Shown here: positions 1-64,000 of the stretch, in pieces
Layout of the letters: each line of letters opens with the position of its first letter
How positions within the stretch are numbered: position 1 is the stretch's first letter
Source: Paragordius varius
Taxonomy: Eukaryota; Animalia; Nematomorpha
DNA length: 64,000 bases
Direction of reading: 5' to 3'
NCBI GenBank assembly: GCA_964247055.1
Contig: OZ176053.1
Span: forward strand, 10,106,001-10,170,000
Notes under the pieces: model-generated
The model's database searches: none
What the model was told of the DNA's origin: nothing
Seen by the model: only the letters and a program-made list of their open reading frames with translations
Position numbers and translations under genes: made by a program

Positions 1-773
1 CACGCTTAGCACTCAAACTGGCATCCCATCAATCCCCAATGATAATTTTTCCAGTACCTATGTCTCCTCTTTAGCAAATGGAAAAAATATATCCAATAAA
101 AATGGACTCAAATTGACTCGTAATATTATATAAACTTTTTTCTATTGAAAATTGTTTAACTTAATCACCGCTAATTATATATGCATAATGTAATAGTTGG
201 GAAAGATTTAACACTGTGCGAAAAATCCGTTCAACAATCGATTTACTACCAAGGATTTTTATACAAAAAGTCTGGATCTTTGATTAAAGAATGGAAACCA
301 AGATGGGTCGTATTAGATGCAGTTCGTCATGAGGTAATCATAATTTTCAATATGTTATAAGATATATTATTTGTACTTATTTTTTTATACATTTTTTTCT
401 TTTTTATAGTTACGTTATTACGAAAATGAAAATGATCGAATTTGTCGGGGAGTCATTGAATTGTCACACCCATATAGTGTTTTCCCTTGTGCTAATGCTC
501 CACTAACCTCGGAAAAGTTGGATGAAAATCAACCTCATCAGTATTTTGAAGTAGTTTAATACATTTATTTTACATTTTATTCACACAAATATTATTATAC
601 TTTTTGACAAATACAAAGTATGGAACGGTAAGAATAGTTAAAAATATTAATTTTTTTATTTTAATTTATAATAGATTCATGTTGAAAAACGTACCTATAC
701 ATTTGCGGCATTTGACAGTCATTCAGCCAAAGAATGGATATCGCGCTTGAGGCATTTAAGCACAATACACTAA
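1..773 (+). CDS. 3' end of a gene with a C-terminal PH domain, SBF1/SBF2 (MTMR5/MTMR13, myotubularin-related)-like; 5'-truncated by the window
   Basis: Exons <1-119, 197-333, 410-550, 675-773 (TAA) with GT-AG introns of 77, 76 and 124 nt and consistent phases (1,0,0). Joined translation ...YYQGFLYKKSGSLIKEWKPRWVVLDAVRHE|LRYYENENDRICRGVIELSHP...QYFE|IHVEKRTYTFAAFDSHSAKEWISRLRHLSTIH* is a canonical PH domain and follows the SBF C-terminal pattern as recalled (YEGxLYKxG..KxWKxRWFVLD..KHQLRYY). Not in the ORF track because the exons are short. Confidence 0.75.
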
Positions 774-1092
774 TTTACTCGTAATTTAGAGTTAATTATT
801 ATTATTACCTACTATTAATTACAATTTAAAAAATGCATTTAATTATGATTGATATTCATTTCTGCCATGGTAGATGTTGCATTAATTTGAAATGATTATT
901 TTGATACTGTAGTCAATTTAACACCCTTTTACAAATATTTATTATACAAAATAAATCAAAAAATCATTTTATTTCATCAGTAAAGTCAATAAAGTTATCA
1001 AAACGAAAAATTGTTAATTTATCATATGAATGTATAAATATAGATAAATATGTGTAATTTTATTTGCATTCAACTCGCACATTGATAATTTC

Positions 1093-4000
1093 TTACTCAA
1101 AGAATTTATCGATTCTTGGACGATTGTTAGAATTTGTTTTGGCTTGATAATTATTAGTGTCATGAGATCCTGGTGCATTACTGCAAAAATCCATATTGAT
1201 AGGGTTTGTAATATTGTTTGTGACATTTGATCGACCATTTAATACTCCATCCGAGGTTTGATCATTCTTTTTCCCGTGTCTTATATTTTTAGTATGATTC
1301 AAAATATTTTTGGTTGGTTTACAATCTGGGCCAATGCTCTTTTTAGCTGACATTTGTACTTGATTACTAACATTATTTTTATAATTGGCGGGTATATGGT
1401 GTGGACCCAGTTTCAAAGTTTCTTTTTTCAGTTCATCCAAAATATCACGTCTGAATATTGTATCTTTCTTATTAGCCAATACACGCAATGTATTCCGGTC
1501 AGCCCGTATCATACCAAATTTCATACCCGATTGTTGATTCATATGATGATTTGCGGGAACATATCGATGTGGTCCACTCTCAATATTATTATTATTGAAA
1601 TGGGATTTATTATCACCGCTGAAACCACCGTTTGGGAAATGGTTATCTAAAAAACCTATTTTATTTGCCATCCCATTTTTCCCAAAAGTTTGTTTCTTAT
1701 TACCAAACATCATTATCCCATTATTTGGGTATTTATAGCTATTTTGCTCCATATCATAATTCAAAGCTAAATGTTCGTAATCTTTGATGTCGGCACTGTT
1801 TGCATCAAATTCATTCAACAACCGTTCATTAAACTTTGGATTATTAATTTTTTCTGATAAGGCCAGGAAGCGTTTGGCAAACGCCGCATCTAATGTATTG
1901 GTAGTATACTTCCGTGTAGTCAACCTACCATCTGCCCGAATAGTCATATTTTTTGCCAAATTTTGGGCCACTGATCTTCGACCACGCAGTCCTACACCAA
2001 AATCTGATTCTCTTGTTCGGCCTCCTCCAAAACCCATAGGAGCATTTCCATCAAACTGTCTGCCACCACGTGAGTTATTCAGGTTAGTTGGGTAAGGGAG
2101 ATGCATAGGATTTTTAAAACTCGAGTTTATTCCTCCTCCGCCGTTTTCATTGATTGAAGCCTCATATTCGATTTCATCGTCCAATCCTTCCAATTTCTGT
2201 AATTCTCTTACCAGGGCAACAGCCTGTTCTGCCGTCAGTTGTGGAGGGTACGCGGTGCCATCCTTACCTTTCTTTAGACCTGACCTAAAGCGTGATAATC
2301 CCCGTCTTTTACTACAACATTTTAGGAATTTTAGTTCGGTCGTAGCCAATATTAGCTGAAATGTGCTAAATCTGTGTGCCAACATGGCAATGAATTGGGT
2401 AATGAGTAAAAACATAAAAACGACCAAAAACACCAAAGCAATCGGTTCTAGTTTTAGGTATTGTTTATTATCATGATTGACAAACAGCGATTCAAAGTGA
2501 TCTTCATAGCTCTCATCATCCAATACCTGTCCATCACCCCCGACTTTCGCCGAGTCGATTCGTTTGCCCCAGGGCCATTCAATAAATATTTTATCTTTAC
2601 GCAATTGCAACAAGAATATGATAAGGATAAAACATGCGTTCACCATATAAAACCCCAAAATAACCTATAGGTAATTACAAATTATTAAACTTTATTCCGT
2701 AGAGATTTCAAATCAGACTTTATCTTAATTTTGTGTTCATCATCCTCGTCAAGTGGGTATAAATAGGTTTCAATCAATTCTTTCCAAAATGTTTCTTCAT
2801 CTAACGTCACTTCCAGGAGTTCTCCTTTTTTCAAATTTTTATCATTGACCCAGAATAAATCTAATTTAACAAAATAAAAAACTATTGTTATATGTAGAGA
2901 ATTAATAGGTTTTTTAATAAAATTAAGTTTCTGGTTTTTTTTATTATATATATATTTATTGATAAATATAATATGTAATACCATCTAATTTGTTAACTCC
3001 AGGAGAAGATGCGATGATTGAATTATTCATGTCTATCCGGACTTGTTTGGCAGTCTTTTTACCACCATTTATTTTAACTGTTTTAGGTTCTGTACCAAAA
3101 TTATCGTGCGAGCCAGATAGCAGATTTGTGGTTTCATCCACTTGATCTGTTAAAAGGTATGGATCGATTCGGTGAGCTTTCCTGTGCTTTTTATTTCTGT
3201 GTCTGTGGGATCTGTGTTTTCTTACAACCGTTCGTTTATTGGGACTATTGACGCAACAAGTAAGTCTACACAATGTTCCACAATTAAAGGCAAATCCATC
3301 ATCTGGATGGATTGCCACATCTGAATTATCGGATGAATAGCAAGAATCGAGATCGGATTCACATTCTGATGAGGATGAAGAGGAGGCATATACAATTTTG
3401 CTTAATTTGCGCATTACTGCGGCCTGCTTTTCATGGGCAGCTAAATGCTCAAAGCCTTCATCTCGTTCTGCCTGCGCCTGAGCTTCAAGTAAATCTTCCA
3501 ACAAAGCCGGAGGGCTCGTAGGTTTGTTGGGTAAGTTGTCGTGATTTATGCCTTCATCTTCGTTTAATGGGTGATAGAAAGGGTCTCGCTTGTTGTGTAA
3601 CAAATCCTTTAAATAACCGTAATGAGGTAAATTTTGTTGTGCCATTAAATCTAATCTATCAGCCAAACTGTTTGATGAATTCTTTCGATAGCTTTTGTTT
3701 GTGACAAGCAATGGTATTCGGCTTTCATCCTGAATGCGATTTACCTTGTCCGACAGGTAACGCAATTTTAATGCTTTCCAACGTGATTTCGCCATGTCAT
3801 GCAATCTTTTTCTCCGTTTGTGCGCTCGCAGTCGATCTATTTTGTCGGCACCTGGAACTTCACGTGTTCCCCATTGTACTACGTGCAAGTTAGTCAGAGA
3901 ATAAATGATCAGCAATAAATACATGGCTGGTATAGCTAAAAAGTACAAGATTCCATATGCAATATTCCAAAATTCTTGGGGATGCAATAAGGCCGCTATA

Positions 4001-7000
4001 AAGAAACATCCGACAAATACAAACAAGAATATGGAACTAGGTGAAGTTAAACCATCATCGGTAATTTGGACAGAAATACCGACGGATACGGATATCATAA
4101 GCAATGCATAACATGCACTCAGAAAGGCTGCAATTAATAATTGTGTTTCGGAGTTGGTACATAAGCAAACAAACACAAAACATGCTATAGGAACTAAATT
4201 TAGCGCAAACGATTTCCACAAATTTATATGAAAAACCAATGCAACGGCTCCGACTATCATAAGAAAAATGGTTCCTGGTCCGATCAAGGCACACGCTAAA
4301 AGTGCCCACTGATATGCAATATAAGCCAGGGATATACTATCATTCATTTGAATTGTTTTAGTATGGCTGCACAAAAGATCAAGGATATTAGCTAGTGTTG
4401 ATGGAATCCATCTTCTTCGTTGATTGTAAAATTCGAAAAATCCCTCAGGAGCATGAGTAAAGGCGTCAGCAGCTGCACAGTATTCTACTCGATAACCTTG
4501 TTGCAATAGCAAAGTTGATAACCACCGATCTTCACCTAACATATATATATATAGATAATGTTGATAATTTTCTCTTAACAATGGGTTTTAACATATGTTT
4601 AAACAAATATATTTTAAAAAATAGTAGCATTATATACATTTTATTTAAAATATTCGAGAATGGTTCAAAATTAAACCTTGATCGTATTGTACATAATGCA
4701 TGGCTTTTTCGGATTTTGATGCGTATTTTCGCATTACATTATCATCCATAAGTGCTGATGCGCGGAAAAGACTAAAACAACCAGGACTGCAAAGAACGCA
4801 CCCTATCATATGTTCCGTGGCTTTTTGAAACCAGTGGCCGATAGCATATTCGAACTTTTGATACCATACCATAGGTCCTGGATAAAAAAGGAGTTGATGA
4901 GAGTTACATTATATCATATTTAAATTCTTTCACAAAAAATGTTTTTATTAAAAATGTGTCGATTAATATTCAGTTGAATGAACCTGGGCAAAGGTTAAAT
5001 TAGGCTGAAACGCCACTATTTGTATGTCTCAAAAATATTTTTTAAGATTTATAATCTTAACAAAACACTCTATGGATTAGCAATCAGATATAAAAATTGG
5101 AATAAGGCGTTTAATTTTTGATGTTTTTTACCATTAACACATAGTTTTTGGCCGGCTTTTGTCAAATTAAAATGCTAATTATCGGCATCCACTTAAGATA
5201 ATAGTTATTGGTTATTTTGGCATCTTATTAGAAAACAAAGAAATATTTCACAGATCTAGATAAAAGTTTAAATTTGATATTCCACCAAATGAAAACTAGA
5301 TAAATTAGGAAAGCTAGGAGTAACTATTACTACATATTGTATGACCATGTATGAAAAATGGAATAGCACATATTTTTGTAACAGTAGTATATGATAACAT
5401 ACTTTTCAGAGTAATTCATATATCTTTGTCGCATCATATCACACAGTATTTTTTACTTTAGGTATTAAATTTTTATTTTAAATAAGAAACAAACAGGAAA
5501 TATATATAAACCTGATCCAACAGGGTGAATACGCCCACATGCAGCTCCTACCTTGTGGTTTTTCTTCATAAGATCTATAAGTAATTGGGCGGCCGCTGGT
5601 TTAACATCTACATCCCCATCCAAAGTTAGGATAAATGTATTATCCGCTCGTATTTGTTTACGTTGTATATCATCGATTTGTACCCATAGTTTTTGACCCA
5701 ATAAGTAGTACATGTACATAACCTAATTTCGTTGCACAAAAGGAATTAAAATTATCATTGTAATTAGATGATTAGGACCCACAAACTATGAGACTTACCT
5801 GGCTCCACCGTTTTTTGTTACGGATCTTGGTGCGATCTTTTAAATGAACATTTAACGTATTTCTTCCCGGTAAATTCCAAGTCAACTTACCTCCATACGG
5901 CATTATATATTTTTTGGGTGGAGCTAACCTCATGGGTGTTCTGTGAACCGCACTATGACGAAAATGATTTATATAAAAATCAATTTCGTCAAGTAACAAT
6001 AACATTATTTATTACATAATAAATATCAATCATACCTTGCGGCAATATCAACAACACTAATTAGTTGTCTAACAAAAGAATTTATAGTTCTTTGACCATG
6101 TTCATTCTCATCAAAGGCTTCATCCACAAATATATGTGCTGTGAAACAAAAGGAATAAATAGTAAATAAAATCAATAATTGATATTTGATAAAGCACTTT
6201 ACCTTCAAACTCGTAATAGTCTGGATCGGCTACTTTCAAGAACTTTTCAGCTTTTCTTCTGGCACTTTGATCTTCATCCATCCTATGCCATTATATATGG
6301 TTAATATAGATTGGTCTTTTTTCAAACTTTAAAATTTTTTCATTACAATAAATAATATGACAGAGTTGCATTTTATACCTAGTTAAATTTTAAAATCTGT
6401 TTTTCCGATCAGATATTTTAGGTGACGCAAAAGCAATATTCATTTATATAAAAAAATAATCTATACAATAATACTCGGAAATATCTCCCTAATTTGGAAG
6501 GCAAAACTCCAAATTTAAAATTTTTCATTCCATCATTTACAGAAAAATGAAAAAGTTATTTACCTAAAAATTGATTTCAACACTTGTGTCATTTCGTCCG
6601 CAGTTTCATGCCACATAGTGGCACATATATAGATTCTAATGGTGGAATCATCTCCATTGTTTATATCTTCACTTGGACCTAAGCTAGCTATCAAGTCTTG
6701 ATCTGTATTGCCTGAACTATTGTTGGAGGAGGATTTGAACCCGGAATCAAGATGTTTTTCCAAACTCTCGATACTTGCATATATATTGTTGCCATTTATA
6801 TCTTTCTTGATAACTGTCGGTTTATTACTAGTTTTGGAACTAATATTCGTGTTGTTATTCACCTTTTGCAATAATTTATCAGGAGTTGGTCCATATCTAT
6901 TATCGGCCAAATTTGCTTTTAACGTTCGCATCTTTCCATCAGCACCCATCAAGCTCCCATCAAAGGCCCTGGATCCCCGATGCCATAAAACATTTTCACC

Positions 7001-9752
7001 AAAATCATCTAGTTCGTCCTCTTCCTCCAAATGATACTGATCCAAATCGTCTTCGTCGTATATGCCATAAGAAATTTTCTCGTTTTCTGAAAACTATTTA
7101 GATTTCGTAATTAATTTACGAATTTAAAATAATTTATAAATTGGTTTTCACTCTACAAAACATGTTAAAATATATATATAAATTATCGAATAATTCTTAT
7201 AAAAAAATATTTTATATACCGCTCTTCGTAGTAGCTTGCGCTTTCTATCCCTTCTCCGGTTTAATGATAATGATTGTACTAATGCTATTGGGCAATACAT
7301 CGGACTTATAAAGAGCCTATGCGAATAAATATTTTATATGAAACATATTAAAATTTATCCAAAATTGTAAAAATAATACTTTTCAGTTTTAGCTAATCTC
7401 TCGACTTTAGGAAACCAAATGTGAAGAGTGATCCAAAACTGGGCTAATATCCAAATCATCCAAACTCCACAAATTTTATAAATAACATTTGTATCTGATT
7501 GACATTTCCAAAATACATTGTCTGGTATAAAACGGGACCTCATGGAACATGGATCCTTTTGTTCATATACACAGCTCAATCCTATGATTGATACTAATAC
7601 TGGAATCGATAGTGTAAGCGGTAAGGCAAAACTAAACCCTTGAATTTTAACTTTACAAGTGAATTTACTAACGTAGTAACAAATCAGACAGGCACAAACT
7701 TGAGTTAACACTAAAGACCATATCATAGATGGCGATATGTTTGAAGAAGCAAAAAGTGTAATGCCCAACAGATATTCGAGTTTATGAATACCAAGTTTGG
7801 CTGCTTCCTCTTTGATATCCGTGATTTGAAAAAAGGCTGGTCCTCTTGTTTTGAGTGCACCAATTAAAGATTTGAGATTCATTATACCCTGATCTAATTG
7901 CAATATATCGAGTGCCGATGTCAATAGCCAAACATTATTTTCTAACTTATTCATATCCGCACTAACCCTTTTGCGCAAGCTCGATATATACTCCGAAACA
8001 AAGGAGCTTGATACAGAAGGTGATCGGTTCAAATTTTCTACTAGTTTAGCATATTCGGCACCAAAAAATGTACGAATTTGATTTTCTTGATTTGATTCAT
8101 TTTTTAGAAATTCAACAAACATCGGGTTTACGCTAAAATAATAAACGTTTGAATGAGAATTTCCATTTAAATCCGATTGCAAAAAGAGTGGCCATAATAG
8201 TTTTCGATATGTTCGCAGAGTTTGACTAGGATTTTCGAAAATGGTTGAAACGTCAAAAAAATTGTAATTTAGTTTAAATAATGCAAAGCCACTTATGATA
8301 CAGACGCTAAGTATAATTTTCCATATACTAACAAAAATGTAAGTTTTCGCTCTGCTTCGTTTTAATAAGTCTTTGGTTATTACAAGGGTTTTAAACCCAA
8401 AAAGTTTAGCAGTATTAGTATCCACAAAATTTTCCCACCAAGTTAATGAGATAAGTATGGCAGATAATGGAATTACCCATATAATATTACTTGACAAGGT
8501 GTTTGAATAAGAGGTGCCGTCGTTTAAAATACCATTCCATACATTTTGGGGGGATGCTGTACGTGTCAACAGTGGCCACATAACAAGCCCCCCAACTAAT
8601 GCTATGAGTGACAATCCATCTAGGCCTACTTTTATCCAACGTGTCGCAATAACATTCGTTGTCGCACTATTGTCACGACTTAGCATTTGTAACAGAGCGG
8701 GGATAATGCAGAAACTATACATGATTATGAGGCCTTGGAGAGAATCTGTTTGTGGTAGTACGATCAAAACATACATACACACTCCAATGATATGCAAAGT
8801 TTCCATTCCAAACACGATGCCCAATGTTGTCCACGTAGGGGACGTGGTTGTGTGAAAAAGTGTTTGTCTCAAACTCCGGATCAGGACAAAGGTTGAGGGA
8901 AGCGTCATGCATAGCAAAATGGCCCAAAGCCAACGTAATCCATTAAGTCTAAAGGGATCCAGAGCAGATTGGTTGGACAATAACTGGATAGCTGATACAT
9001 CTATTCCATTTTCTTTGAATTCATTTGATGTTTCAAGCAACTCTACCATAGGTGTTCTTTCATATAGAGCATATATGGGTATATGGGTTTTGCTGCTCTG
9101 TAAGGATTTTGCAAACTTTCTTTTCAGCCGATTTGTTTTATCATTAGATGTTTTGGACAATAGATTTTTAGCCGTATTTGTGCGGTACAAACAAACTTCT
9201 TTGATTTGAAAATTTATTATTTGTGTGGAATCAATGGCATCCAAAGTATTGTTAGAGTGTGGTGTGGATCTTGCGACAGAAATTTTCTGATCAAAATTAT
9301 CATTGTTTAGATTTGCCGTAAGTAATAATAGAATGCCCATACTGGCCACTGAGGTGACCAGGACCAAAAGAAAGGTTACCAAGTAAACTACACATTTGGC
9401 TATTTGTTTGAAGGCTTCGACAAATCTATTCGTTTCATCAAAATCTTTGGTATCAACGGGAACGATACGAAATATATCCCATGGCGTAGTTGTGCTGTAT
9501 GAACTAGCTGATCTATATTATATAATTATATTGCATGAAATTAGGACAAAATCTGACAATTCATTTATGTTTAAACGCTATATTTTTCGAACCAGTTTTA
9601 TAAAACTTAACAGACACATATGATATAATATACCTTTGATTTAGCTTGTCCGGGGCAGATGAATTATAACTAGATTCATGATCTTTATCTGTTAGGCTGG
9701 GTCTTGTCGCAGGTCGACTGATCCCATTCTCTCCACGTAACGATGGTTCCAT
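1093..9752 (-). CDS. CHS: Chitin synthase (metazoan type, GT2 family), complete, 12 exons, 2307 aa
   Basis: Exons (minus): 9752-9634, 9512-7380, 7316-7220, 7093-6564, 6282-6203, 6138-6036, 5952-5799, 5722-5512, 4877-4677, 4535-2982, 2860-2691, 2664-1093; total 6924 nt = 2308 codons, all GT-AG, phases consistent. Catalytic motifs intact: CATMWHET, LDGDVD, YQKFEYAIGHW, CSPGCFSLFR, QGEDRW, QRRRW, WGTRE. Multi-TM N-terminal and C-terminal regions present. No myosin motor domain. Confidence 0.97.
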
Positions 9753-11989
9753 AATTTTGTATGATAATTTTACAACAATATATTAAAATGATGCAGAGCC
9801 ATCAATTATGATTTAAATTTAATGGTAAATGTTCCTTTTTTGGAATAACAGGATGATAAAAGCGAATATTTTAATTAGCACAACTTTGATTGCGTTTATT
9901 CCCAGCCGAATTGAAAGTTTTGAAATGACGTTTTTTTCACACTTCTACTATTCATTTTTTGGTAAATGTGTCTAAACAAAAATATTCGTTTTTAATTTTA
10001 TTTTAACGATTTGTAGAGATTAGGGGAAATATTTGAAATATTTAGAATATAGTTAATTTGGTATGAATAGCTTTAACACATAAACGTATTAATTCATCGT
10101 CAATATAATGTTGTGGAAAAGTTGTATAAATTCGTTCTTTTTTTTCGATTTTATTTCTTCATGTTATAAATTGATTCATATCTAAACTGCATAAATAACC
10201 GAGAATGCGGTTTTCCCTCAATGAATAAAATCAAGATAACTCAAAAGCACAGATATATCAGTTTTTATTTAAATTTATGAATAATAGATTTAAAATTGAA
10301 AAAAGTAAATTCTTTTTTTAAATAAATTTGTCACATTGATAATTTTATTATTTTTATATTTAATAAGAGAATGTATCGTATCCCGTTTATCCTATAATAC
10401 TTTTGATAAATATTATTAGGGTTATAAAACTTTATGTTCATATTTACCAAAAATTTGCTGGGGGCCAAATAAAATATAATTATGTTTTTATTGTTTAGGG
10501 GTGAGTACTTTTTTCCAAAAAAATATTTTTATTCTCCATAATTATGGCTAATTCAATTTTATTTAATTTAAAAAAGATAGATAAACCCATAGACATTTTC
10601 TACAGATTTAAGTTAAACTGGTGCTTAGCGCAACTCAAATTAGAGCAATATATTGTATTCTTGTATTCAACAAAAAAAATGGTATCCTACATTTCCCGAG
10701 TAAATAAATTTTGAGTTGACACACAGAAAGTGAGACTTTGTTCCCTTATTATAATTTTTATCTATCTCTATATGTGCTGAATACTTAACAATATATTCCC
10801 ATTCAACAAGTTAGCTTAATTGAAAATACAGTAAAAAATCATTGTTTGATAAAATCATTTTATTTAAACAGTGTGAAACGAAGTGTGAAATTGTCTTCCT
10901 TGTTTCAAATTTGAATTGAATTAAATTAATTTGGGAATTTTCTTGAAGTTTTTTCGTACAAATAAATTAGGTTTTTCTTCCGAATATATAATACAATCGA
11001 TTTTATTTTATGGTTTTATATTGAAAGAATTTGATAGTAGTTGTTTTTTAATTTTCAAAATATTTAATTTTAACACCTTACATCTCTCATAACGTTTTAA
11101 TATTAAGTAGGTAATTAAATATATTGAGTAAATCAAATTTAAGTATATAGAGCTAGCTAATGATTAAAATGCAATCAGCATCATGTATACCAAATTATAT
11201 AAACAATGCAAAAAGCCTTGTTTCCTTAAATTCATTAACACATGAAAAACTAGTTGATCTGGTTTGTGGGTTAATTTTTTAAACTATAAAACAATCATTC
11301 AAAATTTAAAATATTATATAAAAATAATTTGTCACAATTCTTAGAATTAAAGTGTCCTAAATCTAAAATCCTCTCATATATATAATGTGCGGCGCATCTT
11401 TAAACCGTTGTTCTGATTGATACAAGCATTAAAATACTAAATTGATAATTTTGCTATGAAACTACATAGATACTTATTAATAAAATTAATTTTGTACAAA
11501 CAAATGTAAAAGTTCAAATACAAAAGTAAAACGCTAAAATAAAAAAAGATCAATCGATAAGGTAATTTAAAAAACTTACTCTTTATACTGATATATATAT
11601 ATATATATATATACATATATAAAATTAAAATTATATTATATAAAAGTTATATGATATAAGTGTAACAGTAAAAGTTTTTTATTGCAAAAAATTAGATATG
11701 TAGGCAAACGTATTGATTTGTAAGTCGAGATAAAGAAAATTGTTGTAGTTGACATAAATAAATACATATAAAGGTCAAAGTCAAATTACATAGAATCAAC
11801 TCTATATACATTTTGATACAATAAAATTTTAGAATCGCTAGATTTTGTCTAATATAAATGAAAAAAATATAATATGAAAATATATATATATATATATATA
11901 TAATACAAAAATTAGTTTTTCAAGCAATTTTTCACCTTTTATGTAAATATAACAAATCAATAGTGGTTCTAGGTATTCTGAATACAAAG

Positions 11990-14080
11990 CCATAAATTTT
12001 AGCCCAACTGTAGTTTTTCATTAGCAACTTAGGCACCTTCTCTAAAATTCGTCATCGTGTAAAATACCATGCATTCGAAGCTAATTTAAACATGGTTTTA
12101 ATAGGCATTCTAGCTGTTTTACCCATAATAGCTAAAGTTACTTTTTTACTTAACTGCGATAGGGCTTCACCATCTAAAGAGTACGCCTTAATATACAAAT
12201 AACGTGACTTTAAAGCTAATATTTGCCCAAATTATGTGGCATGTGGTTGTGTAAATATTTGAATTTTTCTATTCAAAAATAAAAATTTTAGTTCTATACA
12301 AAATCTATACCTATGGCTTTGACCATGTTAATTTAGCTACCATATAGAAAATTTTGAGGCTAATTTAGGCCCTGGTTATTAGACCATATAAATTCAGTAA
12401 ATTTCCATTATAAAAGCAATATTTTAGCACTTTTGTCTGCTGAGCCACTGAGTAGGACTTTTGTCTCTGTTAAATACGCCACCATATCGAAAACGTGGCT
12501 TTAAAGTTAATGGCGCAAGGTAGATCATATGGACTCAGTTAGAGTTTTAAAGATTTCCCGTGACTGGCGAATAAAATGATACCTGCTTCTTTTCAGAACA
12601 AGTAGGAACACACCTTTTGCGCCATTATTTAACTACTGGGTAGGGCTACACTCTTTGTTAAATATGCAAACATTTAGAAATAACGTGTCTTTAAAGCATT
12701 GGGTAAACATATGCGACCCCATATCAATCATGGCTTAAGGTTAATAACGTATAAACAAGACACACCCTTTTTTAATTGCATAATAGGTATATAGCCAACT
12801 CTTTATAAATTCGCCACTACACAATAAAGTAACTTTGAAGCAACCCTTCGAATGTATGAGACCATGTAAATTAGATAATGGTTCTACGTTTTTCTTTACA
12901 TGGGTAAAAGTTCCGTTAAGCGCTTGCTTTCTTGGGTAGGGTCTTAACCTATGATAAAATGCCGTCATATTAACGTGATTATGAAGCAACTTTTCAGAAT
13001 TGTAATATGTTATTAATTCTATAGTGGCAGGTTTTTTTTCCATATAATTACACAATTGTAGTCAAGCGCTTTTTAAATTATCCAATGGTTAGGGTACCAC
13101 CTTTAGTTATTTAGGCCGCCATATAAAACAACCTGGTTTTGAGGCACCTTTTTGTAATATATGAAACCATATGTTTCCTAGGTTTTTTCCCTTATGAAGG
13201 TAATAATTATATTTGACGCCTTTTTTAAATTACCAAGAAGAGTTCTATCCTATATATGCGCCTAGAAAAATTAACGAGGATTTGAAGCAATTTTGTACTC
13301 TTAGAAAGTATGTATAGTCAGGTGCCTAATGACCGTGTCGACTAAGTTACAACTACGCGTGATAGGGCACAGCTGGATATTTTACAAAATGTAAAACGTT
13401 GACTTTAAGACAATTATAAAACGTGTAGAATGGATTTTCTTATTTATTTTAAGATTGTGCCGAATGGTCGGGCCACTTTCTTTCATTCACCGCTGCATCG
13501 CGCCCCCCGTAAAATGAAATTTTTCCAAACTTAAATACTTTTGGAGCAATTTATCATGAGATTGAAAATGTTAGTTTTAAGCAAGTACAAAGGCCAAAAT
13601 TCCCTGCGCCTTTTTTATATAAACCCTTTGATAGGGCTCTACCCTTTGTAAAATGCGTCACTTTATAAAATATTAGCTGTAAAGCAATTTTCGGAAAAAC
13701 TATAAAGTCATATGGCTTCAATCAGGCGCTTTATATAAGCGGCTGAGTGGGGTTTCACCTCTGTAAAATACTCCACCAATTGAGGTATTTATTCAAGTTA
13801 TACCACTATATAAATCGAAAATGATTTTAGGTAATACCATTAAAACAAAAATTGCGTTTTTTACATTTACCTCACCCTATGTCAATATGCCACCATATAA
13901 AAATAACCTTTAAATTAATTTATAAACCATGTTGTATCATAGTCATGGGATATCCTGTATAAAGGCAAGAACTTTAGTTTAATCCTTTTTAAAATTAATT
14001 CTTGCTAGGCTCCTACTCTATAAAATATGCGCAATTATTTAGAAACGTGGATTTGAAGCTCTGAAAGACCTATTAGCCCA
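11990..14080. repeat. Highly degenerate tandem array, period about 140 bp, roughly 14-15 units
   Basis: A recurring block TAGGGc..cacc.ct.tgtaaaatatgc.acc.tata.aaaa.cgtg.CTTTRAAGCWATTT, with the CTTTRAAGC-like anchor near 12078, 12212, 12355, 12500, 12690, 12835, 12980, 13138, 13280, 13405, 13541, 13680, 13910 and 14055 (positions by eye). GC is higher than the flanks and there is no coherent ORF. Confidence 0.6.
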
Positions 14081-14730
14081 TATTGAATCATGTATTATAA
14101 AATATGGTTTTAATTTTTTCCTGTTAGAAGGAAAAAAGTTGCCACCTAAATGCGCCAAATAAAATAACCAACTTTCCATCTCTGTGGGAATGGGGGCCAT
14201 GTGATACCAATCATGGTTTTGAGTATTTTCTTTGTAGTTTAACCCCAATCGTACCTACCTTTCTTATAAATAGCTGCTGTGTTTTTCTTTTATATGTTTA
14301 AATTGAAATATCTTTTATCTAGATTAGGGGTCAGCAACATTTGGAGGCGGGCTTTTTAAGGAAAATTCAGTGTGTTAAACATTTAAACGTAACTGGATGA
14401 TGCTTTTATGTTATTTTTGATCAATAAAAATGATATGGAATTTATTTTATGCTACTATTAAAAATGTTTTGAATGTATGATTCTTAAATATTTATACGTT
14501 GTAAAATAGTATGTGCCAATAGGCTTAGAAACTTAAATTTGCCATTTTTTTCAGTGAAAATTTTATTAACTAAGAATGCATTTTTTGATTATTCATTTTT
14601 TAGTGAAGGGTTTATTGTTCCGAATATGAAAGGAAGTTTTGGTTAATGTGGCATTTTGTTGGTTGATTTTCTTTAAAATGTTTTGTTGGTTCCTAAATGT
14701 GTAAATAATCAATTTTTGTTTTGTCTAAAC

Positions 14731-15052
14731 CAGGGGTGTCTAACACGGGACCCTTTTACAGCCGCAAATTTGAAAACCAATATTTTATGCATTAAAGAAA
14801 TTATCTTGGTTATATTACTAACTCTACTTTAACTGTAAAGATAACTAGATTTATTTTTTTATTTAACTTAGCTTTTTAATTTTTAAAATATAGACAAATC
14901 TGAATTTATCTTACCAAATTTTGCCAACTGTATGAACAAAAAGATAATTAAATCCTGATCGTAAATTCTTTAAACAGTCCCATATTGATATTAATTATTT
15001 TATGTCCGGTTATTTTTGAATGCAGCCCACTAAGCCATTTGTGTTGGCTTGG
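14731..15052. mobile_element. Possible degenerate hAT-type MITE relic
   Basis: Begins CAGGGGTGTCTAACAC (hAT-like terminus) and ends ...TGCAGCCCACTAAGCCATTTGTGTTGGCTTGG, a partial inverted match. No clean 8-bp TSD. Confidence 0.3.
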
Positions 15053-16189
15053 TACAAAAGATTTATGCTTATCATATTAATTTTTGTTTTTCCTTAGCGG
15101 TGACGCAAATAAGCACACTTTTTTATTCTTTATTGAGCATATTGCTTTATTGAAAATTCTAATAAAATAATGATCAATAAATCCTCTTTACATTAAATCA
15201 GGGGTATTCCTCAATTTTAATTTTTTTGGCATTTTTTTCCTTTTTTCTTCAATAAAATAAAACTTTTTACCAATTAAAATTAAATCAAAACTTTTAAACT
15301 TTAAAGTATACATCTAAATTAACCTGTTTGTGACGGGCCCGGCTTAGTAAGCTCTATATTTCTTAATTTTTTAATATCACCCAAATCTAGATAATTATTT
15401 ATATCATAATCTAAACAAATGTAATTAAAATTTGACTGGTTAATTAAGGACATCATATTAACTGTTATGAACGGATTAATGAATGGATTCATAACTAGTC
15501 GTCCTAATATTTTAAAATACCAGTGTTTTATAGTGAAATAAATTTTGAGGGATCCAGGTGGATTGTTATTTGGTTAAATATCGGCCCCTTAATTTACCGA
15601 TTACCTAACTTTTTGAAAGAATGTATAATAACAAAAACATAAACATGTAAACCAAAAAATTGTATGCTACATTTCTACGAATCTATAAATATATGTGAAA
15701 TATAAATAAAAAATGGAACAGTGTTAAAAATAAAAATTTAAATAAAATTTTGGAAACCAGGCTACGGTTAGAAAACGGTAGGGACCCGCTTTAAAATTTT
15801 CCTGCAAAACGGTTATGATTGGTCAGCATCCCTGATATAATCCTATATCCATTTTAAAAGCCTAAGTAGGTATTATCCTCATTTAAAATAATTATTACAG
15901 ATCTTAATTCGATTTTGATGTCACTTTTTTATTTAATTATTCTATTACTGTAATTTTTTAGTAAAAGTTCAGTACTAATTTATATTCCAAGGCTGAAATC
16001 GTCCCGAATTTCGCCATCTTTTTTTACTAAGCTAAATATATATATTTATAGAAATGATGCTATATTTATTATTGCAAAAAAACTAATACACATGAAATTA
16101 ACAGAATTTAGATATTATGTTTTAAAAAGAATGTTTGAAAGAATACAGCTATAATTGATTTAATGGTATAAATGAGTTATATGATACAG

Positions 16190-17636
16190 TTATACTGGCC
16201 ACACTACAACTTGGTTTATATTGCGACGATGGCGTCTCCTACGTCGATGCTTGGAAGAAGAACTGCTAGATCTGTGTCTGCGACGTCTTCGACGACCCCC
16301 TCCTCCATAATACCCATAACGCTTTTTACGCTTGCTAATGTAGCGTCTTTTATTATCAGCGTTTGACATATCAAACATTAACGTGGATGCAATAAGCCTT
16401 TTGTCATTGGGCAAATTTGATGATTCAGAATGAGATGAAAAATCGTCAGAATCCCTTTGATGTTGATCTTCTTCATTATTTTGTTGATTGCCGGTTGTAT
16501 CATCCTGATTGTCAGCTTTCTTGTCTGAGATCCTATCGTTTCCATAATTTTCGGCTCCTTGTCGTTTTAAATCATCTTCCATCAAATTGATATTAAGTGG
16601 TGAAAGACTTACATCATTATAACTTTTGTTTGAATTTATATTTACAGATTTTGCCGTCGCAGTTGACAAGGTAACGCCTTCAATGAGAGAGCGTTCCGAA
16701 AAAAACTGGTGATGAACCAAAAGAATTACACTGAGAAAGGCGTGAACCTAGAGTAAAAAAGTATAAAAGGTATTATTTAAAAATATATTTAATATCTCAT
16801 ATATTTATAACTTTGGATCTTATTAAATATATACTGTTCTTTAGGTTATGATTATGCCATTGGTCTAACTTGATTAATAATTAACCGCGAAATTATTGAG
16901 ATTAAATATGCGGGGAAAAATAATAATTATTATTAATATAATCAATGGTGCAGTTTAATTGTATAATATATATATTCAATAACAATATTTTGCTTAATTT
17001 TATTTTAAAGCCCATTTTATTTAACGAGAATAAATTTTTTAAATGAAGTTAAAGTTGAATTTTCAATCAAAAAAAATGTGCGGCCCAATTACAAATTCAC
17101 TAAAACAAATTACTCAAAAAAGTCTGATTATATTGAGGTATTTGACTAACCCAGGCCGTGGGTAATGAAACGGTGTTAAAAATCTTGACGAATAAACCTT
17201 TACAGTGTGCAATTAAACCTTCAACAAATAGTTTTATTCATCCAAGGGGGTTTTTCGGAATGAGCTGATAGCCCAAGATTGGGGATTAAACAAAAAATGG
17301 ACTTCATTTTTTTACATATTTAATGTGATCAAATTTATAGAGCGTTTATATTTTATTATTTAATGAGGTGTAGACCCCAAATATTTTGGATACCAATAAT
17401 CGAATCTATATAATATTGGTTGATGATGATGCGACACACAATTACAATTGGTTAAACATTGACATCTATTTATCATAAAGGCTTGTATTTAAGTTTTTAT
17501 TTAATAAACTCGACGGATATCTTGATATAAAAAAAATCGAAAAATAAGCTTTTCAATGTGAATATCCAAAAAAAATTATATATAATGTATTATATACCTT
17601 AATTTTACGATTCCATTCTCTGAAACACCCAGCCAT
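16190..17636 (-). CDS. Orphan secreted-precursor-like protein, 198 aa: putative signal peptide, acidic pro-region, KR/RKKR sites, Arg/Ser/His-rich C-terminal peptide
   Basis: Exon 1 17636-17598 (ATG...AAG|GTATAT, MAGCFREWNRKIK, phase 0). Exon 2 16747-16190 after a strong acceptor (ttttttactctag), open for 185 codons to TAA. The joined N-terminus MAGCFREWNRKIKVHAFLSVILLVHHQFFSERSLIEG-VT has a basic then hydrophobic profile. Exon 2 is well supported; exon 1 is inferred from phase and splice signals. Confidence 0.7.
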
Positions 17637-17671
17637 TTAGCAAGAACAAAAATATTAATTATATTTTATAT

Positions 17672-17675
<4 letters not shown>

Positions 17676-17711
<36 letters not shown>
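17676..17711. repeat. (TA)n microsatellite about 40 bp upstream of the inferred start of the orphan precursor gene
   Basis: Direct reading of the sequence. Confidence 0.9.
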
Positions 17712-17712
<1 letters not shown>

Positions 17713-18899
17713 TATATAAAGCGCATGTCATCAATCATTTTAAGGTTATCTTAAAAATATATATTTTATTCTACCACGTTAAAATTATAGATTGTGTGCA
17801 TTCCATGAAATAGCATATTTATTACCCATTTTGTTTGTAACAATATTCAAATATGTGGTTATTTATCTCTTAAAGATAGATGCGTCTGCTATTTTATTTT
17901 TAACTCAATTAGTCTATAACCGAAAAATATGTATTTTTTTACATTATGAGGTATCTTTCTTAATTGATATAGTTTTAACGCATCTCATTAATTAAACTGT
18001 ATGGGTAAGTAACGATAAAGGGTTGTTAAGAATTAAGTGGTATAATTTATCGCGGATATTAGAAAATTTAATATAATTACTAAAATCATTTTAAAATTTT
18101 TGCCATAGGCATGATTGTAATATTTTGTAATCTATAAACAAACGCATTCTTTGTTTATCATAAAAATTAAAAATAATAGAAAATATTCAAAGCTCATTCA
18201 AACATTTAAAAACAAATTACAATTAGCTCATTACTCAACATAGTATGTATATGAATAACTGTTAACTAAATATCCTACAAGCTATCAAAGTTAAAATTAT
18301 TTAATAATGTGGTTTTAAGTAAAATGTAAGGATGCAAATTTAAAAAATATTTTTTATTAATTTTTCTGCACAAATCATGATTCATTTGGGGAAGTTGCAT
18401 AGATTAATAAAGATATTATATGGACCAAATTAAACATTTTATAATATAAATGCCTAAAAAATTAACATCAAATAACCTGAAAACGTATTTAACAATAGTG
18501 TGAATTGGCAGCAAAATTTGCTTATTTTAATTATTTCTTCTGTCGTTAATAAAAAGTTATAGTTTAATAAATATAACTGATAAAAACTAACACTATATTT
18601 ATCCTAATAATGTCTACGAGAACGAATATTTTATGTAAAATATAATTTCAATTATCGTAAAATTTTATAAATTAAACTATATCCAAAATTTTCGATACAT
18701 GGTAGCATCTTTTTCAATGGATTAACTAAAACAGAATAATAATAAGATATAATTATAACAAAATTTCAAAAAAATATAATTATAAATTATGATATAACAA
18801 AAAAAATGCAAAGTGTGATGTCCATATAGTTTCTCCTTGTTTTTTCTTGGAGTGGTAAATATTTTAAAATAATCTGTTCCTTTTAAGAAACCTTTAGTG

Positions 18900-19060
18900 A
18901 CCTTGTTAAGTTCTTTTCTCTCTTCTCATCTGTTGCACAATAGAAAAGTTTCGGCCGTCTACGACCATTGCAAGAATACAGGCCACACCTTCGCCCCAGC
19001 ATCCATTGTAGCACAAGCCGACAAATTATCCGACCTATTATTTATGACAGTAAATTATGG
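18900..19060 (+). mobile_element. Possible Penelope-like GIY-YIG endonuclease remnant
   Basis: GC-enriched island translating ...SSHLLHNRKVSAVYDHCKNTGHTFAPASIVAQADKLSDLLF. This resembles the SA(V/I)xxHxxxTGH motif recalled from the C-terminal part of PLE endonucleases. No RT nearby. Confidence 0.3.
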
Positions 19061-20582
19061 CTATTAATTTTGAATCAGCTAGTTGTTTTAAAATGATATA
19101 AATAATGAATTCGAGACGTTGAATCTATTAAAAAAAAAAGATTAAGCCTTTTAATATTTGGTTTTAATTTTTAATAATCATATTTCATCACATTATTTTA
19201 TTATGACTTAATTAGCTTTTTATTTGCAGTCGATTATATAACACTTGACCTTTTAGGGGTAGTATTTACCCAATGACCATAATTTAAATTCTTATAAAAT
19301 ATTTTAGGCATTGGGCCAAATTAAGAGATATGCTATCTTTTAGTCTATTAGGATCATGATACAAAAATTTTATATATAAAAAATTGAAATTGTAAAAAAT
19401 CCTCATCTCAAACTTTTGCGCCGCCATTTTTTTATCGTAAATTAAACACGGAAACCACTGGTTGAATAATATAAATAACTTATGGAAATTTGAATTGCAA
19501 TATAACAAAAATCACAAAAATATATCAGAAATTACATATAAAAGCAAAACATTGAAAAATTTAATCTGTAAATGTGGGCTCCGAAAGTCCCAAATCTATA
19601 AAATAAGCTAGTTCTTCTTAAATAAATCCCAAAATGCCTGGATTGCGCTATAAAAATTCCGAATATGTTCTAAATATTTAACAAAACATATTTTTCAAAA
19701 AATGCATACCTTTTTCAATTTAATTTTTAGCATTTTTTGAAGCGTACTTATCCTAAAATTTTGCTAAAAATTAAATTTTGATATAAGTATGCAAATTTTA
19801 AAATAATTTTTGCTAAAAACAAAGCATATATTTAAAATTTTTATCGTGCAATATGGACATTGTGTTTAACGAAAAATTTGCTTATTTTTTTAAAAAATAT
19901 TGATTTGCTTTTTAATGTTTACATATATTTTTCTACATTTTTTGGCATGAAAAATTTAGCTTTCACCAAAAAAATTTTGACACATTGTGCGCAAATATTG
20001 CTATATTCTCATATGGAGCAGTTACCACAAAAGTGTAAATACTTTATTTAAAAGTTAAAACAAAAAGCACCATGATAATCCTGTATTTTCTTCTTAGAAT
20101 ATATATACATATTATCAGGTTATTATTATACCCGCTATTATAATGCATTGTTTATTGGAGAAAAAAATTTGAGTTCCAAATTGAGATAGCTGCTAAATAC
20201 GATTGAAAGATTTTTTTACGATATGTATAACCTGGTAAAATAAAACACGAAGGCTTGCTAAAAATATAAATTATAAATCATAATATAGTTTTATTTGTAT
20301 TTTGTATCAGCGAAAAATATCAGAAAAAAGCGATGAAAAAGTTCATGAGGATTTTATACAATTTCAAAAAAATGGAGCATGCGAAAAGTGCATATTTTAA
20401 ATTTGGATATACGTTAAAACTTTTTAAGATATTTATGTTTTAAATAGCCTTGTTTTAAAATATGAACGTAATTGTTTATAATTATTAGCATACGCTCGGA
20501 TTTTATATACCCAGAAATATTTATAAAAGGTTTAGATGTAAGAAATGATAAGAATGTGTTACGCTACTAACTCATATTTTGA

Positions 20583-21140
20583 CATTTCGATTCAAATTGG
20601 GGCATCTAAAGACCCCCTACTAAATTTAAATCAATATTTTCAAAAAACTACTGAAAGAAACAGTCCCAATTTAAATTTATGCTTCTATCCTAATGAAAAT
20701 TATATAAATAGGCCAAAATGTCTAAATAAATTTTTTTCAAAAAGTTCCATGTCAGAATACTTCAACGATATTTTTATTTTACAAAATATTTGCAAAATAT
20801 CATCTTTATATAATTTTACAAGTAAAATTAAGCTAATTATTTATTTAAATTACATCTAACATTGATAGAAATGGAAAAAGTGGTTTATTTTGTATTATTT
20901 TCCAATGCACACATGTTACGTTGACTAAATTTTTACATTTGAGTTTCACATCAAAATAAGTAATATCATGTATTTTTGAATAAAAAATTTAATATATTTC
21001 GGTTTATTATATAAGTGCAAAATTTTGCCGTGGTTCCAATTCCTATTATTTTTTAAGGTATTTAATTTTAAGCAGGCCTGGGGTATCAAGCTACCCCAAT
21101 TCAAATTGAAGGACTGAAATGAATGTGTTGGATCCAATAA
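20583..21140 (+). mobile_element. piggyBac-type MITE, family A, copy 1
   Basis: Homologous along its length to copies at 27809, 44525, 45731 and 46282. Subterminal inverted repeats TTCGATTCAAATTGGGGCATCTAAAGACCCC and GGGGTATCAAGCTACCCCAATTCAAATTGAA. Termini degenerate. Confidence 0.8.
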
Positions 21141-21346
21141 TACAAAAACATAATATATAATGTTATTTAGAGTATGAGAGATGATATTAGGATAATAATT
21201 TGGTTAAAAGTATATCAAATATATATTTTTTATTTCATTGAGATCTATTAGTATATATACATATAAAATAATATCTTATATATCGAATAGAATTTATTTT
21301 CTTAAAATATTGATTATATCTTAAAAATTAAATTAGACCCTGATGA

Positions 21347-23261
<1,915 letters not shown>

Positions 23262-25882
23262 AACAAAGCCTTTTATCCAATGTGTAAATACATAACATGC
23301 ATATCTCTTACTGATCTTTATAGCAATATCATCAACATATTTGTACACAATTGTTCAAATTTTTAACCATTTTGATACATAATATATAATTTATATTATG
23401 TGATTAGATATGATACATTGATTGATTGGTATGTCCTACTACTTTATATTGCTACAAAATTTTAACTCAAAAGTTGCATTATTTATATTTACCGGACCAG
23501 CTAATGTATCAAATTTTTATTGCTCCCTTTGCATTTTCAACTCATATATTTTTACATCAACCTTCCAAATATAATTTACGATGCACATTGTGATAATATC
23601 AATCTTTTTATTAATTAAGTTATTTATTAACCAATTTACTAACTTATTACATAAATTAATTTGATTATTTGAATTTGATTAATTAAACAAGTTTGTTGAA
23701 AATGACAAAACAAATTTTACCCATATTACAACTTAAATTCATAGGCCTAGTTTCCTAAAAATAAATTTTTAGTTGTACATATTGAATAGTAACTTTTATC
23801 GCTTACTGATTTGAAAATACTTTTACCATGTCATTAATACACAAAATTATGCGAGTTCCATGAAAGTTGTATTTATTACATTATAACATTAAATTTTATA
23901 AAAATTTTGTAATTTTAAAACTTTTACCTACTGATTAACAATAAATTATTGAATTTTTATATAAAGTTGCATTTTAACTTCTGAGCACACATTATAAGAG
24001 TCATCCATATATTTTGCTGATGAAATTTACACACATTAAAGGAATATTATACTGGGTTTGGAACCAGTTCTACAAATGTGGAAGCGGGATGGTTCCTGGC
24101 GTTTAGAACCGTAATCGGCCTAGCTCCTAACCATTTAGTAATGGAACCGGGTTGCTTCCTAAAATTGTGGAACCGGAGTGCCTTAAAAATTTAACGGTTC
24201 GGGAACCGGTTCCATATTGGTTTCCGATTTTTCATTAGATGATTTTCATGCAACATTTTTATTAAAAAATAAACCAAAATATCAACAATTGTAAATTGAA
24301 ACATAATTATAAAAATTAAATAGCCAAATGTATAAGTACAAGGTAGTTAAAGAGTTTTCTATACTATGCAAGAAATCTGTTAACTTTGAAAAATGATTGT
24401 ACCAAGCAACGTTTGTCAGATTACTTCTCAGATCTAAAAAAGTATTTAGTGTAGAAAATCTTTCGATGTTGTGAGCCATATTACCACTATACAACATAAA
24501 ATTTTAATATTTTTAAATCCGTGGCCAGAAGAATCTTAAGGGCTGAGGCCTTTGGGCGGTTTAATTATTACTATATAGTGTGGCTCCATTATATTACTTA
24601 TTGGTGTTTGTTTATGGACGCTATAGTTTATGGTTTTTTACCAGATTCATTAATTAATTAGGTATGCTGTAGATTAAAAAATATGCTTGTATATTTATGT
24701 TTGTGGTTCTCTTCAACTGAAAGGTAAGATACCCGAAAAAATTGTTAACATGGTAATTCCATTTCAAATGGATAGGAGAAAATATATTATCATATGATAA
24801 ATTTTTTAAATAATAATATTTAAACAACAAATAATAAAATTATGATGGTCATTTCATGAGGGTGGCTAAAAAATGCTATCATACAATTAATAATAAATAA
24901 TATTTCAAACAACTCATTTTTGAAAAATAAAACTATATGGAGGAATCACTTATTTTAGAGGTGGAACCGGAAACGAACTGGTTGAACGGGTGAAACCCGA
25001 ACCGGGCTGGTTTCTAAGAATTTGAAAATTGAACTGGAGTGCTTCCTGCGGAAGGTAAACCGGAAGCTTAATTCCAACCTAACAAACCGGTTCCTGGTGA
25101 AATCTCGGGAACCGTAGGATTTCACTAGGGTCCCATCAAAGCTCTGGTAAAAACCCTTTGATTTACCAACCTTTAAAACTGGGTTTTAGGAAACAATTAT
25201 TTAAATAATAATTGGTTGATTAATTTTGAATTCCAAACTATCAAATGTCCAAAGAATGTTATTGATTGAGCCAAAGATTAACGTGAGTTTACGGCTTTCG
25301 CTATTTATTTAGTTTTTTCGTAAAACCATAAGTTAATGCAGATAAAATATAGAGTGGAATTGAATACATTCGCCTGAAAACAAATGTCTCTGAAAAGTTT
25401 TGACATTTATCCCCTGATGGCTAGTAATTAGTGGGATTAGTGTTTTTAATGGTGCGGTTACCTAAACCAATCAACTTGGTGTTTTAAACCGATCCATTAA
25501 TATACCATATATGCTTAAAAAATCTTAAAGAATTTTCTATAATTTAAAAATTTCATTGACCTTTAATAATGATGTTACTTAGCCTTTAGCAAATGATTTA
25601 TAGGCCCAAATCCAGCCGCTGCGGGGGACACTGGAGTAATTTTAGGAGTTAATATTTTTTTAGGTACTTTTAAAAAATATGCAATAAACTTTAACAAAAT
25701 TAATAAATGGCAGTATCAATAAATCATTTTGGCGATAATAATTGATTCTACACAAATCCTAGGAATGAGGCATAAAGGAATGCCAGTAAAAGAGCGTTGC
25801 CGCATCATTATTTTTTTAATCTGTCATAGCTGAAAGCATCCAAAGAATTAAACATTTATAAAATAATAATCACTGCAACAAT

Positions 25883-26098
25883 TTATGATTCAGCACATTT
25901 TTTGATTAAATCCATTGATTTTTCGATGTTTGACACCCATAATTTCAAAGCTTCAATTATTCGCTCAACCTCTTGGTAGCCGGCTTCTATTTCATCTACT
26001 CGACTATTAATTGTTGTTTGATTGGGACATGCAAAAGTTACATGATGCTCAAGATTGGTATCTAAATTTAGATTCGTAGTCGGATAACTCATGTTCAT
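25883..26098 (-). CDS. Small orphan ORF (71 aa from first ATG) with coiled-coil-like C-terminal half; gene structure unresolved
   Basis: MNMSYPTTNLNLDTNLEHHVTFACPNQTTINSRVDEIEAGYQEVERIIEALKLWVSNIEKSMDLIKKCAES*. Composition is protein-like, unlike the chance AT-rich ORFs. An upstream acceptor (tttttttag near 26158) and a small exon-like block near 26229-26263 exist but do not join in frame. Confidence 0.4.
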   Translation of the reverse strand: MNMSYPTTNLNLDTNLEHHVTFACPNQTTINSRVDEIEAGYQEVERIIEALKLWVSNIEKSMDLIKKCAES

Positions 26099-26384
26099 AG
26101 TTGATATTGTTGTAGTTGTTATAGTTTGTGGATGCTTTTGATTTTTGAAGCCAACATCTAAAAAAAATTTTGAGCACATATAAATTTATATTACTTAATG
26201 CCGTTAATGTTAATTAATTAACCCATTACCTTTGGGGTTGTTTTATATAGAGCCATTTGAATACCTTAAAAATAATTTAAGGTATTAAGCCAAATTTAAA
26301 AATATTCTTTTAGTCTTATGTAAGTTTATATTATAGTGCATAAAAAAATGATAATGCATCAATTAGAAAAATCGTGTTATATAA

Positions 26385-27324
26385 ATAAATAGCGTAAATC
26401 TCGTGCTGCTACGCAGCCCGAGGAAGTCCTTCGTACTTCTGGGGAGGGGGGGTTATTTTTGATTTTATAAGCAATTTTGTTATGCGGCATGAAGTTTTAA
26501 AATGATTCACATAGTCTCATATTCTAAAATTTGGCTCCAATAGCATGCTGTATCGATATGATGGCGCAGTGTAGGCGGGTAGCCCCCTACCCAGAGACCA
26601 ATATAAAAATGTAGAGAGATAAAAAATTTAGCCTTTATACCTGGAATCAGCTTTCATTCCTAATAGTTTATGGAAGAATGGCTTCAAAACTAAATAATAT
26701 TTTGACTTTTTACGGGTAATACTTTAAGCAGCTATTGAATTCATATGGCCTGCTAGGTTTTCTGAAATTTAGCCCCAAAAGCACGCTATTTCGATATGAC
26801 GGGTCAGTTTTTAGCGGGTAGCTCCTTCAGCAGCTATCATCAAACAAACACTTGACTAAAATTTTTGCCTTTAAACAGGGAATACGTATAATCTTTATTG
26901 AATTTTTACGGTCTCCTACCTTGGGCGAAAAATGATTTAAAAAATTATTTTTGTGGACTTAGTTTTTTGTAAAAAGTGGCATTTTACGGGGGAAGCGGGT
27001 AAAAAGAGGACCTAAATTAAAAAAGCGAGCCGACTATGTGTGGCGCAATCGAACTAAACAAAAATTATATTTAAAATTGAATGGTCCAATACGTTCTCCA
27101 GAAAATTGTATCAAGACACGATTTTTGTGACTTGTTTTCGAAAAAACCCGTTTTCCACACGGGGTCGTCCCGAACTGGGGACCTAATTCCAAAAAAGGGC
27201 GAAGCTATTGTCGGGGCATTTATTAATGATTATATTTTTTCGATATTTAGATTTGAATGGGTCCACCGGTTTTCCGGAAACAGATCACAAAGCCAGCATT
27301 TTCCATTTTTATAAATATATAGAT
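26385..27324 (+). mobile_element. Interspersed repeat family B, copy 1; possibly a non-autonomous Helentron/Helitron-like element
   Basis: About 26705-27255 aligns by eye in inverted orientation to 63365-62805. Internal ~240-bp tandem duplication (26521 vs 26760). Ends AATAGCGTAAATCTCGTGCTGCTACG... and ...CCGGTTTTCCGGAAACAGATCAC...CATTTTTATAAATATATAGAT|TTT resemble Lep1/DINE-like termini as recalled. The repeat is solid; the class is tentative. Confidence 0.6.
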
Positions 27325-27808
27325 TTTCTATTAAGGTATTTTACACAAATAACACAAATATAAATTGAAGATAATAAATCCATGACGGTATTTGCATGAT
27401 ACATGGAAAAATATACGAATATATTATCCTCACTAATCATGCATAATAAAATACAAATACAACTAATTTGAATAGGTAATATCACTACACCCTTAGGAGA
27501 ACTTTTGTATCATACATACAAAAGAAATACAAATTATTTGAATATCAGTCTTTTATTAATTGTTTTAAAAAAAATCTAAAATTGTAAAAAAATTCATTGC
27601 AAACTTTTTTGCCGCCATTTTCAATAATTTTTTATATCGCTAAGACAAGCAAATAAATGTATATTATGGTTGGAAAATGTGAATACTAACTTTAAAAAGT
27701 TTTCACATTTTCCAGCAATATTATTTTGATTTAATATCAGCTGTTCGTTTCAATCGGCTTTTGGAGCTGGCCCATTACACAAAACTGTAAAAAATATAAC
27801 TTTTTTAA

Positions 27809-28349
27809 CACTTGGAACAACTTATTCATTTCAGTCCTTCGGGGTAGTTGGATACCCCAGGCCTATTTAAAATTAAATACTTTACAAAATATGGAAGGAA
27901 TTGAAACATGGCAAAATTTCTACATTTATATAACATTGATAAACCAGAATATATAAAAAAATTTATTCAAAAAAACTTGATATATTTAGTCAATCTGACA
28001 TGTGTGCATTGGGGAAGAAATGAAAATAATGCAAAATAAACACTTTTCTATTTATATCAATGTTAGATGTAATTTGAAAATAAAATAAGCTTTAATTTTG
28101 CCTTAAAATTTAAATGAACACGATATTTTGCAAAAATTTTGCATAAAAAATTGGCGTCGAAGTAGTTTGAGATGGAAATTTTTTTCAAAACGAAATTTTA
28201 TTTAGATGTTTTAGCTTATTTATATAATTTTTATTTTATTAGGATAGAAGCATAAATTCAAATTTGTACCGTTTCCGTCAGTAGTTTTTTAAAAATATTT
28301 ACTTAAATTTAGTCTGGGATATTTAGATATCCCAATTTGAATCGAAGTG
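27809..28349 (-). mobile_element. piggyBac-type MITE, family A, copy 2 (perfect TTAA on both sides)
   Basis: TTAA(27805-27808)|CACTTGGA ... TCGAAGTG|TTAA(28350-28353). Internal homology to the other family A copies. Short deletion in one subterminal repeat. Confidence 0.88.
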
Positions 28350-28706
28350 TTAAATGCAGGAGAACAATGTTTGATAAATAGATTTTAACTAAAATAACTT
28401 ATAACGCAGTAGTTTATTTACAAGACTGTGCTCCGGGATATAAACCTGCCCCAATATGTCATCGCGGACATAAAAGTGAAAATGTCATAATGTGTTAAAG
28501 AATAATATTATAATAGTAAATAAATAAATATCCTATAATAAATTTTTATATGACGAATTTGAGGTCAAATTTATTTTTGCTTAAAGCAACCCTATTAATA
28601 CTCTCGAAATGATATAATGTATTTATTGCAAAAACAAGTATAATTATCAAATTGTTCCGCGCAAAATTTAGAAGCTAGGTTTATAATACTCTAATATTTA
28701 TCATAG

Positions 28707-29510
28707 CCAGGTGTAGCCATACATTAGGTTTAACTGAGAGAAGAAGCCAGCGAAAAGTACACAGACGACTAATTTAAAACAGACGTCATTTTATTCAACT
28801 GTCACAAAACGACAAACAGACACAATTAAGCCTCCAAAACTCTTGTCTAATTTATATCATTCGGTAATTCGAATTTTTGTCAGAAAAAGAACGTTTGCGG
28901 CAAGTAAAACTTTATATTCGACCAATATAAACTGTTGAAAGTTATCATTCGCTGGTGGAAACGAATCGCGAGCACCATGGGCATAGCACATGGTTTCGCA
29001 AATTTTAAAGTTGTGATTTCCCGAAAGATAGTGAGGCCCTGGTAGACCACACAACAGCAAAGACGATCAAGTGCCAGAGTTTGAAGATAAAGAATTGAAT
29101 CCAGCTCAACGGTAATCGATAGAAGGATTACAATGAGTAGACTACTATGAATAAAGGGAGAGACACCTTAACTCGTAAAATAAATCCTACAATGAACGTC
29201 AAATTGATAACCACCAATTCCTTGAAGTTAAATAAGTATTTTTTCTGCACCCGTTCTCCGGACCTGGCGTCAGACTATTACAACTTTGCATTAATGGGAC
29301 AACCCTCGTAGAGCAGCAATTTAATGATTTCAAAGACGTTGGAAAATGGCTTGAAGAATGATTTTCTGCATGAATTTTCTGGCACAGCATTCTAATACTA
29401 GCTGAGAGATGGGCAATATGTGTAACCGATGGACATAAAATAAATAATTTATTTCTTTTAAAATACACGTTTTTTACCAAAAAACTGTATTAACCTATGA
29501 CCACACCTAG
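28707..29510 (+). mobile_element. Mos1-like mariner transposon relic (internally deleted, ~800 bp)
   Basis: TIRs CCAGGTGTAGCCATA (28707) and TATGACCACACCTAG|TA (29496-29512). Broken transposase: SNFLSEKERLRQV, TWFRKF*SCDF, FEDKEL, SPDLASDYYNFALMG, QQFNDFKDVGKWLEE, ILAERWAICVTDG, matching the mariner N-terminus, YSPDLAPSDY motif and C-terminus as recalled. Confidence 0.88.
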
Positions 29511-31970
29511 TACTTTTCCTTCCTGAAATGAGTTATGGTTTTAGTTTATATGACATGGTACAATATGAGTAAAATGACTAAGATTTGGCTCAGATAATTA
29601 ATAATTCTCTTTGCTTTCATGTAGGTATTTAATTTCGAAATTATGATCTAAAAATTTAAAATATATTTGATTGAAAATTAAAGGCAAATTACCAAACGAC
29701 AACAAGCCGAGCCAGCATCAACGATACGGCATAAAAAACGAAGTAATGATAAACAACTATCTAATATTCTTTAAAAAAACTTGGAAAAAACCCTTAGGGA
29801 CCCGAATAGTTAGAAATTATGTGGTGATATTGATTTAAAAGCATTTATTCACGATTAGATCGCCGAAGATTTTGATTATACAGTACTCAACATTGCCGTA
29901 TATTATACATAATCTTTAGATAATTTCGAATTCAATCATAATTGTTAAACCGATTTATATGTTTAAGTCATATAATTAATTCATATCATTTTACTGGCAA
30001 TTTTCAAATAAGGAGCGATTAAATGCATTTCTGGTCTACCACCCTAGTCAAGGTTAGATACGATGGAAAATTTGATTATATTATATAAAATATTTTTTTA
30101 TCCATTAAAAATACAGTAGGAGAGCTATTAACTTTGAAGAATCAAGATTAAAGGACATATTTTTAAAATTATTATATATTATCAATAAAAAATATTAACA
30201 TAGCCATGTTTATTTATATACGGATCATCATAATTTATCCCATTTATGGTCAAGCGTATATTTACCCTCAAAATTCGGATATTTTAATTTTTGATAACAT
30301 TTTTTAAAACTAACCTTTTTCAATTGCCAGCTAAAAAATCATATTTATAGTTTTAACAACCAATAAAATTCTATCTAATTATGGTCCAGTGTTCGGTATT
30401 TAGCAATTAGCAAATTCCAATAATAATATTTTTTATTGGCAATGGTAGGTAACTAAATTAATTAATAATTAATTAGTATCACCCCCCCCCCTTAATCATT
30501 ACCTTGAAAGGTAGAGTAATGTAATACTATCTCACTAATCAGAATAAAATTAAAGAATGGTGTCATAGGAAAGCAAAAAATATATAAATGGATTATACTC
30601 TAAATACAAATTAATTAGGATTGTCGCGCACAGCAGTATGTGAACCTTTGTTTAATAAGGAGGTAACCTTGAAATTATTATATTGATTGTAAAATATTTA
30701 TATTAATAAAGTTTAAGTTGGTATTTGCTGCCTTTTATAAATTTAAGTTAGGATTGAAAAAATAAAGTTTTTATAAATGAACGTGTACCTTGTTTTTGGA
30801 AACTGGAGTTACTTTTCCTATCCTGATGATTTATATTAGGAGGAGATAAGGATTCATTAAATTTTAAGTTATCCTTATTTAAAATTTTATCCATTAAAAA
30901 TTGCGCAAAATTGCCAACAATCAACTTTTAGTGCTTTTACAATAATTAAAACCATGAAAAAAAAATTAATGCCATCACGATACATCTGAATTTTATTTTT
31001 TGATCTGGATTTAATTTAAATTTGATTTTCAATAATATTTAACTTAATTGTGCATTTTGGCGCCCATTAATATTATAGAATATGTTAAGTATAAATAAAT
31101 CTTTGACCCCAATATAAATTTCTACCTCTCATTTTTTGCTACTTAGTTTTGAAATTTGAAAAAAATCAATACGATAATTATAATTTTAAATATTCTCCTC
31201 AGTAATTATTTTCAGCAAAAGTAACCCATTGACACAAATTAAAAATTGTTCTTCTTTATGAGAGCACGTTTATTAAAAATTTAACACTAATTCTCAACAA
31301 ATTAATAGATATTTCTATAGTACTATTAAAAATTGCTTTCAAAACTTATTTTATTTTTTATATGTTTAGAATACAAGTATAAAATTTTTGAATGATAGAA
31401 ATATATTTTAATAAATCATAAGTTGTCATAATTTTTTTATGCCATTCGCTATAAAAAATAAAAAAGGTTGGTGTAGAGACGTAAAAGAAGCTAATATGTT
31501 TTGGGATACATTTCAACATATATTTATTATGCTTGCTATAAAAGCCAACTTCCCCCTATAATCAAAAGTGGAGAATACAAAGTTGGATTCCACCCTTGTA
31601 TTTATGTACATCTTTATAATATTGATTTTTGTAAAGGTAAAAAATAGGATAACATAGGATACAATGGATAAAAAAAGTCCCATTTTAAATGGGATTGTTT
31701 ATAGATATAATACATAGTATGTATATATGCAACGTATAAATTTTTGCACACGATTTGCTTGTTTTATTGAGTCTTTGAAAAGTGCATTAAATCTTTCCAA
31801 CATTTATTTTCTGCACAACGTAATTAGTTTATAGATAGGCCTATTTCATTGAATATTTCATCAAAAAATTATTGTGATAAAATATGGATCATATATTTGG
31901 TCATCTTTTTGTCACACTATATTACAATAATTGTTAAGTTGGCATCTAAAACACTGAGCATTGGCTAAAA

Positions 31971-34900
31971 ATGTTAAACGAGCAAGATAGAACTGATATA
32001 GATTATATGGATATGCAATCAAATAATGGTCGTAATACCCAACATAATCCATTTTCATCAATCAATGAGAATGTTAATATTATTAATAATAAGGCTAACA
32101 AAATGGAAAATACATCATTTTCCCGTAATAATGACAATAATAATAATATAGTCGGTTCGCAAAATGAAATTATCTATAAACCTATATATCAGCCAAAACC
32201 CATACCGTTCAACAAAACTTATGCCAATAAAAAATTCAGGTCACATCATGACAATTTATTAGACAAACATTTAAGCTATAAAAATACGGATAAATCAAAA
32301 GTTTTAGAACCGACAAATGAATTCCGTTTAGAAATACCTCCATCTCCACCCTCATCTTTCACTACTATAAGTAATATGACCACATCTAACTCAGAAAACC
32401 CAAACAATAATGATAAAAATGCCGATATAACAGAAAAGTCAAGTAAATCACCCAGGAAAATTAGTGACACATCCACTGATATAATCTTTAAAGCAATAGG
32501 TGATTCGGGTTCAACTTTAGTTCCGAAATCTAAAAGGTATAAAATGGATGATTTTCAATTAGATAATCTTGGTTATGTCCCGTCACCATCTGAAGAAAAA
32601 ACCGTCAACCCTGATCAAAAACTTTTTATTAGGGATGGGGTTTCAAGAGTTAGCCATAAAAATAATAAATCAAAACGATTCGCAAAAACGGAAAATTTTG
32701 AAATAGATGCATCCTCATCTATGGATGAAGATATAAGTACTAGCAGTAGCAGTTCGATACTTGAAAAAGAATATAAAATAAAAATGTCAGATTTTGAAAA
32801 ACTCATACCTGGAAACATTCGTCTAGGGGACGAATTAGATAGTTCAAAACTAAATTTAGTCGATATGCCGAGGCCATCAAATGGGATGAAGAACAATATT
32901 GAAGAAAAGTCTGATCGCACTAAAAATCCAAATTTATCGCTATTTAGTCATTCAGATGATAGAAACTATGGTCCATCCTACAACGATTCCAGCCATTATG
33001 AAACTGCGCAAGACCAAAACAATAAAACGCTAACTAATACCGAAAATGAATCATCCATACACCCTTTAGGTTTATCAACAAAACTGCCTATTATAGAAAC
33101 AGTCCATAAAAAGCAAATGTTAGATGCAAACATAAAGGAAAATGAAAATAACCATAATATTCAGGAGTTGGGATCTTATGTTAGAAATGGAAGACGTCGA
33201 TCCTCGTTATTATTGAAGAAAGGATCACTCCCATCACTAACAATGGCTCTCAACACAGGTCCTGCCTTAACAACCCCGACTAATCCCGATCATAGAAAAT
33301 CATCTAATCAAGTTTCACCAACCCCGATACCCGCTACAACATCACATACATATTTTCCCGCAGATACGGAACCTGGCGCCAAAAAAGACAAGGAAACTTC
33401 AACAATCAAAGGTCGCGTATCCCTAGCGCTAAGCGGTGGGAGAAGGAGTTTGGATAAAATTCAACGTAGACTCTCTCGCCAATCATTAATCTCGCATGCA
33501 TCTAAAGCAACCGAAGATTCAGTCAATGACGATAAAACTGTAAATCAATCGGATGCTGCCAACATATCATCAGAAAAGAATAACGAGTTACCCGCTGGAA
33601 CGGGTGATCTTGGCGGGGAGGAAAACCCACATCTCGTTTTCGGAAATCTAATAAAATCCATACAGGTAAATTTATTAATGTTAATATATATACTGCCTAT
33701 AAGACATATTTATCATACTCCTAATTTGATTGATATAAATATTAGAATATAAATCTGAAAGATAAATTGCCTTTGTGATTATGTATGATTATACTGCATA
33801 TTAGTTAATTAAAGATTGGGCAGGAGGAAAACAGCCGGTAAAACTTGAAGACGGTCATGATGAATTTCTCGAGAAATTTGCCATGATGACTGGGGAAGAA
33901 GATATAAATCTAAAACCAAGTCTGAAAGAACGGTTAGTTTTGGATTTTTCTATTAAAACATTTTAATATTATTATTTTATAATTTTTTTTAGACTTATTG
34001 TAACAAAAGGTGTTAAAAAGACCAAAAATTTGTGGAAGAAAAGGAAGTCTTTTTAAGATTTGAGTTAAAAGTGTTATATAGTAAATGATGAAGAGCGTAT
34101 TTTAGAATCATTAATTATGTTAAGGTTTATCAGATTTAATTTTTTTTAAAATTATTACTAATTAATCCAATGTTTTATAATAACTATATTTAATATATAT
34201 ATATATATATATAATCATAATTAATTTTTTTAGATATCCATCTTTTTTATTTTGTGGGGGTTAAGGACCTAATAAATATTTGACAAAGCCATTAACACCT
34301 TTTTGAAAATGTATAAGTCCAATATCTTAAATTTTATCGAAATTTATAACTAAAAAAGATGGATAATATTTTATGAATATAATTTTGCATATATGTTGAA
34401 ATTGAAAAGTTTTGCTTAAAATATTTTTTTAAAAGGTTAACGAACGCGTTTTTATATAGGTGGGGGGGGGGGGGGGGGGGGGGTGGCGAGATAAATTAAC
34501 ATTGGCCTCAATTCGGTTAAGTGAACGCTTGAGAGCTCGTGTTAGGTTGCCATCGGATACGCCTATTCTAATTTGCTAAAATATCAAAAATTTTGATTGT
34601 TTTGCATTTAACTTTTTCATTTAAAATATGTTTATCTGGGGTTGATTGTATATACACAGATATTTAGCACAAATATCTCTACGTGGCAGTAGCATCCCTA
34701 GTATTTAATGCTTCCTTGATGGGATTCTTTTCTTATAAGGAAATTACAAAACTCTTTTCTCCGTTTTATATTAAATTAAATTTGTAAATAGTGCCCCTTA
34801 GTTGTCATCATGTGTAAGCAACGCCCTGCTTTCTTTCCCCCTTTAACACTAAATATTTTTCTAAGAAATTATAGTTAAGAAGTTTTAATTTGGAAAACCC

Positions 34901-37900
34901 AGTAATGTAACACACAAATATCCGATCAAATTATATAGATTAATACATTCAAATTTAATTATTGATCCTATATTGACATAATAGAATAAGAACATTTTGT
35001 CGAAAAGTCAGAAACCCAAAGGAGTGGATTATTGACCCAGCAAATAATGGGTACTATTACTGGTGTCTAATTGTCACAATGGTAATGATATACAATCTCG
35101 TTATTGTGATAGCCAGATGCGTCTTTTTTGACTTACAAACACGATATCGAGGTGTATGGTTTATTCTTGACTATCTGGGTGATGCCATTTACATAGCAGA
35201 CATTGGTGTCCATTTGTGTACAGGTGAGTATATTTGCAAAATAATTGTAAAAAATTTCATAAACCTAAATGTTTTGAGTTTTATTATATGTCAGTTTGAT
35301 TATATAAAGAAAAATCGTTTATAAGTTTGCCTAATTTTGAAGTGTTAAAATTATCTAAAAGCTTCGATTAATACGATCAAGTTAAATTATGGTAAAATTG
35401 TATATGATTGAATTTTCGAGAGATTATGTTTACACAATTTTAGTTGTTAAAATGTAATTAGATCATGTCATTTCAAGGCATAAATTTTAAAAATTTTAAG
35501 TTAACTCTTGATTTTTCCCTTTAACAAAAGTTTAAATAATTTTTCTGGCATTCAAATTTTGATTTATATGCACGGCAAAACCTTTAACAACCTTTTCAAA
35601 TATTTAAGCTTCGTTTATATATTATATACATAAATTTTTTATTCACTAAGGTCTAAATGAATGAGATATGTGATTAACCAACTTAAGTGGCTCTGAACTT
35701 TTCCTCCTACTCTTAGTTATAGGGTTTTGAAATTTTCCCGTGCTACAAAAATGTCTTAAAATCTTTGATTCATTTTTTCCGTCATAAGACGTTTCAGCTA
35801 TATACCATTTGAGCAACTTGAGTTGGTTCATTATCGACGTAAATTGAAATTTCAACAAAACTTCTCATGGTTTTGCGATGCCAAAATTATAAAATAAAAA
35901 TTCTATTTGTAAAAAATAAAAATATGGGTATTAAGGTTTAGGCGCAACACTGTTTAACACATTAGATTTCTTGTATTGATTCTATTATAAACGTTTTTAT
36001 TTGTGGATTTTGAAAGCTTTTACTATTTCGAAAAATTTCTATGAAGAACGTTACAAAATATACCCGACATTTTGGCATCCTATCCGGTTAAAAACTAAAC
36101 CCTAAAAATTAAAACCAATAACATTTTTAATTATTTGTTAATGACCCACTAGTTTAACTAAAAGGGTATTGGCTAAAGTGTAATATAAAAAATAAAATTA
36201 GTCAAAAAATTTTCATATTTCAATAGTACGAATCCCCCTGTTCTGCTTGTACAACCACCTACTGCATACAAAAAATTACAACTATTCAAAGAAATTTTGT
36301 ATTGTTTTTTTCTTAGGATATCTGGAACAAGGTTTACTTGTCAATGAACATCGCAAACTTATGAATGCATATGTCAGAACATGGACCTTCATATTTGATA
36401 TTTTGTGCATCTTACCAACCGATCTCCTCTATCTTCGCATGGGTGGAGACTGGACCGTAGCTCGTTTTAACCGCTGTTTAAAATTTACGCGTTTCCGCGA
36501 ATTTTTTAACCGAACTGAAAGTCGAACCACTTTCCCTAACGTGTTTCGTATCTTTAATCTCATGATCTACATTATCATTATTATACATTGGAATGCGTGC
36601 ATTTACTTTTTCATAAGGTAAACCAGTGTTAATATTTTGCGTTTTATCATTGATAATAAAAAAAATATAAAAAGTTTTCTCGTACACTTTATAATTAATC
36701 AAACGCTTTTTTTGGTAAGGAGGAAGGACAAGTTTTATTTTAGATTTTGTTCACATCGAAGTGTCAATTTTTATTGGTTATATTATTAAAACCAATATAC
36801 ATTGTTTTATTTAAATTATCCTTGCTTTACCACGATTTTCCTATAATTTATGTTTTGGCCACTTAAGCCTCAAAATTGGTCTTGGTTCTGATGGATGGGT
36901 TTACAAAGATATTCATGAACCAGGCTGGGACGATCTCACGACCAAATACATTTATAGCTTTTATTGGTCCACGCTGACCTTAACAACTATTGGTAAGTAA
37001 CTCTTTGATTCTTATAGCAAATAATAAAATAAAATAGACATTAACAACATTGTACGCTTATTTATTATAATAATTTAAATACAATAATAAAAATAAATTA
37101 TTTATGTATTGGCAAAAGAAGTTAATGCTATAAAAACAGTTTAAATAATGATAAAAGGATCATTTCAAAGTGGCGCACCATAAATTTTACAAAAGATGAA
37201 AAACGACAACAACCATTTTAAAATAAAACGGTCGCTTTCATCTAACGGTCATAAAAAGGTAAACATTGAGTTTCCAGTAGTATAAATGTCTAATTTTATG
37301 TTTTAAGGCCATTTATGCAAGTGTAAATACATGAAAACTATATATTTTCCAATCTCTATTTTTATGAGGGTAATCTATACATAATCTAATAATATATCAC
37401 TTATTTCAATAAAGTTTTTAAAAAATGCAATGGGTTCTTTGGGCAAGAGCATTTACCATTCTTTTAGTAATTTTCAGTAAATATTTTAAATATAAAGCCA
37501 TAAACTTAGTGATATTACTTTACAAGTTAAAATAGTCCCTTAAACAATTCCACCCATGTATTAATTAGCAGGCAATAAAAACTCTTTTATGGGATAAATA
37601 TGATAGGTGAAACTCCAAGACCTGAACGCGACGAAGAATACCTGTTTGTAGTGATAGATTTTATGATTGGTGTGCTCATATTCGCTACGATTGTCGGTGA
37701 CGTTGGTGCTATGATGACAAATGCCAATGCTGCCAGGGCCGAATTTAGAAATCGCATGGATGCGGTCAAACGGTAAAAAACGTAACATTCAAACGTTAAA
37801 ATGTGATTTTGTATCACAAATTTATTATTATAGTATGGTTGTATCCATCGTACAAACAATGAATCTGGTTGAATTTGAAAAAAAACTAATCTGTGTTAAA

Positions 37901-39924
37901 ACAGCCGAGTCGGAGACTATAAATAAAATATTTCCTGTGAACTGTAATAGCGGGGCGGTTTTTTTTAACTTTTTACCGATTTACACAGAATCTAGATGTT
38001 TATTTAATGCTTATAATTATAACTATCCGATCATGATAAACCCGTTATTTTAATACTTCAAAATAGATTTTTGTAAAAAGGTTAATTATAATTATAATTT
38101 GAATATTAAGATATTAACTAAATTATTTGAATTAAAAATAAATATGAAAAAATTATTCCAATTTTGTCGAAACGTTTTTTGTGTGTGCAATACATAAACC
38201 AATGTTATTTTTATGATTTAGATATATGGAATTACGTAAAGTAAGAAAGGATTTGGAGCGGCGGGTTATCAAATGGTTTGATTACCTGTGGCTAAATAAT
38301 CGACATAGCTTGAACGAAGAAGAAGCTATTTTATCAAATTTGCCTGACAAACTCAAAGCTGAAATAGCTATTAATGTACATTTGGATACATTGCGACGCG
38401 TTACCATATTTAAGGACTGTGAACCGGGATTGTTAGTTGAATTGATTCTCAGGCTCAAATTACAAGTATTAATAGATTATGGATATAAAATTGTAATATT
38501 TTTGAAATCTATCATCGTTGACTTATTGACGGAAAAAAATAGTAAACTCTTAACTTGGTAGAATCATTATTAAAAAATTGTTAAAAGTTTATAATTTTCA
38601 ATGTTAATTAAAAATATTAAATAATTACAGTCATTGCTAATTCGTGATTTTTTAATTAATTTTTTATAAATTTCATAATAAAGAATTAATTCTCTCAAAA
38701 ATTGACAACTTAATTTAATAAATTATTTTTTTTTTAAATACAAGCTTTAGTAACTATTGTACTAATTACCTTTGTTGATGCGGCATATAAATAGGCAATT
38801 ATAATTCTAGTACAGTACCATATGGAGTAAAGTCCATAAAAAAATGTTTTTTTAAAAAACAAGCCTAGTTATATATACACACATATCTATAATATCCCCT
38901 TGTTTTAAAAAAAAAAATTTTTATTCTATTATGGACTAATAATGTTTTATGCCATGCGCTACTGTATATATAATGTAATAAATATAAGATATATGGTTAT
39001 GCTATGTATAGGTATTTTCACCCGGTGATTACATCTGTCGCAAAGGAGATGTTGGCAAAGAGATGTATATACTTAAACGAGGCAAACTGAATGTTGTGTC
39101 AGAAGATGGAAGGACTGTTTATGCTACACTGAGTGACGGGAGCGTTTTTGGAGAACTCAGTATTTTAAATATTCCAGGAAACAAAACTGGTAAACATTTT
39201 GATTGAACATCATTTGAAAAATTCATTTAAACGTTTATAAAATAATATTTATCGTTTTGGTAAAAATACTGCCGATCAACATAGTCGATGAATCGTGTGT
39301 ATAAATTTATATGAAGCTATGAAAATTATCTTTCCTTAATTAAATAACTTTAAAATGGATCAATAAGTATTAAATATATTTTTTAAACCGACCGTTTTCA
39401 TGTATTTGATAAACTTATTGTATATAAAATAATATTTATTTATATCATAAGGTAATCGTAGGACAGCTAATGTTAGAAGTTTGGGCTATTCAGATGTTTT
39501 TTGTCTTTCAAAAGATGATTTGTGGGAAACTTTGGAGGATTATCCCGAGGCCAAGAAAATTTTGTTAGAACGTGGCAAAGAAATTTTAAAGAAAGACAAT
39601 TTATTGGATGAAGAATTATTTAAACAAGCCGAGCAATTCACTGCACAAGGTGGGTCTTCCCAAGAACGAATGATTGATTTAGAGCGAAAGTTAGATAATC
39701 TTCAGACCAGATTTGCACGGTTACTAGCTGAATACACCAACAGTCAATTTAAACTTAAACGCCGGATTACGGCTTTGGAGAAGTCTTCTGAACTACAAGA
39801 TTTACCGTCATCGTTTGTCAATGAATCAGTTTCAAATGAGCGTAGGTCAAGTTATGCTTCATTGCCAGATATGGAAAATACTACACCCGAACCTACAAGC
39901 AATAAAGAATCTCCAAAAAAATAA
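31971..39924 (+). CDS. Cyclic nucleotide-gated channel alpha subunit (CNGA/tax-4-like), ~1182-1200 aa
   Basis: Exons 31971-33665, 33805-33932, (optional 33993-34046), 34985-35223, 36317-36617, 36868-36992, 37607-37772, 38222-38465, 39012-39189, 39452-39924; phases consistent. Motifs: [36 protein letters not shown] pore, C-linker, [24 protein letters not shown] binding cassette, KDNLLD C-helix Asp, C-terminal leucine zipper. Confidence 0.96.
34462..34483 (+). repeat. G22 homopolymer in a CNG intron
   Basis: Direct reading: 22 consecutive G. Confidence 0.85.
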
Positions 39925-41537
39925 TACGATGCTGTATACCGGTCCAATGTTAACTTACACGACAAATACTTAATGTATAATAAATTATATACGATTTTTT
40001 TCAAAAACGGATATCTTTAAATAAATTTGATTAGCTAAGATTAGATGAATAAATATAATATTTCGAACCCATTTTATGATAAAAACTAAACCAAACAAAA
40101 GGAAATAACCGTTCAAATAAGCTTTTATTAAAATATATATTAAAAAATTAATTTAAATCCCTATACCATTGTTCCTTATTGAAATCAATCGCAAGAAATA
40201 TGTTTAACTATTTGGCTGGATATTTTTGGTGGTATCGGACTATATGATGAAATAGTATCAAAATGAAGCTAATCAATTGCTCTTCATTTATGGTGAATTA
40301 TCCAGCCCTAAATTTACAAAAGCAATAATTAATTAGATAGACCTGGTTCAGCCGACCGTTCTTAATACATTAAAGTTTTTAATATTTTTATCGCAATAAA
40401 ATCAAATTTTTTATCATATATTCATTTATAATTATGGTGAAAACTCCGAAGTCTTTTAAAAACGTCTACTAATCTTTTGGATAATTATGAAACACAAAAT
40501 GTTAAAATGATTAAATAGCTACGAATCTTTAATATAACAATACTGCGATGTTTGTAAGCGAATTGTAAATACCCTGATTTTTTACAATTCGTTAATTGCA
40601 TTACAAAAGTCCGCCATTGATAGGAATTACCAAATAATATTTACCAACAAAGTGTCAATGAATCCAATTCACCTCGCATATGTTTTATAAAAGTATTTAG
40701 GTCAAATCGGATCTGAACGGTTTTTTTAGAAAAGTGATCAAAATCCCAAACATAATTGCATTTATATCAATTGTATTTTACGCAAAGGTTACGTTTTTAG
40801 CTACTTACCTTGGTCCTACTTGAGATGAAAATAGACAACAAGCGGAATTAGTCCAAAAATATTTATTTGAGCCATTTAAATTTATTAATGACAATTTTAA
40901 TTCTTATATTTGCTTTTAAAACGTAACTTTTTTAACTGAGTCACAAGCGGAGAAATTAACGGACAAAAAAACGATAAAATTTTTGATAAATTATTGTTAA
41001 ATACTAAATCATAAATATCTAATCAATACGTGGATATTCCATTCCTGGGGATGAACAGCTATATATACTTCCGAGGTAGTATCAACCTTTAATTTGATAA
41101 TAACCATTGATATTTTTATATTGGAGTCTACTAAGCGTATTTTATTTAGACAAGCCCTTAGTTTAATTCCGTGATTTCAAAACTTATCAAGAAAATTACA
41201 AGTCTCTAAATCACTCATGAGATATATACAAACCTCATATAATTATTCAACTAATCAAAACAGTTTGTGTATTTATTATAAAAAATCGACTTGAAATTTT
41301 GATATAACAATATATTATGCTATATATTCATGTTTACTTATAGAATTAAAGGTTGGATGGAAGCCTCAATAAAAATTTGTAATTTACCTAGGATGAAAAA
41401 ATGCATAGATAAGTATCATGTAACTATGTAATAAAATTAAAATCATATATGTGGGTAAAAGAAAATATATTGTAAAAAAGTATTTGACTAAAAATGATCA
41501 CAAAAACTTAGCAAAAAAAGTATACTCTCATAACACT

Positions 41538-44440
41538 TCAAGTAAAATTTAAAGTCGAAGACGTCATTAAAGTGGTTAAATAACCAAACACTTTGGATGC
41601 ATTATCCCTAATTTCAGGCATTCGATGACATTTAAGCTGGGAAAGTCGCCCCTTAAAAAATTTCGCATTGCTCGAACATACGGCTAAAAAGCTATTAGAT
41701 CCATACAGAGCGCAAATAAGGTTATGATAGCTATCTTTTTTGCCAGGACTGGCATTTGAATTGACAAGCGTAGAGGGTAAATTTGCAATTAAACTCTCGA
41801 GTTTGGGGATTTCACCAAACCATCTACTAGGTTCTTGGGCCAAAGCCAAATGCAGCTTAAAAGTGTGCTCCAACAACGTCGTTGACCGTAGTAATAATTG
41901 AGCGTCAATGTAGGATTCGAAAAGAAAAACTATATCGTTTCCAACCTAATGCGATGTTTTTAAATTAAGTAATATATATCAAAAAAAATTCAAATTTATT
42001 ACCTTGGCGCAACATATTTCAAAGCAGAGGGCATCATAGCATGATAGATTTACCAGTAAATTAAGCACATTTAATTTTATTTCATAATTCTTCTCCAAAT
42101 TAACCAATTCAAACAGGGCTGATACGGGGTGAGACGATGTTGTGTGCAGAGTTGCCTTATTCATCTGGTTAGAAAAAAATCCATCACTCTCAAAAGGGAT
42201 CCCTGTGGTAAATGCCTCAATACATGGTTCAAGTACAGTTAAATTAATAAGGGCCGTAAGGGCAGTAACACAAAATCGAGAATTCAATTTGATATACTTG
42301 GGAGTGTGATAACCCTGTCAAACAAAAAATCACTATTTAACTGTTTAAAATTGTAACAATTAACAACTCCATGAAAATAAATGTGTCCTTTTTCCTCACT
42401 TGATAAAAAAATTCTAATAATAATTATGAATAAAAATATTAAAATCACCACATAAAACGTAGTAAAATTCAAATGAATCGTAAGTGTAATACACCTACTT
42501 TTTACATAGATCCTCCTATATTTAAATTTTCGAGTCCAATATATAATAAAGTGTTAAAATAGCAACGTTATTTTGCGTACAAAATTTTACACACCTAAAA
42601 TGCGTAATGTATTGCTAAATATTAAATTTTCATAATTATTGCTTATAATGATAGATACAATTATGTAAATGATAACTTTAAAAAGGGGTGCAAATAATAT
42701 TGGCCATTTAGGATTTAAAACCAGAAAAATATGTTTTGTCAATAGCTATATTATAAAATGGTGTATAATCCATCTCTAAAATGTTAAATTATTTATTTAT
42801 ATATTGTATATATTTTAATTAATGAGTTGTCCAAAATTTAATATAATAATTGGCAGAGTGCCAATATATTATTAGTCATATTTGGTAATAAAATCAATCA
42901 ATATAAGGTAATTGTGCTTTAGTTTGATTCACCAATATAAAAATAACTATATAAATTTTACATTTTGTTCTTGGGGCCCGGTTGGACGTCGATGAGAGTG
43001 CATATAATCGTTAATTATTAATTTCAGTAAAAGGGAAGTGCATTCCTAAATTAAATAAATCATGAAAAAATGCATAAAAAATAATAATTTAAAAAGTTTT
43101 ATTATCTAGACATATTAAATGCATATATCCTTTTGTTAATAAAATTATAAGTATTTTTACTCATAAAAGTATTTTCATAATTTTTTAAATGGTATTAAAA
43201 ATTGGAATTCATAAGTTTTCTTGTAATTTTGAAGAAAATGGTTAAATAAATATGGAACTTGTTCTTATTAATTATATATATACTTTTAAAATTTTGTGAT
43301 TTTCTTCGTTCAGAGCCAAATTGGCTATACATTGCGCAGAGGCCGTTAATATTTTCTCGTTAGTGGAATTAGCAAGTATACGCATTAAATGATTAAGGCA
43401 TCCCAGATTGCGAAATAAATCCTAAATATTAACATTAACATCAAATTATTAATAATTAAAAACAGGTGCTGAATAATTAAAAAATAAAACAAAAACAAAT
43501 TTAAATATATAAGACATGTAACATACTTGATTTTCCGTAAATGCTGACATGTTTGCTAAACTATTCAAAGTTCGCACTAAAAGATTTATTCTCGGTTCCA
43601 AGACTCTTTCAAGTACTTCCAATTGAGCAGATAATTTATCAAAGTCAATATCATCGTTTGTGCGGGCAAGTTTTTTGAGTGATGTCTTTAACGTTGAAAA
43701 ATTAACTGTCAACAGGCTAAAATGGCCTGTTTCATTTACAAAAGGTAACAAATCATGTGGGATTAAAGGAGAAAAATCCGATTCTTCCAAAGCTGTAACA
43801 ATGATATCGGTTATTTTGGTAGCCTTTTGTTGATCAATGTTAATGCTTGTGTTAAGAGTGTGAGAAACATTTTTATCAAAACTATTATGGCTAGGAAAAG
43901 GTATTGAACTAGTATTTAATTGATCTTCGTTGCTAAAAAAGCTATGAGAGTTCTAATTAAAATATATATGCGTAAAATTACCTCAATACTATTAAAATAT
44001 TGGCCTTCCTCTTTATTATGCCTCCTTTTATTTACGCGAGGAAAAGTATTTATGCTATTTTCTCCATCTGAAAACATCCCTGATGATGACGCTTTGTCTG
44101 GAGTGGCAAATCTCGGTGTCTCTAAGTCAAAAAAAAATTCATCGTCTCCATTTATAATAACTTGATCGTTTTCCTCATTGGGTTTAGGAAGTAAATAAAA
44201 TGAAGAGGAATCCAAATGAACTGCTTTTACGTTATTGTCAGTATTCGCATCTTTAGGATTTTTATTTTCTAACTGTTGGATTTGAATTTCAAGTTGCTTA
44301 AATAGTTTAGTTTCTAAATCGTCTTCATCTTCACATTTTATGTTTGTGTGTTGGCGATAATATATGTAAGCTCCGATGCCTAAAGAACCTAATAGAGCGC
44401 ATGTTCCCACTGTTTTATAAAATGCTTTTATATCCTTCAT
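41538..44440 (-). CDS. ARMC10/ARMCX-like armadillo-repeat protein with N-terminal membrane anchor, ~600 aa
   Basis: Exons 44440-43982, 43952-43527, 43421-43284, 43045-42962, 42314-42003, 41945-41538, all phase 0. N-terminal TM segment VGTCALLGSLGIGAYIYYR. Arm_2-type motifs: TLNSLANMSAFTENQDLFRNLGCL, AQCIANLALNEENHK, LNSRFCVTALTALINLTV, IKLNVLNLLVNLS, LLLRSTTLLEH, LKCHRMPEIRD. The first intron boundary is ambiguous. Confidence 0.82.
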
Positions 44441-44524
44441 ATATTGAGCGCCACATGTAAATGTAAAATTTAAATATAAGTGTAAAATATGATCAAATTC
44501 GATAAATTTTTGTGCGTTAATTAA

Positions 44525-45088
44525 CACTTGGATACAACACATTCATTTTGGGCCTTCGATTCAAATTGGGGTAGTTAAATACCCCAGGCCTGTTTAAATT
44601 GAAAATCTAAAAATATAAAAAGAATTGAAACCATGGCAAAATCTTGCATATAACATTAATAAACGAAATATATAAAAAACTTTATTCAAAAATATTTGAC
44701 ATTACTTATTTTAAGCTAAAATCCAAAGGTAAAAATTTAGTTAACGTGACATGCGTGCAATGGTAAAATTAAAAAATAATACAAAATAAACAGCTTTTTC
44801 TATTTCTACCAATGTTAGATGTAATTATAAAGAATTAGCTTTAATTTTACCCTTTAATTTAAATGAAGACGATATTTTGCAAAAACTTTGTAAAATAAAA
44901 ATGGCGTCGATTTGATATGGAAGTTTTTTTTCAAAAAGCAAAATTTTTATAGATATTTTGACATATTTTTATAATTTTTATTAGGATAGAAGTATAAATT
45001 TAAATTGGGACCATTTCCTTCCGTAGTTTTTTTAAAATCCTAACTCCAATTTAGTCTCGGGTATTTAGATACCCTAAAACTCGAAGTG
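44525..45088 (-). mobile_element. piggyBac-type MITE, family A, copy 3
   Basis: TTAA(44521-44524)|CACTTGGATAC ... TCGAAGTG|ATAA. Full internal homology. Ends 84 bp from the ARMC10-like ATG. Confidence 0.85.
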
Positions 45089-45730
45089 ATAAAATACCAT
45101 AAAAGGCTGAAACTAATAAGCAATTATATAAATATCAAAATCTTTGTAGTTTACAATTCATATTAAAACATTTCCTTATTTTGGAGATTGCTTTTTGCCC
45201 TAGAGCTACATCTTTTAAAATTCAGTAGTTCTAATACAAATTTCAAACTTCATTCTATCTCCTCATTTTAAAATTTTAGCCGCTTATTTCTTTTTTTTAT
45301 ATCAAAACAAAACTGGGCAATGAAAATATTTTATGGTTAATAAAATTTAAATCCTATAATATTTTTGGAAATAGAGCGATTCCAAATGCAACTAAAAATT
45401 ATGACAAAAATAAACTATGGCTTTTTAAGTGGGTATACAAAAAAATTATTTACACACCCATTGCATACGCGATGGCATTTTGGGGTAGCATTCGACCAAG
45501 AGCTTAAAGTTGTATAAAACCACTGTTATAGTTATGTTATTGAATGTAATTATGACTCTATTCTTTTATCAGATAAAAATTTAGAATTTTTTTACTTTTT
45601 TATCCAGAGTTTCGAAATCAAATAGCTCGAAAACACGATTTAAGATCAGCTATTAAAATAAAGAAAGCTTTGCAGAGTTAGTTTGTTAAGCAAAATATAT
45701 AGTTTTTTTGCTTGCTGTATTCACTTATCA

Positions 45731-46281
45731 AACTTCGATTCAAATTGGGGTGTCTAAATACCCCAGACTAAGCTTAAGTTAGAATTTTTAAAAACTACTG
45801 AAGGAAACGGTCCCAATTTAAATTTATGCTTCTACCCTAATAATATATTTAATGCCAAATAATCCAAAATAAAATTTTGTTTTGAAAAAACAGTTCCATG
45901 TCAAACTACTTCAACGCTATTTTTGCAAAATGTTTGCAATATATTGTCCATTTAATTTTAAGGGTAAAGTTAAGTTAATTTTTTATTTTAATTACATCTA
46001 ACATCGATAAATATAGAAAAAGCTATTCATGTATTATTTTTAATTTTGCCATTGCTCACATATAACGTTGATAAGTTCTTACCTTTCGGTTTTAGCTTAA
46101 AATTTTAGTATTTTTGAATAGGTTTTTTTATTTTGGTTTATTAATGTTACATAAGTGCAAAATTTTGCCATGGTTCGATTCCTTCCATATTTTTTAAAGA
46201 ATTTAATTTTGAACAGGCATGGGGTATCCAACTACCCCAATTTAAATCGAAGGATTTAAATGAATGTGTTGTATCCAAGTA
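45731..46281 (+). mobile_element. piggyBac-type MITE, family A, copy 4
   Basis: Subterminal IRs TTCGATTCAAATTGGGGTGTCTAAATACCCCA and TGGGGTATCCAACTACCCCAATTTAAATCGAA, followed by the ~30-bp spacer and TATCCAAGT end. Confidence 0.85.
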
Positions 46282-46769
46282 AATTGATATTTAAAAAATT
46301 ATTGAAAGAAAAGGTTCCAATTAAAATTTATACTTCTATCCTAATAAAAATTATAAAGCAGAAATGTATCAAAAAATTTAGATTTTTAAAAAAGGTTATA
46401 TATCAGATTATCTCGACGACTGCAATATATTGGGTTTATTCTCTTTTAAGGCTATTATCAAGGCTATTTTTTTTATTAAAATCGCATCCAACATTTATAG
46501 AAATAGAAAAAGTGGTTTATTTTGTATTATGATTAATTTTGCTAAATCATGATGATAAAATTTTTACTTTTGGGTTTTATCTTAAAATAAGTAATATTAA
46601 TTATTTTTGAATCAATTTTTTTATATTTTGGATCATTAATGTTATATAAGAAACATTTGCCATGGTTTAGATTCCTTCTATATTTAGTATTTAATTTTAA
46701 ACAGGCCTGGGGTATCCAACTAACACAATTTGGATCGAAAGACTGAAATGAATGTGTTCTATCCAATAT
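46282..46769 (+). mobile_element. piggyBac-type MITE, family A, copy 5 (lacks left end, head-to-tail with copy 4)
   Basis: Starts directly after copy 4 in internal sequence (GAAAGAAAAGGTTCCAATTAAAATTTATACTTCTATCCTAAT) and ends GGGGTATCCAACTAACACAATTTGGATCGAAAGACTGAAATGAATGTGTTCTATCCAA. Confidence 0.75.
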
Positions 46770-48798
46770 AATAAATAAGGAAAAAATGGCTCCAAAAAAT
46801 TTGTCATGAGTACAATTTAAAATTTAAAAAATTGCATCATGCTCCCAAAAGGATAAAAAAATATTTTAAACTAGATTTAGTGCTAAAAATATTTTTAATT
46901 AAAAGCTGTTACATTTTAGCAATTTTTGTTTTTATAGAGCCCTACCTATTTGCACGGAGTTAGAAAATTTAAAAGATAAAAACGTTTTAGAAGGAATTAA
47001 TGCTTGATTATTAAATTTTGAAAACACCTTTCATAACAGTTTTAAATTTAGGGTGTATCACAAAATATAATTGTCTGCAAAAATGAAAACATAATGAGGT
47101 GATGATATAAATTTTATCTAACAATCTCTTTTCATAAATCATATCCCTATATAAATTATGAATTTTAGTTAAATCGCTAATAATATTAGACAAATTGCTT
47201 TTGAAAATTTTGGCACCAAATTTTGGATAATAATTAAATTGCAAAACAGATTTATATATCTAGGACGTTATTACCTTACAAATTTTCTTATAAAAAATAC
47301 ATTAATTACAATTTTAGTCGATCAAAAGTTTCTCTACACGCGTTATCCGCTATGCTAATTACCTAATCCGTTTATATATTTTTGCAAATTAAATTTTAAA
47401 TATGATAGTTAAAAATTAAAATTCTTAACCACATAATCGGTTTATTGGTCTAAATTTTGCATTAAAGTTATTTTGGTTTTATTTTGCTAAACTCTTTAAA
47501 TACTTTCTGAAAAATCTAAAATAGATCATATTGTTATGAGTTCAAAGTTATATTTATAAGTTATTTTGATCATAACTATCTGTAAATATTTTGACTTCGT
47601 CTATGCATACGTAAGCCATTTTGGAATTGCTCAAAAATTTGAACAACTTATTTTTTACTAATTTCAACTTTTGATTTGGGACCATTGCATGTAGGCTACA
47701 GCTAAAAATTATAATTTATAATCAATATACGCCTGGTATAATAATTTTGAATTCCGAAACGCCCAGAAATGAACTAAGATCAGTACAAAATAAGAAACTC
47801 TCCATTGTCTTTCATAAGAAAAATTTGGGTGGCATATGAATTGATTTAAAATTATTTGCTTAGTTTAAGGGTTCATTTGAAAAAAAACTTCTAATAAGGC
47901 TATCAATACGGTTGCCTATTATACATTAAGAGCAATTTCTTTGACATTGTATACTTTCACCAAAATATTTAGAAAAACGTAAAATTATTTAAAATAATCG
48001 ACTTATATGAATAGTGTTATATTTATTATTAAAATAACCCAGTTTTCAGTTGAATTTAAAAAGATATTAAGTGAGAAGATAAATCAAAAAGGCTGAAATA
48101 TCATTTAGACAAATATAATAAAATACTATATTTAAATTGGTTTAATAAAAAGATTTTACCGCAAATTAATCTTGAAATAAAAATACTCTAAATAGCGTAC
48201 CATTTTAATGAGATATGTAAAAGTAAATTGGATACACCTAAATAAACCTATGACCTGTGGGATGTTTGTTATTGAGATATATGATAAAAAATGTAATGAG
48301 ATTTGTTGGTTATGTCTGAGCATAATTTTTAAAATAATAAAAATATATTTTGAAATGGTTTCGGGTTTTGCGCAAAACATCTGGTCACAAAAGAAATCGA
48401 TTCAATAAAGGTGGTGGCAAATCACAAATATAATTTGAATCATAAGATATTAATAATGTAAAAGATTTTATAGCCTGACCATTCCTACACAGATAATGCT
48501 TAAGAAAATTATAACGTTTAAATAGGTTTCTGGCATGCGATTGTCAGCTCATCCCCCTTTACAATTTATCCGTGTAAATTGAAGTCTCTAATATCTTTTT
48601 TTACTCATATTTATGTGAAACTTTTTTAAATATATTACAGATTCATAAGCCAAATACTTAATAAATTTTCCAGAAAATAACTTAAAATACACTTACAAAT
48701 ACTTATATTTAAACCAATCTATATGCCAATAAATTTGATTGATTTATTAATGTATCACATATAAAAATGGCAGCTTTATAATTTTTGATTTATATGAA

Positions 48799-51700
48799 TT
48801 AAGGTTGATGATAGTAATCTTGATTATTTATAGTATATCGATTAGTGCTATAACTGGGTTGCGTAATAGGTTTCGAGCTATTTTTAATGTTATAACCCAA
48901 CAAAGGGTATTCGTTTGTTGTTGCCGAAAAATTTGATTTTTGATAAATTGGTTTTTCTACATTCATTTGATTCTCATTATTATCTTCTATCAATGGTGAA
49001 GAGGGCTGTTGTAACAGTGTTTTTTCTTGTATGATTCTAGCTCAACAAAATAATTAAATAAAGTTTGTTCCTAAATATCCAAATTATTGTTAATGCATTA
49101 AAAAATGCTCTAATTAAAAATGATCGAATTCGTAGGAAAATTATTTTGACGAATTTAGTTTGCTTAAAATTTTTATTTAATACATTTTACTTTTGATTAT
49201 AGCTTTAACAATTTTACAAAATATTCTTTATTTTGACCATATATTGTAGACAATATGCTAAATTTTCTTAATTTTTATACGTTGTTTACCTATTTAAATT
49301 AATATGCTCCAAACTTCCATCTTTCTGAGCAATAGAAAAAGATCGTGTAGAGATCAATGATTTTCGTGGCCTCCCATCCGCTCCATATATTATATCGGCC
49401 CAGGGCTGTTTAACACCAGATGCGAAAATGCCATAAAATATTACACCTGAGAAGTGTATAAGGCTTGCAATCAAAAATACATCTTGCCATTCTTCTGGGG
49501 TCTATAAATTGGTAGTTTATTTTTAGTGAATTGAAACCGGTAACAGTAAAAAAATTTATATTATTTTGATTAAAAAGTGAAAAAAAGAGTGGTCAAAATC
49601 ATTAAATAATATTATATTTAAATAAACTTTAAATGAGGCCAAAATTAAAATATAATGGGTTTATTTTAAAAATTTGATACCTCTTTTTTGGTTATCTTTT
49701 CCACAACAATAGGACAAAACATTCCAGCTAACGTTCCCACACCATTAGATATGCCCATCAGAATACTTGCGTATTTGGGTGCAATATCTAAGTGATTTAC
49801 ATTGAATCCTAAATCGAGCAATATCCCATTAATTTGTTAAAGGTATAAAATTTTTCAATGAACCCTTTTCCTCTGTTTATTGAAATAAATATTTCAAATC
49901 TGTCGCCCAAAAAGCCATTGTTATTTTTCAGAATATTATTAATCAAATTTGTAATTTAACGGATTTCTTACATAATGCTTCAACACAAACCATTGAAAAT
50001 TTATTAAAGTAAATTTGTCGAATTTTCCATAACTCCTTACCAGTGAAGCAAACTTTAAGACATAAAAAACCATTTTGAAAAATCAATCTTCTTGCATATA
50101 TATAATATAAAAATTGTGGCAAATCGTGCCAACGAGGCGGGGAGTTAAGTAACCTAAAGAAAATTGTGTGTATCTGGGCCTTTACAGGGAGGGGGTTATA
50201 CATACGGGTATTTTATAATTTTACCACCATAGATATTAATTTTGGTTTTTCGATATAAAATAAATACCATTCAGTTAATTGATAAGAGCTTTTCTTTTCA
50301 CGGGCAATTTTTATATTTTGTTCAAATAAAAGGACATCTAAAACATATACAAATATATTTTAGACCCATACACTGTAAAATAAAATGCACCTGATATGGC
50401 AAATCCACTAAAACCTACGGCAAGAGTTAAGGCTGCTATAGCGCTGGTGGTCCCATTTGTGAAACCGACAACCAATAAAAATACCGCTTCCATTCCAAAA
50501 CCTAATTTGGTTGTTGTAATTTGGAATAAAAAACAGTCATAAAATTGTAAAAAATTGTTAGCGTAATTATTTATATGTTTAACTGTATATTTGTACAAAT
50601 ATATTTTTTAACATTTACCTCCACAATTAAATATTTTTCGAACAACTGTTGTACTTAAATAGTTTTGTCGTAAGTAATCAGCAAGAAAACCGCCAAAGGG
50701 AACAATTATTGTCATGACTAGGTGTGGGAGGGCTGATAACAATCCACTCTATAAAAGATTTTTAAGTTTATAATATTAAATGTTTAAAATGTTGCGATAA
50801 TTTAAGATAAAAAGCAGTAAAAATTTAACATATGCCTTTGAGATATCAAAATGAAAGACTTCCCGAAAATAACTGGGTTGACTCAACAAAAGGAGATAGA
50901 AAGTCCAACTCCGACAAAAGTTGGCTACAATGATAGCCCAGACGGGGGCGGAAGTAAAGATTGCTTTTACGGGAAACTTAAAACTCTAAAACAGATAAAT
51001 AATAAAAATATATTATAACAATCTATCATACAAAATGGCCAGATGTACTGTATTTACCACTGGAATCGCCAAACTTCTATGACTGTATTAGTTATTTTTT
51101 TGATTTATACATTTTTTATTTTAATTATGTTCTGTAAACAAAGTTTAACCAATGGTAAATAAATTTACCTCTAATGATGCCCCCATAGTGACACCTCCTC
51201 TCCCTATAATGAGCTAAAGAAGTGCCTACAAACTAATTATGTTAATCATCATGATTTTTTTCCGATTTTAGAGGTTTTAATTTTAAGGCTTAGTCGTTTA
51301 AAAACTATCATAATGAGCCAACAATCATAAAAATATTAGTTTTTTCATTTTTTATTATTTTTCTAATATAAATTTGTGGATTATTAAATATAATTTAATA
51401 AAATTTATTAATTATATTTAAATCCAAACTTTTTATTTTATATACTTTTCAGAAAAAGATCAAGATGCGAATAATGACCCATGTATTTTACCAATCGAGC
51501 TCACAATGAGGAGTATCCGCTGTAAACTTAAATCTGTGCAAAATAATAGGGAATTTTTTTATTTTAAGCCTTGAGTTTTTGACCCAAAAATAATTACCGA
51601 TCTAACCGCTTAATGCAGTCATTCACGGTAACAGTCAATTAACACCATAAGCGCATAAATCATATAATAACAATTAGCCAATTTTAATGGATTTAAAAAA

Positions 51701-54700
51701 ATAAAAAATTAAGTTTTATACTCTAATTTTTTTCGATAAACACATATGCTCAGTGTAATTTAATTCCAATCATAATTGATTGAACCTAATCTTATACTGA
51801 TGTCAAAATATTTGGTCATAATTATATAAATAAATTAACACACTTTGGCTGGATCTATAGGTTCAACATTGGCCTCAATATATGCTAATTCATCTTCAGT
51901 AATTGATGGATTTTCATTGGGTTTTTCGTATGAATGAAACCACCAAAAGCAAAACCACCCACATCCAAACAATCCTTAAATTATATAAATTATATGGCAA
52001 AAAAATCCCGCAATAGACTTTATTTTGGATTCATTCTTTAAAAACGGTCCAAATAGTTGTTTATTAACCATATAAATTTTTTAGTACAATCTTATTAAAA
52101 CTTTTTATTCATGTGGGCCGTAATGAATTTAAAAGTGAAATATGTGTAAAAATTAGATGAAAATATTGGACCATTTAGAAAATTATTGATTCCACAAAAA
52201 GGTTTAGATTATGGTAAAAAAAGGAAATATGAATACATTACCGTAAAAATAAAAGCAAGCTTGCCAACCCAAATAGTCTGTAAGTAAACCGGAAAGTGGC
52301 ATTCCTATCACAGCACCAGCATAAGAACCTTTAAATATTCAATAAAGAAATATGCAAATTAAGCATTTATCGTCCATTTAATCATAGGAACTTTGTCTGT
52401 ATTATTATGTTAATTTAAAAATCATTTTTATTAGCAATATATATATATATATATAGTAAACTGTTTTAACCTGAAAAAGATATTGTGGCTAATTTACTGC
52501 GTTCCATTACTGGGGCCCAATATCTCCATATACCGTGGCATGAAGGATACGTTACACCCTAAAATACAACGGAAAACTCTTAAAATTCATATAAAGCTCT
52601 GCATATGCCATAAAACAAATTTATTTATTTTAGAGAGGTATTTTCTTGGAAATAAATTACTTCAACCAATCCCTGAAGAAAGCGAATAAATACAACAACA
52701 CCATAATGCATTTTGGCTGAAATTGGGATAAGTCCGTTGAGAAGAGATGAGATCGCTATTGCCAGACCGAATGATCTAACCATACAAATAATTTTTTTAC
52801 AACCATAATCTTTAAATTTTTATGCATGTCCTTTTTACAAATTAGAATATTAACAAATGTTGCGTTTAGATACTAGATAAAATTTGCGACGTGTAAACGC
52901 CATAAATAACTATAAGATATTTATGCAATGTATCCCTGAATTCTGAGTTGTTGTGAACTTTGTATTTATTTGGCGCGTCATAATAAAGTGTGCGCGTTTT
53001 TGCGGTAAATGTTTAACATAAAGAAGCAATATTAACACAACAAAAGAAGTAGTACTTCTTGCAATTAAAAACATGCAAACGTATTGCACTTAAGAATTGT
53101 GATTTATGCTTACATATGCCCCACAAATAAATAAACAATAAAAATAAAACGAAAACGAAAATCTTACTTATTGGCAGGAAAATATTGCACGAGCATTCCC
53201 CCTGGTATTTGTGTGATTAAATAACCCCAAAAGAAAGAACTGTCAATGAGGCCAATCGTTTCAGGGGTCCAATCAAATTCCGCTACCTTTGGTAGAAAAC
53301 ATATAATTAAGACGCTTATTTTGTTACATTTGATAAAACAGCTAAACAAATTATTCTATTATATATAAACATCTTTGATTTTTTAATGACAAAGTTTTTA
53401 AGAGTGAAAAAAAGACTATATTCAGGGATCGGAATCGAAACCGTTTTTGGGCTCATTTAAATTCAAAAATTTCTCTAGTTCCCGGCTAAATAATTCGGTT
53501 TAGTTCCAAAAAATTTAATTATAAATCTAATTATTTTTTAGAAAAAATTGGAAATACTGTTGAATCTTAAATTTTCCTGATTTTTAATGGAATTCGAATA
53601 ACTAGCCTAAAAACATAAATGTGTTCACAAAAAACTTTTGCATGATTACGCTGAAAAATAGCAAATTAATCAATATTAATAAATATGTATATAATTAAAA
53701 AACATCAATTTGTAACAATAAAATTATTGTTAAATTTTTTAGATCCATGGTTTCGGTTTCAAAACGGTTCTAAAAGACCCTTTTTTCAGTTCCACCAAAA
53801 ATGGTTATTCCTGTAAAATTTTATAATAACAGTTTTTAAGTTATTTTTTTCCGAATAATAAAATTGAATAATTTCGTTGTATAATTGAAATTCCAATAAA
53901 ATGCTGATACACTTGCCTATTTATTTATTATACACATAAAAATTGAAATAAAAGGTAAATAAACTAGAATATATTTAAAAAATAATTTTCTTCCTGGGTA
54001 CTGTAATGTAAGCCATTTCAAATATATAAAATGATCTATCATAATCTCTTTTTATCTTACCAGTGTAGTATTATATTTAATCAATAATATTTTTTAAACA
54101 TGCAAATGAAAATAAAATTAAGGTAATTTTTGTAATTTATGTTTACTTTTGTGCATACAAAATTAAAATATTCCGAAACTATGCTAAAATATTAACATCC
54201 GACCGCATATGTGTTATATAACCAGATATCACATATCTAATAAAGTTATAAATTACCCGTATTCGGGTGCGGTCTCTAGGATCCGTTGAATTATTGACCA
54301 TTTGCACAATGGCCACCCCAAAATTGCAACGTACACCAAATGATATGAGAAAACCAATACTTGTCAGAATGGCCATGGCATAACGTTTCTTAAGTTGGCT
54401 AAAAGGTCGCGCAATCATCCTACCCAAACATTGGATAACTTCTACGCTAAATGATACTATAGATTGTGCTAAAGAAAGCTTCGGATTTGCGAATCTTGAT
54501 GGAATTTGATATGTTGTGGTAGGTTCTGGTGGTCGCTCAGGTCTGGGCGGTGGAGGTAACATACGTTTAGATTCCGGAATTTTTGCGTGGTAATCAGGAG
54601 TTTCATGTAACTTTTGATCATCGAATAAGACATTCCTACTTGTAATGCTATTATTTATCATAGAATTAGACGGGCGAGGTTGATAAGCCCTCAAAGAATC

Positions 54701-54808
54701 TCCTTCTCCTGAATTAGTTTTGTATGTTTGTTTGACAAAATTTTCGGCATTTACATGCGATGGAGCAGGTTGTTGTGAATTTTGAGACGTTAAACTATCA
54801 ACAAACAA
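48799..54808 (-). CDS. VGlut: Vesicular glutamate transporter (SLC17A6-8/eat-4-like); start codon unresolved
   Basis: Exons (minus): ~54800-54257, 53286-53168, 52775-52661, 52558-52471, 52328-52242, 51974-51844, 50985-50836, 50748-50619, 50501-50391, 49808-49681, 49501-49290, 49036-48799; phases consistent. Motifs: [117 protein letters not shown]. Confidence 0.96.
53423..53813. mobile_element. Possible degenerate hAT-type MITE relic in a VGLUT intron
   Basis: CAGGGATCGGAATCGAAACCG at left and GGTTATTCCTG at right, with internal AACCG/CGGTT motifs. No matching 8-bp TSD. Confidence 0.3.
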
Positions 54809-55050
54809 TATTATTAATTATTCAGGACAATGAACACATCCATAAAAAATTAATTAAAATATAATCCTTTGGTTATAGCAGTGAGTAGCTATTTTTTCGA
54901 TATTTTATGTAAAATAAAATTTACTAAGGTTTTGATAAAAACTTTTTATAGTTTAGTTTTAAAAAAAAGTATAATTTTGAGTTAAAAAAATTTTGATAAA
55001 CCTTAATTAAATTAAAATCTTTCCATGGTTTCGCACAAAACTTTACACAC

Positions 55051-55053
<3 letters not shown>

Positions 55054-55096
<43 letters not shown>
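55054..55096. repeat. (TA)n microsatellite upstream of VGLUT
   Basis: Direct reading of the sequence. Confidence 0.9.
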
Positions 55097-55097
<1 letters not shown>

Positions 55098-58000
55098 CGC
55101 TACGGTCCACAAAAACTTGATATAAAATCAATTATTATTAATATCTATCATTGAAAAAAACTTTTTTAATTTTAAACTATTTATTACACATATATTGATA
55201 ATCAAACCTCCCGATAAAAAATACATTTAGTAATAATAACAAATATATCCTTACCAATCGAAAGAATAAATTAATATTTAATGAGATTTTACAAATTGTG
55301 TCTTGTTTTTCATAAAAGGCCTTTTTACATAATGCCAACTATATTTTCCGCCTATAATAGCCCCTCTCTTCCCAAAACAAACCTCGGGATTCCAAGAAAA
55401 ACTAATTCTTTTAAAAGCGTCTTATTCGTTTGTGGGGCGATATATTTGCTAAGAGTGTTAACTCTTATAAAATTGTTTAGAAAAACTTATACTCACTGAT
55501 TAAACTCTCAAACTTTTTTAATATCACTATGCGCAATATGCGCTAATTTAGGGTTTTAATTTATTTTTGTAATGTTTTCAAAATGTGTGTTATCATGATA
55601 ACTACTCAATATTTTAACCATAATTTTATGTTAAATTATATATCAGGCCTTGGAGGAACTACATAGGACATATTTTTTCTAATCCAACAAAATGCCTAAA
55701 CGTCCCTTAATTTTTCACGAAATTTTGTACATCCAAATACCAAAACTAAAATTATCGTTTTATTTGTTAAAATTATTATTTTTGTTCAACATTATCAAAT
55801 ATAAAAAAATTAAACGGTTAATCTTTTTTTTAAAAAAGAATTTAAGAATATAAGAAAGTTTTTTAGATCGACCTCTCTATAAAAGGCTTAGGACTTAAAT
55901 TGTATTAAATTTTTAGACAGGATACATACTAACTTTAAAATATCACTTTGTTCAAAAATAAAGGAGATTTCACTCAATATGACAAATTTACTGAAAATAA
56001 ATAAGACTCAAAACTCAGACTCCACTTTAACACAAATTATTCTCTTTGATGGTAATTGATGCTTGGTTCTTTCCATATTTTTTTATAAATAATTTATATT
56101 AATTGCTTTAAAAAGCACTATTTTACTAAACCTAGGAAAAAATATTAATGATAATTTGGATCGAAAACACAATTATTTTATCATTAAGTAAAGTATAAGT
56201 AAGCTCTCATAAAAATATACGAGTTGTAGGGAAATCTTCCGATGTGAAATTCAAATTATATAACTTAATAGCGTGACTGACCTTCATACATTTTTCATTA
56301 TTCACCAATGAGAGCAGACCAACTTGCAAAGATATTAATATAAAATATAGGAATAAAGTTAATTATATATATCATAGTAATAAAATACCTAGTATATGCC
56401 TCTTAAATAATTTTATAAACTAAATTCGTGAAAAAACTTTGGTATTATATTTATTTTTTGAGATTTCACGGAAAGAAAATTAAACTACCTTATTAATTAT
56501 TTATAATATTGATCAATGACCAATTTGAAGTTTTTATCTTTTTTTTGCCATTCATAAAAAGTAAAAAATATTAAGAAAAAGTGAAAAGTACCAACATCTA
56601 TATATTTTTATACAGATAACTATATTTTCAGGAATTAATATATGTAGAGTGATTAAAATAAAATAATCAAAATTTATGAGTTCCAATATATAAAAAAATT
56701 TGGTTCTTACAAGAGTTATAACTTATTTAGCGTTACTAAGTTTGAGTGCATTCATGACATATATATATTATATTAATGGAAAAAAATCTCTATATTTATA
56801 ATGTTAGTAGATACAGTATATGAGACAATTATTACATATTTATTAGATGAGATGAAATAATGATAATTAGCTAAAACCTACATCTAAGATTAGACCATAG
56901 AACCAATTCCCTTGAGTGTGAAAATTTAAAAGATTTTAAATTGCTTTTCTTTTCATGATTTAAAAGTCTCAAAAACTTACATTGATCTTAATAAATGGGT
57001 CCTGGCGTATCTTGAATCATAAAAAGTTAAGAAAAAGAGGAATATATATCGATTAGGGGTAACAATTTAATGTAGTTAATTAAAGGGTTATTTTTAGTTA
57101 CTTTTATACATTTAACAATAATTTTAGAGCAGTGTAAAATATTTCAAGGGTGATTAGACTCAGTATAAATATAAAAATATGAATACTTGACTAAGGCATA
57201 GGAATGGGTTCGAAAAGAATGCATTTATATCTTCTTTAGGATTATTTCAATGATGGCTCAAAAATTATATTAAATCCAATTTTTTTAATATGTTGCTTAA
57301 AATGACAAAATGAAATTCGATCATAGCACAGAGAAAAGAGGATTAGTAAGTCGCATCGCTTAGTATACTTTATTTAAGACAGTATGTCCCTAGAATTTAA
57401 TACGTTTTAACATACAAAAATAGGATATTATAAGAAATATAAAAGTTTGAAATCTCTCTCTATGCCTTAATAATAATTCAATTAATATGGTAATGAGAGA
57501 AGAGATTGGTAAAGTTTCACATTCATTATTATCAAAAATAAAATAAATCTATCCGAAAAAATAAATTAACTTTACTAAAAGTAATATAATGATAATCGTT
57601 TTCTAAGTTGGCCAATATAAATTATAGAAATGAGACAAGAGAAAGCACATATATTCAGAATTTATATCAAGAATGTATTGGATAAAGTAACATTTTGGCT
57701 ACATGGCAATGATGAATTAACCTGGCCTATTATAGTCGTGTATAAAAGGTTGTAACAAATAGGGTTTTTAAACTAAAAAATTTTAATATGATCGGAAACT
57801 AACTAAATCTTTTGGAATATAAATGTAGAAATTAAAATAATTTGAGGACATATATATTCAGTCTTATAAATAATTTGCTAGGAAGTAAAAATTGATAAAT
57901 ACCACTAATAAATATAAGAAAAAAAATATTTTTCACCAAAAAAACCTATTAATAAATCACGGAATTTGAAAAAATCAACATTATCTACGAAAAACTACAT

Positions 58001-59921
58001 GATAATTCTTTTGAGAAAAATCGTTTTTTTGTTAAATTCAAGACAGGATTGATCAATAATTATTGTTATATAACTATAATTAGGTAATTGCTTCAAACAT
58101 TTAGTTAGAGGGGTTGACTTCTTTATTTTTTAACATATATGTTTTGACCAGTATTTCATATTCTAATGAATACATCATGGTAAAATATTTTTACAGAATA
58201 TCGACATATAGGACTTAAAAAAGTTTTGATTCTCAAATTTGGGGTCGTCTCTTTTCCAACAAATAATGTTTTGTTCACAGAATATTAAATTATAAAATTT
58301 TTTGAATATTAAATATCTAATCTTAATAATATACAACAATTAAGTTCATTGTAAGCGTATATCATAAAAAAGTTATTTAAATATTTTGGAACTTTGTACA
58401 CAAATAGTTCCAACAAACCTTATTAAATTTGCATTAATTTTAACATTTTTATTCATATATTTATATATATATATATATATATATTATAAAACATTTTTAC
58501 CAAAGGTTTATTGGACCAAATTATCATACACGTAGAGATGATGTCTTAATTAAGATTTATTGGAATTTGGACCTTTTAATATAATTATATTTTATGGGAA
58601 ATCTACCAAAATCTACCAGTGTTACCACCACCCATACAAATAAGAAAATATCGTTTATTGGGGAGGAAAGATAGTCTTATCTTTTGACTGCATATATATT
58701 TTAGAACAAACCTTAATAAAAAATCACACACATGATTCTTTTAGTTTAGAATACCTAATATCAAAAAAAATATAAATTATAAATTATCCATGAATCAGAG
58801 GATAATGGTGTCGTAATATAGAATTAGTCCGAAAAGCGGCTTATTTTTATAATCATAAAAGATTATCCTGATTAGAAAATTATGTCATTGTTTGAATACA
58901 GACATTATCATTTCTCTTGTTGGAGCACACCTTGAAATTTATATGAATTTCCCGGTGTATTTTGCATTTTCCCGAATATAATAATTCCACTTAGTAGTTA
59001 TAGATTAAAAAATATGGATTATACATAATAAACTAATTTTCGCAAATCAATTTACTTAATAATTAATGTAATAGTCATACCTATAATTTCATTACAGCTG
59101 TTGTAAAAAAAGTTGATTAGTATTTAATAATTTATTTATATTTAGCTTTATTATATATACCCAATATTACCTTACGACTGACAAATACAGTTTTAATTTT
59201 ATATATTATAAATGGGTAGTTTCATACAAAAAAATTTAGATTCTAAATGCTGGTATTAAATAAAGTACAACCTTTAATTTAAGTATAGTTTTATATTATT
59301 GGCTATCGGAACATGCAATAATTTAGTATAATTTTTTTGAGGAATAAGCTAGTGATATTTACAAAAAATGGGGGTCAAAAAATTAATAAATATATATATA
59401 AACGTAAAAATATTAAGACAAATATTTTTTTCCAAAAGACAACCATACTTTTTAAATCATGATTTATTTCAATATACTCATTGTTTAGGAAAGTGTGAAA
59501 TAGAGATATATTACCAACACAATTAATTCTAAATTTTACAATTGTAACTAAATAGCTTATGTGAAAGAATTTAGAATTAAAAAAGTATGGTTTTCTTTTA
59601 GATATAATTTGTCTTTATATTATTACGTTTTGTCCGTATAATTTCAATTTTTACTGTAAATAATTTTTTTTGCTATTTGTCAAACATAAAAATCGCATTT
59701 AATTGCAAATTCGATCGAATAAAAATAAATACAATAAAGGAAAACGCGTTAACTAATTATTTGTTAGTATAAAGATAAACCTAAAAAAATTAATGATAAA
59801 TTTTATATTTTTTCAAAAGGTCCCTGAAAAATTTACCAGAATTTAAGTTAAATAAATTACAAAAGCTTGATGGGGTAAATTTAATTTTTAATTTAACTAT
59901 CATATACTTATAACCCATATA

Positions 59922-60857
59922 CAGGTATACATAAGTTTTTACCGGTTCATTATTTAAAAAATTAATTTTGAAAGGAAATTTGTTTTAATCAATATATTGT
60001 CCATCAGTTTCACATTTTGACCATCTTTGAGCGAGTACATAAATACCGTGTCATAAAAATTGACGGTCTTGTGCATAAAACCATTCGTCATCATCAAGCC
60101 ATTTTCCAACGTCTTTGAAATTATTGAAATGCTATGCGAGAATGTGCCCCATTCCTGCAAAGTCATATTAGTCAGATGGCGTCAGGTCAAGAGAGTTCAG
60201 CCGATGCAAAAACATTTTTATCGATTTTAAGGTGTGTTTTATTGGTTTTGCTGTGTAGCGATAGTTTAACAATTTTACGGGAGCGCAAAATTTCTTACCG
60301 CTTTAGTTCCATCAGACACAGACTATGGTTTTTGCCCAAGCGATTTGGCATTGGTGTTGTTAGACAAGCTTGGAAGGTGAACGTAACGATTTTCTGCTTT
60401 GGCTTTACAAATCAAACCCAATTTGATGAAAAAATGATTTTTTTCCTTACGCAAAGCAGGATTTCACTAGTCACTTTGCGATTTTGATTTGCATTCAAAA
60501 TGTGTGGAACTCATTTAGCGAGTTTATTGATCGGTCGTCCGCCAGAGCGCCCAAACTCCGCTTAAATCATTTTAATATTCGAAACCATATGTCACATGTG
60601 TTAATCGATTGAGCACGTTCACCATTGCTAACAAACGATATCAACAGCCTTTTTTAGTGAAGGCAGTGTTCATATTCTTTTTCAGACACAAAATTTGACA
60701 TCATTACTGAATTATAAAAGTAAGCTACTACCTTCGAGTGATCTTAAATGTGGGTGTTTGTGGTTTAACGTTAGATGATCACAATAAGGTCTGTATAAAA
60801 TTAATCGTCTGCGCTTTTTCGCTGATATCTTAGTTAAACCGGTAACTTATTAACCTA
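59922..60857 (-). mobile_element. Mos1-like mariner transposon relic, same family as 28707-29510 (~935 bp)
   Basis: Degenerate TIRs TA|CAGGTATACATAAGTTTTTACCGGTT and AACCGGTAACTTATTAACCTA. Minus-strand transposase fragments: MSNFVSEKE (ATG 60701), TCDIWFR, VPHILN, EILL, KSFFHQI, PNRLGK, SLDLTPSD*YDFAGMGH, FNNFKDVGKWLD, HGIYVLAQRWSKCV. 27-nt exact match (60094-60120) to 29328-29354. Confidence 0.9.
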
Positions 60858-62779
60858 TTGCAGCATATAAAAATGGAACCCATTTGTGTAAGGGCTAAAA
60901 TACAAAATACCAGATACATAGATGACAAGATTGTTTAATTAATGACAATCCAGTAATTTAAATATTTGGAATTCGTATTTTTACTTTTACTTAGAGTGGA
61001 TTATTTAGATCTCTAAGTTTTTTGATTATAATTTAATTATGAGCGAACTGATCATAAATGGCGGTTTCAAAGAATATCTTTTTACCTAGCTCCAATAACC
61101 TATTAGGATTGGGTAAAAGTGTAAGTTCAAAATACTTAGAATGCGTTATATTGCTACTATTCTGTACATTACAATTATAAGTAATACCATTTGATTGTAA
61201 TAATCGGTAAAAATACTTATGTTTTAGCTAACATGAAAATAGTGTAAATAGTACACATAAATGGCACTTTTAAAAGTTTACATACGCTGGATAATTTATG
61301 GTATTTTAATTATTTTTATCTTTATTGGATTAATCATGGAGGAATATAAATTAAAAAATGAAATGAAACGAAATGAAAGTTATACTTTTTTATATTATTA
61401 ATATTATGAAATAAAATTATACTAAAATATATATATATATATTTATTAAGTCATAAATATAAATTTGATATTTTTTTTCAAAGTAGAGAGCCTTTAAACG
61501 TACTAAGGTGGATTTATAGAGCAACGACATTTAGTACTTCACTTATTTTTTTATTTTGTTTTAAGCTAAGTAAGATAAGCTAAATTGTGGTCAGTTGGAG
61601 ATTAAACGATAAAACTATAAGCGTATAGTATGCCTGCCTAAAAGAGATATATATTTGAAAAAAAAACGAAACGAAATGTTGTATATTTAAAAAGCTTTTA
61701 CATACAACCTTGAGAGTTACTTTATTCACCAACTTCCCTATAAATAATATCTTAACATATCGATAGATTAATAATGACTAATACCATAAAATTATATTAT
61801 TGTTATTATATTAATAATATAGAGTGTATTAGTAAATTATAAAACCAGAAATTACTTAGGAATGACTTTAAAATACGGATACGATAAAGTTAAGGATGAT
61901 TATCATAATACTCATTTAATACTGCGTCAAAAGCTACACCGATTAAATACTTCCCGATTATTTTAATAAATCGTAAATTTTTATAAGGGCCATTATATAA
62001 TTGTATGTAAGTTGTATAACAAATGCACTAAAATAATATATTTAAAATCATATAAATATATAATATTCTAAAATAGTTTTAAGCAAATAAATTTAACTGC
62101 ATTTAACCGAAAAACATATATTTAATTAAGTCTCTAGATATAAATCGGACTCAATCCAGTGCATAGCTTATCTTATACTCTTAATAAATATGATCAAACA
62201 AAAATTAATTTTTATTATCAATATATATTTATATATACACTGTGTGCAAAAAAAGGGTTAATTATTTATTTGATGAGATCAGCGAATTCATTTACCGCAA
62301 AAATTTTTATTTGTTGATGACCTAGTTTTTAAAATATTAAGAGAAAATTAAAATTGGGCAAAAAGTGAAGATAATAATTTAAAAATAATGATAAAATTTG
62401 AGATATTATGGCTTATTATCATTTAAGTTTTTTAATATATAAATAGCCTAAAATCATTTATTTAGTATTTGCATAAAACCTCCGTTCAAAAAATAGCGTT
62501 GTTCTTTTAACATACTACAAGAATTTTTGATAATACTATAGTAGAATAATTTTTTTAATTATTTACTAGCTAAACTCACTATTATAATTTTAACATTCAT
62601 ATTTTATTCAGTAAAAAAATATTGTTTTTTATTTTTTATTTTTTTGTCTGGTTTATTAGTGTATAATACCGTTTTATTTTGGAATTTTAGAGTGAGAAAT
62701 AAAAACTATAAAATTTATGCAAATAAAATTAAAAGTAGTTGACTATCACAATCTTTACGAATCCCTGTAACAAGTTTGT

Positions 62780-63380
62780 TTTAACACAAAATAATATTTT
62801 CAAATCCAACTGTCGAAAAAATATAATCATAAATGAATGCCCCGACAATAGCTTGGCCCTTTTTTGAATTAGGTCCCCAGTTCGGGCCCACCCCGTGTAA
62901 AAAGCGGGATTTTTTGAAAATACAAGTCCACAAAAATCGTGTCTTTGAGACAATTTTTCCGAAAACGTGTTTGACCATTCGATTTCAAATATGATTTTTT
63001 TTACTTATTTTCGATTGTGCCGAACATAGTTGGCTCTCTTTTTTAATTTAGGCCCTCTTTTTACCCTCTCCCCCGCAAAATGCCACTTTTCAAAAAAATT
63101 GTCCACAAAAATAATTTGTTAAATCTATTTTTCGCCCAACGTATGAGGCCGTAAATAATTCAATAAGGATTCCAGGTATTCCCTGTTAAGAGGCAAAAAA
63201 TTTAGTCAAGCGTTTCTTTGATGATCGCTGCTGGGTAAGGAGATACCCGCTAAAAACTGCCCCGTCATATCAAAATAGCGTGTCTTTGGGGCTAAATTTC
63301 AGAAAACCTATCAGGCCATATGAGTTCAATAGGTGCTTAAAATATTACCCGTAACAAGGCAAAAATTTAGGTCGTACCTT
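62780..63380 (-). mobile_element. Interspersed repeat family B, copy 2 (partial)
   Basis: Reverse complement aligns by eye to ~26705-27255, e.g. CCCGAACTGGGGACCTAATTC, AAGCTATTGTCGGGGCATT, AGGTTTTCTGAAATTTAGCCCCAAA. Confidence 0.85.
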
Positions 63381-64000
63381 TTTTTTAAAATTAGCCGTTA
63401 ATTAGGCCCTTCACGCCCTGAAAAATGAGCCACCATAGAATGATTTTTTAATTTTGAGGCGATTTTTCCAAAAACTAATGAAAGCATATGGAATCAATTA
63501 CACTAGAAAACAAATTTTAACTTTTTTTAACTGTCATTTTTGTAAATATAAAATTTTCATTAAAGTACATAATTAGTATATCTGAAAAGAAAATTGGTTC
63601 TGCATGCAAGAATTTTTTTTATATTAGAGTTTATCGATAATTTTTGGCCCCGATTTAACATTAAACTCGAAATTTCGAAAATAAAAAGTTTTAGATAAAG
63701 CCATGTATTTTATATCATTTAAAAGAGCGCAAAAAACTGCATCTTTTAAATGGTAGTAAATTTAAATCAATCGGATGTAAAAGTTATTTGGATTTAAATG
63801 GTCAAAATTTTCAATCCTTAAATAAGTCAAGAATTTTCACAGACAAATGTATGAAAAAGCGTTTGGTTTGCTTTTTTAATAAAAAATAAAAGATCAAAAA
63901 TAATATATATATATATGCTATTTCATTTATATCTGTGATAGTTAGACCCAAAACATTTATAAAAAATTTAAATGTAATCATGTTCCACAGTATCCAGGTG

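Follow-up and report, generated by a model that had tools for sequence, protein, structure and literature searches.

The minus strand of a 64,000-nucleotide stretch of the Paragordius varius genome (contig OZ176053.1, positions 10,106,001 to 10,170,000; referred to here as the window) carries what appears to be a real and unusual orphan gene, and secretion of its product is plausible. The explanation that we favour, tentatively and with a chance somewhat short of even, is a lineage-restricted gene for a small disordered precursor, which would enter the secretory pathway and be cut at an RKKR site to free an extracellular polycation. It is favoured because the product has a head of signal-peptide type, clustered dibasic sites and RKKR at the boundary between its acidic and basic parts, and because convertase genes are found in the genome.

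The main exon encodes a hydrophobic head, a Ser/Thr/Asn-rich spacer, an acidic disordered part, a polybasic junction and an Arg-rich tail (Table 1). The sequence features named in the original prediction (the open frame, the composition of the tail, the KRRYISKRKKR motif and the codons of the runs) were all confirmed in the letters. The tail has 42 residues, with 14 Arg, one Lys, three His and zero Asp or Glu, giving a net charge of +15. Arg accounts for 14 of the 24 residues of its core (residues 152-175) and for 33% of the tail as a whole, which ends in a hydrophobic decapeptide. The net charge is -11 in the acidic part versus +23 in the basic part, and +12 over the entire exon. The product contains zero cysteines and no amphipathic structure. 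At the level of motifs, RKKR would be a convertase-type site, and KRRYISKRKKR may also be read as resembling a bipartite nuclear localisation signal. The poly(A)-signal-like hexamers ATTAAA and AATAAA lie 26 and 120 nt past the stop and are weak evidence, the surrounding DNA being 21-26% GC.

Table 1. Features of the orphan gene and its surroundings, in window coordinates.
Feature	Position	Strand	Remarks
Candidate exon 1	17598..17636	-	13 codons, ATG at 17636, donor AAG/GTATAT; nearest of several candidates
Putative intron	16748..17597	-	850 nt in the model of the original prediction; acceptor strong, donor end a candidate
Main coding exon (exon 2)	16193..16747	-	185 open codons, stop TAA 16192-16190
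Hydrophobic head, residues 1-24	16676..16747	-	h-region AFLSVILLV with His on both flanks, signal-peptide type
Ser/Thr/Asn-rich spacer, residues 25-55	16583..16675	-	Precedes the first in-frame Met (ATG 16582-16580)
Acidic disordered part, residues 56-132	16352..16582	-	19 D/E, 8 K/R, net -11; KR, KK and KR pairs
Polybasic junction KRRYISKRKKR, residues 133-143	16319..16351	-	+8; contains the RKKR convertase-type site
Tail, residues 144-185	16193..16318	-	Gly/Tyr start; R6, S6 and R5 runs with His; hydrophobic end
9-nt tandem duplication generating the R6 run	16276..16294	-	CGTCGAAGA / CGTCGCAGA; Tandem Repeats Finder: period 9, 2.1 copies, 90% match
Poly(A)-signal-like hexamers	16065..16164	-	ATTAAA from 16164, AATAAA from 16070 (pattern scan)

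It is very probable that the main exon truly codes for protein. A first-order Markov model predicts 0.01 open frames of at least 185 codons per 64-kb window and roughly 17 in the whole genome, so length alone is not decisive. Plain codon log-odds give the exon +63.7 bits, which is partly an effect of composition. A stop-blind frame-discrimination score, trained on the known exons of the window, was adopted because codon log-odds also give high scores to other short open frames of this GC-rich stretch. The annotated frame scores +34.4 bits in this test, versus -21.0 and -35.8 for the other two frames. For pieces of known exons matched in length the median is 27.8 bits, and their right frame was picked in 240/240 cases, while the 99th percentile of the null is 21.9 bits (unmasked sequence). 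GC content by codon position is also exon-like, with 0.47/0.40/0.31 in the main exon and 0.42/0.36/0.30 in known exons. The coding frame originally proposed is upheld by its rarity in the window, by a score above the null percentile and by these GC values. The signal resides in residues ~21-130 and is strongest over residues 56-132 (+35.1 bits). The spacer is coding-like in frame 0, with +7 to +8.6 bits per 25 codons, and the short h-region has a neutral score in the codon test.

In the tail, a periodicity score favours frame +1 over frame 0. Two other long ORFs in this genome have the same +1 bias in their Arg-rich parts, which arises because the codons for Arg, Gly and AGY-Ser bring G into first codon position when read in frame +1. 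When codons were resampled synonymously with the +1 peptide held fixed, frame 0 was open in 12% of trials and had at least 14 Arg in 90 of 100,000; with the frame-0 peptide held fixed, frame +1 was open in 100% of trials. Because the resampling is asymmetric in this way, polyarginine frame 0 is the selected reading. The overlapping ORFs at 16219-16377 (minus strand) and 16172-16366 (plus strand) are by-products of frame 0. Reading the tail in frame +1 (ORF 16219-16377, with an acidic/hydrophobic end) was rejected, its openness being an automatic by-product in the resampling. The Arg reading of the tail depends on the assembled length of a G5 run at 16296-16300.

In the tail core, the R6 run reads CGT CGA AGA CGT CGC AGA and the S6 run TCT AGC AGT TCT TCT TCC. 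The S6 and R5 runs cannot be products of slippage, because S6 mixes TCN and AGY codons and R5 has five different codons. The earlier statement that the Arg and Ser runs are not slippage repeats therefore stands for S6 and R5 and fails for R6, which is generated by a 9-nt tandem duplication whose two copies differ by one synonymous change. The claim of protein-level selection on the Arg and Ser runs is supported by the resampling and by the mixed codons of S6 and R5.

The gene probably has two exons. There is no in-frame ATG upstream of Met56 in the main exon, and the 55 codons 5' of Met56 are open (P = 0.023 for unmasked window sequence). This stretch has a codon log-odds of +10.9 bits and a stop-blind score of +8.0 bits, with about -27 and -9 for the other frames. 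The opening of the frame coincides with a strong acceptor, tttatacttttttactctag/G at 16748, which has 12/15 pyrimidines ahead of the AG, and GC steps from 0.17 to 0.43 at this boundary. A short upstream ATG exon is therefore most likely. Judged by motif, this acceptor could equally well be joined to other ATG mini-exons, at least those at 19006-18989 and 19733-19710, and in all of the candidate exon 1 models AFLSVILLV lies at most about 25 residues from the N-terminus. As for the 198-aa spliced product of the original prediction, the frame of exon 2 and its strong acceptor hold, but exon 1 at 17636-17598 is plausible without being unique, having at least two alternatives. Candidates for exon 1 beyond about 20.5 kb are unlikely, as they would lie inside a plus-strand gene for a Rho/Cdc42-type GTPase, with exons at 21571-21771 and 22539-22763. 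The intron of the GTPase gene is about 770 nt long, so that an intron of 850 nt is of normal size here. No further coding-like exon was found on the minus strand from 16748 to the GTPase gene at 21571, and the gene is therefore small.

Other arrangements of the locus were also considered. A 5' micro-intron was rejected, as no GT..AG intron of 18-40 nt joins an upstream ATG to the frame; an example of a micro-intron in this genome is that at 2665-2690. An in-frame 24-nt intron candidate at 16729-16706 and GC-rich candidates within the tail are unsupported, their frequency being no higher than expected by chance. A (TA)27 tract occupies 17667-17718, just upstream of candidate exon 1, and an Rfam scan of 14500-19500 gave no match. 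Contigs of four runs compared with the locus revealed a second haplotype and no transcripts; in the putative intron this haplotype differs by about 9%, one of the differences, at 16769-16924, being 156 nt long. The haplotype differences listed are a subset, with none within the ORF, and they were not counted as constraint. The sequencing runs that contain the locus are DNA contigs, and five small, presumed-RNA runs with the same species label are without its words.

The hydrophobic head is probably translated. By its hydropathy it is of signal-peptide type and too weak for a membrane anchor, the best Kyte-Doolittle 9-mer having a mean of 3.12 and the best 19-mer 1.09. In a single-sequence AlphaFold2 model only a helix at residues 2-24 is predicted with confidence and the remainder is disordered; the mean pLDDT is 54.5 overall and 87 over residues 1-10. 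The hydrophobic N-terminal segment described earlier thus has a good h-region, but inspection by eye showed no canonical signal peptidase site, with small residues at -3 and -1, near it.

Basic residues of the precursor are clustered in di- and polybasic sites (permutation p = 5e-5 over residues 25-143, and 0.036 without KRRYISKRKKR). The furin-type RxKR site that had been pointed out is present as RKKR and is located exactly at the acidic/basic boundary. With regard to processing enzymes, two loci of the genome encode proprotein convertase P-domains, copper monooxygenase C-domains are found at two or three, and a PHM N-domain is barely detectable (E = 0.044). A Gly is found immediately ahead of the R6 run, and the tail holds several convertase sites of the RRRR type. 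Release of an intact +15 tail peptide, which had been predicted, is doubtful because cleavage at these sites could fragment the tail, or the tail could resist or inhibit the enzyme. Polybasic peptides are known furin inhibitors (PMC4482483). The proposal that the acidic pro-region neutralises the cationic peptide also fits poorly, the charges of the acidic and basic parts being unbalanced.

Judged by similarity searches with the exon 2 product as query, the gene is a single-copy orphan that belongs to no described family and is not a transposon. The best Pfam match was IMUP, with E = 0.034 and 15.3 bits versus a cut-off of 27; the Pfam matches were sub-threshold and of low complexity, and no transposon domain was among them. 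A word-indexed search of 5.8 billion clustered proteins found none at E <= 0.01, and phmmer against 1.84 billion representative proteins returned a single protein (P0001, E = 4.8e-4), a chance match of an acidic run and a basic run. The best E value in the PDB was 0.34, and the ESM Atlas gave no usable match. The product was described as new in the original prediction, and the Pfam, protein, PDB and Atlas searches agree with this in finding neither a known family nor a transposon. An exact look-up of the product starting at Met56 found it absent from the records. The search for paralogues proposed earlier was run on the whole genome and found none: in a six-frame search of the 110.6-Mb assembly the locus itself was the sole match, whether the query was the full exon or just the tail. 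A weak match within the genome (L002) is a bHLH gene and is unrelated. Synteny with a related worm was sought through the neighbouring chitin synthase gene; its N-terminal exon had no match, and its catalytic exon led to short contigs and to proteins of arthropods and nematodes only, so that no locus of a relative was reached.

The features described above suggest how a secreted precursor might work. The short upstream ATG exon would provide the first residues, and the helix with which the main exon opens would steer the chain into the ER. In transit the acidic middle may partly mask the polybasic C-terminal third. A convertase of the furin/kexin type would then cleave at RKKR, and perhaps at other dibasic sites as well, and the freed Gly/Tyr-Arg/Ser/His polycation could bind polyanionic surfaces outside the cell. 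Its role would most likely be antimicrobial defence, with a matrix or adhesive function possible. A bolder version of this scheme, which we regard as speculative and improbable, is that hairworms have "extracellular protamines". These would be orphan secreted precursors whose polyarginine/serine tails are held in check by an acidic propiece and then set free at the surface of the worm or in its insect host, where they would enter cells, bind nucleic acids, block convertases or kill microbes. On this view the gene would belong to a larger lineage-specific group of secreted Arg-block proteins.

The tail could also belong to the precursor of a protamine-type sperm nuclear basic protein, although this is rather unlikely. 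Such a protein would be made in spermatids and enter the nucleus by means of KRRYISKRKKR or poly-Arg. Its Arg/Ser/His tail would condense DNA, phosphorylation of the Ser run would act as a switch, and the acidic N-terminal part would be removed in spermiogenesis. The clusters of Arg, with a Ser run between them and His interspersed, are like those of fish protamines and mammalian P2. The layout is like that of insect precursors with a less-charged N-terminal part (PMC12216123), and the rapid evolution of such proteins would account for the absence of homologues. However, an open and coding-like stretch of 55 codons 5' of Met56, with a hydrophobic helix, is unexpected for a nuclear protein, the proportion of Arg in the tail is low for a true protamine, and the hydrophobic decapeptide at its end also speaks against one. 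The same chromosome also has two intronless genes of leader/basic/SSSEE/basic type (L006, 1249-1692 and 3044-3796), which are unrelated to the orphan gene and are more typical candidates. A search for literature on the sperm proteins of hairworms found none.

The significant di- and polybasic clustering could also be that of a secreted neuropeptide-like precursor, in which the products are the short pieces between basic sites and the Arg runs are oversized processing sites trimmed by carboxypeptidase. A Gly-extended YGYYGGG would be amidated, in keeping with the Gly directly before the R6 run and with the convertase and copper monooxygenase family genes in the genome, and a piece starting with Gln would be cyclised. 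This is distinctly improbable. The pieces fit no known peptide family and there are no repeated peptide copies, while the codon evidence indicates selection on the Arg and Ser runs themselves, beyond what spacers need. Moreover, the PHM N-domain was found only at E = 0.044, which leaves the amidating enzyme putative. It is likewise unlikely that the frame is non-functional, that is, an open frame that arose by chance or is decaying, or else a de novo gene too young to have an established role, with an Arg-rich end that reflects local GC-rich DNA of low complexity. Over residues 21-130 the frame-specific signal lies above the null's 99th percentile, the resampling supports the Arg frame, the runs of mixed codon families oppose slippage or chance, and the frame starts exactly at a strong acceptor. 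Such an origin would nevertheless fit the failure of the searches to find a homologue, a paralogue or RNA, the number of open frames of this length expected genome-wide by chance, the repeat-rich interval around the gene, and the neutral or atypical codon scores of the head and the tail when taken alone.

If the secreted reading is true, the gene would give Nematomorpha, a phylum for which hardly any molecular data exist, a precursor of a defence or effector peptide, and its chemistry would be unusual, with homopolymeric runs of Arg and Ser behind an acidic propiece. If the protamine reading is true instead, it would be the first candidate sperm chromatin protein for Nematomorpha, as far as could be found. 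On either reading, the gene shows that small, spliced genes of low complexity escape annotation at the level of ORFs in this genome. For now it is an unverified orphan, of use first of all as a clearly delimited target for RNA-seq and peptidomics.

Comparison with known systems shows partial likenesses to several classes of basic peptides. We know of no natural secreted animal precursor with polyarginine of the kind predicted here. Polyarginine peptides that act as cell-penetrating agents or convertase inhibitors are synthetic or viral. The likeness lies in the runs of five to six Arg in the +15 tail, and polyarginine chemistry includes cell entry and furin inhibition in vitro (PMC4482483). 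The NLP-29 peptides and caenacins of Caenorhabditis elegans are small, basic, secreted ecdysozoan peptides rich in Gly and aromatic residues, and the orphan has one Gly/Tyr octapeptide after a basic site. Their defining motifs are repeated YGGYG/YGGWG, and the families are so far known from nematodes only (PMC6780910). These motifs are absent from the exon 2 product, and the likeness to nlp-29 and the caenacins that had been suggested is not borne out. The nematode precursors also begin with a signal peptide, are small (under about 100 aa) and are encoded in tandem gene clusters, while the orphan product has a putative signal-type head, is about 198 aa in the model and is encoded by a single-copy gene with no neighbouring paralogue.

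Protamine precursors of insects, squid and mammals are similar to the orphan in size, in having a less-charged disordered N-terminal part, and in their C-terminal Arg clusters with Ser or His. Insect protamines are made as precursors of 89-177 aa from which the less-charged N-terminal part is cleaved off; in Apis P2 a less-charged disordered region covers residues 1-69, and the Tribolium precursors have 89 and 177 aa (PMC12216123). Protamine precursors mature by cleavage, and their fast evolution makes their sequences look like orphans. The orphan differs from them in the hydrophobic helix at the start of its main exon, its markedly acidic middle, its tail of 33% Arg with a hydrophobic end, and, in the model, its spliced gene.

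In design, the predicted secreted precursor would work like members of another class, the precursors of cationic host-defence peptides with an anionic propiece, such as the alpha-defensin-type prepropeptides. The orphan has no sequence relation to this class, and its signal peptide is putative. It also differs in having neither cysteines nor a fold, in its unbalanced charges (-11 versus +23), and in that its predicted mature part consists of homopolymeric Arg/Ser and is not amphipathic. The order of the parts is the same in both, with a hydrophobic head followed by an acidic propiece, a boundary marked by a basic site (RKKR in the orphan) and a cationic C-terminal part.

Diversity is very high at the locus of the orphan minus-strand gene, as seen both between the haplotypes of the source sequencing run (X1) and in a second individual (runs X4 and X5). 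Two haplotypes are present in X1 at window positions 16769-17317. Within this interval the second haplotype shows 35 substitutions plus 19 gap positions in 393 nt, and it has a 156-nt difference at 16769-16924. The second individual diverges by 5-10% or more across most contigs. This level of diversity makes the locus useful for selection tests. Run X3 is labelled as a different organism (B), and it has contigs identical to window 12550-17317 at a low depth of 3-5x. This suggests that they are DNA of the same worm inside another organism's sample, through a host relationship, contamination or mislabelling.

The surroundings of the gene include apparently repetitive DNA on one side and a small GTPase gene on the other. 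The entire interval 12000-15300 looks repeat-derived. In X1, X4 and X5 the contig depth rises at 14835-15212 to 3-5 times the flanking level, and numerous contig breaks with varied loose ends are found at 15011-15047. The segment 14835-15212 probably represents the terminal part of a multi-copy transposon or MITE. The GTPase gene has an intron of about 770 nt between its two exons and is arranged head-to-head with the orphan gene, and it bounds the possible positions of the orphan gene's first exon.

Features in the window and elsewhere in the genome
Feature	Location	Strand	Details
Coding-like open stretch	window 9564-9782	-	73 codons; +11 bits
GT..AG segment in chitin synthase	window 2665-2690	-	26 nt; GTTTAA...CCTATAG; 19% GC
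Rho/Rac/Cdc42-type small GTPase gene, two exons	window 21571-21771 and 22539-22763	+	10-residue motif
Copper type II monooxygenase C-domain	G000:C4:4195718-4196653	-	
Copper type II monooxygenase C-domain	G000:C4:12375554-12376655	+	
Two adjacent intronless ORFs	L006 1249-1692 and 3044-3796 (G000:C4 about 5327248-5329795)	-	147 and 250 aa

The 73-codon stretch lies directly upstream of the large chitin synthase N-terminal ORF (7355-9382) and is probably an additional 5' exon of that gene. The 26-nt segment of chitin synthase served only as a template for the appearance of a micro-intron.

The monooxygenase domains and the ORF pair are on contig C4 of the 110.6-Mb assembly G000. At one of the two monooxygenase loci, the match to the N-domain (PF01082) reached only E = 0.044. 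The genome may encode a true peptide-amidating PHM. The ORF pair of L006, a stretch of the same chromosome as the orphan gene, is unrelated to that gene. Each of the two predicted products combines a non-basic leader with Arg/Ser/Lys-rich blocks and has an SSSEE island. A sperm nuclear basic protein or an SR-like protein is a good candidate identity for either ORF.
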